Assembly (NCBI GenBank): GCA_033856675.1
Contig: JAWVEN010000008.1
Span: 151,659-215,658, forward strand
DNA from: Gaiellales bacterium
Lineage (GTDB): Bacteria; Actinomycetota; Thermoleophilia; Gaiellales; JAICJC01
Reading direction: 5' to 3'
Length of the DNA stretch: 64,000 bases
Under the pieces are notes generated by a model. That model worked only from the letters and a program-made list of their open reading frames with translations, searched no databases and was not told the DNA's origin. This document shows positions 1-64,000 of the stretch, one piece after another. The first letter of the stretch is position 1. Each line of letters begins with the position of its first letter. The position numbers were made by a program, and so were the translations under genes.

Positions 1-882
1 GTGCCGCAGCATCATCACGGCGGCGCCGATCATCGCCGTCGGGTTGATGGTGTCCTTGCCGGCGTACTTGGGAGCCGAGCCGTGCACTGCCTCGAAGATC
101 GCCACGTCGCTGCCGAGGTTGGCCGAAGGCGCGAACCCGAGACCGCCCACCAGCGCCGACGTCAGGTCGGACAGGATGTCGCCGTTCATGTTGGTCGTCA
201 CGATCACGTCGAACTGCTCGGGCCGCTTGACCAGCTGGTGCGCGCAGTTGTCGACGATGACGTGCCATGCCTCGATCTCTGGGTACTCGGGAGCGATCTC
301 CTCGAACGTGCGCTTGAGCATCCCCTCGGTCAGCTTCATGATGTTCGATTTGGTTGCGCACGCGACGCTCGTGCGTCCCTCGGCACGCGCGAACTCGAAG
401 GCCAGGCGCACGATCTTCTCGCAGCCCTTGCGGGAGATGATCTTGAGGCACTGGGCGACGCCGGGCGTCTGCATGTGCTCGATGCCGGCGTACAGGTCTT
501 CGACGTTTTCTCGGACGACGACAAGATCGATCCCGCGGCCCGAGTATGGCGTCGGCACGCCGGGGAACTCGCGAGCGGGCCGGATGTTCGCGTACGTCTC
601 GAAAAGCTTCCGAAGCGTGACGTTGGCGCTCTTCTCGCCGAATCCGACCGGTGTCTCCAGCGGGCCTTTCAGCGCCACGCGCGTGCGGGCGATGGAGTCG
701 ATCGTCTCCTGTGGCACACCGGACGGCAGGCCGCGCTTGAAGACCTCGGCGCCGGCCTGGCGCTCCTCCCACTCGATCGGCGCGCCCGACGCGTCGACGA
801 CTCGTCGGGCCGCGTTCACCACCTCAGGGCCGATGCCGTCGCCGGCGATGACGGTGACCGGTGTCCTTTCGTTCGCGCTCAT
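1..882 (-). CDS. icd: Isocitrate dehydrogenase (isocitrate/isopropylmalate dehydrogenase family); C-terminal end lies outside the window
   Basis: Reverse-strand translation from ATG (plus CAT 880-882): MSANERTPVTVIAGDGIGPEV...LVVVRENVEDLYAG...NLGSDVAIFEAVHGSAPKYAGKDTINPTA. Absent from the ORF track because there is no stop in the window. Track ORFs 1..1014(+) and 44..979(+) are its shadow frames. Confidence 0.9.
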   Translation of the reverse strand, partial: MSANERTPVTVIAGDGIGPEVVNAARRVVDASGAPIEWEERQAGAEVFKRGLPSGVPQETIDSIARTRVALKGPLETPVGFGEKSANVTLRKLFETYANIRPAREFPGVPTPYSGRGIDLVVVRENVEDLYAGIEHMQTPGVAQCLKIISRKGCEKIVRLAFEFARAEGRTSVACATKSNIMKLTEGMLKRTFEEIAPEYPEIEAWHVIVDNCAHQLVKRPEQFDVIVTTNMNGDILSDLTSALVGGLGFAPSANLGSDVAIFEAVHGSAPKYAGKDTINPTAMIGAAVMMLRH

Positions 883-1071
883 GAGGGCGGAGCCTATCCG
901 AGCCGCTTCGGGTGGGGTCCCAGGCGCGAGCGGTGTCCACTACGGCCGCTTTATTACGGCTGTTTATGGCATGTCTTGACTGGTGTAACTCATGGAAGCA
1001 TCACGGCAAGCTGAGCTATACGATGCCTCGATCCCACCAGCCGAAGAGTGGGCGATAGGAGGTTTCACAAC

Positions 1072-2085
1072 GTGAGTCGATGGCGCACGATCGCGCTGGC
1101 GTTGGCCGCGCTGGCGGTAGCGGGAGGGTGTGGCGGCTCCAGCGGGAGCAGTGATGACACGGGCGGGGGCGGTACGTCCGCCGCTCCGAAGGTGAAGGTT
1201 GGTCTCGTCACCGACATCGGCGGCCTCAACGACCGGAGCTTCAACTTCCTCGCCAACAAGGGTCTGCAGGACGCCGTGCAGCAGTTGGGCGTCGAAGGCC
1301 GTGTGCTCGAGTCGAAGTCGGATGCCGATTACATCCCGAACCTCGAGCAGCTCGTTACGCAGAAGTACGACCTCACGATCTCGGTCGGCTTCCTGATGGG
1401 CGACCAGACCAAGCAGGTCGCCGAGGCATTCCCGGATGCCAAGATGGCGATCATCGACTTCGCGTACGACCCGCCGGTGCCGAACATCGACGGCCTCGTC
1501 TTCAAGGAGCAGGAGGCCGGATATCTGGCCGGGTACCTGGCCGGCAAGATGACCAAGTCAGGGACGGTCTCGACGGTCGGCGGTCAGAAGATCCCGCCGG
1601 TCGACCACTACATCGCGGGCTTCCAGCAGGGTGCGAAGGATGCGAATCCCAGCATCAAGTTGCTGAACGGGTACTCGCAGGACTTCGTCGCACAGGCGAA
1701 GTGCAAGGAGATCGCCCTCGAGCAGATCGCGCAGGGCTCCGACGTCGTGTTCCAGGTCGCCGGCCAGTGCGGCCTCGGCGCCCTTGATGCGGCCAAGGAG
1801 AAGAGCGTCTGGGGCATCGGCGTGGACGCCGACCAGGCCTACCTCGGCGATCACATCCTGACCAGCGCGCTCAAGCGCGTCGACGTCGCGGTGTTCAACA
1901 CGATCAAGTCGGTCGTCGATGGCACCTTCCAGGGTGGACAGGTGATCGTGTTCGGCCTGGCCGAGGACGGAGTCGGTATCGGCGAGGTGCACTCCTCGGT
2001 GCCGCAGGACGTCCTGGACGAAGTCGAGGCACAGAAGCAGAAGATCATCGACGGTTCGTTGGCCGTCAACGACACAGTGCCGTGA
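1072..2085 (+). CDS. BMP-family ABC transporter substrate-binding lipoprotein (nucleoside/purine type)
   Basis: AGGAGG at 1057-1062, then an in-frame GTG at 1072. Signal peptide with lipobox LAVAGGC. The motif KVGLVTDIGGLNDRSFN is typical of the BMP/PnrA family. Confidence 0.85.
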   Translation: MSRWRTIALALAALAVAGGCGGSSGSSDDTGGGGTSAAPKVKVGLVTDIGGLNDRSFNFLANKGLQDAVQQLGVEGRVLESKSDADYIPNLEQLVTQKYDLTISVGFLMGDQTKQVAEAFPDAKMAIIDFAYDPPVPNIDGLVFKEQEAGYLAGYLAGKMTKSGTVSTVGGQKIPPVDHYIAGFQQGAKDANPSIKLLNGYSQDFVAQAKCKEIALEQIAQGSDVVFQVAGQCGLGALDAAKEKSVWGIGVDADQAYLGDHILTSALKRVDVAVFNTIKSVVDGTFQGGQVIVFGLAEDGVGIGEVHSSVPQDVLDEVEAQKQKIIDGSLAVNDTVP

Positions 2086-2091
2086 GATGGT

Positions 2092-3656
<1,565 letters not shown>

Positions 3657-3660
<4 letters not shown>

Positions 3661-4829
3661 GGACGGCCTGGCGGATCGCCGTGCGGTTCCAGGGCATCGT
3701 CGTGCCGGTTGCCGCCACCGTCTTGGCCTTCCTGATCGGCGGCCTGGTCGTCGCCGCGACGGGACACAACCCGATCACCGCCTACCGGGCGATCTTCGAC
3801 GGCACCGGGCTGAACTATCTGTTCCCGTGGACGACGGAGGAAGACCGCCTGTTTGCGGCCCGCAACCTCCAGCAGACGCTGATCATCTTCACGCCCCTCG
3901 TGTTCACGGCACTCGCGGTTGCGTTCGCGTACCGCTGCGGGATGTTCAACATCGGCGGCCAGGGCCAGTACTGGGTCGGGCTGATGGCAGCGCTGTACGT
4001 CGGCTCCAACTTCGAGTCGATGGGCCAGCTGCCCCACGTGTTGCTGGCGATGGTGGCCGCCGTGGCGGCCGGAGCGATCTGGGGCGGGCTCGCCGGTGTG
4101 ATGAAGGCCGTCTCCGGCGCGCACGAGGTGATCTCGACCATCATGCTGAACTGGATCGCCATCTTCGGCGGTAAGTACCTGTTCGAGCTGGGCGGGCCGC
4201 TGCAGGGCCCTGAGCCGTCCATCCCGCGCTCCGATACGGTGGTCGACTCGGGCAAGCTTCCGGCGATCTGGGGCAACCTCCAGCCCTTGCACGCCGGTGT
4301 GTTCCTGGCGCTGGTCGCGCTGGTGGTGTACTGGGTGCTGATCAACCGCACCACCCTTGGCTATGAGGTCCGCGCGGTGGGCCACAACCCCGACGCCGCT
4401 GCCTACGGTGGAATCAACGTCTCGCGCAACCAGGTGCTTGCGCTCGCCATCTCCGGGGCCTTCGCGGGGATGGGCGGAGCGACGGACATCCTCGGCTGGC
4501 AGTTCGCGATCGCGACCAACGTGTTCGACGTCGGGCAGCTTGGCTTCATCGGCATCGCGGTTGCGCTGCTGGGCCGAAGCGGCGCCGTCGGCATCATGTT
4601 CGCGGCGCTGCTCTTCGCCGGGCTCCAGGTCGGCACCTCGACCCGGCAGCTCGATCCGACCGTGTTCCCCCCAGAGCTGGCCGGCAACCTCGCGACCATC
4701 ATCCAGGGGCTGATCATCCTCTTCGTCGGCGCCGAGTTCCTGATCGTGCTGCTGTGGCGGAGAAGCGGAGGCCGCTTCGGCCGCCGTCCGCCGATCGAGC
4801 CGGAGGCTGCGCCGAAGGTGAACCTGTGA
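3657..4829 (+). CDS. ABC transporter permease (BMP/nucleoside system)
   Basis: 390-aa polytopic hydrophobic protein. ATGA-type overlap with the upstream ATPase. Confidence 0.85.
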
Positions 4830-6019
4830 CCGTGCTGGTCGGCGACGTCCGCGATCGGCCCGCCAGGTCGGCCGGCCTCGTGGGGGTGGGGCTGGGACTG
4901 CTCGCGCTCTGGTCGGCGCTGCCGCCGTTCTCGATCGCGTGGCAGGGCCTGCCGCTGGTGCTCGGCCTGGGAGGGATCGCCGCCGGCATCTGGTCGCTTC
5001 GGGAGGGAGGCGAGCGAAAGCTCGCGGTCTGGGCAATCGTGACCGCGCTCGTGGGGACGCTGACGGCGCTGTGGGCGCAAGGGGTCGACCGGGAGGCGCT
5101 CGACAACGTGGTCAACGCCGGGCTGGTCGCGGCGACGCTGCGATTCGCAACGCCGCTGGCGTTCGCCGCGCTGGGCGGCATCTTCTCGGAGCGCTCCGGG
5201 GTTGTGAACATCGGGCTCGAAGGGATGATGTTGACCGGGGCCTTCTTCGGCGTGTGGGGCTCCGCCTCCAGCGGGTCGTGGGTGATCGGCCTTCTGGTCG
5301 CGATGGTCGCCGGAGGCGTGCTGGCCGCGATCCACGCCGTGGCGTCGATCCACCTGCGGGCCGACCAAATCGTCAGCGGCACCGCGGTCAACTTCATCGG
5401 CCTCGGTGTGACCGGGTACCTGTACCGCGATGTCTACGGCGATCAGGGCACTCCGGCCGACCTCTCCCGTGTGCCCGACGTGAAGCTGCCGTTGATCGAG
5501 GACATCCCGTTCTTCGGAGATGTGTTCGGCCAGCTGAACCTGCTGATCTGGGTGATGCTGGCGCTGCTGGTGGTCTCCCACCTCGCGCTGTTCCGCACCC
5601 CGATCGGCCTGCGGCTGCGGGCCGTCGGCGAGCATCCGCGGGCAGCCGACACGGTCGGCATCCCGGTCTACGCAGTGCGGTACGCAGCCGTCATCCTGTC
5701 GGGGATGCTGGCCGCGCTCGGCGGGGCGTACATCACCGTCGGGTTCGTCGGCTCGTTCAGCGAGAACATCACAGCCGGCGCCGGGTTCATTGCGCTCGCT
5801 GCTGTGATCTTCGGCAAGTGGCGCCCCTACGCCGCGTTCGGCGCCTGCCTGCTGTTCGGCTTCTCGAACGGCCTCGCGCAGCGTCTGCAATCGGAGGCGG
5901 ACATCTCGGCGAACCTGCTCTCCACCCTGCCGTACATCCTGGCGCTGATCGCGTTGGTCGGGCTGATCGGGCGCTCGCGGCCACCGGCGGCGGTGGGCCG
6001 GCCGTACCTGAAGGACTAG
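4826..6019 (+). CDS. ABC transporter permease (second subunit)
   Basis: Start trimmed to GTG 4826, which forms a GTGA overlap with the upstream stop at 4827-4829. Polytopic membrane protein. Confidence 0.85.
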   Translation: MTVLVGDVRDRPARSAGLVGVGLGLLALWSALPPFSIAWQGLPLVLGLGGIAAGIWSLREGGERKLAVWAIVTALVGTLTALWAQGVDREALDNVVNAGLVAATLRFATPLAFAALGGIFSERSGVVNIGLEGMMLTGAFFGVWGSASSGSWVIGLLVAMVAGGVLAAIHAVASIHLRADQIVSGTAVNFIGLGVTGYLYRDVYGDQGTPADLSRVPDVKLPLIEDIPFFGDVFGQLNLLIWVMLALLVVSHLALFRTPIGLRLRAVGEHPRAADTVGIPVYAVRYAAVILSGMLAALGGAYITVGFVGSFSENITAGAGFIALAAVIFGKWRPYAAFGACLLFGFSNGLAQRLQSEADISANLLSTLPYILALIALVGLIGRSRPPAAVGRPYLKD

Positions 6020-6489
6020 GCAGCCTGGCTGCCGGCGGCGCCGCCGCCGTTCTCGCGCTTGATGAAGCTGATCTGGCCGTTTGTCTCGAGCACGGCGAAC
6101 CGCACGTCGCCGAGCGAGGCGATTCCCTGCATCCGCGCGGCGGCCCGGAGCTCGCCGTGCGTGATCCGCTCGCGTCTGAGGTTCCGGTCGATCGGACGGC
6201 CGTCCTCGACGATGACCACCGGCTCGCCATCGAGCAACGGCCGGATGGGCGGCACCCGGAAGCTGAGGTACGACACGAGCACGGTCAGCAACGCGAGCGT
6301 CGAGACGACGATCACGGCGCCGGTCACGGAGTAGTCGTCCTGGGTCACCCCCTGCTGGACGAGGTCGCCGATCACCACCAGGACGATCAGGTCGAACGGC
6401 TCCAGGGAGCTCAGCTCACGCCGGCCGACCAGCCGCGTGATCACCAGGATGAAGACGAAGATCGCGACGGTGCGGAAGACCAGATCCAT
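6016..6489 (-). CDS. DUF421/YetF-like membrane protein
   Basis: Start trimmed to MDLVFRTVAIFVFILVITRLVGRRELSSLEPFDLIV..., typical of DUF421. ATGA overlap with the upstream gene at 6487-6491. Confidence 0.7.
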   Translation of the reverse strand: MDLVFRTVAIFVFILVITRLVGRRELSSLEPFDLIVLVVIGDLVQQGVTQDDYSVTGAVIVVSTLALLTVLVSYLSFRVPPIRPLLDGEPVVIVEDGRPIDRNLRRERITHGELRAAARMQGIASLGDVRFAVLETNGQISFIKRENGGGAAGSQAA

Positions 6490-7010
6490 CAGGGATACAC
6501 CGTGAATGTCCGGTCGATTCGGGCAAGCGGCGTCGTGCCGTCTCGCAGCTCCAGATGCTGTGTGCGCCGATCGACCGTGGTCGGGTTGACCTGGTACTGG
6601 AGGTACACCACGAGCCGGCCGTCCGCCTCGACCGGCGGAAACGAGAGCTCGAGCCCGTCCGGGCCCCACTGCTCGTCGCTCGGCGAAGGCTCCACAGTGT
6701 TCAGGGTGAGGCCCTCCAGCCAGCCGTCACCGAGGATCAGCCTCGGCTGCTGGATCGCGCTCGACGGATCGATGGTGACGCGCACCTGGAAGATCACGCC
6801 GCCCCGCCCCGCTTCCGGAGAGAGCACCGACATCCGCACCCCGGGCCCGGTGGCGACCGCCTCCGTGGGCGACTGGCCGAACGTGTTCAGCAGTGCGGCG
6901 ATCGGGATCAGTGTCAGCAGCGCGATGCCGGCGCGTCTGACCCACGGCTCGCGATCGCGACCGCGGAGGTCGCGATGCCGATCGAGGTCGAGCCCCATGT
7001 CTTCGGCCAT
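6489..7010 (-). CDS. Hypothetical membrane-anchored protein
   Basis: Start trimmed to MAEDMGLDL... One TM (AGIALLTLIPIAALL) followed by a beta-rich soluble part. Translationally coupled to the DUF421 gene. Confidence 0.5.
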   Translation of the reverse strand: MAEDMGLDLDRHRDLRGRDREPWVRRAGIALLTLIPIAALLNTFGQSPTEAVATGPGVRMSVLSPEAGRGGVIFQVRVTIDPSSAIQQPRLILGDGWLEGLTLNTVEPSPSDEQWGPDGLELSFPPVEADGRLVVYLQYQVNPTTVDRRTQHLELRDGTTPLARIDRTFTVYP

Positions 7011-7234
7011 CGACCGCGATGATGCCACCGGCCTCGGACGCGATCGGCGGCGAAAGCCAGGCGCCCAGTGATGAGAAATCCCCCGAACAGGTGACGAAGA
7101 GCGACCGCGAACGGTCGATATGGGCTTTGGCCCGACTCCATCGCAATCTCGTTTGCAAACCGGGTCGACCCCGTTTCGACGTTTCACTCCCCACGGCCAG
7201 CGACCGCTCGTCCCAGCGGCGCCGGAGGTTCCCA

Positions 7235-8059
7235 ATGGAAGCAGCATTTGTGAGCGGTCCACGTCCGAGCGCCGACGCCGCGGAAGCACTGTGGCGCCGG
7301 TGGCACGATCACCAGGACACGGCCGCGCGTGACCGCTTGGTGCTGAGCTACGCGCCGATGGTCAAGTACCTCTCCTACCGCAAGATGCGCGAGTTGCCGG
7401 CCCACTGCGACGTTGACGACCTGATCTCGTCCGGGCTGCTAGCGCTGATGGCTGCGGTCGACCGTTTCGACCCTGAGAAGGGCGCGACCTTCGAGCAGTA
7501 CGCCTGGACGCGCGTGTCCGGCGCGATCGTCGACGAGCTTCGCCGGATGGACTGGGCGCCGCGCTCGCTTCGACGCTCCGGACGTTCGATCGAGCGCGCC
7601 CGCGAGCGGTGGCAGAGCCGCCACGGCCGAACACCGAACGAACAGGAGCTGTCCGGCGAGCTCGAGATGTCGGTCGACGAGCTGCGGCAGGCGTTCGACG
7701 GTCTGTCGCGTGCCGACGTGCTGTCACTGAACACGCCGACCCGTCGTGAGGATGACGCCACGGCGATCGAGGTGGGCGACACGGTGGAGGCGCCTCCCGG
7801 CATCGACGACCCGGAGCTGACGGCCCTGGCGCGGGAGCGCGCCGACGTTCTGCGGGCCGCCGTCTCCTCGCTGAACGAACGCGAGCAGCAGATCGTCCGG
7901 CTGCTCTACGTCCACGGCCTCCAGGGAGCTGAGATCGGACGGATCCTCGGTGTCTCGGAGTCGCGCGTCTCGCAGCTTCTGTCGACGATCCGGCGCCGCC
8001 TCAAGGAGCGCATCGAGGCGTACGACACCGGCGTCGAGTCGCTGTCCCGCGCCGCCTGA
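7235..8059 (+). CDS. RNA polymerase sigma factor, FliA/WhiG (sigma-28) type
   Basis: GGAGG at 7224-7228, then ATG 7235. Region 2 DLISSGLLALMAAVDRFDPEKGATFEQYA; RRMDWAPRSLRR; region 4 HTH GAEIGRILGVSESRVSQL. Confidence 0.85.
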   Translation: MEAAFVSGPRPSADAAEALWRRWHDHQDTAARDRLVLSYAPMVKYLSYRKMRELPAHCDVDDLISSGLLALMAAVDRFDPEKGATFEQYAWTRVSGAIVDELRRMDWAPRSLRRSGRSIERARERWQSRHGRTPNEQELSGELEMSVDELRQAFDGLSRADVLSLNTPTRREDDATAIEVGDTVEAPPGIDDPELTALARERADVLRAAVSSLNEREQQIVRLLYVHGLQGAEIGRILGVSESRVSQLLSTIRRRLKERIEAYDTGVESLSRAA

Positions 8060-8062
8060 CGC

Positions 8063-8305
8063 CTACCGAGGAACGCGCGGCACGCAGAGCAGCTCGAGCG
8101 CATCCCGGCCCGCAAGGCAGGCCGCCACGCGCCCGTGGGCGTCGACGACCTCCACCCGGACCGTGCCCGCGGCAGCGTCAGCGTCTATCCGAAGCGTCAG
8201 ATCGCGCTCTTCCAGACCGGCGATCAGCGATGCCGCGGCAAGGCACTCCGCTCGCACGTGGCGGGGCGGCTCAGCAGGGGCCGTGGTCAGGCGATGGTTG
8301 GTCAC
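8063..8305 (-). CDS. Small hypothetical protein with a FlaG-like C-terminal pattern
   Basis: GTG (plus CAC 8303-8305) lies 7 nt after a GGAG. High third-position GC. C-terminus LTLRIDADAAAGTVRVEVVDAHGRVAACLAGRDALELL resembles FlaG. The rest of track ORF 8063..8509 looks non-coding. Confidence 0.3.
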   Translation of the reverse strand: MTNHRLTTAPAEPPRHVRAECLAAASLIAGLEERDLTLRIDADAAAGTVRVEVVDAHGRVAACLAGRDALELLCVPRVPR

Positions 8306-8583
8306 CGAGCCGCTCCGTTTCGCTGGGGGGACAGGCCATCTGGGGTGGCTATCGGCTCGGTTCTTTCCGAGTTGAGGTTGACAGGCTATCTCTGCTTCGC
8401 GGCGGACCAGGCAACGGCCGCGGGGCACCCGTGTTGTGGTTGCGTTGAGTTCCGCAGGTAGGCCGGTCGCACCGCTAGAATGGAACCCGTCGTGTTGGGC
8501 GCGTGCCAACCCGCGAGGTGCCGCAGCAGGTTGCGATTCAGCCCTGCTGCTTCAGCGGCCGATAACGCGCACACGACACACCC

Positions 8584-9669
8584 GTGTTCCCGAGCCCGGA
8601 GCCGATGAGTACACCTGCCCGCAAGATTTCCGCTGTTCCACCTCCTGCCCCGAGGCCCGCTGTCTCGGACGAGCAGGCGCTCGACCTCTACTACTGGATG
8701 GTTCTCACCCGCGCCACCGAAGAGCGGGCACTGAATCTCTATCGCCAGGGCAAGCTGCCGGGGAGCTACTACACCGGCCGTGGCCAGGAAGCGATCTCGA
8801 TCGGCATGGCGATGCCACTTCGCCACGGCCGCGACGGCGACTGGCTCTCGCCCTGGATCCGCGACCTCGGGTCATATCTCGTCCACGGCGTCCCCGTATG
8901 GCGCATCTTCGCCCAGTTCATGGGTAAGGCGGGCTCGACGACGCGGGGCAAGGATGGCAACCTCCACATCGGCGGGGAGGAGTGGAACATCCCCTGTCAG
9001 GTGTCGCACATGGCCGACATGATCCCGCTGACGGTCGGAGCGGCGCTCGCGTATAAGCAGCGCGGTGAGGATCGTGTGGCTGTGACCTCCTTCGGCGATG
9101 GCGCGACGTCACGCGGCGACTTCCACGAGGGCCTCAACATCGCTGCCGTGCTCGAGGTCCCGGCGGTGTTCGTGGCCGAGAACAACCGGTGGGCCTACAC
9201 GACGCCGATCACGAAGCAGACCAAGGTCACCGATCTCTACAAGAAGGCGCTCGGCTATGGCATTCCGGCGGTCGAGGTGGACGGCAACGATGTGCTCGCC
9301 GTCTTCTCGGCGGTGCGCGAGGCGGTCGAGGCGGCCCGCGGAGGTGGCGGGCCGCAATTCGTCGAGTGCAAGACGTACCGCATGGCCGGCCATGCCGCGC
9401 ACGACAAGTACGAGAGCTACATGCCGATGGAGCTGCTAGCCGAGTGGTCGGACAAGGATCCGCTGAAGCGGCTCGAGCAGACGCTCCTCGACGAACGCCA
9501 GATCGATGAGCAGCGGCTCGAGACGGTCCGCACGCGAGTGCGCGACGAGGTGGCCGAGGCCGTCGAGCGAGCCGAGGCCGACGGCTATGCCGATCCGCGT
9601 GAGGCGCACCAGGGTGTATTCGCCGAGGACGGGTGGGGCGGATTCGACACGAAGGATGCCAATGGCTGA
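8584..9669 (+). CDS. Thiamine-diphosphate-dependent 2-oxoacid dehydrogenase E1 component, alpha subunit
   Basis: YRQGKLPGSYYTGRGQEA..., TPP-binding motif FGDGATSRGDFHEGLNIAA...VAENNRWA. The start could instead be ATG 8605. Confidence 0.85.
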   Translation: MFPSPEPMSTPARKISAVPPPAPRPAVSDEQALDLYYWMVLTRATEERALNLYRQGKLPGSYYTGRGQEAISIGMAMPLRHGRDGDWLSPWIRDLGSYLVHGVPVWRIFAQFMGKAGSTTRGKDGNLHIGGEEWNIPCQVSHMADMIPLTVGAALAYKQRGEDRVAVTSFGDGATSRGDFHEGLNIAAVLEVPAVFVAENNRWAYTTPITKQTKVTDLYKKALGYGIPAVEVDGNDVLAVFSAVREAVEAARGGGGPQFVECKTYRMAGHAAHDKYESYMPMELLAEWSDKDPLKRLEQTLLDERQIDEQRLETVRTRVRDEVAEAVERAEADGYADPREAHQGVFAEDGWGGFDTKDANG

Positions 9670-10645
9670 GCTGACGTATCTCGAGGCCATCCGGGCCGCG
9701 ATGCACGACGAGATGGAGGTCGACGACCGCGTCTTCGTGCTGGGTGAGGACGTCGGCATGCAGGGCGGCGCCTTCGGCGCCACCAAGGAGCTGCAGCAGC
9801 GGTTCGGCGAGCTGCGGTCGATCGACACGCCGGTGGCCGAATCGGGCATCGTCGGAGTCGCCGTCGGCGCAGCGATGGCCGGGCAGCGGCCGATCGCCGA
9901 GATGCAGTTCGCCGACTTCGTGTCCTGCGCCTTCGACCAGCTCGTGACCTGCGCTGCCAAGATGCATTACCGGATCGGCTGGGCGGTGCCCATGGTCGTT
10001 CGCTGCCCCAATGGCGGCGGCGTCGGTGGCGGGCCGTACCACTCCGAGAACGTCGAGGCGTGGTTCCACCACCATGCCGGCCTCAAGATCGTCTGCCCGG
10101 CGACGGCAACTGACGCCTATGGCCTGCTCCGATCCGCGATCCGCGACCCGAACCCGGTCGTGTTCTGCGAGCACAAGTTTCTCTACCGGCGCGTGAAGGA
10201 AGAGGTCGAGACCGGGGCCGCCAGTGGGCAGTTGGTGCCGATCGGCAAGGCGGCTGTGCGCCGTGAGGGCACGGATCTGACCATCGTCACATACGCGTCC
10301 ACCGTGCAGCTCGCGCTGGCAGTGGCCGAAACGATGGCGGCCGGCGGAGTCTCCGTGGAGGTGGTCGACCTTCGTACTCTGGTGCCGTTCGATCGCGACA
10401 CCGTGCTCGACTCGGTTCGTAAGACCGGGAAGGCGCTGATCGTGCACGAGGACAACCTCACCGGCGGGTTCGGCGGCGAGGTGGCGGCGATCATCGCGCA
10501 GGACGCATTCGAGCATCTCGATGCCCCCGTCAGGCGTGTTGCCGCCCTCGATACGCCCATTCCGTTCGCGCCCCCGCTGGAGCGTGAATATCTGCCGCTC
10601 GAGGATGACATCCTCAATGCGGCGCGCGACCTTGCCGACTACTAG
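9662..10645 (+). CDS. 2-oxoacid dehydrogenase E1 component, beta subunit
   Basis: Start trimmed to MAELTYLEAIRAAMHDEM..., 8-nt overlap with the alpha subunit's stop codon (9667-9669). Motif VFVLGEDVG..GGAFGATKEL is typical of E1 beta. Confidence 0.9.
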   Translation: MAELTYLEAIRAAMHDEMEVDDRVFVLGEDVGMQGGAFGATKELQQRFGELRSIDTPVAESGIVGVAVGAAMAGQRPIAEMQFADFVSCAFDQLVTCAAKMHYRIGWAVPMVVRCPNGGGVGGGPYHSENVEAWFHHHAGLKIVCPATATDAYGLLRSAIRDPNPVVFCEHKFLYRRVKEEVETGAASGQLVPIGKAAVRREGTDLTIVTYASTVQLALAVAETMAAGGVSVEVVDLRTLVPFDRDTVLDSVRKTGKALIVHEDNLTGGFGGEVAAIIAQDAFEHLDAPVRRVAALDTPIPFAPPLEREYLPLEDDILNAARDLADY

Positions 10646-10721
10646 ACATAGCCCCTTCAAAAGAGGGGTGTAGCGCCTGTGCTATGCGCTACGGGGTCTA
10701 ATCGTTTTGCGCTTTTGGTCG

Positions 10722-10727
10722 TATAAT
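10722..10727 (+). promoter_or_regulatory. Candidate -10 hexamer (perfect TATAAT) upstream of the diguanylate cyclase gene
   Basis: A perfect TATAAT in an AT-shifted intergenic stretch, 37 nt upstream of the GTG at 10765. No convincing -35 element. Confidence 0.3.
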
Positions 10728-10764
10728 CGCCCAAAGGCTTCGAGGGAAAAGGGGCGCGCCGAAC

Positions 10765-12648
10765 GTGCGGTTCCGCCATAAGCTGTCAATCGTGCTGGTC
10801 GGACTGGCGCTCGTTCCGCTGGTCGGCGCCGGCCTGATCGTGCAGGCGCTGCTCGCTCGCGACGAGGTCGAGCAGGTCGACACGAAACTCGCCGCCGGCG
10901 CCGCCGGGGCTGCCACCGCGTACACCGCGCAGCTCAACTCTGCCAGCCTGCTCGCTGCCCAGATCGCCGGGCGGCCCGACGTCGCGCGCGCGTTCCGTCT
11001 CCGTGACCGGAGCGCAGTCACCCTGGGCGAGCTTCCCGAAGGATTCCGCGTGGCCCTCGTGGACGATCGCGGCGTGCTGCTCGGATCGCTCCCAAAGGGG
11101 CCGGCCTGGACGACGACGGCCGAGCTGGTTCCGCCCATTCGCCACCGCCGCGTGATCGTGTGGATTCCGCTCGGCACGCAGTTGCTCGCCCGCGTGGTCG
11201 AGTCGATTCCCACCGCCGAGAGCGTTGGTGTGGCGCTCGTGGTCGACGGCCGGGCCATCGCCGGCATCGCGGCTCCGACCGGGCCGGCAAGCGATCTGCA
11301 GCCGGGGACGACCACCGATGCGACCATCGGCGGCACGGAAGTCCGCGCCCAGGCCGTCCCGGTGGCGGGCCCGGACGGCGAGGCCCTGATCGTGACGACC
11401 TATCCGAAGGCGCGCATCACCGACCGCATCGACTCGCTGCGGTTGCGGCTGCTGATTCCGCTCGCACTGCTGGCGGGGCTGGTGGTGGTCTTTGCGCTGC
11501 TTGCCGCAGATCGGATCTCCCGCGCGCTCACCGACCTGTCGCAGCGCGCCCTTGGCCTCGTGCGCAGCGACCATACGCCGCCACCCTCAGGCGGTGACGA
11601 GCTGCAGGAGTTGGGAGCCGCTCTCGACACGATGTCGAGCGAGCTCACCGAGCGCATGTCCGAGCTCGAGAACGAGCGAGCCCGGCTGAAGTCGACCCTC
11701 ACCCGATACGGCGAGACACTGGCCGCGACACACGATATGCGCGCGCTGCTCTCCGCCGTCCTCGAGACTGCAATGCAGGCGACCAACGCCCGCGGCGGGC
11801 GGCTGCTGCTCTATGCACCCGACCGCGGCGACGCCACCGAGCAGGTGCGGATGGGCACCGCACGCGGCTCTCGCGCCGACCTGCCGATGGTGGTCTCTGC
11901 CGGCAGCGGCATGGAGGGCATGGTGCTGACGACCACGGAGCCGCAGGTGTCGTCCTCACCGCGGCCGATGGTCGCCGTGCCGATCGAGCGCGAGCACAAG
12001 CTGCTCGGTGTGCTGACCGTGGTGGATCACGAGGAGGGCGAGTTCCTGCGCGACGACGTCGAGACGCTCGCCGGCCTCGCCAACCAGGCCGGCGTCGCGA
12101 TCGAGAATGCGCGCCTGCACCTACAGGTCGAGCAGCAGGCCATCACCGACCCGCTCACCGGCCTCGCCAACCGGCGACAGTTCTTCGACACGCTTGAGCG
12201 CGAGTTCGAGCGCGCGCAGCGGTTCGGCACGCCCCTCTCGCTGATCATGCTCGACATCGACAACTTCAAGCAGATGAACGACGTCCGCGGCCACCTGGCC
12301 GGCGATGCGGTGCTCCACGGCACGGCGGGGACGATCGAGGGCCTGATCCGTGAGATCGACCTGGCGGCCAGGTACGGCGGCGAGGAGTTTGGTGTGTTGC
12401 TGCCCCAGACGAATCTCGAGGGTGCCAAGAACCTCGCCGAGCGACTGCGCGAAGCCGTCTCCCTTCGAGTCGTGATGTTCGGGGAGGACCAGATCAACGG
12501 CGTCACGGCCAGCTTCGGCGTTGCCTCCGGGCCGCGCACGAACGCCGATCACCTCGACCTGGTGGCACGTGCCGATGCGGCGCTCTACCGCGCGAAGCGC
12601 GCGGGAAAGAATCGTGTCGAAGTCGACGAGCCAGGGGGTACAACATGA
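10765..12648 (+). CDS. Membrane sensor diguanylate cyclase (TM/periplasmic region-HAMP-GAF-GGDEF)
   Basis: C-terminal DPLTGLANRRQF...ARYGGEEFGVLLP (GGEEF active site). GAF-like segment before it. Two N-terminal TM segments. Confidence 0.9.
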   Translation: MRFRHKLSIVLVGLALVPLVGAGLIVQALLARDEVEQVDTKLAAGAAGAATAYTAQLNSASLLAAQIAGRPDVARAFRLRDRSAVTLGELPEGFRVALVDDRGVLLGSLPKGPAWTTTAELVPPIRHRRVIVWIPLGTQLLARVVESIPTAESVGVALVVDGRAIAGIAAPTGPASDLQPGTTTDATIGGTEVRAQAVPVAGPDGEALIVTTYPKARITDRIDSLRLRLLIPLALLAGLVVVFALLAADRISRALTDLSQRALGLVRSDHTPPPSGGDELQELGAALDTMSSELTERMSELENERARLKSTLTRYGETLAATHDMRALLSAVLETAMQATNARGGRLLLYAPDRGDATEQVRMGTARGSRADLPMVVSAGSGMEGMVLTTTEPQVSSSPRPMVAVPIEREHKLLGVLTVVDHEEGEFLRDDVETLAGLANQAGVAIENARLHLQVEQQAITDPLTGLANRRQFFDTLEREFERAQRFGTPLSLIMLDIDNFKQMNDVRGHLAGDAVLHGTAGTIEGLIREIDLAARYGGEEFGVLLPQTNLEGAKNLAERLREAVSLRVVMFGEDQINGVTASFGVASGPRTNADHLDLVARADAALYRAKRAGKNRVEVDEPGGTT

Positions 12649-12717
12649 GGCATCCGGGCCAGACTGCTAGGCTTCCGCGGCTCGTTTGTGTGACTGACCA
12701 TCGACCGGAGGGTGTGC

Positions 12718-13029
12718 ATGACGGGGAGTAACGGCTCGCTGTTCTCATCGGTAATCGAGGACCATCTCGCGCTGAAAAGGAAGAACAGCCTGCTCGACGA
12801 CGACATGCCGCTCGAGCAGTACATCGGCGACGATCCCTTCCAGAACCATCCGCTGTTCAAGTCAGAGGACGAGGCGCGGCGCGAGGAAGAGGAGACGGGG
12901 GAGCACCCGGCCGTTTCCCTCGAGATTCCACCCGACACGCTCAGCATGCCGGTTGTCGAGGCAGGCTCGCGCGACGGCGCGCAGAGCTGGATGGAAACAC
13001 AGACAGAGCCCGACTTCCGCTGGGATTAG
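12718..13029 (+). CDS. Hypothetical small acidic protein (103 aa)
   Basis: GGAGG at 12707-12711, 6 nt before ATG 12718. Codon usage looks coding. No domain recognised. Confidence 0.5.
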   Translation: MTGSNGSLFSSVIEDHLALKRKNSLLDDDMPLEQYIGDDPFQNHPLFKSEDEARREEEETGEHPAVSLEIPPDTLSMPVVEAGSRDGAQSWMETQTEPDFRWD

Positions 13030-13050
13030 TCCGAGCGGTCGCGACGCACG

Positions 13051-13947
13051 TCAGCTTCGCCGAACCTCGAAGCTGAACACGTCCGGGCGGTTGTAGTGGC
13101 CGGCGGGGTCGAATCGCTGACGGTCAGCGGCCAGCCGGTCCGGATCGAGCTCGGCGTGGAGGATGCCCGGTTCGTCCCACAGCGGGCCGGCGAGATAGGT
13201 GCCGTCAGGCGCGACAATCGCCGAGCCGCCGCGGTCCATCAGGTCGGGGCCGTCTGCCAGGGGCACCTCCGGCGGGTGTGACGATGCGCGCTGCAGCACG
13301 CATGCGGTCATGACGTAGCAACGCGACTCACGAGCGATGTGGCGCATCGACTCCTGCCAGCCGTCACTGGTGTCGGCCGTTGGCGAGAGCAGGATCTCGA
13401 GCCCGTCCGCGTAGAGCGCGAAGCGCGCCAGCGGCATGAAGTTCTCCCAGCAGATCAGGCCGCCGACGCGGCCGAACGGCGTCGATACCGTCTGCAGCCC
13501 CTCGCCGGATCCAAGGCCCCAGACCAGCCGCTCATGGTTCGTCGGCATCAGCTTCCTGCGGTGCAGCGCCAGAGAGCCGTCCGGGGCATGCACGAGCAGC
13601 GTGTTGAACAGCGTCCCGCCGGCGCGCTCGTTGACGCCCGTGGCAAGCCACACGCCATGCTCGAGCGCTATGGCGCCGAGGCGGTCGCAGGCGTCGCCGG
13701 GCACCTCCACGGCCTCGCGCATCAGGCGCGCGAACGTCGCCCGCGCGGCGGGGTCGGAGCCGGCGGCAAGCAGCCGCACCCAGCGATTGGAGGGGTAGCA
13801 AGGCACGAACGCTTCCGGGAAGAGCACCAGCCGAGCCCCTGTTGCAGCGGCTTCGCCAGTGAGCTCCGCGACGCGGTCGATCGTGGCCTCCCGGTCGAGG
13901 ATCACCGGTTCGGCCTGGACGCAAGCAACGGTTACGGGCTCGTGCAC
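13051..13947 (-). CDS. Nitrilase / carbon-nitrogen hydrolase family protein
   Basis: E-K-C triad contexts: LVLFPEAF, HRRKLMP, GGLICWENFMP. Confidence 0.85.
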   Translation of the reverse strand: MHEPVTVACVQAEPVILDREATIDRVAELTGEAAATGARLVLFPEAFVPCYPSNRWVRLLAAGSDPAARATFARLMREAVEVPGDACDRLGAIALEHGVWLATGVNERAGGTLFNTLLVHAPDGSLALHRRKLMPTNHERLVWGLGSGEGLQTVSTPFGRVGGLICWENFMPLARFALYADGLEILLSPTADTSDGWQESMRHIARESRCYVMTACVLQRASSHPPEVPLADGPDLMDRGGSAIVAPDGTYLAGPLWDEPGILHAELDPDRLAADRQRFDPAGHYNRPDVFSFEVRRS

Positions 13948-13956
13948 CCGCGCACC

Positions 13957-15648
13957 CTAGCCCGTGCCGAGCGCACTTCGCATGCCTCCAAGCCGCAGCC
14001 GAACGATTGCATCGGCTGCGTCGGCGCTCGGCGCATACCCGGTGACGGCCGCAACGAACTCGTCACGGTCGAGTGCCAGCAGCCGCGCGGCGCTGCGCGC
14101 GCGCACGGTCGCAGTCCTGGGTACGTCGCGGACGAGCGCGATCTCGCCGAAGAACGCCGCCGGCCCGAGATCCGCCACCGAGGCGCCGCCGGTCACGACT
14201 TCGAGCTCCCCATCCTCGATCAGGTAGAAGCGGTCGCCCGGCTCGCCCTCCCTGATCACGACCTGGCCCGGTTCGACCGAGACCGGGTCGAGCAGCCGTG
14301 CGAGCCGCTCCAGCGTCGGCTCGGGCAGGAGGGCCATGAACGGGATGCCGCGCAGCAGCTCCACGCGCTCGGGGTCCACCGCCTCGTGGTCGATGCGCCG
14401 AAGCAGCGGCCAGGCGAGCGCGGTGCAGATCGGGAGGATGCAACCCGTGATCACGAGGGTGGCGCGGATGCCGAACAGGTCGATCAGCGCCGGCGCGAGC
14501 GCCGCTCCCAGGCCGTAGGTGGCGACGAACACGCTCTCCAGGGCACCGAGCACGCGGCCGAGCACCTGGTCGGGAACGACCCGCTGGAGGAGCGTCAGCC
14601 CGGCAACGTCCACGAGCGTGTTGCCGATCCCCACCACCGCGAGCATGACCGCCGCGACGACCGGGTCGACCAGCACCGCGATGAACGCGATCGGCGCCCC
14701 CCACGCAAGCAGTCCGAGCGAGAAGTCGGATGCGAGCCGGCCACGTCCCACGAGGGCGAACGCGGCGACGCTGCCCAGCAGTCCGCCGACCCCGATCACG
14801 GCGTTGAGCGTGCCGACGCCGGACTCGCCCATGTCGAGCAACTCGAACGCCATCACCACGATCAGCACCGTCAGCATCCCTGAGACAAGCGTCTGGACGC
14901 CGAAGAGGCCGATCAGCACTCGGAGCCGTACGTCGGCGGCGATCGCGCGTACGCCGGCCGTCAGCTCATGCCAGAACCCAACCGGTTCCGGTGCCTCCTG
15001 CTCCGCCTCGATCGCTTCATCCGCCTCGATCGCCTCATCCGCCGACCTGTCCGGGCGGATCCCGAGCACCAGCGCCGCCGACCAGAGGAACGTCACGGCA
15101 TCGAGGGCGAAGACCGTTGCAACGTTCGTGCCGGCGAGCAGTGCACCGCCGAGCGCGGGGCCGATGAACATCCCGGCGCTGTCGATGGTGCTCGTGACGA
15201 CGTTCGCGGCCGTCAACTCCTGCGGGGTCCGGGTCAGCGACGGCAGCATTGCAGTCTGCGCGGGCTGGAAGGCGGTCGACGCGACGAGCGGTGCCAGCGA
15301 CAGGGCGTACACGAGCAGGGCCGGACCGTCTGTCGCAGCCACCGCCGCAGCGCCGGCGACACCGATGGCGGATGACGTGTCGCATCCGATCATCACCGCC
15401 CTGCGGGGATACCGGTCGGCGAGCAGTGAGGCGAACGGCGCCGCGGCCGCACCGACGAGGCTTCGCACCAGAGCCACCAGACCGACCGCCGCTGCGCCCC
15501 CCTGGCCGTAGGCGTAGACCGCCAGGGCAATGGTGAAGGCCCAGTCTCCGATGACGGAACCGGCGAACGCGAGCTCGAGCCGGCGCAGTGACCGGTTGGC
15601 AAACGCGGCGCCAAATGCGCGGCCGGACTCGCGGATTCGGGAGAGCAT
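13957..15648 (-). CDS. MFS transporter fused to a C-terminal cyclic-nucleotide-binding domain
   Basis: About 12 TM segments, then GDRFYLIEDGELEV...FFGEIALVRDVPRTATVRA, a cNMP-binding phosphate-binding cassette. Confidence 0.85.
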   Translation of the reverse strand: MLSRIRESGRAFGAAFANRSLRRLELAFAGSVIGDWAFTIALAVYAYGQGGAAAVGLVALVRSLVGAAAAPFASLLADRYPRRAVMIGCDTSSAIGVAGAAAVAATDGPALLVYALSLAPLVASTAFQPAQTAMLPSLTRTPQELTAANVVTSTIDSAGMFIGPALGGALLAGTNVATVFALDAVTFLWSAALVLGIRPDRSADEAIEADEAIEAEQEAPEPVGFWHELTAGVRAIAADVRLRVLIGLFGVQTLVSGMLTVLIVVMAFELLDMGESGVGTLNAVIGVGGLLGSVAAFALVGRGRLASDFSLGLLAWGAPIAFIAVLVDPVVAAVMLAVVGIGNTLVDVAGLTLLQRVVPDQVLGRVLGALESVFVATYGLGAALAPALIDLFGIRATLVITGCILPICTALAWPLLRRIDHEAVDPERVELLRGIPFMALLPEPTLERLARLLDPVSVEPGQVVIREGEPGDRFYLIEDGELEVVTGGASVADLGPAAFFGEIALVRDVPRTATVRARSAARLLALDRDEFVAAVTGYAPSADAADAIVRLRLGGMRSALGTG

Positions 15649-15758
15649 CCGCGCCAGCTTTTCAGATCTCTTGCGTTTTTGATGCGGAGTGGGAAGATTC
15701 AGTCAGTCCGCGACGTCTTGTACTCGACGTGGCGGAACCCGACTGCTCAGGAGGACAC

Positions 15759-15908
15759 ATGGATCCCCAGGACCGCGAGAGGCACAAGCAGAACGAAGAG
15801 CCCGACGTTGAGGCGCACAGGCGGAAGCACCTGACCGAGGACGCCCCGAAGGACGAGACCGAGAAGGACGAGCCGGACGTCGAGGCGCATCGCATCAGGC
15901 ACATCTAG
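15759..15908 (+). CDS. 49-aa highly charged mini-protein with a duplicated EPDVEAHR-x-x-H motif
   Basis: AGGAGGA at 15749-15755, then ATG 15759. MDPQDRERHKQNEEPDVEAHRRKHLTEDAPKDETEKDEPDVEAHRIRHI. The two motif copies include three synonymous codon changes. A strong terminator follows. Confidence 0.6.
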   Translation: MDPQDRERHKQNEEPDVEAHRRKHLTEDAPKDETEKDEPDVEAHRIRHI

Positions 15909-15928
15909 CTTCAAGATTTTTCCGCCAA

Positions 15929-15965
15929 CGCACGAGGGGCCCGGTCTTGCCGGGCCCCTCGTGCG
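15929..15965. terminator. Perfect 16-bp GC-rich hairpin between convergent genes (bidirectional terminator candidate)
   Basis: CGCACGAGGGGCCCGG-tcttg-CCGGGCCCCTCGTGCG followed by GTTT on the plus strand. Lies between the mini-gene (+) and the GAF gene (-). Confidence 0.75.
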
Positions 15966-15980
15966 GTTTAACGCGGTAGA

Positions 15981-16634
15981 TCAGCGCCCGTTGTTTGCCT
16001 CGAGGACGTCCGCAAGGCCCTCGAGCAGCCGCTGCGCTGCCTCGGAGCGCTTCCCCTCGAGCCCGTCCAGGGCCGCCGCGATCCTCGCCACGGCGGTCAG
16101 CCGGCTATCCGCTCCCTGCAGCGCCTCGCGTGCCCGTCCGGCGCGCGCCAGCAGGTCGAGGGCGATCGCCGCCTGGTTTGCGAACAGCCCGAGCAGGTCC
16201 ATCTCCATCAGGGTGAAGCCGGCGCGGGCCGGGCGGTCGAGCACCTCGAGCACGCCCAGTGATCGCTCCTCGTGCAGCAGCGGCACGGCCATGATGCCCT
16301 TCGGCACATATCCGGTGTCCGAGGCGACATCGGCCGCGAACCGCGGATCCGCCGAGACGTCCTCGATCACCAGCGGCTGCCTCGTCACCAGCACCCACCC
16401 GGCGATGCCGGTGCTCGACGGGAAGCGCCGTCCGATCAGGTTGTCCTCGCCGGATCCCGCAACGGTGGCGAACACCAGCTCGTCCGTGTCCTCGTCGTAC
16501 AGGAAGATCGATGCCGCCTTGGCACCGAAGATGGCACGCGCGGTCTCAGCGACCGAGCGCAGCAGCTCCTTGTGGGCGTCCTCGGTCGCAAGCACTCCGG
16601 CCGCCACGGCGGCCGCGAGCCGGTCGTCGCTCAT
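15981..16634 (-). CDS. GAF domain-containing protein (cytoplasmic)
   Basis: LLRSVAETARAIFGAKAASIFLYDEDTDELVF...GIAGWVLVTRQPLVIEDV...AVPLLHEERSLGVLEVLD is a GAF fold pattern. Helical C-terminal tail. Confidence 0.8.
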   Translation of the reverse strand: MSDDRLAAAVAAGVLATEDAHKELLRSVAETARAIFGAKAASIFLYDEDTDELVFATVAGSGEDNLIGRRFPSSTGIAGWVLVTRQPLVIEDVSADPRFAADVASDTGYVPKGIMAVPLLHEERSLGVLEVLDRPARAGFTLMEMDLLGLFANQAAIALDLLARAGRAREALQGADSRLTAVARIAAALDGLEGKRSEAAQRLLEGLADVLEANNGR

Positions 16635-17461
16635 CCCTCACCCCCAACGTTCGATGCTGTCGAATGCAGCACGCTCTTCAGCTGGAACTGCGTCAGCTCC
16701 GGATGCTTGCCGAGGATCAGCGCGCAGATGCCCGACAGGTGCGGCGTCGCGAAGCTGTTGCCGCTGCAGCGAAGCGTTCCGCCGCCGATCCAGGCGACGT
16801 CCAGGTCGAGCCCGGGCGCGAAGAACTCCACTGGCGGGTTCGGGTTGTAGAAGAACGTGTGGCCGCCCGCGCGGTCATGGCTTCCCACCGACAGCACCGA
16901 CGAGAACTTCCATGGAAAGCTCTCGACGGGCATGTTGTGCGCCGAGGCGACGATCAGGCTGCGTCGGAAGTACGCCTCGTCGGCGAGCTCGTGCAACACC
17001 TCGGCGAACTGCTTCTTGGTGGTGGAGAGGCTCATGTTGATCACGTCGAAGCCCTGCCCGATCGCCCATCGCAAGCCGGCAAGCAGCACCGGGCCGCTGC
17101 CGGTGTAGCCCGCCCCCAGCACACGGACGCTGTGGATCTCGCAATCCGGCGCCAGGCTGCGCACGATGCCGGCGCACGCGGTGCCGTGACCGCACAGGTC
17201 GCCCTCCGTGTCGGTCACGACCTCGCCCGTCTCGGCGTCGGCGATGGTCACCGCCGACTGCACCTCGCCCACCAGTGGGTGGCCGGCCTCGACGCCGCTG
17301 TCGACAATCGCCACCCGCACGCCCCTGCCAATCGAGCCGCCCCAAGCCCAATCCCGGGTGATGGGCGTCGGCCAGCGTCCGGGGACGGTCAGCCGTTCCG
17401 CCTTGTCTGCCGTGAGGCTCCACGCGGGGAGAAGCTCTTCGCTGTCGGCGGCGTCCGTCAC
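16631..17461 (-). CDS. S8 (subtilisin) family serine peptidase without a signal peptide
   Basis: Triad contexts VAIVDSGV (Asp), CGHGTACAGIV (His), GNSFATPHLSG (Ser). N-terminus MTDAADSEELLPAW... has no hydrophobic segment. 4-nt overlaps on both sides. Confidence 0.85.
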   Translation of the reverse strand: MTDAADSEELLPAWSLTADKAERLTVPGRWPTPITRDWAWGGSIGRGVRVAIVDSGVEAGHPLVGEVQSAVTIADAETGEVVTDTEGDLCGHGTACAGIVRSLAPDCEIHSVRVLGAGYTGSGPVLLAGLRWAIGQGFDVINMSLSTTKKQFAEVLHELADEAYFRRSLIVASAHNMPVESFPWKFSSVLSVGSHDRAGGHTFFYNPNPPVEFFAPGLDLDVAWIGGGTLRCSGNSFATPHLSGICALILGKHPELTQFQLKSVLHSTASNVGGEG

Positions 17462-17712
17462 AAACGATCGCGGAGATGGGCTACGAGGACCGGGTCGAGC
17501 TCAACGCCCGCCCGCTGGAGGGCGCCTTCCAGATCTGCCAGCAGCTCGGCCCGGAAGGTCGCATCGGTTGCAGCCAGTGCGGCGATCTGGTCGATCGCGC
17601 GCCGGGTTGCGGGCAGCCGTACAGCCGCCTCCACCCAGGCTTCCGGCGCCGGGGGAAGAGCCCGCAGCAGCCGTCCGATGTGCTCCTCGTCGTAGGTCAT
17701 CTCAGTGCTCAT
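17458..17712 (-). CDS. 84-aa hypothetical soluble helical protein (possible sigma-factor partner)
   Basis: Sits between the ECF sigma and the S8 peptidase with 4-nt overlaps at both ends. No TM segment and no HxxxCxxC motif. Confidence 0.55.
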   Translation of the reverse strand: MSTEMTYDEEHIGRLLRALPPAPEAWVEAAVRLPATRRAIDQIAALAATDATFRAELLADLEGALQRAGVELDPVLVAHLRDRL

Positions 17713-18278
17713 GACGGGCCGGAGGCCGGTTGTCTTCCCTCGAGTTGCTCACGAAGCTTGGCGAGGCACCGCGAGATGCGGCTGGCGATTGTGCCGGCCG
17801 GCAGCCCGAGCGCGTTCCCGATGGTGGCATAGCTCTCGTCGCGCGCAAAGAAGCGGTCGAGGATCTCCCGGCACGCCTCCGGCAGGCGCAGCAGCGACTC
17901 CCGCACCGCCAGTGCATCATCGAGCCGCTCGAGCGTCTCGTCGACATGCGGGTCGGCGGGCTCCTCCTCGATCGACTCGCGCGTCGCGGCACGGAGCCGG
18001 TCGACGCAAAGCCGGCGGGTGAGCTGTCCGATCCAAGGCCGGATCGCGTTGTCGTCCCGGAGGTCTCCGAGGCGCTCGTAGGTGCGCGTGAAGACGTCCT
18101 GGAAGACGTCCTCGGCGTCGGTCGGCGAAAGGCGGTAGGCCTGCTGGGAGATGGCATACACGTAGCGCGAGAACCGTTGCACCAGCGCTGCCCAGGCTTC
18201 GTCGTCGCCCGCCCGGCAACGTGCTACGAGGCCCGCGTCCGACAGGTCGTGCATCGGCGTCGTGCGCGGGGCGCTCAT
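17709..18278 (-). CDS. ECF-type RNA polymerase sigma-70 family factor
   Basis: Region 2 DAEDVFQDVFTRTYERLGDLRDDNAIRPWIGQLTRRLCVDRLR. Region 4 SYATIGNALGLPAGTIASRISRCLAKLRE. Confidence 0.9.
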   Translation of the reverse strand: MSAPRTTPMHDLSDAGLVARCRAGDDEAWAALVQRFSRYVYAISQQAYRLSPTDAEDVFQDVFTRTYERLGDLRDDNAIRPWIGQLTRRLCVDRLRAATRESIEEEPADPHVDETLERLDDALAVRESLLRLPEACREILDRFFARDESYATIGNALGLPAGTIASRISRCLAKLREQLEGRQPASGPS

Positions 18279-18820
18279 GTCCAGGCGTCCTCCCTGGCGA
18301 CGGCGACGGCGAACTCTCCGGCGCTGTCGGCCATGCGGCGCGCCTCGGACACGCGGCTGTCGTCGGAGCGGCTGAGCAGGTTGATCTCGACCAGGTGCGC
18401 TGACGCCTTCGCCGACGCGGCTGCGAGCATCGCTGCGACCACCATGTCGGCGTGATGGGTCTGGTCGCAGTGGCGCGCGGTGTCGAGCGCCAGCGCGGCG
18501 GTGTCGGAGGACGTGCGGGCGAGCTCCAGAGCCGCCTGCGCGGCCGGCGGTAGCGCCGCGGCGATGCGGTCGCTGTCGCCTTCGGCGAGCGACTGCATCG
18601 CGGTCTCATATGACGCTTCCAACGTCGCGCTGATGTCCCGGAGCCGGAGCGCAAGCGCCGAGGCCTGCGCGATCGCGCCTCCAGCCTCTGGCCAGACGTC
18701 CCTCGACCGGCGTGCGGCCTTGATCACGAGTGCGGCGGCGAGCTCTGCCGTCACCGCCGCTGCGGAACCCGCGGCCGGCGTCCGATCGGCTGAGGCAACC
18801 CGTGTCAGGAGCTCATCCAT
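18275..18820 (-). CDS. Cyclodeaminase/cyclohydrolase (FTCD C-terminal-like) family protein
   Basis: Start trimmed to MDELLTRVASADRTPAAGSAAAVTAELAAALVIKAARRS..., the characteristic N-terminal pattern of FTCD_C-like all-helical proteins. Confidence 0.7.
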   Translation of the reverse strand: MDELLTRVASADRTPAAGSAAAVTAELAAALVIKAARRSRDVWPEAGGAIAQASALALRLRDISATLEASYETAMQSLAEGDSDRIAAALPPAAQAALELARTSSDTAALALDTARHCDQTHHADMVVAAMLAAASAKASAHLVEINLLSRSDDSRVSEARRMADSAGEFAVAVAREDAWT

Positions 18821-18901
18821 GCGCCGAGCGTACCATCGCGGCTGTGAGGCGCAACGGCGGGCTGACACGGGTTCGCGACCAGTCTTTCACCACATCGTCA
18901 C

Positions 18902-21025
18902 ATGATTGGTCGCTACGATCGGCTCATGAGCGTTGACGACTCCACCGTTGCCGAAGCCGGTTTGGCTCCCGATGAGCGGCTGATCAACCGGGAGCGGTCG
19001 TGGCTCGACTTCAACGCGCGCGTCCTGGAGCTGGCTGCCGATCCGGCCAATCCACCGCTCGAGCGGGTGCGCTTCTGCTCGATTGTGTCGTCGAACCTGG
19101 ACGAGTTCTTCATGGTCCGCGTCGCCGGGCTGCTGCGCCAGGCGGGCGCCGGGCTCGGTGTCCGATCGGCCGATGGCCGTACACCGCAGGCGACGCTCGT
19201 CGACATTCGCGCCCGCGCCCTCGAGCTGATGCAGCGTCAGTCACGCCTGTGGCACGACGAGCTCGTGCCGGAGCTGGAGCGTCAGGGCATCCACGTGACG
19301 GGGATCGAGGGCTGCAGCGAGGATGAGCTCTCCGAGCTTGCGGGGCGCTTCGACGCCGAGGTGTACCCCGTGCTGACACCACTCGCGGTCGGCCCCGGCC
19401 AGCCGTTCCCGTACATCTCCGGGCTGTCGCTCAGCCTCGGCGTCTTCGTCCGTGAGCCGGACGGGGGAGAGGAGCGATTCGCGCGCGTGAAGGTGCCCGA
19501 GGTGCTGCCGCGGTTCATCTCGGTGGGCGACCGCCAGGTGCTGATCCCGCTCGAGGACGTGATCGCTCATTTCCTCTCGTGGCTGTTCCCCGGCATGGAG
19601 ATCGTGGAGCACGCCGCCTTCCGTGTCACACGCGATGCCGACTTCGACGTGTCCGACGAGGCAGACGACCTGCTGGAGGCTGTCGAGTCGGAGCTGCGAA
19701 GGCGCCGGTTCGGCGACGCCGTCCGGGTGGAGGTCTCGAGTGCGATGAGCGAGGCGATGGTGCAGCAGTTGAAGGACGGCCTCGGCGTGTCCTCGGAGCA
19801 GATCTATGCGGTGGACGGGATGCTCGATCTCGCAGACCTGTCCCGCATTGCCGATCTCGACCGCCCCGACCTCCGCTTCGAGCCGTGGCTCCCCGTCACT
19901 CGCTCACGCCTGACGCCGTCGGCCGGGCGCCGTGACCTGTTTGCCGAGGTGCACCGCTCCGACATGCTCGTCCACATGCCGTACGACTCCTTCGCGACAT
20001 CCGTCGAGTCGTTCGTCCGCGCGGCGGCCAAGGATCCGGATGTCGTGGGCATGAAGACGACGGTCTATCGCACCAGCGACGACTCGGCGCTTCTGCCGGC
20101 CCTGATCGACGCCGCCGAGGAGGGCAAGCAGACCGTCTGCCTGGTCGAGCTGAAAGCGCGGTTCGACGAGCGGCGCAACATCGAGTGGTCGCGGGCGATG
20201 GAGCAGACAGGGGTGCACGTGGTGTACGGGTTCGCAAACCTCAAGATCCACGCCAAGATGACCCTGGTCGTGCGCCGTGAGGGCGACTCGCTGCATCGCT
20301 ACGCGCATATCGGGACCGGCAACTACAACGCGGTCACGGCGCGGCTCTACGAGGACTTCGGGCTGTTCACCGACGACGAGGCCATCACCGCCGACCTCGC
20401 CGACCTGTTCAACCACCTGACGGGGTTCGGGCGGCCCCAGCGGTTCCGAAAGATCCTGGCTGCGCCGTTCAACCTCCGAAGCGGGCTGACGGAGCGGATT
20501 CGTTCGGTGGCGCGCGCGGCGGCGGCCGGAGAGCACGCGCGGATCAGGATCAAGGTGAACGCGCTGGCGGACGCAGCCATGGTGGAGGAGCTGTACAAGG
20601 CCTCACAGGCGGGGGCGAAGATCGAGATCCTGGCTCGCAGCATCTCCACGCTGCGCCCCGGCGTTCCGGGTCTGTCCGAGAACATCACCGTACGAAGCGT
20701 GGTCGGCCGGTTCCTCGAGCACAGCCGCCTGTTCGTGTTCGAGGCGGGGGACGAGTCCACATCCTTCCTGGGGAGCGCCGACCTGATGACGCGCAACCTC
20801 GACCATCGCATCGAGGTGCTGGCACCGGTCGAGGATCAGCCCGCGCGTGACGAGATCAACGCGGTGATGGATGCGCTGATGGCAGACAACACCCAGGCGT
20901 GGGAGCTGCAGAGCGACAGTGCCTGGCGGCGCCTGTCGCCCGGCGATGACGAGCCACACAGGAGCACTCACGCTGCGCTGATGCGGCGGGCTCGCCTCCG
21001 CGTCCGCCGGCGCAGCGATTCGTAG
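18902..21025 (+). CDS. ppk1: Polyphosphate kinase 1
   Basis: LINRERSWLDFNARVLELA..., VRFCSIVSSNLDEFFMVRV, two PLD-like C-terminal domains (HAKMTLV..., GSADLMTRNLDHRIEV). The alternative start is ATG 18926. Confidence 0.9.
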   Translation: MIGRYDRLMSVDDSTVAEAGLAPDERLINRERSWLDFNARVLELAADPANPPLERVRFCSIVSSNLDEFFMVRVAGLLRQAGAGLGVRSADGRTPQATLVDIRARALELMQRQSRLWHDELVPELERQGIHVTGIEGCSEDELSELAGRFDAEVYPVLTPLAVGPGQPFPYISGLSLSLGVFVREPDGGEERFARVKVPEVLPRFISVGDRQVLIPLEDVIAHFLSWLFPGMEIVEHAAFRVTRDADFDVSDEADDLLEAVESELRRRRFGDAVRVEVSSAMSEAMVQQLKDGLGVSSEQIYAVDGMLDLADLSRIADLDRPDLRFEPWLPVTRSRLTPSAGRRDLFAEVHRSDMLVHMPYDSFATSVESFVRAAAKDPDVVGMKTTVYRTSDDSALLPALIDAAEEGKQTVCLVELKARFDERRNIEWSRAMEQTGVHVVYGFANLKIHAKMTLVVRREGDSLHRYAHIGTGNYNAVTARLYEDFGLFTDDEAITADLADLFNHLTGFGRPQRFRKILAAPFNLRSGLTERIRSVARAAAAGEHARIRIKVNALADAAMVEELYKASQAGAKIEILARSISTLRPGVPGLSENITVRSVVGRFLEHSRLFVFEAGDESTSFLGSADLMTRNLDHRIEVLAPVEDQPARDEINAVMDALMADNTQAWELQSDSAWRRLSPGDDEPHRSTHAALMRRARLRVRRRSDS

Positions 21026-21155
21026 ACGGCCGCGGCGATTGAGGCGCCGGAGATCCGGGCATGCCTCCCGGATGCTGAGACTCGCGAACGCGCTTTTCGG
21101 TGAGCGTCTGTCCATTCCGCGCGGCGTCCGAAGGCGCCGCGAGACTACGGGAACG

Positions 21156-22040
21156 ATGCGCGTCGCCGTAATTGACATCGGTTCGAACACCGTCCGCCTG
21201 CTTGCCGCACGTGCAGGGGCTGCCGGCGTCCCGGTGCCGATCTGCGAGCAGCGACGGCAGGTTGGCCTGGGGGAGGAGATCGAGCTCCGCGGCCACATCG
21301 GTGAGGCGAAGCTCGACGAAACCGCGCGCTGGGCCGCGAGGTACGCAGAGCGTGCCAGGCGGCTCGGATGCGAGCGGATCGACATGGTGGTGACCGCGCC
21401 GGGCCGTCAGAGCGCCAACGCCGGTGAGCTGCTCGAACGGCTGGCTGACGTCTCCGGTGTGGAACCTCGCGTGCTGTCGGCCGGGGACGAGGGCCGCCTC
21501 GCGTACGTCGGCGCGGTCGGCGCCGCGGGGAGCCTTCCCGAGCTCGTCGCGGTCGTGGACGTCGGCGGCGGGTCGACAGAGATCGCGTTTGGCTCGTCCA
21601 ACGGCGAGCCTGAGTGGATCGACTCGCTGGACATCGGGTCTCTGCGGCTGACGAGGCGCTTCTTCTCCGACGGGCGGCCGCGGAGGGTGGAGGTCAAGGC
21701 GGCGCGCGGCGACGTGCGCCGGCTGCTTGCCGAGGTGGAGGAGCCCGCCCCGAGCGGGGCGCTTGCCACCGGAGGAAGCGCCCGTGGCCTCCGCAGGCTG
21801 CTCGGTCGCAGCCTCGACGCGGAGGGGCTCGAACAGGCGATCGAGCTGATGACAGGACGCACCTCCGTCAAGATCGCCCGCAAGCACCGGCTCGAGCTGC
21901 GCCGCGCGCGGACGCTGCTTGCCGGAACCATCATCCTGGCCGAGGTGCAGGCCCGGCTCGGCGTCCCGCTTGTCGTAGCGCGGGGCGGGATGCGTGAGGG
22001 CCTCGCCGGCGAGGCGCTGGCTGAGCGCATCGCCGCCTAG
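21156..22040 (+). CDS. ppx: Ppx/GppA family exopolyphosphatase (N-terminal two-domain form)
   Basis: Start trimmed to MRVAVIDIGSNTVRLL... and VDVGGGSTEI (ASKHA-fold phosphate-binding motifs). Confidence 0.85.
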   Translation: MRVAVIDIGSNTVRLLAARAGAAGVPVPICEQRRQVGLGEEIELRGHIGEAKLDETARWAARYAERARRLGCERIDMVVTAPGRQSANAGELLERLADVSGVEPRVLSAGDEGRLAYVGAVGAAGSLPELVAVVDVGGGSTEIAFGSSNGEPEWIDSLDIGSLRLTRRFFSDGRPRRVEVKAARGDVRRLLAEVEEPAPSGALATGGSARGLRRLLGRSLDAEGLEQAIELMTGRTSVKIARKHRLELRRARTLLAGTIILAEVQARLGVPLVVARGGMREGLAGEALAERIAA

Positions 22041-22462
22041 ACGCTCACGTACTCCACCGGCTCGAAATCACGCTCCGGGTCGAGCACCCACAGGGACCCC
22101 TTCTTGGCGGGGCGGTCGTAGCCGATCAGCCCGGCGATGACGTCGCCGTGCGTGCACAGCACGGCGTCGCCGTCGATGTCACGCAGCGACTCCATCAACT
22201 CGAGCACCGCCGCGGCAGGCGCTCCCTCGGCAAGTTCCTCGCGGAGCTCGATCTCGAGGTTGAGCAGCGCCGCCAAGGGCTCAACGGTCTGGACGCAGCG
22301 CGTGTAGGGACTGCTGAGGATGCGCCTGACAGGGCGCTCGGCAAGCAGCTCGGCGAGTCGCTTCGCCTGCTTTCGGCCCTTCTTGTCGAGGGGGCGAACC
22401 GTGTCGTCGGCGTAGGTCCCGCGTGTACCGGCGCGCGCGTGTCGCACGAGCAGGATCGCCAT
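22037..22462 (-). CDS. Histidine phosphatase family protein (SixA-like)
   Basis: MAILLVRHARAG... is the RHG catalytic motif; LCTHGDVI follows. 141 aa. Confidence 0.8.
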   Translation of the reverse strand: MAILLVRHARAGTRGTYADDTVRPLDKKGRKQAKRLAELLAERPVRRILSSPYTRCVQTVEPLAALLNLEIELREELAEGAPAAAVLELMESLRDIDGDAVLCTHGDVIAGLIGYDRPAKKGSLWVLDPERDFEPVEYVSV

Positions 22463-22464
22463 GA

Positions 22465-23904
22465 TCAGGCCCAGGCAGCCTTGCCGCGCTGCTTGAGCTC
22501 GTCCCAGGCCGCTGGGTACGCAGCGCGCGCCTCGCGCCGCCGCTCGCGCTGGCGTTCCGCCACCATCCCGGCCGCGAACGCCTGATCCGGTGGCGCGGTC
22601 TCGGCCAGTTCCCGGATGACGCCTTCGGCAACGTGCGCGTCCTGATGGTCGCCGAGGACGTCCTGAAGATCCTTCGCCGTCCGGATGAACTTCGATGCCT
22701 TCTTGCCTCGCACCCGCTCGGCCAGCTCCGCCGCGTAGCGCGCCCGCTTGACCGAGATGCGGGCGGCATGCAGCACCTCGTCCGGCGAGTCGGCGTCGAG
22801 CTTGCGCATCGTCCTGCGCAGGCGCCGGAACTCCTTGCCGGCGATGCTCTCCAGGCGCACCGATTGGTCGATCACGGGCGGTGAGCGAAGCTCCGTCTCG
22901 AGCCGTTCGAGCAGCTCGCGGTAGCGGGGCGTACGCATCTCGGCGAGCATGATCCGCCGCGCCTCTGTCCTGCGGTCGCCCAGTTGTGACAGGAGCACTT
23001 CCATCGCGCTGCGCTCGCGTTCGTCGAGATGGGCGGCGTCACGCTCGAGGTGCTCCACCAGCACGTCGAGGTCGCGGACATCGCCGAGGGCGCGGCCGGC
23101 CCACGCCAGTTCGTCCCGCAGGCTTCGCACCCAGGCCGCGTCGAGCATCGGTCGCGCCGCCCGAAGCAGCGCTCGCAGCCGCCGGATCGCGACGCGGTGC
23201 TGGTGGAGGTGCTCCGGGTCGGTTCCGAGCCGCGTGCCCGGGTCGTTGGCGAGGATCGCCCGGTACTGCTGGTCGAGCATCGCGATCAGGTGATCGGCTG
23301 CCGGGGCGTTCCGTTTCGGGGCCGACGGGAGGCTGCGGCTGAGGTCGAGTGCCTGGAACACCTTCGGACGCCCGTCGGCGTCCCCGGCGCCCGCCGCGCG
23401 GAGATCGCGCTCGATGCGGCGCAGCGCATCCTCGTCGCCGTCGACGAGCTCGACCTCGAGTTCCTCGAAGCGGTGGCTGTCGCGCTTTCCGGTTCCATCG
23501 GTCACCGTGACCTCGTCGATCACGACCTCCGCCAGCTCGCGTCCGTTCTCGCGCACGAGAAAGCCCTGGCGGACGGTGTCGAGGGTGGCGACAGGCCCCA
23601 GCGGGCGGCCACGTGTGGTGGCGGAGACGAGATCTCCGAAGCGCGCCGGCACGTGTTTCGCGCCGCCGGGAAGCTCGAGCTCGAGCCGGGCGTTGTCCCT
23701 GGGCAGCTTCAGCTGCCACACGCCCGCGCCGGCATTGCCGACGCGATAGCGCAACGTGATGCCGACGGCGGCCAGGCGATGATCGGCCGTGTCGTGGTAG
23801 ATCGACGAGAAGCGGCGCGGAACGATCGGCTCGCCAAGCGACTGCGGCATCGAGAAGCCGTCACCCGCTCGCAGTTTGATCTCACGCTCCAGCGTGTGCT
23901 TCAT
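22465..23904 (-). CDS. CYTH and CHAD domain-containing protein
   Basis: N-terminal ExExK (LEREIKL) of triphosphate tunnel enzymes. C-terminal helical CHAD with conserved His/Arg repeats (HQHRVAIRRLRALLR, HAARISVKRARYAAE). Confidence 0.85.
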   Translation of the reverse strand: MKHTLEREIKLRAGDGFSMPQSLGEPIVPRRFSSIYHDTADHRLAAVGITLRYRVGNAGAGVWQLKLPRDNARLELELPGGAKHVPARFGDLVSATTRGRPLGPVATLDTVRQGFLVRENGRELAEVVIDEVTVTDGTGKRDSHRFEELEVELVDGDEDALRRIERDLRAAGAGDADGRPKVFQALDLSRSLPSAPKRNAPAADHLIAMLDQQYRAILANDPGTRLGTDPEHLHQHRVAIRRLRALLRAARPMLDAAWVRSLRDELAWAGRALGDVRDLDVLVEHLERDAAHLDERERSAMEVLLSQLGDRRTEARRIMLAEMRTPRYRELLERLETELRSPPVIDQSVRLESIAGKEFRRLRRTMRKLDADSPDEVLHAARISVKRARYAAELAERVRGKKASKFIRTAKDLQDVLGDHQDAHVAEGVIRELAETAPPDQAFAAGMVAERQRERRREARAAYPAAWDELKQRGKAAWA

Positions 23905-23979
23905 CTGCCCCGAATTGTACGGTGCGATGAGCTATCCGTCGCCCTCGTGGTGACGGGGGGCGACGCGCGCGCTTCGGCG

Positions 23980-24087
23980 TCAGATCCAGCGGCTCTTGTC
24001 CCGCGTGTCCGAGATGCGGGAGTCGGCGCCCCCGATCACGGCCAACGGGCCAACGAGCAACAAGAAAAGAATGAAGAGAAGTTCCAT
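23980..24087 (-). CDS. Candidate 35-aa hydrophobic mini-protein (not in the ORF track)
   Basis: My own translation: MELLFILFLLLVGPLAVIGGADSRISDTRDKSRWI. One TM helix plus a G-x-DSR basic tail. Divergent from the LysR gene. No clear SD. Confidence 0.35.
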   Translation of the reverse strand: MELLFILFLLLVGPLAVIGGADSRISDTRDKSRWI

Positions 24088-24146
24088 GCATTCATCATCG
24101 GCACACTTGTCGATTAGAACAAGTCGAGTTATCGTTCATATCGATA

Positions 24147-25085
24147 ATGGAACCTGATCGATGGCTTGGAGTGGAGCTACGCCACCTCGCCGCCCTCCAG
24201 GCGGTGGCGGAGGAGGGCAGCTTCGGACGCGCCGCAATTCGGCTTGGATACACGCAATCGGCCGTCAGCCAGCAGATCGCGACGCTTGAGCGGCTGGTCG
24301 GTGAGCGTCTCGTCGAGCGGCCCGGCGGTCCTCGCCCCATCTCGCTGACTGAGGCGGGATCGGTGCTCCTGCGCCACGCCGAGGGCATCGTCGCCCGCCT
24401 GCGCGCCGCGCAGGCCGACCTGGCGGCACTTGCCGAGGGCGCGGCGGGATCGCTTCGCGTCGGCACGTATCAGAGCGTCGGTGCCCGTGTCCTGCCCGAG
24501 GTGATTCGCCGTTTCTCGTCGTCTCACCCGCTGGTCGACGTCACCCTGTCCGAGGCGGAGGACGCGACGCTGCTGCGCAAGATCGAGGAGGGCGAGCTCG
24601 ACCTCGCGTTCATTCACCTGCCGCTGCCGGATGGCCCGTTCGAGGCCATCGAGCTGCTGCGCGACCCGTACGTCCTCGTTGCGCGCAAGGACTCTCCGAT
24701 CGCGACCGGCCCGCCGCCGACGCTACGCGACGTCGGCGAGCTGCCGCTGATCAGCTTCCGCACCTGCTCGAATGGGCACCAGCTGGAGGCGCATCTGAAG
24801 CTTCGCGGAATGACTCCCGACGTCGTCTTCCGCTCTGACGACAACGGCACCATGCAGGGCATGGTCGCTGCCGGCGTCGGCGTTGCCCTGATGCCGCTGC
24901 TCGCCGTCGACGCAGCCGACCCGCGCGTCTCGGTGATCGACATGAGCGGCCGCATCCCGCCGCGCCTGATCGGCATTGCCTGGCATCGCGACCGCGTCCG
25001 CTCGACGGCCGCCCGCTCGTTCGTCGACCTTGCGGGCGACGTCTGCGCAGAGCTCGCGGCCAAGCCCGTCGCGGCAACGGCGTAG
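24147..25085 (+). CDS. LysR family transcriptional regulator
   Basis: LRHLAALQAVAEEGSFGRAAIRLGYTQSAVSQQIATLE is the LTTR HTH. C-terminal substrate-binding domain. Confidence 0.9.
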   Translation: MEPDRWLGVELRHLAALQAVAEEGSFGRAAIRLGYTQSAVSQQIATLERLVGERLVERPGGPRPISLTEAGSVLLRHAEGIVARLRAAQADLAALAEGAAGSLRVGTYQSVGARVLPEVIRRFSSSHPLVDVTLSEAEDATLLRKIEEGELDLAFIHLPLPDGPFEAIELLRDPYVLVARKDSPIATGPPPTLRDVGELPLISFRTCSNGHQLEAHLKLRGMTPDVVFRSDDNGTMQGMVAAGVGVALMPLLAVDAADPRVSVIDMSGRIPPRLIGIAWHRDRVRSTAARSFVDLAGDVCAELAAKPVAATA

Positions 25086-25156
25086 GCCACCCGCAACGCG
25101 CGTCGTTCTCTTGACGCAACCGTGACCCGCGACAACGTTTTCGTCACTACGCCTGA

Positions 25157-25201
25157 CACCGAGGTGCCTGGCACCGGTGCCATCGGGCACCGGTGCCATC
25201 G
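25157..25201. repeat. Array of GGTGCC/GGCACC palindromic units containing an exact 16-nt tandem duplication
   Basis: caccgaGGTGCCtGGCACCGGTGCCatcgGGCACCGGTGCCatcg. The unit ggcaccggtgccatcg occurs at 25170-25185 and again at 25186-25201, and abuts the stop codon of the 25202 gene. Confidence 0.7.
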
Positions 25202-26170
25202 TCACTCGTAGATGATCACGTCCGGGCGGGGGCGAAGGCCCAGCACGGCGCGCGGCGTCATCAGGTTCACGTCCTCGTGGTAGAACAGCTTGAAGCCGTG
25301 GTGCCATGGCTGGCCGCGGTCGGCGAAGAGGTGGTACTTCGAGACCTTATTCGGCCGGTCGCCGAAGCCGTCGACGTTCAGCACCAGGGCGACGCCGTCC
25401 TCCGTTTGGAGCAGCTCGCGATGGCGGATCATCTCGTGGGTGAACTGATGGACGATCAGCAGCTTCTCGGGCAGGTTGTGCTCCCGCACGAGGTCCGCGA
25501 GGTAGTTCGAGACGCGGTTCACGACGACCGACTCCGTCGACCCGATCACCGTCCCCGGCACCTCGCCGGGTCGCATGCTCCACTCCGGATCGAGGGCGAG
25601 CCCCACGTCGGGCTCACCCAGCCAGGGCTCGAAGGCGCGCACCTCGTCCATGAACCGCGCGCGGCCCGGCTGGATGTCCAGGATCAGCAGTGCCTCGGCC
25701 CGCCGCGCTGCGGCCAGGTAGCGATCGATCACCTCGGCTGACTGTCGCAGCCGGTAGCGGCCGTCGTCGCCCGGGTCGGCGGTGACGATCGTCGCGATCA
25801 GCTCCAGCGCCGGCATCACGCGCCTGCTCGTGACGTCGTACTCGTCTGCCTGATCGAGGAGCTTCGCCGTTGCCTCGGCCGGCGTGCCGATGCCGAGCTC
25901 GCCGAGCTTCGGATCCTGCGGTGCGCCGTAGTAGGCAACGATGCGGTGGTCGGGGAAGAGCACCCGTCCGCCGCCCGGAAGCGTCGGGGGCGGTGGGGGC
26001 TGGGACGCCGCCGCGCCCGCGCCGTCGGCTGCGAGCTCGGTGCCTCCGCCGCGCAGCACCATCACCGTACCGGCGACCAGCACCAGCGTGACACCGGCGG
26101 CCGCGGCAGCGATGCGCCGCTCGCGACGGGTCCGCCGCCGTGCGGCCTCACGCCGGTCGAGGCCGTTCAT
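25202..26170 (-). CDS. Conserved hypothetical membrane-anchored extracytoplasmic protein
   Basis: Arg-rich N-terminus plus a TM segment (AAAAAGVTLVLVAGTVMVL). Body contains LILDIQPGRARF...VGLALDPEW. No family assigned by eye. Confidence 0.65.
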   Translation of the reverse strand: MNGLDRREAARRRTRRERRIAAAAAGVTLVLVAGTVMVLRGGGTELAADGAGAAASQPPPPPTLPGGGRVLFPDHRIVAYYGAPQDPKLGELGIGTPAEATAKLLDQADEYDVTSRRVMPALELIATIVTADPGDDGRYRLRQSAEVIDRYLAAARRAEALLILDIQPGRARFMDEVRAFEPWLGEPDVGLALDPEWSMRPGEVPGTVIGSTESVVVNRVSNYLADLVREHNLPEKLLIVHQFTHEMIRHRELLQTEDGVALVLNVDGFGDRPNKVSKYHLFADRGQPWHHGFKLFYHEDVNLMTPRAVLGLRPRPDVIIYE

Positions 26171-26376
26171 GCCAGCCCCTCCCCGACGAACGCGACATTC
26201 GACCCGGCCATGTAGTCGTGCCGGCGCAGCGACAAGCGCGGCGGCTCGCTACCGCAGGCACCGCTCAGCCGGTGCCAAAGCTGCCGCGGGTGCGCGACCG
26301 TCGCGAGGCCGACAGCGCCCGCGCCGCGAGCGGCGCCGCCACCGGCGAGCAGTCGCCGTCGGGTCAGTCTGCTCAC
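26167..26376 (-). CDS. Candidate 69-aa protein with a twin-arginine-like N-terminus
   Basis: VSRLTRRRLLAGGGAARGAGAVGLATVA... High GC3. 4-nt overlaps with ABC-F upstream and the membrane protein downstream. Confidence 0.35.
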   Translation of the reverse strand: MSRLTRRRLLAGGGAARGAGAVGLATVAHPRQLWHRLSGACGSEPPRLSLRRHDYMAGSNVAFVGEGLA

Positions 26377-28013
26377 GCGGCCACACCTCCACGGCGTGCG
26401 GCGTACCAGTCGCTGTAGCCGCCCTCTGACGCCGTCGCGCGCCCGTCGGCTACCTCGACGATCCGGTCGGAGATGCGGTCGAGGAAGTACCGGTCGTGGG
26501 AGACGAACACCACCGTCCCGTCGAACGACTCGAGCGCACCTTCGAGCGCCTCGACCGAGTCGATGTCGAGGTGGTTCGTCGGCTCGTCGAGCACCAGGAA
26601 GTTCGCGCCGCCGCGCATCAGCAGCAGCAGCTCGAGCCGCGTTCGCTCGCCGCCGGACAGCTTCCCGACGGGCTGGCGCACCTGCTCGTAGGTGAACAGA
26701 AACCGCATCAGGGCGTGCACCGCCTCGTCCTCCGTGCCGGGGCGCTGGAGACGCACGGCCTCGATCGGCGTCGCGGCACCGAGAGCGGGGTGGTTCTCCT
26801 GCGCCAGCACGCCCAGCTCGATCGACGGCCCAATCCAGCGCTCGCCGTTGACCGGCTCGAGGTCGCCGGTCAAGAGCCTGACAAGCACGCTCTTGCCGGT
26901 GCCGTTGGCACCGATGATGCCGACCCGCTCGCCGCGCATCACGGTCAGCGACACGTCGAGCAGCACCGGGTCGTCACCGAATGCCGCGTCGACGTGGCGA
27001 AGCTCGACCACCCGCTGGCCGCCCCGCCGCTCGCTGCGAAGCCGTAGTCCCATGCGGCGACGCTCGAGCACCGGGCGGTCGACCTTGTCCATCCGGTCGA
27101 TCCGGCGTTGCGCGTTTCGTGCCCGCTTGATGTGCCGCTCGTCGGCAACCCAGCTCGCCCAGAGCTTGAAGCGCTTGATCGCCTCCTCGAGCCGGGCGAT
27201 CTCCTTCTGCTGGGTGACGAACTGCTGCTGCCGGCGCTGGAGGGCGAGCTCCCGCGCCGCTGCGTAGGCGGAGTAGTTCCCCGGCCAGAGCGTGATCGTG
27301 CCGCCGTCCAGCTCGGCGACCATCGTGGCCGTCTCGTCGAGCAGATAGCGGTCGTGGCTGACCATCACCACGGCGCCCCCGAACGAGCGCACCAGACGCT
27401 CGAGGTCGCTGCGGCGCTCGGCGTCGAGATGCGTCTCGGGCTCGTCGAGCAGCAGCACATCGGGCTCCTGGGCCAGGCATGCGGCGAGCTCGACCAGCTT
27501 CCGCTGGCCGCCCGACAGCACGTCTGTGGGCTCGTCGAGAGCGGAGCTGCGTATCCCAAGGTCGAGGAGGAGCGACTCCACACGGCCTTCGAACAGGTGG
27601 CCGCCGGCCTGCTCCAGCTCGTCGAGCAGGCGCTGCTGGCGACGAAGGACACGGTCCATCAGCTCCATGTCCGCCATCACCTCCGGCGTGCCGAGCCGCT
27701 CGGTGCACTCCGCCAGCTCGCGCCCGAGCCGGGCGATCTGCGGCCGGGCGGCGCGCACGATCTGCCGCGGCGTGCGGCTGTCCGGCTGCACCTGCTGGGG
27801 CAGATAGGCGGTGACGAGGCCGCGTCGCCGGGTGGTCGCGCCGGCGTCGGGCTCCTCGGTTCCCTGGAGGAGCCGGAGCAGGGTCGACTTGCCGCCGCCG
27901 TTGGGGCCGATGATGCCAATGCGGGCGCCATCCTGCACCTCGAATTCCAGGTCGTGCAGGATCGTGCGCGCGCCGAAGGCCTTCGATGCGCCGATCAGGC
28001 TGATAAGGATGAT
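26373..28013 (-). CDS. ABC-F family ATPase (two ABC domains joined by a linker); start codon non-canonical
   Basis: Two Walker A sites (GPNGGGKST, GANGTGKS) and two signatures (LSGGQRKLVELA, LSGGERTRLELL). N-terminus extended 25 codons beyond the track ORF to an ATC at 28011-28013, which is preceded by GGAG-N7. Confidence 0.8.
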   Translation of the reverse strand: MILISLIGASKAFGARTILHDLEFEVQDGARIGIIGPNGGGKSTLLRLLQGTEEPDAGATTRRRGLVTAYLPQQVQPDSRTPRQIVRAARPQIARLGRELAECTERLGTPEVMADMELMDRVLRRQQRLLDELEQAGGHLFEGRVESLLLDLGIRSSALDEPTDVLSGGQRKLVELAACLAQEPDVLLLDEPETHLDAERRSDLERLVRSFGGAVVMVSHDRYLLDETATMVAELDGGTITLWPGNYSAYAAARELALQRRQQQFVTQQKEIARLEEAIKRFKLWASWVADERHIKRARNAQRRIDRMDKVDRPVLERRRMGLRLRSERRGGQRVVELRHVDAAFGDDPVLLDVSLTVMRGERVGIIGANGTGKSVLVRLLTGDLEPVNGERWIGPSIELGVLAQENHPALGAATPIEAVRLQRPGTEDEAVHALMRFLFTYEQVRQPVGKLSGGERTRLELLLLMRGGANFLVLDEPTNHLDIDSVEALEGALESFDGTVVFVSHDRYFLDRISDRIVEVADGRATASEGGYSDWYAARRGGVAA

Positions 28014-28077
28014 GGCGGTGCTCCGTTTGGGACAGGCAGCGGTGACACGTCACCCCGCGGTGGATACTGTACGGCGC

Positions 28078-28611
28078 ATGAGCACCTCGGGCGAGCTACG
28101 CCTCGACTTTCGTGAATGTGTTGGCGCGTTCGCGACCGGCGTCACGGTGGTCACCACGCGGGCTCAGGGGCATGACGCCGGGATGACGTTGAACAGCTTT
28201 ACGTCGGTGTCGCTCGACCCGCTCCTGATCCTGATCTCGCTGGCCCACAAGACTCGAACGCTCGAAGCGATCACCACGTCCCAGCGCTTCGCGGTCAACG
28301 TCCTCCACCGCAACCAGCGCGACGTCGCGCTGGCGTTTGCCAAGCCCGGCGCGCCGTTTCCCGACGGTTACACGGTGCAGGACCCGCACGGCTTCGTCGT
28401 CGTGCGCCACGCGCTCGCCATCCTCCGCTGCGAGGTGTACGGCGTTCACACCGCCGGTGACCATGATCTGGTGGTCGGCGAGGTCGTCGACTTCGAGGGA
28501 TCCGGCGGGCAGCCGCTGATCTTCCACCGCGGCGCCTTCGGCGGGCTCGACGCGGACGCCCTGGTCCCGCAGGGCCGCGTGATCGGCATCCACACGGCAT
28601 CCGGCTGGTAG
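28078..28611 (+). CDS. Flavin reductase family protein (HpaC/NtaB-like)
   Basis: Start trimmed to MSTSGELRLDFRECVGAFATGVTVVTT...GMTLNSFTSVSLDPLLILISL. TACTGT-N7-ATG leaderless-type context. Confidence 0.85.
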   Translation: MSTSGELRLDFRECVGAFATGVTVVTTRAQGHDAGMTLNSFTSVSLDPLLILISLAHKTRTLEAITTSQRFAVNVLHRNQRDVALAFAKPGAPFPDGYTVQDPHGFVVVRHALAILRCEVYGVHTAGDHDLVVGEVVDFEGSGGQPLIFHRGAFGGLDADALVPQGRVIGIHTASGW

Positions 28612-28633
28612 ATCGCCTGGTGCGGACGCTGGA

Positions 28634-29335
28634 GTGGGGCGGGATCGGCAGCTTTGTGCGATTCTCCGTTCCCGGGTGAACACGGCGCTCGAGAACCAGA
28701 CGTGGGCCCGGGCCGAGCAGCTGCGAGACCGGTTGCAAGCGCAGGACCCGGACGGCGTCGAAGCTCTTTGCACGACCGACTTCTGGGAGCGGTCGGGCCG
28801 AAATGAGCTGCTCGGAGTCGCACCGCACGTGAAGGCCGCGATCACGCTCGGCGCGCTTGGCCGGCGAAGCCTCATCTCCCTCCACACCGTGGGCCATCGC
28901 TGGCCGGCACCCGTGCTGGAGCAGCTCTGGACCGACGCCGGCGACCAGCTGCTGCTGGACGATCAGCGCGTCTTCACGCTGATGACGCGGGCGCAGGTCG
29001 AGGCTCTCGGCGATCCGGAGGAGCTCGCGCGCGTGCAGACCAAGATCTCGTCGCAGGATGCCGCCGAGGCCTACGTGATCGCCCTGAACGACCGCGACGA
29101 GCGCGCGGCCGCGGCAGCCTGGTCGACGAGCTTCGCCGACCGGTTCGATCTCGACCTGAACAGCCGGATCGAGATGCTGGTTTCGGCTGAGCTGATCGGA
29201 AGCGTTGGGCCGCGCACGCTCGTCCGCTGCTGGTTCGACGACGGCGAGCAGACGATCGAGCTCCTGTGGAGGCGGCGGGATGCACGGCTGCTGATCGAGG
29301 GAGCGCGGGTGTTCCGGGTACCCGCCGGGGCGTGA
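28634..29335 (+). CDS. Hypothetical protein
   Basis: 233-aa ORF with coding-like usage. GTGA overlap with the downstream decarboxylase. No domain recognised. Confidence 0.5.
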   Translation: MGRDRQLCAILRSRVNTALENQTWARAEQLRDRLQAQDPDGVEALCTTDFWERSGRNELLGVAPHVKAAITLGALGRRSLISLHTVGHRWPAPVLEQLWTDAGDQLLLDDQRVFTLMTRAQVEALGDPEELARVQTKISSQDAAEAYVIALNDRDERAAAAAWSTSFADRFDLDLNSRIEMLVSAELIGSVGPRTLVRCWFDDGEQTIELLWRRRDARLLIEGARVFRVPAGA

Positions 29336-30759
29336 CGACAGTCGGCGACGCACCGCTCCTCCAGCTGGATGCTCCCCGTGAGGAGGTGCTGCTGCGGGCG
29401 GCGGCACTGATCACGGATGCCTGGCGCAGCTTCGATCAGGCCCGGCCCGGGCAGCCGCTCGTCGACGAGCGTGTGCGCGCGATGCTGCTCGAGTCGCTGC
29501 CCCAAGCGCCCGAGCCGGTGACGCAGGCGCTCCACGAGGCTGCGGAGATCCTGGACGAAAGCATCGCCCAGCCGCGACCTCGCTACTTCGCCTTCGTCGG
29601 TTCCTCCGGACTGCCGATCGGCGTGGTTGCGGATGCCTTGGCCTCCTGTTACGACGTCAACCTTGCGGTCTACTCCGGAGCGGCCAGCGACATCGAGGAG
29701 CAGGCGGTGCGGTGGGTCGGTGAGCTGATCGGCTTCCCAGTCGGGGGCGGCGCGTTCACGAGCGGCGGGACGATCAGCAACCTGAGCGCCCTCGCAGCGG
29801 CCCGGGAACGGGCCCTGCCGGGGACTCGGACGACCGGGATGGCGGGCGCACGTCCCGCGGTGTACTGCTCTGGGGAGGTGCACTACTCGGTGATGCGCGC
29901 CGTGGAGCTGCTCGGGATCGGCGGCGACAACGTGCGCGCGCTCCCCTTGGACGACCGTCGCCGGCTGCGGCCGGATGCTCTCGCCGAGGCGATCGATCGC
30001 GATGTCGCCGCCGGCGTGACCCCGGTCGCCGTCGTCGCCACCGCCGGTACGACCCTCACCGGCGCGATCGATCCGATCGGTGCGATCGCCGACGTGTGCG
30101 CCGAGCGCAACGTCTGGCTCCATGTCGACGGCGCCTACGGTGTTGCTGCGGCCGCGCTGCCGGCGATGGCCGAGACCTTCGCCGGGCTCGACCGCGCCGA
30201 CTCCGTCTCGCTTGACGCGCACAAATGGCTCTATTTGCCCAAGGCCTGCGGCGTGATCCTGGTGCGCCGGCGCGAGGACCTCCACCACTCGTTCGCCCAC
30301 GACGAGGGCTACCTGCCACACGAACGTGACGCGCCCCACGCAGTCGACGTCACGCTCGAATACTCCCGGCCATTTCGCGCGCTGAAGCTCTGGCTCGCAT
30401 TCCGGGCTCACGGTGCCGACGCATTCCGGGGCGCCATCGAGCGCAACATGGCCCAGGCGCGACTGCTTCACGCCGAGGTGTCGCGGCACGCAGACCTGGA
30501 GCCGCTGGGTGAGCCGCAGCTCTCGATCGTCCCCTTCCGCCACGTCCCCGAGGGCGTCTCAGACCTGAACGCCCACAACGCCCGGCTCGGCTACGAGCTC
30601 CAGCAGGACGCGCGCGTCTACGTCGCTCCCGCAGTCATCGACGGCTCCGTCTACCTCCGGCCCTGCATCGTCAACTTCCGCACCAGCGACGGGGACGTTC
30701 TGGCGCTGGTCGACATCGCCCGCGAGGTGGGGGACCGGCTGGCGCGCGAATCGCGCTGA
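29332..30759 (+). CDS. PLP-dependent group II amino-acid decarboxylase
   Basis: Start trimmed to GTG 29332. PLP-lysine context SVSLDAHKWLYLPKACG. GGTISNLSAL. Confidence 0.85.
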   Translation: MTTVGDAPLLQLDAPREEVLLRAAALITDAWRSFDQARPGQPLVDERVRAMLLESLPQAPEPVTQALHEAAEILDESIAQPRPRYFAFVGSSGLPIGVVADALASCYDVNLAVYSGAASDIEEQAVRWVGELIGFPVGGGAFTSGGTISNLSALAAARERALPGTRTTGMAGARPAVYCSGEVHYSVMRAVELLGIGGDNVRALPLDDRRRLRPDALAEAIDRDVAAGVTPVAVVATAGTTLTGAIDPIGAIADVCAERNVWLHVDGAYGVAAAALPAMAETFAGLDRADSVSLDAHKWLYLPKACGVILVRRREDLHHSFAHDEGYLPHERDAPHAVDVTLEYSRPFRALKLWLAFRAHGADAFRGAIERNMAQARLLHAEVSRHADLEPLGEPQLSIVPFRHVPEGVSDLNAHNARLGYELQQDARVYVAPAVIDGSVYLRPCIVNFRTSDGDVLALVDIAREVGDRLARESR

Positions 30760-30776
30760 TCCCAACGAGCGTTCAC

Positions 30777-30795
30777 CGAGGTGCCAGGCACCTCG
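30777..30795. repeat. 9-bp-arm palindrome CGAGGTGCC-a-GGCACCTCG, related to the element at 25157
   Basis: 30773-30792 tcaccgaggtgccaggcacc versus 25156-25175 acaccgaggtgcctggcacc (18/20 identical). Both are intergenic at gene 3' ends. Confidence 0.6.
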
Positions 30796-30884
30796 ATGAA
30801 CAGCTCAGAGGTGGGGTTGACCACACCGCGTACTACCGGCCAGCTTCATCGCGACGGGGTTGCGGGTGCGGCAGGATTCCCCCC

Positions 30885-31127
30885 ATGACCACCACATCTC
30901 ACATCCCACGCGAGCTCGACAGCCGCGAGAGCGACGGCGTTTCGGTGACCCTTCTCTGGCATGGCGACAACCGGCTGACGGTCGAGGTGTCCGACAGCCG
31001 CACCGACGAGCACTTCTCGCTCGCCGTGCGGCCGCAGGACGCACTCGACACCTTCCATCATCCTTACTACCACGCCACGGCAGAGGGCCGGGCGCCGCGT
31101 CAGCTCAGGTTCGCCCGGAACGCATAG
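30885..31127 (+). CDS. Small hypothetical protein (80 aa)
   Basis: MTTTSHIPRELDSRESDGVSVTLLWHGDNRLTVEVSDSRTDEHFSLAVRPQDALDTFHHPYYHA... Beta-rich core plus a His/Tyr tail. The motif looks like a small-protein family I believe is conserved in actinobacteria. Confidence 0.55.
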   Translation: MTTTSHIPRELDSRESDGVSVTLLWHGDNRLTVEVSDSRTDEHFSLAVRPQDALDTFHHPYYHATAEGRAPRQLRFARNA

Positions 31128-32764
31128 GGGCGGTTGTTGTCCAGCGGTGTGCCCTGGCAGGAGACCGAGGTGCTCTGCCAGCATTTGTACCTCTGGCTGG
31201 CGTTGGACATGATCACCACGACGCGGGTCACCACGCCGCGGCCGAAGCCGAGACGCAACTGGCCGTCACCGGTCGAGCTCAGGGCGAACGGCTTCACCCG
31301 CACATCGCCCGTCTTCAGGAAGACGATGGCGCGCGCCTGGGAGCCCCAGCCAACGGGTGGAGCGTCGACCCGCACCGTGACATGCCCCTTCGTGGAGGCC
31401 GACGGCCCCGGCTTCAGCGCGGCGTAGAAGCTGGTCAGGTGGTTCAGCTTCGCCTGCACCCATCCGGTCGCCTTCTTGCCCGGCCCGAGCGTGTGCGAGA
31501 TCGACGCCGACGGGGCGGGGTACGCAGCACCCTCCGTGTACGTGACAGACGGGATCCGGTTCCAGACCGCGAAGTCGCCGTACCACTCGCGGATATCGAA
31601 ACCGCGGGCTCCGAGCGCAGTCCGGGCGCCCTGGAGCGAGTACTGATCCGGGCCGGTCGAGCTGCCGTTGACCCGCTCCCAAACGTCGCGGATGTAGGTG
31701 GTGTCGGCGAGCCGCTGCGTCAGGTACTCCCACCAGATCCATGCCGCGTACTGCGAGCAGCAGCCGCTGCCCCGGTCGAGCGGGATGCTCGGCTGCCTCC
31801 CCTGACCGTCGACCAGGTACTGCCGGTTGTCGTTGATGGCGTCGTACAGCTGCTCTTCCATCCACGTCGCAGTGCCCTCCATCAGCCAGGCGTCCTCGCT
31901 GATGTCGTAGGCGAACTGCACCGCGTGGAAGAACTCATGCGCGAGCGTGACCTTGAGGTTCTCCTCGGGCAGGAGCTGGTGGAAGATCGGCTCGCTGTAG
32001 TTGTTGTCGACCACGCAGTAGGCCGAGAAGTTCCAGAACTTGTAGGTCGGATCCGACAGGAGCGGGTCGTCGCTGGTGCAGTAGCCGTAGATGCTGTCCG
32101 CGCCGAGGTTCGAGATGTAGACGTCGAGCTTTTCGTTGCCGCCGTTGTCGCCCGACCCGAGGTCGTCCATCGGGGGCCGATAGCCCATCGTGGTGACCTC
32201 GGTCGCCCAGACTGTGTTCTCAAGCTCGTCGCGGGTGGTGTCGACCCAGTCGGGCACGTTGTTCGCATCGGAGTCGGTTACCGCCGGTTGATCACCGCCG
32301 CCGGTCGTCCAGTGCACGCAGACGTTCGTGCCGCAGGACGGCGAGGCGAGCGGTTCGGCCGTGCTCCACTTGCCCGGAGTGCCCGCCGGGTCGGTGGCCG
32401 GCCTCGCGACGAGCGCCTCGCCCTTCTGGCGGTCGGCGCCGGACAGGTCGCGCAGCCGCAGCGCGAGGTCGCGGAGGATCATGGTCGCGTCGTGCGGGCC
32501 GGGCTCGGCGACCGTGCCGCCGACCCGGCGTTCAACAGCGGCGGGCTGGAACAGCGCTTGGGCGCGAAGCAGCGCCGCATGAGCGTCGCTCATCTGCCCG
32601 GTGCTGACAGCCCGGGAAAGGGCGTCGGCGTGACGCGGCAGCGTCAACGCCGGAAGATCTCGGTTCGCGTGCGGCGCCGATCCCCCCGCCGCGGTTGCCG
32701 TGGCGCTCACACAGAGCAGCCCAATCGCAGCAAGCGTCAGCCTGCCGATCGTTCGCAATGCCAT
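31100..32764 (-). CDS. Secreted putative zinc metalloprotease (HEFFH motif)
   Basis: Signal peptide MALRTIGRLTLAAIGLLCVSATATAAG. Zincin motif LAHEFFHAVQFAYD. 554 aa. Confidence 0.75.
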   Translation of the reverse strand: MALRTIGRLTLAAIGLLCVSATATAAGGSAPHANRDLPALTLPRHADALSRAVSTGQMSDAHAALLRAQALFQPAAVERRVGGTVAEPGPHDATMILRDLALRLRDLSGADRQKGEALVARPATDPAGTPGKWSTAEPLASPSCGTNVCVHWTTGGGDQPAVTDSDANNVPDWVDTTRDELENTVWATEVTTMGYRPPMDDLGSGDNGGNEKLDVYISNLGADSIYGYCTSDDPLLSDPTYKFWNFSAYCVVDNNYSEPIFHQLLPEENLKVTLAHEFFHAVQFAYDISEDAWLMEGTATWMEEQLYDAINDNRQYLVDGQGRQPSIPLDRGSGCCSQYAAWIWWEYLTQRLADTTYIRDVWERVNGSSTGPDQYSLQGARTALGARGFDIREWYGDFAVWNRIPSVTYTEGAAYPAPSASISHTLGPGKKATGWVQAKLNHLTSFYAALKPGPSASTKGHVTVRVDAPPVGWGSQARAIVFLKTGDVRVKPFALSSTGDGQLRLGFGRGVVTRVVVIMSNASQRYKCWQSTSVSCQGTPLDNNRPYAFRANLS

Positions 32765-32802
32765 GGTGCCTCCGTTGCCGTCGTTGCGACCGGCGACGGA
32801 GG

Positions 32803-33525
32803 CTAGCGCAGAACCCGGCTGCCCGCCCGCGAAAGGACCTCTTTGTGACGATTGGGGAAATACGACGTTGCGGGCTTGCGCCCGCGCACGACGACGATGC
32901 GCTCCAGCCGGTCGTCGTCGAGCGCGCCGATGTCGTGCAGGTATCCGGCGCGCGACCTCGCGATCGGTCCCAGCGGCCCCTCGTGCACCCAGATCACGCC
33001 GGCCTCGAGCCCCGTGTCCGACAGCAGTTCGAGCGTCCGCTCCACCCAGGCCAGCGACGAGTGCACGATCAGCGCCTCACCTCCGGGCTTCAGGTGGTGG
33101 GCGGCGCCCCGGCAGAGCGGGTCGAGCACCAGCCGGCCGTCACCCCCTGCGTCCCACGCGTGGGATCCCACCTCCCGCCGAGAGCCCGGTGGTGCCGGGA
33201 TGTACGGCGGGTTCGACACGATGACGTCGAATCGCCGCCCTGCGACCGGCCCGTACAGGTCGCCGCGAAGCACGGTCACCTCGGCATCGTTCAGCCGCGC
33301 ATTCATCCGCGCTGACAACACCGCCCTGCGGCTGAGGTCGACGGCGGTCGTCGGCCGTCCGGCGCGCGCCGCCGAGATGGCAAGGACACCGCTTCCGGTG
33401 CAGAGGTCGAGCACGTCGCCGCGGAGGCAGTCCATGGCAGCGTCGAGCAGCATCCCGGCGTCCGGGCGCGGCGCGAAGACGCCCGGAGGGGTCAGCAGAC
33501 GGAGGTCTCGAAAGCGCGTGAGCAC
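32803..33525 (-). CDS. Class I SAM-dependent methyltransferase, HemK/PrmC-like (NPPY motif)
   Basis: Start trimmed to GTG (plus CAC 33523-33525). VLDLCTGSGVLAI (SAM motif I) and FDVIVSNPPYIP. Confidence 0.75.
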   Translation of the reverse strand: MLTRFRDLRLLTPPGVFAPRPDAGMLLDAAMDCLRGDVLDLCTGSGVLAISAARAGRPTTAVDLSRRAVLSARMNARLNDAEVTVLRGDLYGPVAGRRFDVIVSNPPYIPAPPGSRREVGSHAWDAGGDGRLVLDPLCRGAAHHLKPGGEALIVHSSLAWVERTLELLSDTGLEAGVIWVHEGPLGPIARSRAGYLHDIGALDDDRLERIVVVRGRKPATSYFPNRHKEVLSRAGSRVLR

Positions 33526-33568
33526 CGTTTCGGGAGTACCCGGGCGCCCGGACGGGAAACAGGTCGAT

Positions 33569-34714
33569 ATGGACTCCGAGTCGTTTGCGGTGGCCGACGA
33601 CGCCGGTGCCCGGCTCCGGGAGCCGTTCGAGCGCGGCCAGGCCCTGACGGTCGGAGTCGAGGAGGAGCTGCTGCTGGTCGATCCGCAGACGCTCGACCTC
33701 GTGTCGCCGGCCCACGATCTCGTCGCGGAGCTCGGCGATTCCGGACGGTTTCGGAAGGAGTTGTCGGCCGCACAGATCGAGATCCTGACCCCGGTGTGTG
33801 CGACCACCGGCGAGGCTGCGCAGGCCATCGCGGCCGGCCGGCGGGTGGTGATCGAGCACCTTGCGGGTCGAGCTCGCCTCGCCGGCGTGGGCGCGCACCC
33901 CTTCGCGCGGCCGTGGAGCGATTTCGCAGAGGGTGAGCGGTATGACGTCATCGGACGCGACTATCGGTGGGGCGCCCGCGTCGGCGCTCTTGCGGCCGGG
34001 CTGCACATCCACGTCGCCGTCGACGGCGCCGACCGCGCGCTCGCCGTCCTCAACGCCCTCCGAGGGCTGATGCCGGAACTGGCTGCCCTGGCCGCGGGGG
34101 CGCCGTTCTTCGACCGCCGCGACACCGGCCTCGCGAGCATCAGGCCCAAGCTGGCGGATGCGTTGCCCCGGCAAGGCGTCTCGCCGGCGTTCCGCGACTG
34201 GGATCACTACGCGCGGCTGCTCGAGTGGGGGAGGCGGAGCGGCACGTTCCTCGATCCGTCGACGCTCTGGTGGGAGTGCCGCCTGCAGCCGCGCCTGGGG
34301 ACGGTCGAGATGCGCGCGCCCGATGCACAGGCTTCGACCGAGGATGTCGAAGCGGTCGTCGCCGTGGCTCACGCGTTGGTGGGGCAGCTCGCGGAGCGCT
34401 ACGACGTGGGCGAGGCGCTGCCCGTCCACCCGTCCGAGCTGATCGAGGAGAACCGGTGGCTCGCCTGCCGGGATGGCGCCGACGGCACGCTGATCGATTT
34501 GGACTCGGGTGAGCCCGTGCCGACGCGCCGCCGCCTGCTCGACCTGATCGACTCCCTCGAGCCGGTCGCCGAACGGCTCGGCGGCACGACGGGGCTTGAC
34601 CGGGCACGCGAGTTGGTCGGGGACGGCGGCGCTGCGCGGCAGCGCCGGATTGCGTCCAAGCAGGGGCTGGACGGCCTCGTGCGTTGGCTCGCCGATCGCA
34701 CCGAGCGTGCTTGA
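33569..34714 (+). CDS. Carboxylate-amine ligase, glutamate-cysteine ligase family 2 (YbdK type)
   Basis: Start trimmed to MDSESF... LTVGVEEELLLVD, LSAAQIEILTPV, GLHIHVAV, WWECRLQPRLGTVEMRAPD. Confidence 0.85.
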   Translation: MDSESFAVADDAGARLREPFERGQALTVGVEEELLLVDPQTLDLVSPAHDLVAELGDSGRFRKELSAAQIEILTPVCATTGEAAQAIAAGRRVVIEHLAGRARLAGVGAHPFARPWSDFAEGERYDVIGRDYRWGARVGALAAGLHIHVAVDGADRALAVLNALRGLMPELAALAAGAPFFDRRDTGLASIRPKLADALPRQGVSPAFRDWDHYARLLEWGRRSGTFLDPSTLWWECRLQPRLGTVEMRAPDAQASTEDVEAVVAVAHALVGQLAERYDVGEALPVHPSELIEENRWLACRDGADGTLIDLDSGEPVPTRRRLLDLIDSLEPVAERLGGTTGLDRARELVGDGGAARQRRIASKQGLDGLVRWLADRTERA

Positions 34715-34743
34715 CCGTGCCCCCGGCGGGGTACCTCTTCGTC

Positions 34744-35001
34744 ATGACCGATCACGCCACGATCACCCCCTATCCGGACGGCCCGCTGATCGTGCGCGGC
34801 CCGTTCCAGATCACCGACGAACATGGCACGCCGATCGATGCCGGCAGGCGCACGGTCGCGCTGTGCCGCTGCGGCCGCTCGCAGCTCCGCCCATTCTGCG
34901 ACGGCTCGCATCTGACAGCCCGTTTCCGAGCTGAGGGCGGCGTCAGCCCACGTGCCGCGCAGCGGCACCTGCTCGATGACTCAGACTACGGGGATCGGTA
35001 G
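34744..35001 (+). CDS. CDGSH iron-sulfur domain-containing protein
   Basis: ALCRCGRSQLRPFCDGSH matches C-x-C-x2-S-x3-P-x-C-D-G-S-H. Confidence 0.85.
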   Translation: MTDHATITPYPDGPLIVRGPFQITDEHGTPIDAGRRTVALCRCGRSQLRPFCDGSHLTARFRAEGGVSPRAAQRHLLDDSDYGDR

Positions 35002-36027
35002 CCGCAGAGACGAGCGGGGCTCGCTCCAGGCGCCCAGCAGCGCGCGGGCGAAGCGATCCTCCAGTGCGAGCAACGCAGCTGCGCCGAAGAGCACGTCGGC
35101 CGTGAGGCTCGGCTCGGCGACCGCCAGTCCCTGAGCGAGGTCGTGCGCGGCGATCGCCTCGTGCACCGCGTCTGCCTCCACGTGCTCGTCGTAGAACTCC
35201 AGCGCGTCACCGACGACGCCGAGCCGCCTCAGTCCTGCGCCGTAGCGGCGGTTCGGCACGGGCGAGGTCATCTCGAACATCGCCAGGTGGCCGACAATCG
35301 CGCCGCGAAGCCTGCGGTGCAGGCCGAACAGCGACATCAGGTTGACCGTCGCAAGCGTCGTGCCCGGCAGGTGGTCGAGGTAGGCGCCGTATCTGCCGTC
35401 GAGCCCCAGGGCACGCATCGTGCGTTCGAAGAGGGTGGAGTGCATGCGCCCCGGCCGGCCGCCGCCGTACTCGTCGGCCTGCACCTCGATCAGCGCCTCC
35501 TTCGCGCGGCCCGAGAGCCGCGGCACAGCCCAGGAGTGCGGGTCGGCCTCCTTCAGCTGGTACCCGGAGCGGTGGACCACGAACTCGCGGAACTCGCCCA
35601 GTCCCGCGCGTCGCTCGAGGTGACGCGAAAGCGATGGGCCGTCGTCGGCGGCGGCCAGCTCGCGCAGCCGGCGCTCGACCTCGGATGGCGGAGTGGGATC
35701 AACCGGCACCGCCTCGCGCAGCGCCCGTTCGAACGGCTCCTCCAGCTCCAGGCGCGCGGCGATCAGCGCGGGCTCCCACTCCCAGTACTGGTCGACGCCC
35801 GAGAACGAGCGGTAGTGGAGCTCGTAGCAGACGTAGAGCGCCAGGTGGAGGTCATCGTCGGACAGCGGGTCGTCGGCTCGCACCCGGCCGAGCCGGACCG
35901 GCCCGGGCTCGCCGGCAAGGCGACGGACGAGGTGCTCGCTGAGGGGGCCGCGCGGCTCCGGCAGAGCAGGCGGCGCGGGCGCGCCGACTGCCTCCTCCTC
36001 GAGCACTCGTGCCATGTTGGGATCCAT
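34981..36027 (-). CDS. Iron-containing redox enzyme family protein (heme-oxygenase-like di-metal fold)
   Basis: LYVCYELHYRSF..., LIEVQADEYGGGRPGRMHSTLF..., AMFEMTS..., EFYDEHVEADAVHEAIA. These are E/H-rich helices of the family. Confidence 0.75.
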   Translation of the reverse strand: MDPNMARVLEEEAVGAPAPPALPEPRGPLSEHLVRRLAGEPGPVRLGRVRADDPLSDDDLHLALYVCYELHYRSFSGVDQYWEWEPALIAARLELEEPFERALREAVPVDPTPPSEVERRLRELAAADDGPSLSRHLERRAGLGEFREFVVHRSGYQLKEADPHSWAVPRLSGRAKEALIEVQADEYGGGRPGRMHSTLFERTMRALGLDGRYGAYLDHLPGTTLATVNLMSLFGLHRRLRGAIVGHLAMFEMTSPVPNRRYGAGLRRLGVVGDALEFYDEHVEADAVHEAIAAHDLAQGLAVAEPSLTADVLFGAAALLALEDRFARALLGAWSEPRSSLRLPIPVV

Positions 36028-36076
36028 TCCCCGAATGTCCCTCGGGAAAACGGATACGCGTGTCGCGTGGCGGGTG

Positions 36077-36844
36077 CTACAACTGCCAGGCCGGCCGCAG
36101 CCTGGCCGGTGCTGACTTCGGCCGGGCCTTGTCGGTCTCGTCGGCCGGGAGGATGTCGAGGGCCAGGCGAACGTTGTCCGGCCTCGCAGGTGCCGCGGTC
36201 TCGTTGACCCGCTCGATCCACCGCCGGATGATGTCCCCGGCCACCGCGGAGCATTCCAGGAACGAACACCCGAGTACCTGGTTTCCAGGATTGTCGCCCG
36301 GGCGGACAGACTTCACGCGCAGCTCGCAGTCGATCATCCCTTCGAAGACCCGCACCCGCAGCCGCAGCCGGTCATTCTCGCGTGGGCGCGTGTCGGCGAC
36401 GCTGAGGGCCAGGCCGCCTTCGGATACGTCGGTGATGACGGCGCTCAGCGGCTCGTCGGGCGCGATCCGGTAGCAGACTAGGGCGGTGACGACGGCGGGC
36501 ACGTGCAACTCGGTGCGCTCACTGCGACGCTGGACGCCCTGTGGCGACGACTCGATCACGCGGAGCACGAGAGCGGCGCGGGAGCCGGACGAGGCGGTGA
36601 CCGTCTCGATCGCGGCCGTCACGTGGTGCGGCGTGTCGTCGACCATGACGCGGCAGGAGAGGTGCATGCCGGTGCGCACCTGAAGTCGCGGGGCGCTGGC
36701 TCGGAGGGTGTCCGCATCGCAGCTGATCGTCCAGATCTCGACCGTGTCGCCGATCTCGGTCGTCATCTCGATCGCCGACTCGTCGACGAGCACGCGCGCT
36801 GAGCGCGAGAAGGTTTCGTCCGATGAGATGGCGTCGTATCCCAT
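36077..36844 (-). CDS. PilZ domain-containing protein (c-di-GMP receptor candidate)
   Basis: Start trimmed to MGYDAISS... RxxxR (RRSER) and D-x-S-x-x-G (DVSEGG) motifs at the appropriate spacing. Confidence 0.7.
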   Translation of the reverse strand: MGYDAISSDETFSRSARVLVDESAIEMTTEIGDTVEIWTISCDADTLRASAPRLQVRTGMHLSCRVMVDDTPHHVTAAIETVTASSGSRAALVLRVIESSPQGVQRRSERTELHVPAVVTALVCYRIAPDEPLSAVITDVSEGGLALSVADTRPRENDRLRLRVRVFEGMIDCELRVKSVRPGDNPGNQVLGCSFLECSAVAGDIIRRWIERVNETAAPARPDNVRLALDILPADETDKARPKSAPARLRPAWQL

Positions 36845-36908
36845 GTCCCTCGCGTGCGTATCGGCGGGACAGAACGGCGGCTTGAGTGGTACGGAAGCGC
36901 CGAGCCGA

Positions 36909-37589
36909 TCAGCCGTCGAGCTCGATGCGCATGGCCGCGGCGAGCGCGCCGCCGAGGGAGTGCTTCGCCTCTCCGAAGCGCACGGTGAGCGGGCCGCCGA
37001 ACGGCTGGCGATCGAGGATTTCGGCGTGATCTCCGAGGCAGACCTCGAGCTTCTCCAGGTATCGCAGCATCTCCGGGTCAGCGTCGGAGATGCGGACGAA
37101 CCGCCCACGATCGCCGGGTTGCATGTCGGCAAGGCTCGTCGTCGTTCCTTCGTCGATGACGAGGTCGGCGTTCGGGATCGGATCGCCGTGTGGATCGTGC
37201 GTCGGATTGTTCAGCTTTGCCGCGATCCGGTCGGAGAGGTCAGCGCTGAGGACGTGCTCGAGTGCCTCGGCTTCCTCGTGCACCCGATCGGGCGGCACGT
37301 CGAGATGTTCGACCAGGTAGAGCTCGAGCAGGCGGTGCTGGCGCATCACCGAGAGCGCCAGGCGCTCCCCGGCGGCGGTCAGCCTGACGCCATGGTACGG
37401 AGTGTGGGATGCCAGCCCGCGCTCCGCGAGCTTCTTCACCATCGACGAGACAGAGGCCGGCGTGACGCGCAGGCGCTCGGCCAGCGCGGTCGTCGTCACG
37501 GTGCCCTCGCCGCGGCGCTCGAGCGCGTAGATGGCCTTCGCATAGTCCTCGATCGCGGCCGACCGCCGGCTGTCTTGCAGGGCGCTCAT
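36909..37589 (-). CDS. DtxR/MntR/IdeR family metal-dependent transcriptional regulator with a C-terminal FeoA/SH3-like domain
   Basis: Start trimmed to MSALQDSRRSAAIEDYAKAIYALERRGEGTVTTTALAERLRVTPASVSSMVKKL... HDPHGDPIP. ATGA overlap with the ZIP gene. Confidence 0.9.
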   Translation of the reverse strand: MSALQDSRRSAAIEDYAKAIYALERRGEGTVTTTALAERLRVTPASVSSMVKKLAERGLASHTPYHGVRLTAAGERLALSVMRQHRLLELYLVEHLDVPPDRVHEEAEALEHVLSADLSDRIAAKLNNPTHDPHGDPIPNADLVIDEGTTTSLADMQPGDRGRFVRISDADPEMLRYLEKLEVCLGDHAEILDRQPFGGPLTVRFGEAKHSLGGALAAAMRIELDG

Positions 37590-38827
37590 CAGACGCTCAC
37601 CAGGAGCCCGGTTGCGAACATCATCGCCATCCCGGCCATCAGACCGGCAACCGCGGCGGGGTGCAGGAGCCGTCCGGCGTCGTCTCGGACGGAAGGGGCG
37701 AGCTGGACGATGACCTGGACGATGGCGCCGGCGCCGAAGCCGAAGAGGAAGGCCGCAAGGCTCGAGTTGAACGCGGCGGCGCCGATCCACGCACCGAGCA
37801 CGGCAGGGGCGCCCGCGATCAGGCCGAGCATGACCAACCGGCCGAGCGAAGGGCGGCGGTCAGCCAGCGGAGCCACGATGGCGATGCCCTCGGTGGTGTT
37901 GTGGATGGCGAATCCGACCACCAGGAAGGCGCCGAGTGCCAGCGCGCCGACGGAGTACGCGGCGCCGATCGCGACGCCCTCTCCGAGGTTGTGCAGGCCG
38001 ATGCCGACCGCCACGAGCAGCGCGAGCGTGCCGCCGGACGACCCCGCTTCGCGCGCGTGGCGTTCACGCTGCGCAAGCCATGCCGAGACGCCGCTCAGGG
38101 ACAGGTACGACGCAGCGGCGCCGATCAGCACCAGCGCCGGGCCGCCAAAGGCCTGGGAGCCCTGCCCCGCGAGGTCAAAGCCCTCGAGCGTCGCATCGAC
38201 GGCGAGGATGGCGAGCAACCCGATGGTCAGCGCCATCAGCACCCGCAGCCAGCGCGACGCCATGCTGCGAATCCAGGGTAGCCACAGCATGCCGAGGGCG
38301 ATCGGGATGACGCCGACGTAGACCCCGAGCAGCGCCATCAGCCCGAAGAACGAGAGATCCGTCTGCGGCGTGGCAACGGCGGCGGGGATCTCGTGGGCGA
38401 TCGTCCCGCCGTTGGATGTCAGCAGCACGACCTCGTACGCCTCGCCTTCGATCCATGGTTGCTGGATCCGGACGGTCGTCGTGTCGAGCCGCCCGATCGG
38501 CTCGTCGGCGCCCGAGAACTGCACGAAGGCGTCGTTGACCATCACCTGCGCGATGGAGACGTCGTCCGGCCCGTCGTTGCGGACTGAAAGCTCGATGACG
38601 CCCGGACGAAGCGTCGTCTTTTCGGCCACGAGCTCTTCCGCCGGCGGACCGCGCCGCTCGCCGAGGCCAGGCCCGCCCAGCGCCACGAAAGCGCCGATCG
38701 CCGCGGCGATCAGAAGGAGGGGGCCAACCGCCAGCACCCATCCGGGCAGTTGGCCGGCTCGCCCGGCGGCCGCTTTCCTGCGGTCGACAGTGCCGTCGTT
38801 TTCGAGGTGGGGGTCGCTTTCGAGCAT
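37589..38827 (-). CDS. ZIP family metal transporter with an extra N-terminal TM helix plus an extracytoplasmic domain of about 100 aa
   Basis: C-terminal core GIGLHNLGEGVAIGAAY...GFAIHNTTEGIAIVAPL holds the ZIP metal-binding helices. The N-terminal anchor and beta-rich insert precede the core. Confidence 0.85.
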   Translation of the reverse strand: MLESDPHLENDGTVDRRKAAAGRAGQLPGWVLAVGPLLLIAAAIGAFVALGGPGLGERRGPPAEELVAEKTTLRPGVIELSVRNDGPDDVSIAQVMVNDAFVQFSGADEPIGRLDTTTVRIQQPWIEGEAYEVVLLTSNGGTIAHEIPAAVATPQTDLSFFGLMALLGVYVGVIPIALGMLWLPWIRSMASRWLRVLMALTIGLLAILAVDATLEGFDLAGQGSQAFGGPALVLIGAAASYLSLSGVSAWLAQRERHAREAGSSGGTLALLVAVGIGLHNLGEGVAIGAAYSVGALALGAFLVVGFAIHNTTEGIAIVAPLADRRPSLGRLVMLGLIAGAPAVLGAWIGAAAFNSSLAAFLFGFGAGAIVQVIVQLAPSVRDDAGRLLHPAAVAGLMAGMAMMFATGLLVSV

Positions 38828-38828
38828 G

Positions 38829-39866
38829 TCAGGTGACCTTGAAGAACCCCTGCCAGCCGAGCTCGGTGAACTCCGACTGGTGTGCGTGGAACATGAAGTC
38901 GCCGGCGTACGGGAAGCGCCACTCGACGATCCCCCGCTGGCCCTGGCACAGCATCACCGTGTCGGTGAACTCGCTCGGCGTCTTGCCGGTGCCCGTCGGG
39001 AAGTAGTTGAACAGGTTGCCGTGCAGATGGAACGAGTTGATCAGGTCGTATTCGAGGATGTTGGCCAGGTAGACCCTGACCAGCTCGCCTCGCTTCGCCT
39101 CGATCGGCTTGTCCATGTATGCGAACGGGATCGTGTTTGCCGCGTACAGCTCGTTGGCGCGGTCGAAGTTCGTGTCGAAGCCGTTCATGACCATCACCAT
39201 CTCGTCGGCCTTTTCGCGGGCATCCGGCGGGTCGATGATCAGCACGCCGTACAGCCCCTTGGCGATGTGCTCCGCGAGGGGGCGCACGTGGCAGTGGTAC
39301 AGATGGACGCCTGCGGGCAGCGCGTCGAACTCGTAGACCGTGCTGCCGCCCGGTGCGATCTCGCCGGCTCCGACCCCGGGTACGCCGTCCATCTCCGACG
39401 GGTGGATGCCGTGGAAGTGGATCGTGTGGGGGTGGCGCGAGCTGTTGACGAACGTGATCCGGAGCCGGTCGCCCTCGCGTGCCCGAAGCGTGGGGCCGGG
39501 GATCCGCCCGTTGTATGTCCAGGCCGCGAAGCGCACGCCCGGCGCGACCTCGATGTCGCGCTCCAGTGCGTGCAGCTCCCACTCGCGCTGGGTGCGGCCG
39601 CCGGCGAGCTGGGTTGTGGTGCCCCAATCGAAGTCGCGCAGCAGCTCATGCGGATCGAAGCCGTTCGCCACGTGGTCGACCGTCCGGCCGTCGCGGAACG
39701 CGGCGTGCCCGCCGGCATGGTCGCTCGCTCCGTGGCTGTGGTCACCGTCGTCGGCAAGTGCCGTCGCGTCCGTGCCGGGCAAGCCGTGCGAGTTCAAGAG
39801 CACCGCGCCCGCTCCCAGTATCGGCACGGATCCGGCAAGGAGATCTCGACGCGTTAGAGGGGGCAC
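38829..39866 (-). CDS. Two-domain multicopper oxidase with a twin-arginine signal
   Basis: GTG start. TRRDLLAG TAT motif. Copper ligand motifs HTIHFHG, HLYHCH, FHAH. Confidence 0.85.
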   Translation of the reverse strand: MPPLTRRDLLAGSVPILGAGAVLLNSHGLPGTDATALADDGDHSHGASDHAGGHAAFRDGRTVDHVANGFDPHELLRDFDWGTTTQLAGGRTQREWELHALERDIEVAPGVRFAAWTYNGRIPGPTLRAREGDRLRITFVNSSRHPHTIHFHGIHPSEMDGVPGVGAGEIAPGGSTVYEFDALPAGVHLYHCHVRPLAEHIAKGLYGVLIIDPPDAREKADEMVMVMNGFDTNFDRANELYAANTIPFAYMDKPIEAKRGELVRVYLANILEYDLINSFHLHGNLFNYFPTGTGKTPSEFTDTVMLCQGQRGIVEWRFPYAGDFMFHAHQSEFTELGWQGFFKVT

Positions 39867-39871
39867 GATCC

Positions 39872-39901
39872 AAATCTTAGCACGTCTAAATCTTATGTAC
39901 A
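39872..39901 (-). promoter_or_regulatory. Candidate leaderless promoter plus operator of the MCO-ZIP-DtxR operon
   Basis: On the minus strand: TGTACA-N16-TAAGAT-N7-GTG(start). TAAGATTT is directly repeated with a 16-nt period (plus AAATCTTA at 39872-39879 and 39888-39895). The inverted repeat TTAG-cacgt-CTAA lies at 39877-39889. Confidence 0.4.
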
Positions 39902-40062
39902 GCGCGTCAAAACGGACAGTCGCTCCGCAGTCGTCGTTCTTGTCGACTCAGCGGTGGGTGGTACCCTGGGTGTGCTTCTGACCCGCCCAGAGTTCACGCC
40001 CCGTCCCTGGACGCGCCATTGGTGGCACGTCATTCAACCCGCCGGGGCGGAACCGAGATCCC

Positions 40063-40755
40063 ATGGCAGACGAAGCGCAGGGCGCAGAGGATGCTGCCGA
40101 GACGCGGCTGAACCGGCTGTTGGACCTGATTCTCGAAACGGCCGTCGAAATGCTGGGGTACGACGCGGCGACGGCCAGTGCCCGCCACAACGGTGAACTC
40201 TCGACGGTCGGAGCCACCGACCAGCGACTGTTGGCGCTGGACGAAGCCCAGTACGCATCCGGCGACGGGCCCTGCCTGTCAGTCTTGGACGCGGGCGGCC
40301 CCGTGAGGTGGACAGTGGAGGAGGACGAGGCGCGTTGGCAGGCGTTCCGACAAGCGGCCGAGCACGCCGGGATCACCAACTCGCTGTCCGTTCACGTTCC
40401 GATTGATGACACGGACGAGATCGCCGCGTCGCTGAACTTCTACGCTCGCTCGCAACGTGAACTGAGCCGGCAGCAGTTGCGAGCGGCCGAGGGATTCGCC
40501 GCACAGGTGGCCGCCGCCATGCAGGCGGGGGACGCCTACAAATCCACCGCTCGGCTGGCGGCGGGGCTCGCCGAGGCAATGCGCTATCGCGCAGCAATCG
40601 AGCAGGCCAAGGGGATCCTCATGAGCGAGCGCAAGGTCAGCGCCGACGAGGCATTCCAGCTGCTCGTCGCAATGTCTCAGAACTCGAACGTCAAGGTCCG
40701 CGACGTCGCCGTTCGGCTCGTCGAAGCACGAACCGGCCACCGCTCGGACCCGTAG
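40063..40755 (+). CDS. GAF and ANTAR domain-containing RNA-binding regulator
   Basis: N-terminal GAF. C-terminal ANTAR AAIEQAKGILMSERKVSADEAFQLLVAMSQNSNVKVRDVA. Confidence 0.85.
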   Translation: MADEAQGAEDAAETRLNRLLDLILETAVEMLGYDAATASARHNGELSTVGATDQRLLALDEAQYASGDGPCLSVLDAGGPVRWTVEEDEARWQAFRQAAEHAGITNSLSVHVPIDDTDEIAASLNFYARSQRELSRQQLRAAEGFAAQVAAAMQAGDAYKSTARLAAGLAEAMRYRAAIEQAKGILMSERKVSADEAFQLLVAMSQNSNVKVRDVAVRLVEARTGHRSDP

Positions 40756-40896
40756 ACGGCCCGCCCCTGACCCCGGGGCTCACCGCGGCCAGGGGTTTCC
40801 TCGAGGTCGACTGGGCTCCGGAGCGGTGATCTCAGCGGGGCGCGCGGCGACGAGGCCGCCGTGTCGTCAGCATGCAGACTGACGGCAGACGACGGA

Positions 40897-41715
40897 TCAC
40901 CGTTTCGCGGTGAGGGCCGCGCGGACCAGCAGAACGTCGTGGTCGCTGTGCGTGGCCGGCACCACCTCCGCCGAGGGCGAGCGCAGAGCGCGGCTTCCGT
41001 AGATGTGCTGTAGCCCGGGGGCCTGCTCGGCGGACATGTCGGTGCGGGTCCAGACGCCGTCGGGGGCGCAGGAGCGGCGACGATTGACGTCGCCGCCGAA
41101 GATGAACGTGCGGGCGACCGCGCGACGTGCGAGGAGCGCCTCGAGCTCGGCGCACTGCGCGTCGTTCCCGGCCACCTCGCCTGTCGTGCGCGCGTTCAGG
41201 TGGGCGGTGCACACGTCGACGTCAACTCGGGTAGTGACGCACAGCCACCGGCGCCGCTCGATGCCGGCCTGTCCCTCGAAGTCGTGGTTTTCGGCGCTCT
41301 CGATGGCTGCCTCGGTCAGCACCGCGTCACCGAAGAGTCCGCGGCCGCCAGGTTGGACGCATTGGAGGGGCTCGCCGAGGTAGATCACCCTCGAGAAGCG
41401 CAGGTGGTAACCGGTCCGCCGGGCGATCTGCGCGACGTCACTCCGGCACGCCTCGCTGAAGGTGACCGCGTCCGGGTGCGCTTCACGGATTCGGGACACT
41501 GCCTCCTCCACCACGGCGGGGTATTCAGCCTTGCCGTAGCACCCGGCCAAACCGGACAGGCACAGGTTCATCTGCATCAACGTGTACGTCGAGCCCGAAG
41601 GCGGCTGCACGGCCGCGGGCGCGCCCATCGACGTTGGTGGTTCCCCCGTGAGCGCCCGGCTCGTCCCCGACGATTGGCTGCATCCCGTCAGGGCGAGGAG
41701 GAGCGCGCAACCCAT
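40897..41715 (-). CDS. Endonuclease/exonuclease/phosphatase (EEP) family lipoprotein
   Basis: Start trimmed (ATG 41715, or a TTG about 14 codons upstream). Lipobox LALTGC. TLMQMNLC..., FGGDVN, HSDHDVL EEP motifs. The track start at 41835 would abut the tRNA. Confidence 0.7.
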   Translation of the reverse strand: MGCALLLALTGCSQSSGTSRALTGEPPTSMGAPAAVQPPSGSTYTLMQMNLCLSGLAGCYGKAEYPAVVEEAVSRIREAHPDAVTFSEACRSDVAQIARRTGYHLRFSRVIYLGEPLQCVQPGGRGLFGDAVLTEAAIESAENHDFEGQAGIERRRWLCVTTRVDVDVCTAHLNARTTGEVAGNDAQCAELEALLARRAVARTFIFGGDVNRRRSCAPDGVWTRTDMSAEQAPGLQHIYGSRALRSPSAEVVPATHSDHDVLLVRAALTAKR

Positions 41716-41849
41716 GGCCGCGACCCTGCTGCGACCCCCGCAATAGGGTCGCAAGCGGTACAAAAGCGGTCGGCACGGCGCGCAATGGCGGAGATGCCGA
41801 ATCGGCCTGTTTGCAAGGAAGACGGCCGCTTTCATGGTGAAACCAAGGA

Positions 41850-41922
41850 TGGAGCGTACCGGGATCGAACCGGTGACCTCCGGCTTGCAAAGCCGGCGCT
41901 CTCCCAGCTGAGCTAACGCCCC
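41850..41922 (-). tRNA. tRNA-Ala (anticodon UGC), CCA not encoded
   Basis: GGGGCGTTAGCTCAGCTGGGAGAGCGCCGGCTTTGCAAGCCGGAGGTCACCGGTTCGATCCCGGTACGCTCCA. Folds as a cloverleaf with 7/4/5/5-bp stems. G3:U70 identity pair. Anticodon loop TT-TGC-AA. Confidence 0.95.
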
Positions 41923-42344
41923 AGAATCTGATGGCTGAACCGAATCCGTGGATTCATGCTCTCCCGCTTTTCAATCTAGCTGATTGCTTTGCGCACGCGC
42001 GCCCAGCGACCCGCTCGAGCAGTGCGTCAACGTTAGGGGAGGTCTGTGGCTGGGTACGTCATGGTCGCTTGGCGCGGGCCGCGCAACGAGACGAGGACCT
42101 TGTACACGGCTTGAGAACCCAGGCCGGTCAATGACCACTCATTTTGGTGGAGGTGAGAGGCCAATGGCCATTCGAGACCGCTGCTCGCTGAGGCGACAGA
42201 ACGAGGTCTTGACGCCTTGTCGGCGGAAGAACGATGTCGGCGCCACGAGGGCTGCCGGCTCGTGATAAGGATGTTCGATTCGAACAGCACGGACGCAACC
42301 GAGCCTGGTCTGGCCGTGTCGCCGTCCACGGCGACTTAGCGAGT

Positions 42345-44012
42345 ATGGTTCAGGCAATGGTCGCGGCATCCTCGGCTCGCAGCCGCTTGCGCACGAATCC
42401 GCTGCCCCTCGTCTGTGCCGTCCTTGCCGGTTCCGTGGCGCTTGCCGTAGGGCTGCTGACGGCACCGAGCGGCGACGCGCCGTCGCATCTGTTCCAGACG
42501 TGGCTCTACTCCCACGGCGGGTTCGAGGTCTGGAACAACTACTGGTACGCCGGCCGCTACGAGTTTGTGAACTACAGCGTCTTCTACTACCCCATGGCAT
42601 CGCACCTGGGCCAGCTCGGCGTGCTCGTGCCTGCGTCCGCCCTGATGGGCGCCGCCTTCAACGTGGCATGCGGCAGGGAGTGGGGGCGGGCGGCGCGCGG
42701 CCCGAGCATCGCATTCGCCGTCACGGCGCCCTTCATCATGATGGTGGCGGGCGTCTACCCGTTCATGGCCGGGGTCGCGTGCGGTCTGGTCGCGCTGGCG
42801 CTGATCGGAAGGCGCCAGCGTGTCGCCTTCGCGGCCGTGGTGTTCGCGACACTCGCCTTCTCGCCGCTGGCATTCGCCATCCTGTGCGCCCTGCTCGCCG
42901 GCACGCTGCTCGGCCAGGCGCAGCCGCACCTGGCGCTTCGCCGCCACCGGGTCGCCGTCGCCGCCGTGGTCGCGGTGTTCGTGACCGGCGTCTTCATGCA
43001 GCGGGCCTTCCCGTCGTCGGGGTGGTACGCCTACGACCTCACCGACGCTGCCATCGTGCTGGTGTTCTCGCTCGCGGGCCTATGGGTGACGGGCACCAGC
43101 CCGCGAGCCCGCTCACTGCGGATGCTGTTCGCGGCGTACCTTGCCCTGAACCTGATCGCATTCCTGCTGGAAGGGCCCGTTGGCTCGAACCCGAACCGGC
43201 TGTTCGCCATCGCGGGCGCGCCGATGCTGTGGCTCGCCGCGAACCTGGGGCCGCGCCGTTCGCGGCTCGTCGTCTTCCCGCTGATCGCGGCGTGCGTGGC
43301 CGTCCAGGTGGGACCGCAGGTGCGCGACGCTTACTCCGCGTGGAACAACCCTGCGGCGAAGGCGTCGTACTGGAAGCCGGCGATCAGGTTCCTCGACGAG
43401 CGCTCCCAGGACGTAGCGGGCTACCGCGTCCAGGCCGTGGCGACCTGGGGCCACTGGGACGCGTACTACATTGCCGGCCAGCGGGTGCCCCTCGCTCGCG
43501 GGTGGTTCCGCCAGGAGGACTTCCCCCAGAACTCCGTCCTCTACGACCGCGATCTGACCGCCGCCGCGTACCAGGGCTGGCTTCGGGCGCTCGGCGTGCG
43601 CTACGTCCTGCTGCCCGACGCCCCGCTCGACTTCAGCTCGACGGGCGAGGCGCGGCTGCTTCGCAGCGGCCGTTCGGGGCTCGTGGTAGTCGAGCGGACG
43701 AAGCACTGGACGTTCTTCGAGCTCCCCGAGGCGACTCCGATCGTCACCGCTCCGGCCGGCCTCGAGGGCAAGCTCGTCACGTTCGGGCAGCAGAAGGTCG
43801 AGGTCTGGACGTCCGCTCCCGGCACGTACGTCATCCGCGTACGCTACAGCCCGTACTGGCGCGCAGTGCCGTCGTGGACGTGCATCTCCAAGGCGCCGGG
43901 CGGCATGACTGCCGTGACGGTGCCGACCCGCGGGTACGTCGCGCTCGAGATCGACCCAGACGCCGGAAGCATGGCGGCGAACTCCGTTTCGGGCACCGTG
44001 CACAAGTGCTGA
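42345..44012 (+). CDS. Large polytopic membrane protein, GT-C-like putative glycosyltransferase
   Basis: Start trimmed to ATG 42345. About 10 or more TM segments with an early loop HLFQTWLYSHGGFEVWNNYWYAGRYEFVNYSVFYYP. Soluble C-terminal domain of about 190 aa. Confidence 0.65.
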   Translation: MVQAMVAASSARSRLRTNPLPLVCAVLAGSVALAVGLLTAPSGDAPSHLFQTWLYSHGGFEVWNNYWYAGRYEFVNYSVFYYPMASHLGQLGVLVPASALMGAAFNVACGREWGRAARGPSIAFAVTAPFIMMVAGVYPFMAGVACGLVALALIGRRQRVAFAAVVFATLAFSPLAFAILCALLAGTLLGQAQPHLALRRHRVAVAAVVAVFVTGVFMQRAFPSSGWYAYDLTDAAIVLVFSLAGLWVTGTSPRARSLRMLFAAYLALNLIAFLLEGPVGSNPNRLFAIAGAPMLWLAANLGPRRSRLVVFPLIAACVAVQVGPQVRDAYSAWNNPAAKASYWKPAIRFLDERSQDVAGYRVQAVATWGHWDAYYIAGQRVPLARGWFRQEDFPQNSVLYDRDLTAAAYQGWLRALGVRYVLLPDAPLDFSSTGEARLLRSGRSGLVVVERTKHWTFFELPEATPIVTAPAGLEGKLVTFGQQKVEVWTSAPGTYVIRVRYSPYWRAVPSWTCISKAPGGMTAVTVPTRGYVALEIDPDAGSMAANSVSGTVHKC

Positions 44013-44094
44013 ACGCCTCATCTTCGGCGGTGGTCTCCCGTCTCCTTCTCCGCCGCGATATGCTCCCAGGTCCGCCGCGTGCGGAGGACGGACC

Positions 44095-45054
44095 TTGACG
44101 AGTACTGCCGAGAACACCGCGAGCTGCGCGCTTTGCCGTCGCCACCTTCTGGTGGGCGAGCCCGCGCGCCTGTACCAGGATCCGTCGTCGAAGCGCTTCC
44201 TCAAGGTCTGCCCGCTCTGCTATGAGCGCGCCGACCGCCGGGGATGGCGTGCCGACGGCCGTCCGATCGTCGCCGTCCACGCGAATCCGCCCAAGGACGC
44301 CGCGATCCGCGAGCGCGAAGGGCTGATCGACCGCCTGCGCAACCAGCTGCAGTCGGTGGAGTTCGACCTCGACCAGGTGCGCAGCGCGCTTGCGAAGGCC
44401 GAGCAACAGGCCGGCGAGCTGCGCAACGTCAAGCGGGAGATGAAGGACCTCGCCAACGAGCTGCGGCGCAAGGACCGGGAGCTTCGCGGGATGGCCGACG
44501 AGAAGCGCCGAGCCGATGAGCGTGCCGCACAGGCAGAGACCGCCCATCGAACAGAGATCAGCCGCCACCACCAGGTGGCCGCGAAGCTCGACGAGCAGTC
44601 CGCCCATGTCGAGCGGCTCGAGAGCCGGCTGGCGCAGTTCGAGCAGGAGCTCGAGCTCGAGCGACGCCGGTACACCGAGCTGGCAGATGCCCGTCGTACC
44701 GAAGGCGACGCGCGGCAGGTGCGTCGGATGGCTCTCGAGGCGTTCAACCGCTCGGAGCACATCGAGCGCGTGATCGCCATCGCTCGGAGCCTCGGCGACC
44801 CGGTGGTCAACGTGGCTGTCGCGGGCTGCGAGCTGCCGCGGGTGGTCTCCATCTCCGTGGCCTGGGACATCTCGTGGTACGAGTACGAGGTCCGGCTCGA
44901 CCTCTACGAGCAGACCGTGTCGGTCGACGAAGCGCTGCGCGGTGACGACCCGCGCGACCTCCCGTCGGGCCGCCTCCAGCCCAACGCCGTTCTGCGGTCG
45001 GACAGGATCGTCCTGACCATGCAGGCATTCGGCGTCGGCGCTGCGTCGGCCTGA
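44095..45054 (+). CDS. Hypothetical protein: N-terminal CxxC...CxxC zinc ribbon, long coiled coil, C-terminal globular domain
   Basis: GGAGG at 44082-44086, then TTG 44095. CALCRRHL...CPLCYERA. About 150 aa rich in E/R/L/Q with a heptad-like pattern. Confidence 0.6.
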
Positions 45055-45064
45055 GCGCCGTGTG

Positions 45065-45823
45065 CTACCAGACGGTGCGCGGCGGCGGCCCGCGGTCGAG
45101 CAGCTTCACCGCGACGAACCCGAAGATGAAGCCGCCGATGTGCGCGAAGTACGCCACGTTGTCGCTGGCGCCACCAACCTGCCCGAAGCCCTGCGTCGCG
45201 CCGAAGATCTGGAGCACGAACCAGAACGCCAGGAAGAGCATGGCCGGGACCGGTAACGGAATCCACCCGAACAGAGTGATCACCACAGCTCGCGGATAGA
45301 GCACGAGATAGCCGGCGAGGACCGCCGAGATGGCGCCCGAGGCGCCCACCGTGGGGATGTCGCTCGACATGTTCGCGGCCCATTGCAGGCCGAGTGCGGC
45401 CAGCCCGCCGAGGAAGTAGAACAGGATGAACCGAAACCGTCCCAGCCGGTCCTCGACGTTGTTGCCGAAGATCCACAGGAACAGCATGTTGCCGAGCAGG
45501 TGCCCCCAGCCGCCGTGCAGGAACATCGAGGTGATGGCTGTGAGCGCGTCAGGGACATGGTCGACGATGATGGGCGCGTTGGCTCCGAAGTCGACGGTGT
45601 CATCGCCCAGCGGACAGCTGTTGGTGATCTCGCACGGAACGAATCCGTACTCCGCTGTGACGGCGCTGAAGCCGTCGACGGGGACGACGTTGCCGGCCCG
45701 GGTCCGCAGCTGCTGCACCGGCGCGGAGAGCTGGACGAGGAACACGGCGACGTTGATCAGGATCAGCGCGATCGTCACCACCGGGCGCGACCGCGTCGGG
45801 ATATTGTCGTGAAGCGGGATCAC
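45065..45823 (-). CDS. Rhomboid family intramembrane serine protease
   Basis: [20 protein letters not shown], catalytic [21 protein letters not shown]. Confidence 0.9.
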
Positions 45824-46866
45824 CGAGCTGCTGTGGCGCGGGCGGCGGTGATCCGCTCCCGCGCCATCTGCTCCGCTGCGTGGTGCGGCGCGACGCCGTC
45901 ACGCCGGCCGCGGGCGAACACCTCGTGCAGCGTGCCTTCGATCCGCTCGACGCTCCGTTTCGCGCGCTCGGGGTCGTAGCCCTCGCCCGACAGTTCCTCG
46001 GCGATGTTGATCACGCCGCCGGCGTTGATGGCGAAGTCCGGTGTGTACAGGATCCCGCGCTGCTTCAACTCGTCGCCCATCGACGAGTCTGCCAGTTGGT
46101 TGTTGGCGGCGCCCGCCACGACACGGCAACGCAGGCGGCCGATCGTCTCGGGGCGGATCACGGCCCCGAGCGCATTCGGCGAGAAGACTTCGCACTCCAC
46201 CTGGTGGATCTCGTCGGCCGGCACCTGGGTCGCCCCTGCCTCGACCAGCGGGGCGGCTCTGTCATCGTGGATGTCCGCAACGGTCACCTCTGCGCCCGCA
46301 TCGAGAAGGTGCCGCGCGACGCCGGCACCGACGTGGCCGAGACCCTGAACGGCGACGCGAAGGTCCTCGAACCGCTCGCCCAGGCCGGCCTCGGTGAGCG
46401 CCGCTCGCATACCGCAGACCACGCCCCAGGCGGTCATCGGCGATGGGTCTCCCGACCCGCCGCGTTCGATCGGCAACCCGGTGATGAACCGTGTCTGGGT
46501 CGCAACCTCTTCGGCGTCCTCGACGTTCGTGCCCACGTCCTCAGCCGCCAGGTAGGTGCCGCCCAACCGCTCGATGAACCGACCCAGCGCCCGGTACTTC
46601 TCGGGCGTCTTCTCGGTGCGCGGGTCGCCGAGGATGACGGTCTTGCCGCCTCCCAGGTCGAGGCCGGCGAGGCTGTTCTTGTACGTCATCCCCTCCGACA
46701 ACCGAAGCACGTCGGTGAGCGCCGCCTCATCGCTTGGGTACGACCACATGCGGATTCCACCCAGGCCCGGCCCCAGGGTGGTGTCGTGAATGGCGATGAT
46801 CGCGCGGAGGCCGGAGGCGCGGTCCTGACAGACGACGACTTGTTCGTGGTCCGTGAAGAGCCGCAC
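45820..46866 (-). CDS. Leucine/valine (Glu/Leu/Phe/Val family) dehydrogenase
   Basis: Start trimmed to GTG (plus CAC 46864-46866), giving VRLFTDHEQVVVCQDRASGLRAIIAIHDTTLGPGLGGIRMW...GGGKTVI. The longer track ORF would collide with the divergent lipoprotein gene. Confidence 0.85.
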   Translation of the reverse strand: MRLFTDHEQVVVCQDRASGLRAIIAIHDTTLGPGLGGIRMWSYPSDEAALTDVLRLSEGMTYKNSLAGLDLGGGKTVILGDPRTEKTPEKYRALGRFIERLGGTYLAAEDVGTNVEDAEEVATQTRFITGLPIERGGSGDPSPMTAWGVVCGMRAALTEAGLGERFEDLRVAVQGLGHVGAGVARHLLDAGAEVTVADIHDDRAAPLVEAGATQVPADEIHQVECEVFSPNALGAVIRPETIGRLRCRVVAGAANNQLADSSMGDELKQRGILYTPDFAINAGGVINIAEELSGEGYDPERAKRSVERIEGTLHEVFARGRRDGVAPHHAAEQMARERITAARATAAR

Positions 46867-46936
46867 GAACGGCGAGTATACCCCTGGTGTCGCCAGTCCC
46901 GGGAACCGCGGAGTGGCTCCCGCCGTCAAAGCGGGC

Positions 46937-47428
46937 ATGAAACCTCTGATCGCACTCATCGCCGCCGCGCTGCTGACCAGTGGTTGTGGCGCGGCGGCCG
47001 CCGATGGCGGTGGTCCGGGAACGTCGACGTCAACGTCACCGGACGGTGTCGTATCACACGACGTCGATCCCAACGAGCCGCCGGCCTCGGGGGGCGGCGC
47101 CGCTCTGGTGACACCGGTGCCAGGGGATTCGCCCGGCACCCGCGTGCTTCCCGTCGGTCTGCGGGTGTGGGCCGGCGACGACGGCCATGCGTGGGCTCGC
47201 GTCACCTGGTGGGGCGGCGTTCCGACCTGCTACGTCCTTCGCCCGGTCAAGATCGTCCAGCACGGCACGACCGTCCGGCTGCGCCTCTTCGAGGGCTCGA
47301 CTGTCTCGGCAGACACGGCCTGCATCGACATCGCGATGAAGAAGGCCGCCAAGGTCGATCTCGGCCTGCTCGAGCTCGGGAGCTACACGGTCCGCGCCGG
47401 CGTGCTCAAGCGCACGCTCGTCGTCTAG
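46937..47428 (+). CDS. Hypothetical lipoprotein
   Basis: Start trimmed to MKPLIALIAAALLTSGC (lipobox). 163 aa. Confidence 0.65.
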   Translation: MKPLIALIAAALLTSGCGAAAADGGGPGTSTSTSPDGVVSHDVDPNEPPASGGGAALVTPVPGDSPGTRVLPVGLRVWAGDDGHAWARVTWWGGVPTCYVLRPVKIVQHGTTVRLRLFEGSTVSADTACIDIAMKKAAKVDLGLLELGSYTVRAGVLKRTLVV

Positions 47429-48348
47429 GACGAGGCTTCGGCGGCCTGCGCGCGCCGCACGGCGCCTGCGCTCGCGGCCATGTCGCGCTTCGCCTTGCGG
47501 CTCTGGATCATCAGGTTCAGGAACATGCCGCCGACGGCGACCAGGAAGATCATCGAGCCGATCACGTTCACCTGCACCGGCACCCCGTTTCGCGCAGCGC
47601 CGTAGATGTAGAGCGGAAACGTGACCTCCGAGCCGCTGTTGAACTGCGTGACCACGAAGTCGTCGATCGAGAGCGCGAACGCGAGCGCAGCCGCGGCGGC
47701 GACCCCGGGCATGATCAACGGGAGGGTGATTTTCCGGAACGTCGTGAACGCGTTCGCGTACAGGTCCATCGCAGCTTCCTCGAGCGCCCGCTCGAGGCCA
47801 TGGACTCTCGCCTTCACCGTCACGACCACGTAGCTGATGCAGAACACGATGTGGGCGATCAGGATCGTCCACAGGCCCAGGTTCGGGTACGACGTCGCGA
47901 TGAACAGCGTCAGAAGCGAGGAGCCCATCACGATTTCCGGCGTCGCCATCGGCGTGAAGATGAGGAAGTTCGTGGTGCTGCGCCCGAAGAAGTTGTGGCG
48001 GGCCAGGCCGAGTGCAATCAGGGTGCCGAGCGCGGTGGCGACGATGGTGGCGCCGAACGCGATCTGCATCGACAGGATCACGGCGTCCTGCAGGCCCGGA
48101 GCGCTCAGCGGGTGCGCCCAGGCGTCCAGCGAGAACTTCTGCCAGGTGACGTTGAACTTCCCTGCGGGATCGTTGAACGAGAAGAGGATGATGATCGAGA
48201 TCGGCAGGAACAGGTACAGCAGCACCAGCCCCGCGAAGACGTTCAGCGCCTGGTAACGAACCTTGCGCCAGAAGTTGCTCGGTGGCTTCGCAGGCGCCGC
48301 CGACTCGGCCTGCCTACGTGCGGTGGACGTTTCGGTCGTCGCCGCCAT
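47425..48348 (-). CDS. potC: Polyamine (spermidine/putrescine) ABC transporter permease, PotC-like
   Basis: Polytopic permease. Last gene of the potA-D-B-C style operon. Start overlaps the upstream stop. Confidence 0.8.
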   Translation of the reverse strand: MAATTETSTARRQAESAAPAKPPSNFWRKVRYQALNVFAGLVLLYLFLPISIIILFSFNDPAGKFNVTWQKFSLDAWAHPLSAPGLQDAVILSMQIAFGATIVATALGTLIALGLARHNFFGRSTTNFLIFTPMATPEIVMGSSLLTLFIATSYPNLGLWTILIAHIVFCISYVVVTVKARVHGLERALEEAAMDLYANAFTTFRKITLPLIMPGVAAAAALAFALSIDDFVVTQFNSGSEVTFPLYIYGAARNGVPVQVNVIGSMIFLVAVGGMFLNLMIQSRKAKRDMAASAGAVRRAQAAEASS

Positions 48349-49232
48349 CAGACCGTCGTCACTTCCTCGGTGCCGAGCAGCTTGGCGTAGATCCCGATCA
48401 GCACCAGCATGATCGCCATCAGCGTGAACGACAGCGCGGAGGCGACGGGGTAGTTCTCCAGTTCGAGGAAGCGGCTCTGGACGATGTTCCCGATCATCCT
48501 CGTGTTCGCCGATCCCAGCAGCTCGGCATTGATGTAGTCGCCGGTCGCCGGGATGAAGGTCAGGAGCGTGCCGGCGAAGATGCCGGGGAGCGACAGCGGC
48601 AGCGTGATCTTCCGGAACGCGCGCATCCGGTTCGCGTAGAGGTCGAGTGACGCCTCGAGCAGCCGGCCGTCGATCTTCTCGAGGCTGACGTACAGCGGCA
48701 GGATCATGAACGGCAGGTAGTTGTAGGTGATCGCCGACACGACGGCGAACGGAGTCGCAAGCAGCCGGCCGTTATCCGTCCAACCCAATGCGTCGGTGAG
48801 GCTGATGAACCCGATCGCGCCGAGCAGGTTCGTGACGAAGCTGTCGTCGGCCAGGATCGTCGACCAGGCGACGGTTCGGATCAGGTAGTTGGTGAAGAAG
48901 GGTGCGATCACCAGCAGGAGGAGCAGGTTCTTCCACCGCCCGGCGCGAAACGCGATCACATACGCCAATGGGTACGCGATCACGAAGGCGGCGACCGTCG
49001 CAACGGCTGCGTACGTGAACGACCGGATGAACTGCTCGTGGTACTTGTCGATCGATTCTGTGTAGTTCGCCCAGTTCCAGGTAAACGAATAGGTCTTGCT
49101 GTAGTCCAGATTGAACGTGATGGACTCCAGCGACCGCTTCGCCATCACCGCCATCGGCACGAAGAAGAACACGCCCAGCCACGCCATCCCCGGCAGGAGC
49201 AGGAGGTACGGCGTTGCGGTGCGCTTCTTCAT
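48348..49232 (-). CDS. potB: Polyamine ABC transporter permease, PotB-like
   Basis: Polytopic. EAA-loop-like SLDLYANRMRAFRKITLPLSLPG. Confidence 0.8.
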   Translation of the reverse strand: MKKRTATPYLLLLPGMAWLGVFFFVPMAVMAKRSLESITFNLDYSKTYSFTWNWANYTESIDKYHEQFIRSFTYAAVATVAAFVIAYPLAYVIAFRAGRWKNLLLLLVIAPFFTNYLIRTVAWSTILADDSFVTNLLGAIGFISLTDALGWTDNGRLLATPFAVVSAITYNYLPFMILPLYVSLEKIDGRLLEASLDLYANRMRAFRKITLPLSLPGIFAGTLLTFIPATGDYINAELLGSANTRMIGNIVQSRFLELENYPVASALSFTLMAIMLVLIGIYAKLLGTEEVTTV

Positions 49233-49248
49233 CGTCCGTGTGTCCGGG

Positions 49249-50472
49249 CTACTCGCCGGTCAGGCCGAGGAACAGCTCGTTGAAGCCGGCCTCTTCCTCC
49301 GGGGTGAGCGCCTTGAACGTCTTCACGTTATCCAGGGTCTCCTGGGGCGGGAAGATCAGCGGGTTGTTCGCGGTGTCCGGGTCATTGGCGACGAGGGCTT
49401 CCTTGGCGCCGTCCACCGGGCAGATGTAGTTCACGTACGCCTCGATCATGGCTGCGATCTCGGGTCGGTAGCAGAAGTCCATCCACAGATGGGCGTTGTA
49501 CGCATTCTCCGAGCCCTTCGGGATCAGCAGGTTGTCCGTCCAGATGATCCCGCCCTTGTCGGGGATGACGAACTTCAGGTCGGGGTTGTCGAACTGCAGC
49601 TGCACGACGTCGCCCGACCAGCCCATGCATGCGACGACGTTGCCCTTCGCAAGGTCCTGGGCGTAGTCGTTGCCGGTGAACCGTCGCACCTGCTGGCTGT
49701 CGACGTGGGGCTGAATCGCGTCGACGGCCGCCTGGGCGTCGTCGATGGTGCACGCAGACGGATCGATGCCGATGTCCTGCATCACCAGGCCGAGGGTGTC
49801 GCGCATCTCGGTCAGCAGCGTCACCTTGCCGTGGAATGCCGGATCCCACAGATCCGAGATGGCCGTCAGTTCGCGGCCGGTCAGCTTCGGGTTGTAAGCG
49901 ATGCCGGTGAACCCGGACTGCCACGGAACCAGGTACTCGTCGTTCGGGTCGATCGACCGGCCGCGCAGCGCCGAGGTCTGGCTTTTCACGACGTTCGGCA
50001 GGACGCTCTTGTCGAGCTTCTCGGCGTAGCCGAGCGCGACCCACTTGCCGGCCATCCAGTCGGTGAGGACGACGATGTCGCGGTCGATGCTCTGCCCCGC
50101 CTCGAGCTGCGCCTTCACCTTGCCGAAGAACGTCTCGTTGTCGTCGATGTCCTCGAGGTACTTCGTCTTGGTGCTGAACTCCTTGTCGAACAGGTCGAGC
50201 GACGGATGGTTCTTCCCCTTCACGTCGATGTAGAACGGCCAGTTCGAGAACGTCCAGTTCGGCGACACCGTCTTGTCGATGGTTGCCGGCCCGGAGGCCG
50301 CCGGAGTCGTCGTGTCGCCGCTGCTGCCGCTGCTGCCGCAGGCTGCGAGCAGGCTCGCTCCCGCGACCACGCCGCCCGCAACACCCGCCCGGCGCAGCAG
50401 TTCGCGGCGTGTCAGCGCACCACGTGCAAATGCCATTCGTTCGAGGTCGGACAGCGGGCGATTGGCGGTCAT
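49249..50472 (-). CDS. potD: Polyamine ABC transporter substrate-binding lipoprotein, PotD/PotF-like, with a TAT-type signal
   Basis: Start trimmed to MTANRPL... (ATGA overlap with potA). TRRELLRRAGVAGGVVAGASLLAACGS. PotD-family body. Confidence 0.85.
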   Translation of the reverse strand: MTANRPLSDLERMAFARGALTRRELLRRAGVAGGVVAGASLLAACGSSGSSGDTTTPAASGPATIDKTVSPNWTFSNWPFYIDVKGKNHPSLDLFDKEFSTKTKYLEDIDDNETFFGKVKAQLEAGQSIDRDIVVLTDWMAGKWVALGYAEKLDKSVLPNVVKSQTSALRGRSIDPNDEYLVPWQSGFTGIAYNPKLTGRELTAISDLWDPAFHGKVTLLTEMRDTLGLVMQDIGIDPSACTIDDAQAAVDAIQPHVDSQQVRRFTGNDYAQDLAKGNVVACMGWSGDVVQLQFDNPDLKFVIPDKGGIIWTDNLLIPKGSENAYNAHLWMDFCYRPEIAAMIEAYVNYICPVDGAKEALVANDPDTANNPLIFPPQETLDNVKTFKALTPEEEAGFNELFLGLTGE

Positions 50473-51584
50473 ACGAGTTCCTCCAAGGTTGGTACTGCGG
50501 CGGTATCGGTGATCACGAAGGTGTGCTCCGGATCCCACAAGACTTGCACGGGCTGGCCACGGTCGAGGTGACGGGCGCCACGACCGGCGTTCTGCACGAT
50601 CGCGGTCAGCTCATCGCCGGCCGGCGTGTCGATGATGTACTGGGTGCTGACTCCGATGTAGCTCACGTCCCGAACGGTGCCGTTGATGCTGTTCGAGCCG
50701 TTCACATTCGTCAGGTCGTCGGTGGTCGAGAGGCGCACCTTCTCGGGGCGCACCCCGATCCGCACCTCGTCCGGCGCGCCGCGAAGGGCCTCCTCCGGCA
50801 CGGCTGCTTCCGAGCCGTCGGCGAATCGAACGCGGCCGGCGCCTGCGATGGTGGCGAGCAGGAGGTTGGACACGCCGAGGAAGCCGGCGACGAACGCCGT
50901 GCGCGGCTGCTCGTACAGCTCGACGGGCGGGCCGAGCTGCTCGATCCGCCCCTGGTTCATGACGGCGATGCGGTCGGCCATCGTCATCGCCTCCTCCTGG
51001 TCGTGCGTGACGTGGATGAAGGTGATGTTGACCTCGGTCTGGATCCGCTTCAGCTCGATCTGCATCTGCTTTCGCAACTTCAGGTCGAGCGCGCCCAGCG
51101 GCTCGTCGAGCAGCAGCACCCGGGGCTTGTTGATGAGCGCCCGCGCCAGCGCGACCCGCTGTGCCTGGCCGCCCGAGAGCTGGGTCGGCTTGCGGCGCTC
51201 GAAGCCGGTCAGCTGCACGAGGTCGAGCATCTCCGGTACCTGCCGTGCGACCTCGTGCTTCGAGGCGCCGCGCTGGCGGATGCCGAAGGCGATGTTGTCA
51301 TGGATGTTCATGTGCGGGAACAGTGCGTAGTTTTGGAAGACGGTGTTCACCTCGCGCTTGTACGGCGGCAGTCCGGTGACGTCCTGTTCGCCCAGGAACA
51401 CGGTCCCGGCGGTGGGCTCCTCGAAGCCGCCGATCATCCGCAACGTGGTGGTCTTGCCGCAGCCGGACGGGCCGAGCAGCGCCACGAAGCCGCCCCGCTC
51501 AAACGAGAGCGACAGGTCATCGACGGCTGTCACGTCACCAAACCGCTTTGTCACCCGCTCGAGGCGGACGTCAGGCTGCTCCAC
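50469..51584 (-). CDS. potA: Polyamine ABC transporter ATP-binding protein
   Basis: GAGGGAG SD, then a GTG start. GPSGCGKTT, LSGGQAQRVALARAL, LLLDEP, HVTHDQEEA. C-terminal TOBE-like domain. Confidence 0.9.
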   Translation of the reverse strand: MEQPDVRLERVTKRFGDVTAVDDLSLSFERGGFVALLGPSGCGKTTTLRMIGGFEEPTAGTVFLGEQDVTGLPPYKREVNTVFQNYALFPHMNIHDNIAFGIRQRGASKHEVARQVPEMLDLVQLTGFERRKPTQLSGGQAQRVALARALINKPRVLLLDEPLGALDLKLRKQMQIELKRIQTEVNITFIHVTHDQEEAMTMADRIAVMNQGRIEQLGPPVELYEQPRTAFVAGFLGVSNLLLATIAGAGRVRFADGSEAAVPEEALRGAPDEVRIGVRPEKVRLSTTDDLTNVNGSNSINGTVRDVSYIGVSTQYIIDTPAGDELTAIVQNAGRGARHLDRGQPVQVLWDPEHTFVITDTAAVPTLEELV

Positions 51585-51631
51585 TCGCGCTCCCTCTGAA
51601 ATCTGGCAGAAAAGCGTATATCGTTGAAAAC

Positions 51632-52132
51632 ATGGCTGTCAACCGCGAACTTCGCAGGACCAAAGGGGATGGACGTGTGCGATCCGGCGTGAAGCTCGAC
51701 GCCATTGACAAGCGAATCATCGAAAGTCTACAACGTGAGGGCCGCCGTCCGTTTACGGTCCTTTCGCGTGAGCTGGGCATCTCGGAGGCTGCGGTGCGCG
51801 CACGCGTCCGCAAGCTCACGGATGCCGGCGTGATCGATGTCGTCGCCGTGACGAACCCGTTGATGGTCGGCTTCGACGTGATGGCCATGGTGGGCATCCA
51901 GGCAGACAGCAACCTCGAGGAGCTTGCCGATACCGTCTCGGCCTGGAACGAGACCAGCTACGTTGTGATTCTCTCCGGAAGCTTCGACCTGTTGGTCGAG
52001 ATCGTCTGCGTCGACAACCAGCACCTCCTCCAGATCGTGCAGCGACTCCGTCAAGTTCCGGGAGTGAAATCAACCGAGACCTTCATGTACCTCGACCTGC
52101 ACAAGCAGACGTTTGCCTGGGGCACCCGCTGA
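51632..52132 (+). CDS. Lrp/AsnC family transcriptional regulator
   Basis: Start trimmed to ATG 51632. LDAIDKRIIESLQREGRRPFTVLSRELGISEAAVRARVRKL. Divergent from the pot operon. Confidence 0.9.
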   Translation: MAVNRELRRTKGDGRVRSGVKLDAIDKRIIESLQREGRRPFTVLSRELGISEAAVRARVRKLTDAGVIDVVAVTNPLMVGFDVMAMVGIQADSNLEELADTVSAWNETSYVVILSGSFDLLVEIVCVDNQHLLQIVQRLRQVPGVKSTETFMYLDLHKQTFAWGTR

Positions 52133-52913
52133 GGTAGCGCCGGCGCTGGTGCTGGACGGCGTGTCTGTCCGAACCGCGCATGGCGTCCGGCTGCTCGGCC
52201 CGCTCAGCCTCGAGGTGGCAGCGGGCGAGCGCCTGGCGCTGCTTGGCCCAAACGGCAGCGGCAAGACCACGCTGCTGACCCTGGCGGGTGGGCGTCGCCA
52301 TCCGAGCTCGGGCAGCGTGATGATCCTCGACCGGCGGGTGGGCTCGGTCGACCTTCGGGTGCTGCGGCGACGGATCGGTCACGTCGGCCACCGCCTGACC
52401 GACGAGCTGCGCCCCGCGCTGACGGCCGAGGAGGTCGTCCTCACCGGCCGAGACTCCGTGCTCGTGCCGTGGTTCGCCGAGTTCGGCGCGGGCGACAGGG
52501 ACGAGGCTCGTGCTCGTCTCGAGCAGGTGGGCTGCGGCGGATTCGCCGGGCGCGAGCTGGGGACGCTCAGCCAGGGCGAGCGCGGCCGCGTGCTGCTGGC
52601 CCGGGCGCTGTTCGGCCGCCCAGACCTCCTGCTGCTGGACGAGCCGATGGCAGGGCTCGACCTGCCCTCGCGCGAGCGGATGGTCGCGGCCCTGGAGACG
52701 ATCGACGGGCCCACGCTCGTGATGGCGACCCACCACCTCGAAGAGCTGCCCGCGACCACGACCCGGGCGGCGCTGCTCCGCGAAGGGATGCTCGTGGCAG
52801 AGGGGCCCGCGGACGAGGTGCTGAGCAGCGAGCCGCTGTCGGCGTGCTTCGGCCTGGCGGTGAGCGTCGCTCGGAATGGCAGCCGCTGGAACGCGGCCGC
52901 TCAAGGGACCTAG
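52113..52913 (+). CDS. Orphan ABC transporter ATP-binding protein
   Basis: GPNGSGKTTLL, LSQGERGRVLLARAL, LLLDEP, ATHHLEE. No permease adjacent. Confidence 0.8.
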   Translation: MPGAPAEVAPALVLDGVSVRTAHGVRLLGPLSLEVAAGERLALLGPNGSGKTTLLTLAGGRRHPSSGSVMILDRRVGSVDLRVLRRRIGHVGHRLTDELRPALTAEEVVLTGRDSVLVPWFAEFGAGDRDEARARLEQVGCGGFAGRELGTLSQGERGRVLLARALFGRPDLLLLDEPMAGLDLPSRERMVAALETIDGPTLVMATHHLEELPATTTRAALLREGMLVAEGPADEVLSSEPLSACFGLAVSVARNGSRWNAAAQGT

Positions 52914-53758
52914 CCGGTCAGCCGCTCGGCGAGCCGCATTGCGCCGATCTCGCGCGCGAACGCGGCGGCGCGGGCCTGGTCGAGCCGCGCATCCGCCGGT
53001 GGCTTCGCCGGGGCGGAGCTGTCCATGGTTGCGATGCGCTTGTAGAGCCCCAGCCGCTCGTCGGCGAGCGCGGTGGTCTGTCGCGGCGTCAGCGATTCAC
53101 GGGCGGCGATCGTGTCTTCGAGCGTGCCGAAGCGTTCCAGCAGCGCGGCCGCCGTCTTGGCGCCGATGCCCCTCGCTCCGGGAATCCCGTCCGATGGGTC
53201 GCCACGGAGGGCGATGAAGTCCGGCACCTGAGGGGGATGCACCCCGTAGCGCTCGAGCACCTCGGCGGGGCCGATCCGAGCAGGCGGGTTGCCGCCGGTC
53301 TGGGGGGCGAGGATGGTGATCCGGTCGGTGGCGAGCTGGTAGGCATCGCGATCGGACGTGACCACCAGCGCCGCTCCGCCTCCCGCGGCCTCCGCGGTTG
53401 CCGCAGCGGCCAGCATGTCGTCGGCCTCGTAGCCCGGCGCCGCGGCGACAGCGAAGCCGAAGCTCTCGACAAGCCCCGGGAGCCGCGCCAGCTGCTCGAC
53501 GATCTCGGGGTCGAACGGTGGGCGGTGTGCCTGGTACTCGGGCAGCTCGACGTGCCGGTAGGTCGGGGCGCCAAGCGTGTCCCAGCCGACCAGCACCGCA
53601 CGAGGCTGCTCGTTCTCGACCAGCAGGAGCAGGAGGTTGGCGAATCCGACCAGGGCGTTGATCGGGCGGCCGCCCGTGCCGCGGATGGTCGAGGGTAGCG
53701 CGTGGTATGCGCGGTGGGCGAGTGAATCGCCGTCGATGACGAGCAGCGGCCGGGTCAG
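52910..53758 (-). CDS. 5'-3' exonuclease (FEN/Pol I N-terminal domain family); probable non-AUG start
   Basis: [16 protein letters not shown]..., [37 protein letters not shown]. No ATG/GTG/TTG lies between the conserved N-terminus and the argF stop. A CTG at 53756-53758 overlaps that stop. Confidence 0.8.
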
Positions 53759-54684
53759 GCAAGGACCATAGCGAGCAGCGCCTTCTGCGCGTGCAGCCGG
53801 TTCTCGGCGCCGTCCCAGGCCGCAGAGCGCGGCCCATGCAGGACGTCGTGCGTGACCTCCTCGCCATAGTGCGCCGGCAGGCAGTGCATGACGATGTGGT
53901 CGGGCGACGCGTGGCGCAGGAGCTCGGCATTCACCTGGTAGGGGGCGAGGTCGCGCAGCCGTTGCTCCCGCTCGTCCTCCTGGCCCATGCTCGTCCAGAC
54001 GTCGGTGACGACAGCCTGGGCATCGGCGACAGCCTCCAGGGGATCGGTCACGACGGTCACATCGCCGGCAGCCGCGACCACCGCGGCATCGGGCTCGTAG
54101 CCGGGCGGTGTGGCCACCACGATCTCCATCCCGAGCATCCCGGCGGCCGCGATCAGCGAGTGGCAGACGTTGTTGTAGCCATCCCCGACCCATGCCAGGC
54201 GGCGGCCCTCGAGCGGTCCAATGCGCTCGCGCAGTGTCTGGACGTCTGCCAGCGCCTGACAGGGGTGGTGGCGGTCGGTGAGGCCGTTGATGATCGGTAC
54301 GTCGGCCGCCTCGGCGAGCGCCACGACGTCGTCGTGGCTGTTCGCGCGGATCATGATTCCGTCGACGTAGCGGCTGAGCACGATGCCCGTGTCCTCGATG
54401 GTCTCGCCGCGGCCGAGCTGCATCTCGGCCGCCGACAGCGTCACGCAGGTGCCGCCCAGCTGTGTCATCCCGACCTCGAAGGAGACCCGCGTACGGGTGC
54501 TCGCCTTCTGAAAGATGAGCGCAAGAGTGCGCCCGGGCAGCAGCCGGTGCGGCACGCGCTCGGCAGCGAGCCGCTTCAGCTGGTCAGCGAGGTCGATCAG
54601 CTCCACCAGCTCAGCGGCCGTCAACTGGTCGATGGCGAGCAGGTCACGGCCGGTCAGGGACGCTGGGGCGTGTGCGGTAATCAT
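53755..54684 (-). CDS. argF: Ornithine carbamoyltransferase
   Basis: Start trimmed to [16 protein letters not shown]... [22 protein letters not shown] motifs. Confidence 0.9.
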
Positions 54685-54723
54685 CTGCAAGAGTATGCCA
54701 ACGATCTGCATGTGTATGCAAAT
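54685..54723. promoter_or_regulatory. Two tandem 18-bp ARG boxes (ArgR operator) separated by 3 bp, overlapping the argF promoter
   Basis: CTGCAAGAGTATGCCAAC-gat-CTGCATGTGTATGCAAAT. Box 2 contains the perfect palindrome TGCAT-N4-ATGCA. On the minus strand: TTGCAT-N18-CATACT-N7-ATG(argF). Confidence 0.65.
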
Positions 54724-54735
54724 CGGTGCGGTACG

Positions 54736-55137
54736 ATGGCGCCCGTGGAGCGCCTGGCCATCGCCACCGACCGTCGGGAGCAGTTCGTCGACGTGACCGC
54801 TTCGGTCGCAGACGTCGTCACCGGGCTGGGCATCACCGAAGGGGCGGTCCTGCTCCACGTGCCCCACACCACGGCGGCGGTGACGGTCAACGAGGGCTTC
54901 GACCCGGACGTGGCCGCCGACGTCCTGGCAACGCTCGGCAGGCTCGTGCCGCACGAGGGCAGCTACCGGCATGTGGAGGGTAACTCCGATTCGCACGTGA
55001 AGGCGATCGCCGTCGGCTGCAGCCAGGTGCTGCCCGTCGAGGGTGGAGCCCCGGCGCTCGGCAGGTGGCAGCGGGTGTTCTTCTGCGAGTTCGACGGCCC
55101 ACGCAGCCGCGAGCTGTGGATCGGCCGGCTGGGCTGA
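54736..55137 (+). CDS. YjbQ/UPF0047 family protein (secondary thiamine-phosphate synthase-like)
   Basis: Start trimmed to [21 protein letters not shown]...[21 protein letters not shown]...GNSDSHVKA...[15 protein letters not shown]. Confidence 0.85.
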
Positions 55138-55261
55138 AACCGATTGCAGGCGTAACCAAACCCCCGATCGGGTGAAGCGTGATCCTCGTTTTCGACGATT
55201 AATGAGCTGAACCGCCCATGCCGGGGCGGGACTCGTCAACCCCCCCGACGAGGAGCTTTGA

Positions 55262-58201
55262 ATGTCCAACGCCGTACTCCCCCCACGGCGCATCGTTGCT
55301 GTGCTTTTGCTTGCCTGCGGCTTTGCCGCGGCCGCCGCCGTGCCCGCTCAGGCGAGATACGACGCGCCGCGCACGTCGCTCTCGATCACCCTCACGCAGA
55401 AGCCGACCGCGAACTCGCACAACACGAACGCGGTGTTCCGCTGGCGACGCGTCGGCGTGGCCAGGCAGACCACCTGCCGGCTGGACACTCGCGCGTTCGG
55501 GAAGTGCAAGGGCAGCAGCGTGACCTACCGGCATCTCGCCGAGGGTGTGCACAGGTTCAGCCTGAAGGTCCGCGGCCGCACGGCCACCCGCACGATCTCC
55601 TCCACCTGGCGCGTCGATGTCACAACCCCCGATGTGCCGACGTCCGTCACCGGCGGCTCGGTCGCGTGGGGCACCGCGTCCCGCACCCTGACTGCCGCCG
55701 GCTCGACCGACAGTGGAAGCGGCCTGCGCGGCTACCAGTTCCGCCTCTCCAAGAATGGCGGGCTGACATGGTCGCCGCCGCGTCTGAACAACCCCATCGT
55801 CGTGAACACCGCCGGCGAGTCGGTGGTGCAGTTCCGGGCGATGGACAACGCGCTCAACACCTCGGCCTGGACGCTGGTGCCGCCGACCGGTGAGGCGACC
55901 GTCCGAATCGACCGCACCGTCCCCAGCGCACCGCTGCCCCACGGCCCCACCGCGGGCTGGCAGAACGTCGCCTCGCTCGACGTGACCGCTGACGGATCGG
56001 TCGACGCGGGAGGCTCGGGCCTCGGCGGGTATTCCTACCGCGTCTCGACCGACGGCGGCCTGAGCTGGCTCCCGGAGGCCGATGGCGGAGCGCTGACGGT
56101 CGGCACCGAGGGTCTCACGCTGGTCAAGTTCCGCGCCCACGACGGCGCAGGCAACGTCTCACCCTGGACGCAGGCGACCGTGCGGATCGACCGCACCGCC
56201 CCGTCCGATCCCGTCGTAGTCGGCGGCTCGCCCGCATGGCTGGGAATCGCGTCGGTGCTCGTGTCGGCGAGCGGCTCCACTGACGCGCCCGGCTCGGGCG
56301 TCGCCGGCTACGAGCGTCAGACCTCAACCGATGGCGGAGCCACATGGTCGCCGTCGGCGCTCGGCGGGGCCCTCACGGTCGCCGCCGAAGGCGAGACGCT
56401 CGTGCGCTTCCGTGCGGTCGATGTCTCCGGTCTCCCCTCCGGCTGGGTACAGACGACCGTCCGGCTCGACCGCACCGCTCCGGCCGTCCCCTCCGTGAGC
56501 GGTGGTGGATCGGGATGGCAGAACGTCGCCTCCATCGGCCTTTCGGCAGCCGGCTCGACCGACGCCGGCGGATCCGGCCTGTCCGGCTACCAGTTCGCGA
56601 CGAGCACCGACGGCGGTGCCACGTGGTCGGCGCCTCAGTCCGGAGCGTCCAGCACGGTGTCGGCAGAAGGCCAGACGCTGGTGCGGTTCCGTGCCGTCGA
56701 CAACGTGGGCAATGGGTCGCCGTGGGCGACCGGTGCCGCTCGCATCGACCGGTCGGTCCCGACCGACCCCGTGGTGTCCGGCGGGTCGGCATCGTGGCTG
56801 AGCGTCGCCTCCGTGGACGTCTCGGCGGCGGGCTCCACGGATGCGGGCAGCGGCATCGCCCTCTATCAGCTGTCGTCGTCGACCAATGGCGGAGCGACAT
56901 GGTCGCCGCCCGCTGTGGGCGCGACGCTGAACGTCCCCGCCCAGGGTCAGACGCTGGTGCGCTTCCGCGCGGTCGACGCCCTCGGCCTCACCTCGAACTG
57001 GGTACAGGCCACCGTGCGAATCGACCGCACCGCACCGACCTCGCCGGTCGTTTCGGGCGGGAGCCTCTCCTGGCTCGGCGCTGCGGCGTCGACCGTCACG
57101 GGGGCCGGCTCGACCGACTCCGGCGGCTCGGGCCTGGTCGGCTACGAGCACCGCGTCTCGACCGACGGTGGCATGACCTTCTCCGCCCCGCTGGCAGGCG
57201 CCTCGGCGCTGATCTCGGCGGAGGGCCAAACCCTCGTTCAGGTGCGCGCAGTCGACGCCGCGGGCAACGCGACCCTGTGGACACCGAGCACCTCCACAGC
57301 CGGTAGCACCGTTCGCCTCGACCGCACCGACCCCACGGTGCCGTCCACCTCCGGCGGCGGCCCGGCATGGACGAACGCGACCAGCGTGGCGGTCTCGGCG
57401 TCCGGCGCGGGCGACGCCGGCAGCGGCATCGCCCGCTACGAGTACCAGACATCGCTGAACGCCGGTGCGACCTGGCTCCCCGCCACCCCAAGCGTCGGAT
57501 CGACCGTCAGCATCTCCACCGCCGGCGACAACCTCGTCCGCTTCCGCGCCGTGGATGGCGTCGGCCGGCTGTCGCCATGGACGCTGGTGCAGGTGCGGAT
57601 CGACCGCACGCTGCCGACCTCGCCAACGGTGACCGGCGGCAGCCTGACGTGGGCGAACGGTCTCTCGCTGGCCGTGTCGGCGGCTTCGTCGACGGACGCC
57701 GGCGGTTCCGGGCTCGCCGGCTACCAGTACCGCACATCGAGCAACAACGGCAGCACGTGGTCGGCGGTGGTTGCCGGAGCCAGCGCACTCATCACCGTCG
57801 AGGGACGCACGCTGGTGCAGTTCCGCTCGGTGGATGGGGCCGGCAACACCTCGGCCTGGAGGCCCAGCTCGAACGGCGCCGCCAACACGGTTCGCCTCGA
57901 CCGCACAGCGCCCTCGGTGCCGAACGTGACCGGCGGCTCGGCGGCAACGAACTGCTCCCGGCGGCGGACGATCCGCGGCAGCGGATCGACGGACGGTGTC
58001 GGCTCGGGAGTGAAGCGCTACGAGTACCGGACGTCGTCGGACAACGGCATCACCTGGGGCGCGGTGGCCAGTGGCACCCGGGTCACCCTCCGCACTCCGG
58101 GCATCTGGCTGGTGCAGTTCCGCGCGGTGGATGGAGTCGCGCTCGCCTCCGCGTGGGGCCCGGCCGTGAACAGCTCGACGAACACCGCGTGCATTCAGTG
58201 A
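55262..58201 (+). CDS. 979-aa secreted protein: N-terminal Ig-like domain plus nine tandem Ig-like repeat modules
   Basis: GAGGAG SD. Signal peptide [23 protein letters not shown]. Each module reads about VRIDRTAP-x-P-x-VSGGS-x-W...[11 protein letters not shown]-x-GY...STDGGATWS...[13 protein letters not shown]-x-x-GN-x-S-x-W. Confidence 0.85.
55610..58198 (+). repeat. Nine in-frame tandem coding repeats (276-309 bp each)
   Basis: Module starts (V/R-R-I/L/V-D codons) at 55610, 55901, 56180, 56459, 56738, 57014, 57311, 57593 and 57890. The copies are diverged, not identical. Confidence 0.9.
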
Positions 58202-58300
58202 CGTCAGGGCTCAAGCCTGCGGTAACGACTGCCGATGAGCGCCCCGATGGGTTCGCAGGCAACAGTCCAGGTGTCGTCCGCCAATGAAGGAGCGCACGAG

Positions 58301-58438
58301 ATGAGCCGTCCCGATTTTGATTCGCTGACCCGTGCCGTATCAGCCGGCGGCGACGATCTCCGCGTCATCAACATGCTGATCGCGCTGTTCGCGGTCGTCT
58401 GCGTGATGGCAGCCCTGGCAGGCACGTTCCTGCGCTGA
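58301..58438 (+). CDS. Candidate 45-aa tail-anchored mini-protein
   Basis: AAGGAG, 8 nt, then ATG 58301. MSRPDFDSLTRAVSAGGDDLRVINMLIALFAVVCVMAALAGTFLR (C-terminal TM). Confidence 0.45.
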   Translation: MSRPDFDSLTRAVSAGGDDLRVINMLIALFAVVCVMAALAGTFLR

Positions 58439-58457
58439 GCCGCCCTCGAGCGTCGGC

Positions 58458-59435
58458 TTACTCGTCGATCTCTGTGCGTGGGCGCACGGCCGACACGCCG
58501 TAGCGCAACCATCGCAGCGCGAGGATGAGCGCGCCCACCAGTGCCGTCGCCGTCCCCACGGCGAAGAAGAGCACGCCGAGCGCGATTGCCTGCTCGGGCG
58601 ACGTCGAGTCGCGCAGGAACGACACGAACACCGCCTCGCGCACGCCGATGCCGTTCAGCGACACGGGCAGGATCAGCGCAGCGAACAGGACCGGGCCGGT
58701 GGCGTAGATCTCCGCGGCGGAGACGTCGAGGGAAAGCGCCTTCACAAGCATCCAGATCGTGCCCACACGGGTGGCCTGGACGATCAGCGCCAGTCCGCAC
58801 ACGGCCGCGAGCGCAGTGGTGTGCTCTCGGTAGGCGTGCAGAGCGGCGTAGAACCGCTCTCCGGCGGCGAGTTGGCGACCCTGGACTCGGGGCTCGAGCC
58901 ACCGGGCAGCCAGGCCGCGGAGGCGAGCGGAGAAGAGCAGCGCGAGGATCGTCACCGCGGCGAACCCGAACGCGGCCTCTGCGACGAGCACCTCTGGTCC
59001 GCCTGCGGAGTGCCCGCCGGCGGCGTACGCAAGCACGGCCAGCAGCACCAGCGACGCCACACCCACGAGCCGGTCGATCAGCACCGACGCCACCGCCTCG
59101 GGCGCGTCGTGCGTACGTCGCCCCAGCTCGACGGCGCGCACGGCATCACCGCCGATCGCCGTCGGGATGAACTGCCCCAGGAACAGGGCGACGAAGTATG
59201 TGCGGGTCAACCACCCGAGGCCGACGTGGAGGCCCTTCGCAGACAGCAGCAGCTGCCATCGCCATGCCATCAGCGGCACGGTCAGCACGTTGACGACGAC
59301 TGCAGCAGCCACCCAACCGCCGCGTGCGCGTGTCAGCGCGTCCCAGATCTCCCCCGGGTCTGTGAACCAGAGGAGCCCGGCCAGGACGACGGCCGAGACG
59401 ACGGTGCCAAGGGCGACCCGGGTCGCGCGGGTCAT
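58458..59435 (-). CDS. Lysylphosphatidylglycerol-synthase-TM-region (UPF0104, flippase-like) family membrane protein
   Basis: PLMAWRWQLLL...YFVALFLGQFIPTAIGGDAVRAVEL. About 8 TM segments. Confidence 0.8.
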   Translation of the reverse strand: MTRATRVALGTVVSAVVLAGLLWFTDPGEIWDALTRARGGWVAAAVVVNVLTVPLMAWRWQLLLSAKGLHVGLGWLTRTYFVALFLGQFIPTAIGGDAVRAVELGRRTHDAPEAVASVLIDRLVGVASLVLLAVLAYAAGGHSAGGPEVLVAEAAFGFAAVTILALLFSARLRGLAARWLEPRVQGRQLAAGERFYAALHAYREHTTALAAVCGLALIVQATRVGTIWMLVKALSLDVSAAEIYATGPVLFAALILPVSLNGIGVREAVFVSFLRDSTSPEQAIALGVLFFAVGTATALVGALILALRWLRYGVSAVRPRTEIDE

Positions 59436-60634
59436 CGCGTGAACGCGGCGTGCAGCTTCACCACGGCAGTGAGGACGTCGTCGACGTCCTCTTCGGTGTG
59501 CGCGGCCGCAAGCGGCAGCGACAGCACCTCCGCGCCCGCGGCCTCGGTGACCGGCAGCGCCCCCGCGGCGAGATGCTCGCGATACCAGCTCAGCGTGTGG
59601 ACGGGGAGGAAATGCAGGCCGGTCGCGATGTTCTCGGCCATCAGCGCGGCCGCGTACCGGTCACGGTCGGCGCCGGCCTTGCTCGGGTCGATGCGCACGA
59701 CGTAGAGGTGGTAGGCGTGACGGCCGCGGGCCGGCCGCTCGATCGGCTCGATCCCGGGCAGGTCGGCGATCCGCTCGTCGTACCGTGCGACGAGGCGTTG
59801 CCGGCGGGCGTGGAAGTCACCGATGTGATCGAAGCGCGGCAGGGCCACGGAGGCCTGGAGATCGGCGAGGTTCGCTTTGAAGCCCGGCACGAGCACGTCG
59901 TAGTGCCCGAGCGTGCGCGTCTGCTGGCGGCGCCAGGGGTCACGCGTGATGCCGTGCGCCCGCAGCAGCCGCAGCATGCCCGCCGCCTCGTCGGACTTCG
60001 TCGTCACGACACCGCCCTCGCCGCCGGCAAGGCTCTTGGTGGCGTAGAGCGAGAAACAGGTGAAATCGCCGATGGCTCCGACCTTGCGCGTGCCCACCGT
60101 CGTCTCCACGGCGTGCGCAGCGTCCTCGACGATCGCGATGTCGCGCTGCCGTGCGATCTGCTCGATCGCATCCATGTCGCACGGGGCGCCGGCGAAGTGC
60201 ACCGGCAGGACGGCGCGCGTGCGGTCGGTCAGCACGGCCTCGAAGGCCGCCGGATCGAGGTTCAGCGAGCCGGGCTCGACGTCTGCAAAGACCGGCGTCG
60301 CGCCGGTGTGGAGGATCGCATTCACGGTCGCCGGCCAGGTGAAGGATGGTGTCACCACCTCGTCGCCCTGGCCGATACCGGCTGCCACCAGCGCCAGGTG
60401 CAGCGCCGCGGTGCAGGATGACGTCGCGATGGCGTGCGGGGCGCCGACGTACGCGGCGAACCGCTCCTCGAGCTCCACCGCGCGAGGGCCGCTCGTCAGC
60501 CAGCCGGAGCGCAGTGTCTCGGTGACCGAGGCGATCTCCTCGTTGCCGATGACAAGCGGGGAGAACTGGAGCAGTGTGTCGCGGACGGGCGTGCCGCCGT
60601 CGATCGCAGGGGTTGAGGGGGTGGTGCTGCTCAT
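59432..60634 (-). CDS. DegT/DnrJ/EryC1/StrS family sugar aminotransferase
   Basis: IASVTETLRSGWLTSGPRAVELEERFA... PLP-lysine context FSLYATKSLAGGEGG. Confidence 0.9.
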   Translation of the reverse strand: MSSTTPSTPAIDGGTPVRDTLLQFSPLVIGNEEIASVTETLRSGWLTSGPRAVELEERFAAYVGAPHAIATSSCTAALHLALVAAGIGQGDEVVTPSFTWPATVNAILHTGATPVFADVEPGSLNLDPAAFEAVLTDRTRAVLPVHFAGAPCDMDAIEQIARQRDIAIVEDAAHAVETTVGTRKVGAIGDFTCFSLYATKSLAGGEGGVVTTKSDEAAGMLRLLRAHGITRDPWRRQQTRTLGHYDVLVPGFKANLADLQASVALPRFDHIGDFHARRQRLVARYDERIADLPGIEPIERPARGRHAYHLYVVRIDPSKAGADRDRYAAALMAENIATGLHFLPVHTLSWYREHLAAGALPVTEAAGAEVLSLPLAAAHTEEDVDDVLTAVVKLHAAFTR

Positions 60635-61776
60635 TCGACCTCGAATCGGACCGCGTCAGAGAGGCTCCGCGCCCGTTTCAGTGCCTCCTCCCGGGTTGCA
60701 CCGTCTGCGATCGCATATCCCGCACGGTCGGTCGCGATGCGAAGCGGGCCGTACCGATGACCCGGCGGATGATAGAAGGTCGTCCCCTCCGGCCCCTCCG
60801 CCAGCCTCAGAACGCCCTGTGGGGCGGCCAGGAACTCGATCACGCACGCTCCCTGCGGATGGGGCTCCAGGTCTGCCGCGGCGGGCTCCTCGCCGAGTGC
60901 GGCACGGACGGCCGCGGTGGCCAGGTCGACGCCGACCGCTCGCCGGCAGATCTCGGAGTCGTGGCCGCCGCCGAGGCGCGCTGCGACCTCCATCACGCGG
61001 GGCCCTTCGGGCGAGAGGATCAGCTGGACGTAGCTTGGGCCGCGGGTGATGCCGATGGCCTCGACGGCGGCCTTCGCCGTTTCCGCCGCTGCGGCCGTGT
61101 CATGCTCGCTCGGGTAGACGTGGCGCTGTGCGACTCCCGGCGAGCCCCCGAAGTGGTGGCGGTCGGTGACGGCGATACAGAGATAGCCGTCCGGCCCCGA
61201 GAACCCGTTCACCGTTACCTCCGGCCCCGGAACGAACCGCTCGAACAGCACCCGCCCGCTGCGAGAGCCCTCGCGGGCGCCCGCCGTGGCGTGCTCGAGC
61301 CCTTCCGGGCCGGTCAGGATCGCCATCGTCCGCTGGCCCTGCCGGTCGGCGGCCTTGAGCACGCACGGATAGCCGGGAGGCGCCGACGCCGACCATTCAG
61401 GCTGGAGCACACCCGCACGGTCGAAGGCCTCGCGCTGGGCGATCTTGTCGGTTGCGCGCCGGGCCGTGGCAACGTCGATGGGGTGGGGGAGCCCGAGCTC
61501 GCCGGCCACCTGGGCAGCGATCAGCACCGGCCAGTCGGTGCCCGGGGCGATGACGCCGTTCGCCTCGGCTTCGCGCGCCGCCGCGAGCACCGCGGCGGCA
61601 TCCTCCGTCGAGGCCACGACATCGCCGGCGCCGGGCACAGCGTCGCAGACCACGGTGCGCACGCCGAGCCGCCTGGCAGCGTCGGTCGCCTGGCGCTGTG
61701 AGGGTCCTCCGCCGAGGATGACGAGCGTCAGACGGTCTGTGCCGCCTGCTCGCCCGCAAGCACTTTCTGCCACCAT
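60631..61776 (-). CDS. ATP-grasp domain-containing protein (carboxylate-amine ligase type)
   Basis: LVILGGGPSQRQA..., DKIAQREAF..., CVLKAADRQGQR..., MEVAARLGGGH. The alternative start is a CTG overlapping the upstream stop (61729-61731). Confidence 0.8.
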   Translation of the reverse strand: MVAESACGRAGGTDRLTLVILGGGPSQRQATDAARRLGVRTVVCDAVPGAGDVVASTEDAAAVLAAAREAEANGVIAPGTDWPVLIAAQVAGELGLPHPIDVATARRATDKIAQREAFDRAGVLQPEWSASAPPGYPCVLKAADRQGQRTMAILTGPEGLEHATAGAREGSRSGRVLFERFVPGPEVTVNGFSGPDGYLCIAVTDRHHFGGSPGVAQRHVYPSEHDTAAAAETAKAAVEAIGITRGPSYVQLILSPEGPRVMEVAARLGGGHDSEICRRAVGVDLATAAVRAALGEEPAAADLEPHPQGACVIEFLAAPQGVLRLAEGPEGTTFYHPPGHRYGPLRIATDRAGYAIADGATREEALKRARSLSDAVRFEVE

Positions 61777-62723
61777 TCTGGGTTGTCCCGGTACCAGGCG
61801 ATCGTCCGCTCCAGGCCGTCGGCGAACGTGATGTTCGACTCCCAGCCGAGCAGTTGCCGCGCCTTGTCCGTCGATCCGATGTGCCGGTCGACCTGTCCCG
61901 GCCGGTCCTCCGTGTGCTGCTTCAGCGACGAGGGCTTCCCCAGGATCTCGAGGATCATGTCGGCGATCTGCTCCACCGACTCGTCGACGCCCGTCGCGAC
62001 GTTGATCGTCTCGCCCACGATCCGGGCCAGCGGAACCTCGCAGGCCCGGGTGATCGCCTCAGCGGTGTCGAACACGTGCAGCCAGTCGCGACTGGCGTTC
62101 CCGCGCCCGTGAATCGTCATCGGCCGGTCGGTCAGCGCCTGGATGATGAACCGGGGGATGACCTTCTCGGGGTGCTGGTAGGGCCCGTAGTTGTTGAACG
62201 GGCGGATGACCGTGATCGGCAGGTTGTACGTGCACCAGTAGGAGTACGCCAGCCGGTCGCCGCCCGCCTTGGTGCCGGCGTAGGGCGAACGCGGGTTGAG
62301 GGGATGGTCCTCGTCCATCGGGTCGCTCTCGGCGGTGCCGTAGACCTCGGACGACGAGATCAGGATGAAGCGCTCCACCGGCCGCTCGCGGATGGCATCG
62401 AGCAGCACCTGCGTGCCGACCACGTTCGTGGTCACGAACTCGGCGCCGCCTTGCGTGATCGACTTGGAGACGTGGGACTCCGCGGCGGCGTTCACGATCA
62501 CGTCGACGCCGTCGAGCGCCTCGGTCACGTCGGCGATGTCCCTGATGTCGCCCTTGATGAAGCGGAGCCGCTCATGCCCCATGACGTCATCCAGGTTCTC
62601 CAGATTGCCTGCATACGTGAGGGCATCCATGGTGACGACCTCATGCTGCGTCTCGTGCAGCAGGTAGCGGATCATGTTCGAGGAGATGAAGCCGGCGCCG
62701 CCGGTGACGAGGATGCGCTTCAC
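61728..62723 (-). CDS. NDP-hexose 4,6-dehydratase (RmlB-like short-chain dehydrogenase/epimerase)
   Basis: Start trimmed to GTG (plus CAC 62721-62723). VKRILVTGGAGFISSN..., SSSEVYG, PYAGTKAGGD (YxxxK). Confidence 0.85.
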   Translation of the reverse strand: MKRILVTGGAGFISSNMIRYLLHETQHEVVTMDALTYAGNLENLDDVMGHERLRFIKGDIRDIADVTEALDGVDVIVNAAAESHVSKSITQGGAEFVTTNVVGTQVLLDAIRERPVERFILISSSEVYGTAESDPMDEDHPLNPRSPYAGTKAGGDRLAYSYWCTYNLPITVIRPFNNYGPYQHPEKVIPRFIIQALTDRPMTIHGRGNASRDWLHVFDTAEAITRACEVPLARIVGETINVATGVDESVEQIADMILEILGKPSSLKQHTEDRPGQVDRHIGSTDKARQLLGWESNITFADGLERTIAWYRDNPEWWQKVLAGEQAAQTV

Positions 62724-62736
62724 GTGTCGATCAGTC

Positions 62737-63678
62737 CTAGCCCAGTTCGCGGTCGATGTAATAGATGGGGCGCTGCTCCACGTCACGCTGGATACGCGCG
62801 AGGTACTCGCCCAGCACGGCCATCAGAAACCCCTGCAGGCCGAGCACGAACAGCACCAGCCCACCAAGGAACAGCGGACCGGGGAAGTTCCCGTGACGGA
62901 TCCAGAACACGAGACCCCAGATCGCCACCACGGAGGCGGTCAGGATACCGCCGATCGCGAGTACCGCCCCCACCCACTGCACCATCTGCGCCCAGAAGCC
63001 GGTCAGCACATGCAGCGCGAGCTTGACCAGCTTGAGCATCCCGTAGCGGCTCTGGTCCTCGCGAGCCTCGTGCGCGAGCTCGACCTCGGTCACCCGTGCC
63101 CCCGTCGAGCAGACCAGTGCCTTCGTGAATTTCTGGCGGCCGATGCGGTGCAGGACGGGCTCGATCGCATCGCGCCGGTAGGCGTTGAAGGCGCAGCCGA
63201 AGTCGGAGATCGGCGCACCGGTCAGCCGCGACAGCATCCGGTTGATCAGACGGGACGGAAGCTTTCGGAGGAAGAAGGCGTCGCGGCGCTCGACACGTTT
63301 CCCGGATGCGACGTCGGCGCCGCCGCGGATCGCGTCGACCAGCTTGGGGATGTCGGACGGCTGGTTCTGAAGGTCGCCGTCCATCGTCACGACGATGGAG
63401 CCGCGGGCGCGCGCAATGCCCGCGTGCATGGCCGGGTGCTGGCCGAAGTTGCGCTTGAAGGAGACGACCCGGACGCGGTCGTCGCCGGCGTGGATCCGCT
63501 CCAGCAGAGACATCGTGGCATCGGTTGAGCCGTCGTCGATGAAGATCACCTCGGCGGCGATGTCCGAGGCTTCCACCGCCTCGACGATCCTCCGGTGCAC
63601 CTCTTCGATCGTTGCCTGCTCGTTGAGGAGCGGGACGACGATGGAGACCTCGGGGCTGCGGACCGGCTGCGCGCGCAT
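62737..63678 (-). CDS. Family 2 glycosyltransferase, polyprenyl-phosphate sugar synthase type (ArnC/DPM1-like) with C-terminal TM helices
   Basis: Start trimmed to MRAQPVRSPEVSIVVPLLNE...IFIDDGSTD...TMDGDLQN. Two C-terminal TM helices. Confidence 0.85.
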   Translation of the reverse strand: MRAQPVRSPEVSIVVPLLNEQATIEEVHRRIVEAVEASDIAAEVIFIDDGSTDATMSLLERIHAGDDRVRVVSFKRNFGQHPAMHAGIARARGSIVVTMDGDLQNQPSDIPKLVDAIRGGADVASGKRVERRDAFFLRKLPSRLINRMLSRLTGAPISDFGCAFNAYRRDAIEPVLHRIGRQKFTKALVCSTGARVTEVELAHEAREDQSRYGMLKLVKLALHVLTGFWAQMVQWVGAVLAIGGILTASVVAIWGLVFWIRHGNFPGPLFLGGLVLFVLGLQGFLMAVLGEYLARIQRDVEQRPIYYIDRELG

Positions 63679-63783
63679 CTGAGAAGCGGTCTCGGTTGCC
63701 ACACCAAGAGCGTACTCCCTCGTGCGGATCCCTACCTGCAGTGCCGCGACCGGTCGCCGCGGGCGATGGTCATACTTTGGCCC

Positions 63784-64000
63784 ATGCGACGATTCCTCTC
63801 TGCCCACTGGCCGTCTCTCATGGCCGGCGTGGCGACCGTCGCCTACGGGGCCGCAGTGCTCGGTTTCGGGCTGGTGTTCCGGCCGCTCCACAACGACGAG
63901 GGCGTGACGCTGCAGGTGGCGTCGCATCCCTCGGCGCGGGAGGTGCTCGACGTCGCGGTGAACGACCGCCACGGGCCGCCGCTCCATTACCTGCTCGTGC
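63784..64000 (+). CDS. ArnT/PMT-like GT-C glycosyltransferase, N-terminal fragment (continues beyond the window)
   Basis: My own translation: MRRFLSAHWPSLMAGVATVAYGAAVLGFGLVFRPLHNDEGVTLQVASH... First TM, then an acidic DE loop. CATACT-N7-ATG context. Not in the ORF track because there is no stop. Confidence 0.55.
   Translation, partial: MRRFLSAHWPSLMAGVATVAYGAAVLGFGLVFRPLHNDEGVTLQVASHPSAREVLDVAVNDRHGPPLHYLLV

Follow-up and report, generated by a model that had tools for sequence, protein, structure and literature searches.

A Gaiellales locus linking an ECF sigma factor and its 84-aa partner to a subtilase-GAF module and a tandem-repeat peptide gene

Results

A five-gene cluster and its surroundings

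The window, by which we mean the whole 64,000-nucleotide stretch of Gaiellales DNA analyzed here, carries five minus-strand genes that, as originally predicted, are chained by 4-nt start/stop overlaps of the ATGA or GTGA type, at positions 18275-18278, 17709-17712, 17458-17461 and 16631-16634. In this type of locus, the operon opens with a gene (18275..18820) for an all-helical, FTCD_C-like protein of 181 aa, followed by genes for an ECF-type sigma-70 family factor of 189 aa (17709..18278), a soluble helical protein of 84 aa (17458..17712), an intracellular subtilase of the S8 family of 276 aa (16631..17461) and a single-GAF protein of 217 aa (15981..16634). The domains that had been assigned to these products were all recovered with Pfam: FTCD_C (8e-16), Sigma70_r2 and Sigma70_r4, Peptidase_S8 (1e-28) and GAF (1e-21). 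Two of the starts can be placed differently: the FTCD_C-like frame is open to a longer GTG start at 18868, the ATG at 18820 being favored only by cross-locus inspection of the upstream regions, and the 84-aa frame has an alternative ATG at 17700 ('MTYDEE'). In none of the five proteins could we detect a 19-residue window with a Kyte-Doolittle hydropathy of at least 1.6, or an HxxxCxxC or CxxC motif.

Beyond the GAF gene lies a GC-rich, perfect 16-bp hairpin (15929..15965), separating the GAF gene from a peptide gene convergent to it, with an RNA fold of -43.7 kcal/mol (z = -6.3). It has no U-tract and was not called by the U-tract terminator scanner; we consider it a probable bidirectional terminator. 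The plus-strand gene facing it (15759..15908) has an AGGAGG Shine-Dalgarno sequence and encodes a 49-aa peptide, MDPQDRERHKQNEEPDVEAHRRKHLTEDAPKDETEKDEPDVEAHRIRHI. This peptide shows cassette anatomy, with two PDVEAH repeats that differ at synonymous positions in the DNA, and matched no Pfam or NCBIfam family. Ahead of it on the same strand, at 15691..15717, is an ECF-type promoter-like motif (GGGAAGATTCAGTCAGTCCGCGACGTC), divergent from the minus-strand gene (13957..15648) for a 563-aa MFS transporter (Pfam MFS_1 and MFS_3) that carries a cNMP-binding domain at its C-terminus. The second motif of this type, GGGAAGA-N16-CGTC, lies on the minus strand in the 3' end of the sigma gene (17713..17739), directly upstream of the 84-aa gene.

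Two linked modules in Gaiellales

Conservation was assessed across 81 related Gaiellales loci, the compared sequences coming mostly from MAGs and metagenomes. The functional gene neighborhood is kept throughout Gaiellales despite permutation and inversion. The original prediction that the five genes behave as one unit holds for their coupling and linkage, but the 81 loci resolve the cluster into two modules, sigma/84-aa and S8/GAF, which remain linked through rearrangements, plus an accessory FTCD_C-like gene. The sigma and 84-aa genes adjoin, the latter downstream, in 77 of 80 loci, and S8-GAF is found within a few kb of them in 60 of the 81. A junction of -4 or -1 nt joins the sigma and 84-aa genes in 55 of 76 loci, and one of -4 nt joins S8 and GAF in 50 of 57; since the spacing is kept across loci, translational coupling is conserved rather than a matter of chance. 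Paralogous sigma/84-aa pairs occur without S8-GAF. The S8 and GAF genes are usually accompanied by an MFS transporter carrying a cNMP-binding domain, whose gene adjoins them in most Gaiellales loci.

The FTCD_C-like gene, found in 29 of the 81 loci, precedes sigma in some and in others separates S8 from the 84-aa gene; its product is a Gaiellales-specific accessory component. The protein scores 58.7 bits against Pfam FTCD_C (cutoff 24.5), covering positions 3-180 of the 182 in the model. Against the FchA enzyme equivalog it reaches only 27.1 bits (cutoff 275), so that a catalytic function is not implied.

The sigma factor and its 84-aa partner

With regions 2 and 4 both present, the sigma factor scores 82.6 bits against TIGR02937 (cutoff 42.9). 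It could not be equated with a named ECF equivalog or subfamily in NCBIfam, as all 25 listed models fell below their cutoffs, SigM being the best (80.7 against 190). The 84-aa protein had been described as an orphan. This is incorrect, for 60 homologues were found in the protein collection, and related proteins occur in 183 species-representative genomes. Its N-terminal part carries a conserved motif, EERIxxLLRALPPAPEAWVEAA, while its C-terminal half resembles NHLP. The matches of the protein itself to this clan are sub-threshold (PF14407, 20.4 against 48 bits; NF038399, 34.7 against 40 bits), although PF14407 (Frankia_peptide) is matched by 16 of 19 family members, with a best E of 9.7e-9. 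The AF2 model (pLDDT 88) has helices at 8-18, 24-67 and 74-83. A fold search with the protein returned no matches, and profile searches of the PDB found only the NHLP leader (E 0.047) and the nitrile hydratase alpha subunit, both weakly. A RiPP precursor identity was rejected because the C-terminus is moderately conserved and there is neither a core nor a GG site.

The absence of a canonical anti-sigma factor, as noted originally, was borne out: none of the five proteins has the HxxxCxxC motif, the 84-aa protein has no Cys at all, and none of the 19 members of its family matched an anti-sigma Pfam family at E<=1. Lacking both a zinc motif and a match to an anti-sigma domain model, the 84-aa protein shows no feature of a class I (ASDI/ZAS) anti-sigma factor. 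Either this protein or the FTCD_C-like one had been suggested for the anti-sigma role. Of the two, it is the 84-aa protein that is the constant partner of sigma, and not the FTCD_C-like one, which occurs in a minority of loci and at two positions. From synteny and gene coupling, we regard the 84-aa protein as the best anti-sigma candidate.

A promoter-like motif within the sigma gene

In 73 of 80 loci, the core of the promoter-like motif, GGAAG-N17-CGTC, precedes the 84-aa start by at most 70 nt, with a spacer that never varies. Before the peptide gene it occupies the same position in 51 of 54 loci, again always with 17 nt between GGAAG and CGTC, and it precedes 60 of the 71 peptide ORFs at a distance of up to 110 nt. 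Its background in shuffled sequences is 0.018 per kb; for the exact GGGAAGA-N16-CGTC, the window holds two copies where 0.01 would be expected. The motif ahead of the 84-aa gene is kept in different reading frames and even where the sigma ORF ends earlier. It is this motif, acting at the DNA level, that accounts for what conservation there is in the otherwise poorly conserved C-terminal tail of sigma. We infer, from co-occurrence in the compared loci, that GGGAAGA-N16-CGTC is read by the sigma factor of the window. S8-GAF would not always belong to this regulon, since in inverted loci it has its own, different upstream element.

The S8 protease and its GAF partner

The active site of the protease is intact, as had been claimed, with D54, H92, N176 and S236 aligning to D32, H64, N155 and S221 of mature subtilisin BPN', and these catalytic and oxyanion residues are conserved in the subfamily. 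The claim that the protein has no signal peptide likewise stands, and there is no I9 prodomain either; instead it has a conserved N-terminal extension, reading 'LPAWS' in the window. At E<=1e-30 the subfamily comprises at least 295 clusters (50% identity), with the signature GHGTACAG, NLSLST and GNSFAxPH, and includes members fused to kinases and HTH domains. Three NCBIfam identities were rejected on score: mycosin (114.8 against a cutoff of 278.75), QhpE (110.1 against 165) and PatA/PatG (37.1 against 421).

The GAF protein scores 78.2 bits against Pfam GAF (cutoff 22.4). Its closest PDB relatives are cNMP-binding GAFs, and it has 'DR' where the NKFDE signature of cNMP GAFs aligns NK/NR. The view that GAF is the direct partner of the protease gained support outside Gaiellales, where the two genes are adjacent in 66 of the 80 S8-GAF loci that we compared. 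There are also three independent single-chain GAF-S8 fusions, whose GAF domains are 37-40% identical to that of the window.

The S8-GAF combination, an undescribed module, is far more widespread than the sigma/84-aa pair, reaching Chloroflexota and other Actinomycetota. None of the 80 non-Gaiellales loci has a sigma, 84-aa or FTCD_C homologue beside it, nor do loci L082, L086 and L169-L171. An MFS transporter gene is nearby in 21 of the 80, and the MFS-cNMP architecture of the window recurs at L082 and at L169, where an M3 oligopeptidase and the transporter follow S8. More generally, cNMP-related genes lie near S8-GAF in other lineages, encoding cyclase, Crp, cNMP-PP2C and MFS-cNMP proteins.

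This distribution bears on what the protease might cut. The original prediction was of GAF-gated cytoplasmic proteolysis controlling a sigma/anti-sigma pair, and in that form it finds no support, since nothing ties S8 specifically to the pair: sigma is missing from all 80 non-Gaiellales loci and sigma/84-aa paralogues exist without S8-GAF. Spelled out as a model in which S8, controlled by a ligand of GAF, degrades the 84-aa protein as the anti-sigma factor and so frees the ECF sigma, it draws on the translational chaining of the 84-aa, S8 and GAF genes in the locus type of the window and on the persistence of linkage in 60 of 81 Gaiellales loci. The NHLP-leader-like half of the 84-aa protein is also in its favor, as is locus L088, where an S8 relative fused to an ABC exporter adjoins an NHLP-like, Cys-containing precursor (a weak family match, E 0.094), an arrangement suggesting that leader-like domains may be substrates of the subfamily. 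However, S8-GAF is autonomous outside Gaiellales, as it is at L082, L086 and L169-L171, paralogous sigma/84-aa pairs do without it, the alignment of the 84-aa family has no conserved site of the V-x-[AG]-H type described below, and the protein is unrelated to the precursor leaders, also described below (hhalign probability 1%). We therefore regard anti-sigma degradation as unlikely. That S8 degrades sigma itself, holding the system off, is very improbable. It has a precedent, itself a hypothesis, in the proposal made for ECF54 (PMC8999054, section 3.3), and the variable sigma tail could be read in its favor, but the promoter motif explains the tail, S8-GAF exists in 80 of 80 non-Gaiellales loci without sigma, and nothing else indicates sigma as a substrate.

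Tandem-repeat peptides

The repeat-peptide gene was found in 51 of the 60 Gaiellales loci with S8-GAF and in four of the 21 without, and it is therefore this gene that tracks S8-GAF. Among the 80 non-Gaiellales loci, repeat peptides were identified in 18, compared with none of 80 after shuffling, and their absence from many of the others is partly due to short contigs and a strict regular expression. At L134-L139, L149, L150, L155 and L169-L171, precursors with a leader followed by repeats lie 130-250 nt upstream of GAF-S8. The repeat units end in V-x-(A/G)-H, with a site logo of Val (96-100%), Glu (91-98%), Ala/Gly and His. Across phyla, this junction at the unit boundary is the sole common feature, the unit sequences being otherwise unrelated, which is what would be expected of a protease recognition site rather than of a common biophysical function. 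We therefore predict that the peptide is a substrate of S8 and, given the motif before its gene, a target of sigma.

At L086, a precursor with a single DVEAH and a Thr/Cys-rich tail is found together with S8 (42% identical to that of the window), GAF, an MFS transporter and a LanB dehydratase, the only occurrence of LanB among the companions of S8-GAF. There, the protease occupies the place of a leader peptidase.

Another possibility is that S8-GAF serves regulation or housekeeping as an intracellular protease, like the ISPs of Bacillus, and that the peptides are co-regulated, sigma-induced stress, metal-binding or hydrophilin-like proteins rather than substrates. In Gaiellales, the peptides are His-rich and strongly charged, and modifying enzymes are missing from their surroundings. 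The layout of S8, with its N-terminal extension and no signal peptide or prodomain, is ISP-like, and the kinase and HTH fusions suggest signaling roles. Nevertheless, we hold this explanation to be quite improbable, because the peptides of different phyla share only the junction, as for a recognition site, and their genes are tightly placed beside GAF-S8, including in the lanthipeptide-like cluster.

Discussion

A proposed switched peptide-processing system

Our preferred reading, about evenly balanced between right and wrong in our estimation, is that the locus is a transcriptionally switched peptide-processing system, in which S8-GAF most likely cuts repeat peptides for export under the control of the sigma factor and the 84-aa protein, these two serving as a lineage-specific on/off switch of the S8-GAF module. 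Its steps are inferred from the observed gene content, coupling, conservation, linkage, motif, fusions and repeat-peptide co-occurrence. The first module would consist of the ECF sigma and the NHLP-like 84-aa protein, acting as a soluble anti-sigma factor that may bind it. Once freed, sigma would transcribe from GGGAAGA-N16-CGTC promoters, one of which would drive the repeat-peptide gene, while the other, within the sigma 3' end, would re-express the 84-aa protein in negative feedback and, in the gene order of the window, S8 and GAF as well. The second module would comprise the cytoplasmic subtilase, the stand-alone GAF sensor, the repeat-peptide gene and the MFS-cNMP transporter. Here the GAF protein would gate S8 in response to a ligand, possibly a cyclic nucleotide; S8 would cleave the repeat peptide where its units meet, at V-E-(A/G)-H; and the transporter, a candidate peptide exporter, would move the resulting short peptides out of the cell. 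Against this reading, the composition of the peptides varies from lineage to lineage and modifying enzymes are absent from most loci, so that the peptides may not be products of processing at all.

More tentatively, and with somewhat more doubt than confidence, we propose that the multi-unit ribosomal peptides with V-x-(A/G)-H junctions form an undescribed, widespread class in Actinomycetota and Chloroflexota, and that a dedicated cytoplasmic subtilase, GAF-gated and set within cyclic-nucleotide signaling, matures them. In Gaiellales the system would be wired to a new ECF switch, with an NHLP-like helical anti-sigma factor and the cognate promoter inside the sigma gene, before that of the anti-sigma factor. 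If this is true, a large, unannotated family of intracellular subtilases, now only 'S8 family serine peptidase' in databases, would be defined, and would gain a GAF sensor partner, tandem-repeat peptide substrates with a V-x-[AG]-H junction and an exporter. Numerous short peptides of uncultured bacteria from soil and sediment would thereby become directly accessible to mining and production, and cyclic-nucleotide signaling would be linked to peptide maturation. A candidate for a new, NHLP-like anti-sigma fold would come from the poorly studied Thermoleophilia, together with a testable pairing of sigma and promoter and an unusual feedback promoter lying within a gene. The attractive but weakly founded idea of a protease acting on an anti-sigma factor would give way to sharply testable alternatives.

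Comparison with known systems

The earlier statement that no described ECF mode uses a subtilase was not quite right, as subtilase, carboxypeptidase and CHAT proteins have been put forward as regulators of ECF54, purely on genomic context (PMC8999054, section 3.3). Like ECF54, at the level of hypothesis, the window has an actinobacterial ECF without a canonical anti-sigma factor and a subtilase in a conserved neighborhood. However, its conserved neighbors are GAF, MFS-cNMP, repeat peptides and sometimes FTCD_C, and a candidate anti-sigma factor is present; the subtilase is the one member of the ECF54 neighborhood (carboxypeptidase, subtilase, CHAT and 4Fe-4S proteins) that recurs here. In ECF/soluble anti-sigma modules, including non-canonical ECFs (Casas-Pastor 2021, PMC7826278; PMC8999054), a sigma having regions 2 and 4 likewise shares its transcript with a small partner gene, to which it is translationally coupled. 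The cognate-looking GGAAG...CGTC motif, -35/-10-like with a 17-nt spacer, is also of the general ECF type. Here, however, it lies inside the sigma 3' end, ahead of the partner gene, rather than upstream of sigma, and the partner is NHLP/Frankia_peptide-like, without ASDI/ZAS features or a TM segment.

Subtilisin-like leader peptidases of the LanP type serve class I lanthipeptides and include cytoplasmic examples such as ElxP. The resemblance lies in an S8 enzyme dedicated to ribosomal precursors, as suggested by the relative in L086 with its GAF, precursor, MFS and LanB. A LanP identity, which implies a cluster with LanA and with LanB/LanC or LanM, applies only to that relative; the window and most related loci, the Gaiellales ones included, lack LanB, LanC or any other modifying enzyme, have multi-unit repeats and have GAF as an obligatory partner. 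In cyanobactin PatA/PatG with the multi-core PatE, and with other repeat-cassette precursors, variable cores and conserved recognition cassettes are also arranged in tandem and cut by a subtilisin-like protease. The S8 of the window matches the PatA/G model weakly (E 1.5e-9), far below the family cutoff, and differs in having no macrocyclase, DUF domain or heterocyclase, in its V-x-[AG]-H motif and in its occurrence in Actinomycetota and Chloroflexota.

In the ISPs of Bacillus, a short N-terminal extension with a LIPY/F motif blocks the active site (PMC6220982). The S8 subfamily is similarly cytoplasmic, without signal peptide or I9 prodomain and with a short conserved N-terminal extension, but the latter reads (L/R)PAWS rather than LIPY/F, the signature is a different one and there is a dedicated GAF partner. 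Finally, the C-terminal half of the 84-aa protein shares with the NHLP clan and PF14407 a D-A-x-F-R...D-L/P...A-L helix motif and matches their models. It differs from them in its sub-threshold scores, in having no variable core or GG cleavage site, in its unique N-terminal motif and in being always paired with a sigma gene.

Genes of the operon

Five minus-strand open reading frames (ORFs) were found exactly where the original prediction had placed them, and all of their junctions are 4-nt overlaps of the form ATGA or GTGA. Four have domain matches, which upheld the earlier assignments in a domain-model search: an FTCD_C-like protein (18275-18820), an ECF sigma factor (17709-18278), an S8 protease (16631-17461) and a GAF protein (15981-16634). 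The fifth, between the sigma and protease genes, is the ORF of an 84-aa protein (17458-17712). The protease had been described as catalytically intact and without a signal peptide; full-length alignment to mature subtilisin BPN' places Asp54, His92, the oxyanion Asn176 and Ser236, and the protein lacks both a signal peptide and an I9 prodomain. As also predicted, the ZAS motif and any TM-like segment are absent from all five proteins. The sigma factor is an ECF by family model and scores below every named equivalog cutoff. The window has a G+C content of ~69%, and its proteins are most closely related to those of Gaiellales, Gaiellaceae and other Thermoleophilia metagenome-assembled genomes (MAGs).

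A scan of 15550-19000 for consensus sigma-70 promoters and U-tract terminators gave no match. By eye, the start codons of first genes lie 6-8 nt past TAnnnT-like hexamers, both in the window (18821-18901; TACGCT-cggcgc-ATG at 18820) and upstream of sigma/FTCD, S8 and transporter genes in related loci, and GCTGTGCGATGATCGG is common to inverted S8 genes just 5' of the start. This suggests leaderless transcripts of the first genes, as a by-eye inference only, the consensus scanner having given nothing. Divergent from the operon, with starts 33-81 nt apart, is the polyphosphate kinase gene PPK1 (18902-21025, plus strand), followed by an ORF (21039-22040, plus strand) that by eye resembles a Ppx/GppA phosphatase. 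The kinase gene adjoins the operon in no arrangement other than the window type (11 loci) and so probably does not belong to the sigma/S8 system.

Two modules in Gaiellales loci

The five genes had been proposed to behave as one unit. Across 81 related Gaiellales loci (L001 and L002-L081) the linkage stands, but the unit splits into two modules, sigma/84-aa and S8/GAF, with FTCD_C in only 29 of the loci. At least five arrangements occur, and in all of them the two modules are no more than a few kb apart; in one, found in 15 loci, S8-GAF has switched strand by inversion. S8 and GAF genes adjoin in 60 of the 81 loci, with a 4-nt overlap in 50 of 57, and usually lie beside a gene for an MFS transporter with a C-terminal cyclic-nucleotide (cNMP)-binding domain (MFS-cNMP). 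Such proteins, matching MFS_1 and MFS_3, are encoded in the window (13957-15648, minus strand) and in two further S8/GAF loci (L082, 2714-4420; L169, 9554-11338); this recurrence as an S8-GAF partner across phyla, and the domain architecture, suggest a nucleotide-gated transporter. Where the order is sigma, 84-aa, S8, GAF, MFS (L015, L021, L024, L025, L032, L037, L061, L076, L078), the gene overlapping the sigma start from upstream ends in a CAP-type cNMP-binding domain (...RSATVTADSELRCYGLTSWEFRPLVEGN), another cNMP link.

A repeat-peptide gene beside the protease

Between the GAF and MFS genes of the window, outside the interval covered by the original prediction, lies an unannotated gene for a 49-aa peptide (15759-15908, plus strand; MDPQDRERHKQNEEPDVEAHRRKHLTEDAPKDETEKDEPDVEAHRIRHI), with two PDVEAH repeats and an AGGAGG Shine-Dalgarno sequence. 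Its Gaiellales homologues have between one and five copies of (D/E)DVE(A/G)H, with charged linkers rich in His between the copies; this tandem-repeat family has no Pfam or NCBIfam model. Repeat peptides were found beside S8-GAF in 51 of 60 Gaiellales loci, as against 4 of 21 sigma/84-aa pairs that lack S8-GAF. The GAF and peptide genes converge on a 16-bp hairpin (15929-15965; -43.7 kcal/mol, z -6.3) that lies between them. The single Rfam match, to the actinobacterial sRNA Ms_AS-8, is sub-threshold (E 0.33; 23 bits vs 48) and antisense to the repeat-peptide gene (15798-15857, minus strand); it is probably due to chance.

An exhaustive search at E<=1e-30 recovered 295 clusters (50% identity) of the S8 subfamily, with the signature (L/R)PAWS...GHGTACAG...NLSLST...GNSFAxPH. 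We then surveyed 80 metagenomic loci outside the Gaiellales, from a branch that database names place partly in Anaerolineae. Counting neighbours, here as throughout, by tblastn with the proteins of the window and by a strict regular expression for peptides, which makes the frequencies lower bounds, we found GAF directly beside S8 in 66 loci (most others are truncated), an MFS homologue in 21, and homologues of the sigma, 84-aa and FTCD_C proteins in none. Small ORFs with [DE][VIFL]E[AG]H were present in 18 of the 80 loci vs 0 of 80 shuffled controls, and these are tandem repeats of a lineage-specific unit (VMKPAAKPAAKPEVEGH, 5-10 copies; MRAPRVDGSDEDVEGH, 8; KFGKVGKVGKAAKADKTQVKAH, ~13) with the invariant unit boundary V-x-(A/G)-H. 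Many of the repeat peptides have a conserved helical leader, and their ORFs often precede GAF-S8 by 130-250 nt. In the site logo, Val stands at 96-100% and Glu at 91-98%, followed by Ala/Gly and His, with acidic residues upstream, a pattern partly fixed by the search expression.

Three mutually distant proteins join GAF and S8 in a single chain, and their GAF domains are 37-40% identical to that of the window; since the order of their domains is the reverse of that of the Gaiellales genes, they are not read-through artefacts. S8 is also fused to Ser/Thr-kinase, HTH and ABC exporter domains. The kinase fusion (P0193, locus L087) has an ECF sigma gene nearby, and in P0188 the partner is a LuxR/sigma-region-4 HTH. 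Individual loci have cNMP signalling genes near S8-GAF (a response-regulator-cyclase, Crp, a cNMP-binding PP2C, MFS-cNMP), and one context has an M3 oligopeptidase. Locus L086 combines a 43-aa precursor (MSENENLDPTVSDEDVEAH|GIQEDLAATGQDVLTTCGTCIEQV) with MFS, S8, GAF and LanB dehydratase genes.

The partner of the sigma factor

In 77 of 80 loci the 84-aa gene directly adjoins the sigma gene on the same strand, and contig ends cut the other three; 55 of 76 junctions measure -4 or -1 nt. Some genomes (L036, L057, L064 and others) have an extra sigma/84-aa pair without S8-GAF. From these second pairs and the synteny, the 84-aa protein, and not FTCD_C, is the constant partner of the sigma factor. 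FTCD_C had also been offered as a possible anti-sigma; it was rejected for this role, since it is absent from about two-thirds of the loci and shifts between a place 5' of sigma, which it has in the window, and one between the 84-aa and S8 genes. An apparent FTCD_C-S8 fusion (P0221) was judged too weak as Rosetta-stone evidence: the Pfam match has E 5e-4, and the BLAST match is confined to a 12-residue motif. It could be a frameshift artefact, because the gene order FTCD-then-S8 exists.

Nor is the 84-aa protein the orphan it was taken for: the protein collection contains 60 homologues, and 183 species-representative genomes encode relatives. Its N-terminal motif, EERIxxLLRALPPAPEAWVEAA, is strongly conserved, and its C-terminal half has sub-threshold matches to models of the nitrile-hydratase leader peptide (NHLP) clan; PF14407 (Frankia_peptide), reportedly the subject of a 2009 paper by Iyer, is matched by 16 of 19 family members. 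AF2 predicts an extended helical hairpin with confidence (pLDDT 88), and a fold search with this model against the PDB returned nothing at E<=0.001. No other protein is a credible candidate for the anti-sigma, although this one has no match among known anti-sigma families.

Three other roles for its sequence were rejected. It has neither the variable core nor the GG site of a classic RiPP precursor; it resembles NHLP leaders without being such a precursor. Its N-terminal motif is neither homologous to the leader of the repeat precursors nor a mimic of it (hhalign probability 1%). The LVAH of the window copy is not kept as V-x-[AG]-H in A1, the alignment of the family.

A promoter-like motif

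Cross-locus intergenic comparison placed a conserved motif of the ECF promoter type, GGGAAGA-N16-CGTC, at two fixed positions: ~45 nt from the MFS start on the opposite strand (51 of 54 loci), and inside the sigma 3' end, no more than 70 nt before the 84-aa start (73 of 80). The spacer between GGAAG and CGTC is 17 nt without exception. Shuffled sequence gives 0.018 matches per kb, and the window has two exact copies vs 0.01 expected, one upstream of the 49-aa peptide gene (15691-15717, plus strand) and one in the sigma 3' end (17713-17739, minus strand). Conservation of the intragenic copy is at the level of DNA and not of protein: it persists where the sigma tail is in another frame or the sigma ORF ends before it. 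At this copy, CGTC is followed after 9-12 nt by the M-x-YDEE sequence with which the 84-aa protein begins, itself conserved. The motif lies no more than 110 nt upstream of 60 of the 71 repeat-peptide ORFs in the Gaiellales loci. The simplest reading of this co-occurrence is that the motif would be the sigma factor's own promoter type.

The same motif precedes genes for proteins of ~57-66 aa of a RHADLLREA type, (Q)EIARDRHADLLREA..., which match no family. They occur in L017 (~9091, minus strand), L039, L041, L053, L056, L063, L068 and L070, and in L036, L057, L059, L064 and L079, either on the opposite strand between FTCD_C and S8 or divergent from sigma/84-aa paralogues without S8-GAF.

Proposed mode of action

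The evidence is computational, and the sequences are mostly from MAGs and metagenomes. We give about an even chance to the best-supported scheme, in which S8 and GAF form an intracellular, ligand-gated protease for the repeat peptides, MFS-cNMP exports the products, and the sigma factor and its NHLP-like partner exert control through GGGAAGA-N16-CGTC promoters. The sigma factor would turn on the repeat-peptide gene from the motif before it and re-express the 84-aa partner from the intragenic motif, which would thus act as a feedback promoter and, in the gene order of the window, would serve S8 and GAF too. S8, gated by the GAF ligand, would then process the peptides inside the cell, with MFS-cNMP as the transporter. 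The nearest solved relatives of the GAF protein are cNMP-binding GAFs, but where the NKFDE signature has NK, the window protein has DR. We infer the cleavage site, the sigma-promoter pairing, the anti-sigma function and export.

The original prediction instead had a GAF-gated S8 degrading the anti-sigma. The leader-like domain of the 84-aa protein would fit this model, as would the ABC-S8 fusion (P0208, locus L088), which sits beside a 125-aa, NHLP-like, Cys-containing putative precursor. The distribution data lend the model no specific support, and we consider it unlikely.

Comparison with known systems

In the literature searched, we found no paper with DVEGH/DVEAH-type strings in a relevant context, none linking ECF sigmas to GAF or FTCD, and none with this gene combination. 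ECF54 is a published precedent, from genomic context only, for protease-linked ECFs (PMC8999054), but its neighbour genes differ from those described here. The S8 protease is proposed to act like LanP, PatA and the ISP enzymes, although it falls below all of their family thresholds. The system would be a variant of ECF sigma/anti-sigma control, combined with a dedicated subtilase that processes cassette-type ribosomal peptides, and the S8-GAF/repeat-peptide system has a substantial probability of being an undescribed family.

Follow-up and report, generated by a model that had tools for sequence, protein, structure and literature searches.

A putative manganese-starvation operon pairing a Tat-exported multicopper oxidase with a ZIP permease in a Gaiellales bacterium

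Extracytoplasmic copper oxidases genetically coupled to a metal permease are known from yeast Fet3p/Ftr1p and from bacterial EfeUOB and FtrABCD. In ammonia-oxidizing archaea, a multicopper oxidase (MCO) and a ZIP permease form the named pair MCO1+ZIP, which is attributed to Kerou 2016 and for which a Fet3p-like copper-uptake hypothesis was put forward (Reyes et al. 2020, PMC7785015); the pairing and the Fet3p analogy also appear in PMC5817080 and PMC7819960. MCO1 was described as confined to thaumarchaeal genomes, and the archaeal pair showed a modest rise under Cu limitation, with a log2 fold change of 0.8–1.3 (PMC7785015). ZupT and TmpA import Mn, and MntR of C. glutamicum represses the ZIP gene mntT (Cg1623) on Mn (Baumgart & Frunzke 2015, cited in PMC11933003). 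In D. radiodurans, the regulator DR2539 controls an NRAMP gene, and acidic primary-site residues were recognized as the mark of Mn-specific regulators (DR2539 paper).

The window analyzed here is a 64,000-nucleotide stretch of DNA from a Gaiellales bacterium. The original prediction placed five minus-strand genes in one metal module, and all five open reading frames were found where they had been located: an MCO (38829–39866, GTG start, 345 aa), a ZIP permease (37589–38827, 412 aa), a DtxR-family repressor (36909–37589, 226 aa), a PilZ-domain protein (36077–36844, 255 aa), and a heme-oxygenase-like di-metal oxidase (PF14518; 34981–36027, 348 aa). The spacing of 1 nt, a 1-nt overlap, 64 nt, and 49 nt was also given correctly. 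The overlap between the ZIP and DtxR genes had been described as ATGA; the length of 1 nt stands, while the junction reads TGATG, with the A of the stop codon being the A of ATG, which rules out a 4-nt ATGA overlap. The conserved unit consists of three genes only, namely the Tat-exported two-domain MCO, the ZIP permease, and the DtxR-family repressor. The five-gene “module” does not hold, since the PilZ and heme-oxygenase-like genes are missing from all 80 order-level loci and all distant loci and are retained only in the closest relative.

Export of a two-domain MCO by the Tat pathway agrees with the sequence of the first gene. Its N-terminus carries TRRDLL as the twin-arginine motif, with A-L-A as a plausible site of cleavage, both read from the sequence, and the signal peptide is followed by a His-rich tail (residues 43–65). 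Pfam detected the domains Cu-oxidase_3 (2e-28) and Cu-oxidase_2 (3e-24). The type 1 (T1) copper site lies in domain 1, which is the type C layout; by alignment, its ligands are H147, C192, and H200, with L205 at the axial position, and those of the trinuclear cluster are H150, H152, H191, H193, H280, H282, H327, and H329. NirK and type C MCOs served as models for the presumptive assignment of each His to the T1 site or the trinuclear cluster. All but one of the 11 aligned sequences (the window MCO and 10 distant orthologues) keep the ligand columns, the exception being L086, which has FQCH in place of FHAH.

The Pfam Zip match of the permease covers residues 255–405 only and, at 33.6 bits, lies slightly below the cut-off of 35.1; membership in the ZIP family rests on structure and motifs. 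In the AlphaFold model of the whole protein (pLDDT 87.9, pTM 0.84), a cytoplasmic N-terminus is followed by a transmembrane anchor (29–49), an extracytoplasmic beta-sandwich (67–147), and an 8-helix core (158–411), which resembles BbZIP and contains the ZupT-like metal motifs H279-N280-x-x-E283-G and H309-N310-x-x-E313-G. More than 7,800 ZIP homologues align full-length at approximately 400 aa, and each ZIP found adjoining one of these MCOs aligns through the extra N-terminal domain. Thus, the predicted additional anchor and outside beta-rich domain are confidently folded and conserved throughout the family, and a mis-called start is excluded by the full-length homologues and the model. The N-terminal domain modeled alone reached a pLDDT of 89.7; its best structural matches were beta-sandwiches of archaeal pilins, FlaF, and FlaG, its likeness to copper chaperone folds was weak (E 0.02 or worse), and a Pfam search with it gave no match. 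The conserved residues of this ectodomain are the carboxylates E64, E69, D99, and E129, with no conserved His, Cys, or Met across the aligned homologues. Because of this lack and the pilin/FlaF/FlaG-like fold, the modeled ectodomain leans toward a role in docking the oxidase rather than in metal capture.

The repressor contains the Pfam domains Fe_dep_repress, Fe_dep_repr_C, and FeoA, corresponding to the HTH, dimerization, and FeoA/SH3-like domains, and its top NCBIfam match is MntR. Its best PDB matches are 5zr4 (3e-46), 8pvt, which is DR2539 (6e-44), SloR, and ScaR, with IdeR and DtxR ranking below all four. Alignment with DtxR identified D15, E108, E111, and H112 as primary-site residues and H85, E89, and H104 as ancillary-site residues. 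The repressor, which had been predicted to be of the Mn/Fe type, is by this metal site and the Mn-sensor matches a Mn(II)-sensing regulator of the MntR type, and shares the acidic primary site with DR2539, its second-best solved homologue. The two changes of the Mn signature, Asp for DtxR M10 and Glu for C102, are seen in the window repressor and in those of Arthrobacter and an archaeal contig, and in 55 of 66 and 57 of 65 Solirubrobacterales copies. Like the C. glutamicum MntR–MntT system, the locus combines an actinobacterial DtxR-type MntR with a predicted Mn-repressed ZIP importer, whereas MntT has no reported MCO partner. The C. glutamicum MntR operator (TGTTCAATGCGTTGAACA) presumably also differs from the window box.

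A putative MntR-type operator, AAGATTTAGACGTGCTAAGATTTG (39871–39894, minus strand), overlaps the promoter of the MCO gene, with half-sites TTAG at 39889–39886 and CTAA at 39880–39877; it scores 27.4 bits against the motif matrix. The −10 hexamer TAAGAT (39879–39874) ends 7 nt before the GTG start, and therefore the mco-zip-dtxR mRNA is probably leaderless; TGTACA (39901–39896) may be the −35 element. Across Solirubrobacterales, 67 loci have kept this motif, which overlaps the −10 hexamer and in 48 of the 67 stops exactly 6 nt ahead of the start codon. The conserved core TTAG-N6-CTAA is that of the crystallized DR2539 operator ATTTTAGTCGCGCCTAAAAT of the mntH (dr1709) promoter. In contrast to that operator, the half-sites of the window box are 5 nt apart, the right one also serves as the −10 hexamer, and the box precedes an MCO-ZIP pair rather than an NRAMP gene. 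Of 11 distant loci, 7 have a single copy of the strict core, placed in the promoter of either the MCO or the DtxR gene; the background rate is approximately 1 per Mb.

The surroundings of the box connect it with manganese. In two sister genomes (L037 and L020), an mntH-mco-zip-dtxR cluster is under the control of this box, with mntH scoring 518 bits against NCBIfam MntH (cut-off 430), and a decayed mntH remnant lies between the box and the MCO gene in L040. A second box in L019 drives genes for an MntC/EfaA-like binding protein and an ABC ATPase, and an NRAMP gene follows the ZIP gene in L086. The box was also found in 19 of 19 Thaumarchaeota promoters and ahead of the Haloferax pair. As far as could be found, an MntR box common to bacterial and archaeal MCO-ZIP pairs has apparently not been reported in the literature.

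Our analysis revealed that the two genes are clearly syntenic well beyond this genome. In Solirubrobacterales, 78 of 80 genomes have the MCO gene immediately upstream of the ZIP gene, the contigs of the remaining two ending too early to show it; the same arrangement is seen in all eight distant ZIP contexts, including Haloferax mediterranei, a Thaumarchaeota-like genome, and Gemmatimonadota. In these distant contexts, the two genes overlap by as much as 11 nt or stand as much as 63 nt apart, and most junctions are within 5 nt. Look-ups from the MCO side found the pair in three of three cases (Arthrobacter QXT-31, Nocardia, and a Rhodococcus opacus B4 plasmid), and it is present in 26 of 26 marine Thaumarchaeota loci that reach upstream of the ZIP. 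Those Thaumarchaeota MCOs whose genes are largely complete share 53–58% identity with the window MCO, and the ZIPs share 34–40% over their length, extra N-terminal domain included. The third gene of the predicted order is less constant: approximately 62 of 80 Solirubrobacterales loci have a DtxR gene next after the ZIP and 18 have no adjacent regulator; one also adjoins the pair in Arthrobacter, Rhodococcus, and one archaeal contig. The combination of MCO and ZIP, which had been thought not to be described, is thus the pairing already named in ammonia-oxidizing archaea (PMC7785015, PMC5817080, PMC7819960). As in MCO1+ZIP, a two-domain MCO directly adjoins a ZIP permease; in contrast, the window pair is bacterial and has its own Mn-type DtxR repressor and an MntR box shared with mntH. 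The oxidase–importer pair therefore spans soil actinobacteria to ammonia-oxidizing archaea, where it was earlier linked to copper.

On balance, we favor by a small degree a reading of mco-zip-mntR as a Mn-starvation operon, with the ZIP as importer of Mn2+ and the oxidase acting at the permease. Counting against it are the copper genes adjoining several homologous pairs, the modest rise of the archaeal pair under Cu limitation, the 5-nt rather than 6-nt spacing of the window half-sites, the 18 loci lacking a neighboring regulator, and the Pfam Zip score below the cut-off. Low Mn would very probably switch the operon on, and at Mn2+ sufficiency the repressor, which from the sequence is predicted to bind the box, would block RNA polymerase. 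The ZIP, with its ZupT-like metal site, would import a divalent cation, somewhat more probably Mn2+ than any other. The chances appear even that the Tat-exported MCO is an obligate partner of the permease, most likely held by the ZIP anchor and Ig-like ectodomain, a tether that would be of greatest value to cells lacking an outer membrane. Our preferred but speculative view of the oxidase is that of a redox gatekeeper: at the entrance of a permease of broad spectrum, it might convert Fe2+ or Cu+ that compete with Mn2+, so that the Mn-starved cell takes up Mn2+ and not toxic Fe or Cu. We know of no direct precedent for such a gatekeeper.

The Fet3/Ftr1 analogy drawn in the original prediction captures the same logic and was already proposed for the archaeal pair (PMC7785015). 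In a relay of this kind, the MCO would oxidize the uptake metal (Mn2+ to Mn3+ or Fe2+ to Fe3+) and pass the product to the ZIP ectodomain and pore, with affinity and specificity conferred by the oxidase. Such a relay would agree with the obligate pairing of abutting or overlapping genes in two domains of life, with the ectodomain carboxylates, to which a hard trivalent ion would be well matched, and with the non-coordinating Leu at the T1 axial position, where Fet3p likewise has Leu. We nevertheless consider it quite unlikely, since the permease is a ZIP with ordinary ZupT-type HNxxEG divalent sites, not an FTR1/OFeT-type protein with REXXE motifs, and the regulator signature is that of Mn, not Fe; to our knowledge, no ZIP carries trivalent ions. 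Moreover, oxidation of Mn2+ under Mn starvation would deprive the co-regulated MntH of its substrate. The locus further differs from Fet3p/Ftr1p, EfeUOB, and FtrABCD in its oxidase, which is a two-domain MCO of the trimeric type and not a three-domain enzyme, and in its predicted control by a Mn sensor instead of by iron. Just as doubtful is copper acquisition, in which the MCO would turn Cu+ into Cu2+ for import by the ZIP, for example to load, in the cytoplasm, the copper enzymes that leave by the Tat route, the MCO among them. Tat substrates need their cofactor before export, bacterial MCOs of this type bear the His-rich tail, and copper genes adjoin the pair in Haloferax (SCO1 and a halocyanin-like gene), Rhodococcus (CopC and CtaG, on the plasmid), and Arthrobacter (CopD). 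However, the adjacent regulator is of the Mn type in most lineages, its box controls mntH and mntC-like genes as well and precedes the archaeal and Haloferax pairs, and the ectodomain has neither conserved Met, His, or Cys nor more than a weak likeness to copper chaperones. Although MCO1 and the adjacent permease of Nitrososphaera viennensis are up under Cu limitation, the archaeal induction is small and the N. maritimus patterns conflict (PMC7785015).

It also seems unlikely that the two proteins are merely co-regulated and form no complex, the ZIP being a back-up Mn importer, the ectodomain serving another purpose, and the MCO a general envelope antioxidant or detoxifier that oxidizes Fe2+, Cu+, or phenolics when Mn-dependent defenses fail. 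MCOs such as CueO do protect the envelope, and both genes lie within the Mn regulon. Co-regulation alone, however, rarely keeps genes abutting, as they are in Actinomycetota, Gemmatimonadota, Halobacteria, and Thaumarchaeota while the other neighbors all change, and the extra domain shared by all ZIPs adjoining these MCOs also argues against independence. Least probable is a five-gene metal module in which PilZ provides a link to c-di-GMP and the di-metal enzyme is the client of the imported metal. The domain calls were accurate (Pfam PilZ, 6e-11, with RRSER (RxxxR) and DVSEGG (DxSxxG) motifs; Haem_oxygenas_2, 4e-60, with weak PDB matches to PbrRohS, SznF, and HrmI), the genes are co-directional with short gaps and no significant terminator within the array, and both passengers are retained in the nearest relative (L095; ZIP 87% and heme-oxygenase-like protein 86% identical). 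Against this, a weak hairpin lies between the PilZ and di-metal genes, and tblastn recovered the PilZ of L095 only as three overlapping pieces, consistent with frameshifts. The absence of both genes elsewhere, together with the finding of no MntR box ahead of either, leaves the client role of the di-metal enzyme without support. These genes are lineage-specific passengers, recent neighbors downstream of the conserved unit.

The window MCO has close homologues of solved structure in PDB 3gdc, an Arthrobacter multicopper oxidase (E = 2e-123), and 7rab (E = 8e-106). We found no functional study of either in the literature, where 3gdc came up only as a structural reference and no paper on 7rab was found. 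The 95%-identical gene of Arthrobacter QXT-31 lies within a dtxR / mco-zip locus, and the Mn oxidase of this strain is another gene, boxA.

Our analysis shows that the conserved unit is smaller than the five-gene array of the window. The positions of the five co-directional minus-strand ORFs agree exactly with the original prediction. The ORFs encode a two-domain multicopper oxidase (MCO, 38829-39866), a ZIP metal permease (37589-38827), a DtxR-family regulator (36909-37589), a PilZ protein (36077-36844) and a heme-oxygenase-like di-metal enzyme (34981-36027). The predicted spacing of 1 nt, a 1-nt overlap, 64 nt and 49 nt was also found; the ZIP/DtxR overlap is 1 nt as predicted, but its sequence reads TGATG and not ATGA. 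The domain calls held, since Pfam and NCBIfam returned Cu-oxidase_3 and Cu-oxidase_2, Zip, three DtxR-family domains, PilZ and Haem_oxygenas_2. A scan for the ZIP, with one genome per species, gave 80 Solirubrobacterales-type loci. The MCO gene is immediately upstream of the ZIP gene in 78 of them, the remaining two contigs ending too early, and a DtxR gene lies 3' of the ZIP gene in approximately 62. When all ORFs of the 80 loci were clustered, no neighbour other than MCO, ZIP and DtxR exceeded about a quarter of the loci, and the PilZ and heme-oxygenase-like genes occurred in none (0/80). These two genes were retained only in the nearest relative (ZIP identity 87%), where tblastn recovered PilZ as just three overlapping pieces, consistent with frameshifts. 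Judged from this conservation pattern over the 80 loci and the nearest relative, the conserved unit is mco-zip(-mntR), and the PilZ and heme-oxygenase-like genes are apparently recent passengers. The predicted module was thus correctly observed and its interpretation partly upheld, but not as a unit of five genes.

The pair reaches far beyond the closest named relatives of the ZIP, which belong to Gaiellales and Solirubrobacterales in the class Thermoleophilia. In an exhaustive profile search, the extended ZIP proved to be a large family of 388 clusters (50% identity) at E<1e-30, many with alignments that start at about residue 25 and run to the C-terminus, and soil metagenomes contain thousands of copies of the pair. 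A two-domain MCO gene abuts or overlaps the ZIP start in every distant member with a readable contig. These include Haloferax mediterranei (L081), where a halocyanin-like gene and SCO1 are neighbours; a Thaumarchaeota-like genome (L084); a Gemmatimonadota member (L088); an archaeal contig with DtxR and NikR neighbours (L089); two loci with NRAMP and Usp downstream (L086 and L087); and the further loci L085, L090 and L091. A reverse look-up from the oxidase side, with the PDB 3gdc sequence as the query, revealed a divergent dtxR followed by mco-zip in Arthrobacter QXT-31, mco-zip followed by a Rieske gene in Nocardia, and dtxR-mco-zip with overlapping junctions on a Rhodococcus opacus B4 plasmid. 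Among the distant MCOs, identity to the window MCO is 43-66%. A further 27 marine loci came from a metagenome scan whose query was a protein named "Thaumarchaeota archaeon", and the MCO gene adjoins the ZIP gene in all 26 that reach upstream of the latter; gene order is the same as in the window, with identities of 48-58% for the MCO (53-58% where most of the gene is present) and 34-40% over the full length for the ZIP. These comparisons of gene order and homology show a pair that appears obligate and spans two domains of life.

The MCO of the window consists of two cupredoxin domains (Cu-oxidase_3, 2e-28; Cu-oxidase_2, 3e-24, in Pfam) and matches PDB 3gdc at 2e-123. Its copper ligands are complete (HTIHFH, HCH...H, HLH and HAH), with the T1 Cys-His motif in domain 1, and the ligand columns are kept in 10 of 11 aligned sequences, namely the window and 10 distant orthologues. 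The T1 His-Cys-His in domain 1 and eight His in four HxH motifs fit a predicted two-domain MCO of type C. The Tat signal, TRRDLLAGSVPILGAGAVLL, was read from the sequence together with a probable A-L-A/D cleavage site, and 9 of the 11 aligned MCOs carry the RR motif. A His- and Gly-rich tail (DHSHGASDHAGGH...VDH; 39672-39740, MCO residues 43-65) comes directly after the Tat signal in the protein and may be a metal-capturing arm; similar His-rich tails are found in the Arthrobacter, Nocardia, Rhodococcus and L090 orthologues and are absent from the archaeal ones. We rejected the identity of the window-type MCO with the Mn oxidase of Arthrobacter QXT-31, which is boxA at another genomic position. 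The structure of the oxidase has already been solved by crystallography (3gdc), and our literature search found no functional data on 3gdc or on 7rab, another MCO structure. The orthologue at L086:3776-4849 carries an N-terminal hydrophobic anchor in place of the twin-arginine motif, and it reads FQCH where others have FHAH, so that one His of the trinuclear cluster is missing.

Against the family profiles, the ZIP scored 33.6 bits for Pfam Zip, slightly below the cut-off of 35.1 and with coverage of only residues 255-405 in the C-terminal half, and 38 bits for NCBIfam ZupT, whose cut-off is 252. The core matches BbZIP, a ZIP of known structure, in Foldseek (E=8e-7; target-normalised TM-score 0.67) and phmmer (5e-10), and H279, N280, E283, H309, N310 and E313 are each 96-100% conserved; the core is modelled as an 8-helix ZIP fold with ZupT-like HNxxEG metal motifs on both TM4 and TM5. 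The additional N-terminal anchor and beta-rich domain of the original prediction were borne out by the family-wide alignment and a confident AlphaFold model (69-sequence alignment; pLDDT 87.9), in which an N-terminal helix (29-49) and a beta-sandwich (67-147) precede the 8-helix core. The positive-inside rule and known ZIP topology suggest an outward orientation for the sandwich, which would put it on the side to which the MCO is exported. When the sandwich was modelled alone (pLDDT 89.7), its closest structural matches were beta-sandwiches from archaeal type IV pilins, FlaF and FlaG (E of 9e-5 to 6e-3; query-normalised TM-scores of 0.57-0.72). The conserved residues of the ectodomain are N84, Q94, R113, W125 and several carboxylates, with no conserved His, Cys or Met, and it has no Pfam match even at E=10. 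A copper-chaperone identity was rejected on these two grounds and because ECuC, PCuAC and CopC matched only at E of 0.02 or worse.

The regulator contains HTH, dimerisation and SH3/FeoA-like domains (Pfam), and NCBIfam MntR is its best match. Its best solved relatives are 5zr4 (which we take to be M. tuberculosis MntR), the Deinococcus manganese sensor DR2539 (8pvt), SloR and ScaR, all of which score well above IdeR and DtxR. The primary site is acidic, with D15 in place of Met10 of DtxR and E108 in place of Cys102, and the same Asp/Glu signature is found in the Arthrobacter partner, the archaeal-contig partner and most Solirubrobacterales. The study of DR2539 describes acidic primary-site residues as the mark of Mn-specific regulators. 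Taken together, these features place the regulator in the predicted Mn-sensing branch of the DtxR/MntR metalloregulators. In the DtxR protein of the R. opacus B4 plasmid (L094:4306-5004), the acidic primary site (D, D, E, H) is retained and the ancillary-site ligands are lost, N, K and G replacing H79, E83 and H98; the pair there lies within a copper-resistance-like island containing CopC, CtaG, DUF305, DsbA and VKOR.

DNA alignment revealed a 20-mer conserved upstream of the MCO start in 67 loci, with the consensus GATTTAG[A/G]CATGCCATAATC; a perfect palindrome, TTTTGACATGTCAAAA, was also seen in more distant loci of the scan. In 48 of the 67 loci, the 20-mer ends exactly 6 nt ahead of a GTG or ATG start, and its right half resembles a -10 hexamer, which reads CATAAT for the consensus and TAAGAT for the window. 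Given this position and this hexamer, the MCO-operon mRNA is probably leaderless, and the candidate operator would occlude the -10 element. The TTAG-N6-CTAA core equals that of the DNA with which DR2539 was crystallised, ATTTTAGTCGCGCCTAAAAT, which derives from the mntH promoter. The operator of the window is predicted at 39871-39894, where the TTAG/CTAA half-sites are spaced by 5 nt rather than 6 nt. Two copies of the octamer TAAGATTT lie 16 nt apart within 39872-39895 (39895-39888 and 39879-39872), so that, besides its half-sites, the box has a flanking direct repeat. In 7 of 11 distant loci, among them those of Haloferax, Arthrobacter and Gemmatimonadota, the strict core is found exactly once, in the promoter of either the MCO or the dtxR gene; its background rate is approximately 1 per Mb. 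It is also present in all 19 Thaumarchaeota promoters (19/19), often as tandem boxes just 5' of a TATA-like element. In the marine loci L096-L121, two or three tandem TTAG-N6-CTAA-like boxes lie approximately 35-120 nt upstream of the MCO start (likewise at L084:3944-3957), as exemplified by TTAGACTGGGCTAA followed by TTAGCTTAGGGTAA directly 5' of the TATA-like element TTTAAATA. The archaeal MCO1-ZIP promoter thus looks like one carrying a putative DtxR-family operator array.

The operator matrix was also run over the 80 loci in a search for the regulon. In L037 and L020, the box is followed by mntH (518 bits against the NCBIfam MntH cut-off of 430) and then by mco-zip-dtxR. At L040:5659-5915, a short ORF between the box and the MCO gene joins an MntH N-terminal segment to a short C-terminal tail, and it looks like the residue of an mntH deletion, the gene being intact at the same position in L037 and L020. 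In L019, a second box precedes genes for a MntC/EfaA/SloC-like lipoprotein and an ABC ATPase. In C. glutamicum, MntR is reported to repress a ZIP gene (cited in PMC11933003). Since boxes occur at mntH and mntC-like genes, NRAMP follows the ZIP in L086, and this precedent exists, the comparison shows the pair to belong among predicted Mn-uptake genes, in a regulon that includes mntH. A palindrome at promoters of Mn-uptake genes fits the regulator of the window, with the site itself predicted. An isocitrate/isopropylmalate dehydrogenase-like gene, truncated by the start of the window, lies approximately 70 nt downstream of the only other match in the window, 960-983 (-) (CCAGTCAAGACATGCCATAAACAG). 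We rejected this match as a second strong operator, as the site, at 13.9 bits, is doubtful and may be a mere promoter resemblance.

Studies of ammonia-oxidising archaea tabulate "MCO1 + ZIP", that is, MCO1 with an adjacent zinc permease, and put forward a Fet3p-like scheme in which Cu+ is oxidised to Cu2+ by the MCO for uptake through the permease (PMC7785015, PMC5817080, PMC7819960). These papers credit the pairing to Kerou et al. 2016. The original prediction knew of no description of an MCO-ZIP pairing, and its claim to novelty is only partly justified because the pairing has been published for these archaea; for the bacterial pair, our literature search found no description, the nearest being a brief mention that R. 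opacus R7 LMCO3 (57% identity to 3gdc) has copper-resistance and "zinc-transporter" genes nearby. By homology of both genes and by gene order, the window system is apparently a bacterial variant, under MntR control, of a pair already known, though uncharacterised, from archaea. What is new is its breadth over two domains of life, the dedicated ectodomain, and the MntR box common to mntH and the archaeal genes.

ZIP transporters are usually studied as stand-alone divalent-metal carriers. We propose that this ZIP carries Mn2+, that its ectodomain would tether the secreted oxidase, and that the oxidase would act on a redox-active metal at the permease. A speculative gatekeeper role, in which the oxidase would remove competing Fe2+ or Cu+, is favoured on two grounds: oxidation of Mn2+ would counter MntH, which is co-expressed, and the ZIP has a site of the ordinary divalent type. 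A Fet3-like relay would accord with the archaeal proposal, but the permease of Fet3p/Ftr1p is FTR1/OFeT with REXXE motifs, whereas that of the window is a ZIP. Copper supply is the purpose for which MCO1, a conserved gene in ammonia-oxidising archaea, and its permease have been discussed exclusively, and the main argument against an account based on manganese alone comes from the copper genes that surround the pair in Haloferax, Rhodococcus and Arthrobacter. However, the bacterial Mn-type repressor, the operator common to mntH and the like operator upstream of the archaeal genes redirect the MCO1 question to manganese, and the shared box argues that manganese rather than copper is the primary context of the pair. 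The MCO and ZIP may also have independent functions. A large, ancient ZIP subfamily with an outer domain, always alongside an exported copper oxidase, points to redox-assisted ZIP uptake. That the ZIP works only with a dedicated MCO docked on its pilin-like ectodomain, giving oxidase-coupled or oxidase-gated uptake under MntR from soil actinobacteria to haloarchaea and ammonia-oxidising archaea, is a tentative proposal that we regard as somewhat more likely to fail than to hold. If true, oxidase-gated uptake would reassign archaeal MCO1 from copper to manganese homeostasis (or Mn/Fe selectivity) and would introduce a redox step into the current picture of ZIP transport. Arthrobacter, Rhodococcus and Haloferax are genetically tractable carriers of the pair.

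The surroundings of the pair in the window, whose GC content is high (approximately 69%), add minor observations. Within the five-gene array, no promoter or terminator was found above chance, and one weak 5-bp hairpin lies between the PilZ and di-metal genes. An Mn riboswitch or other RNA element was rejected, as Rfam returned only tRNA-Ala (TGC; 41847-41923, minus strand) in the window, between an endonuclease/exonuclease/phosphatase-family gene and the next locus. The PilZ protein (Pfam PilZ, 6e-11) is a predicted c-di-GMP receptor by domain and motifs, its RRSER and DVSEGG fitting RxxxR and D/NxSxxG. The array is flanked by a divergent GAF-ANTAR gene on one side and a convergent CDGSH gene on the other. 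The latter, encoding a CDGSH iron-sulfur protein (34684-35001, plus strand), overlaps the 3' end of the heme-oxygenase-like gene by 21 nt.
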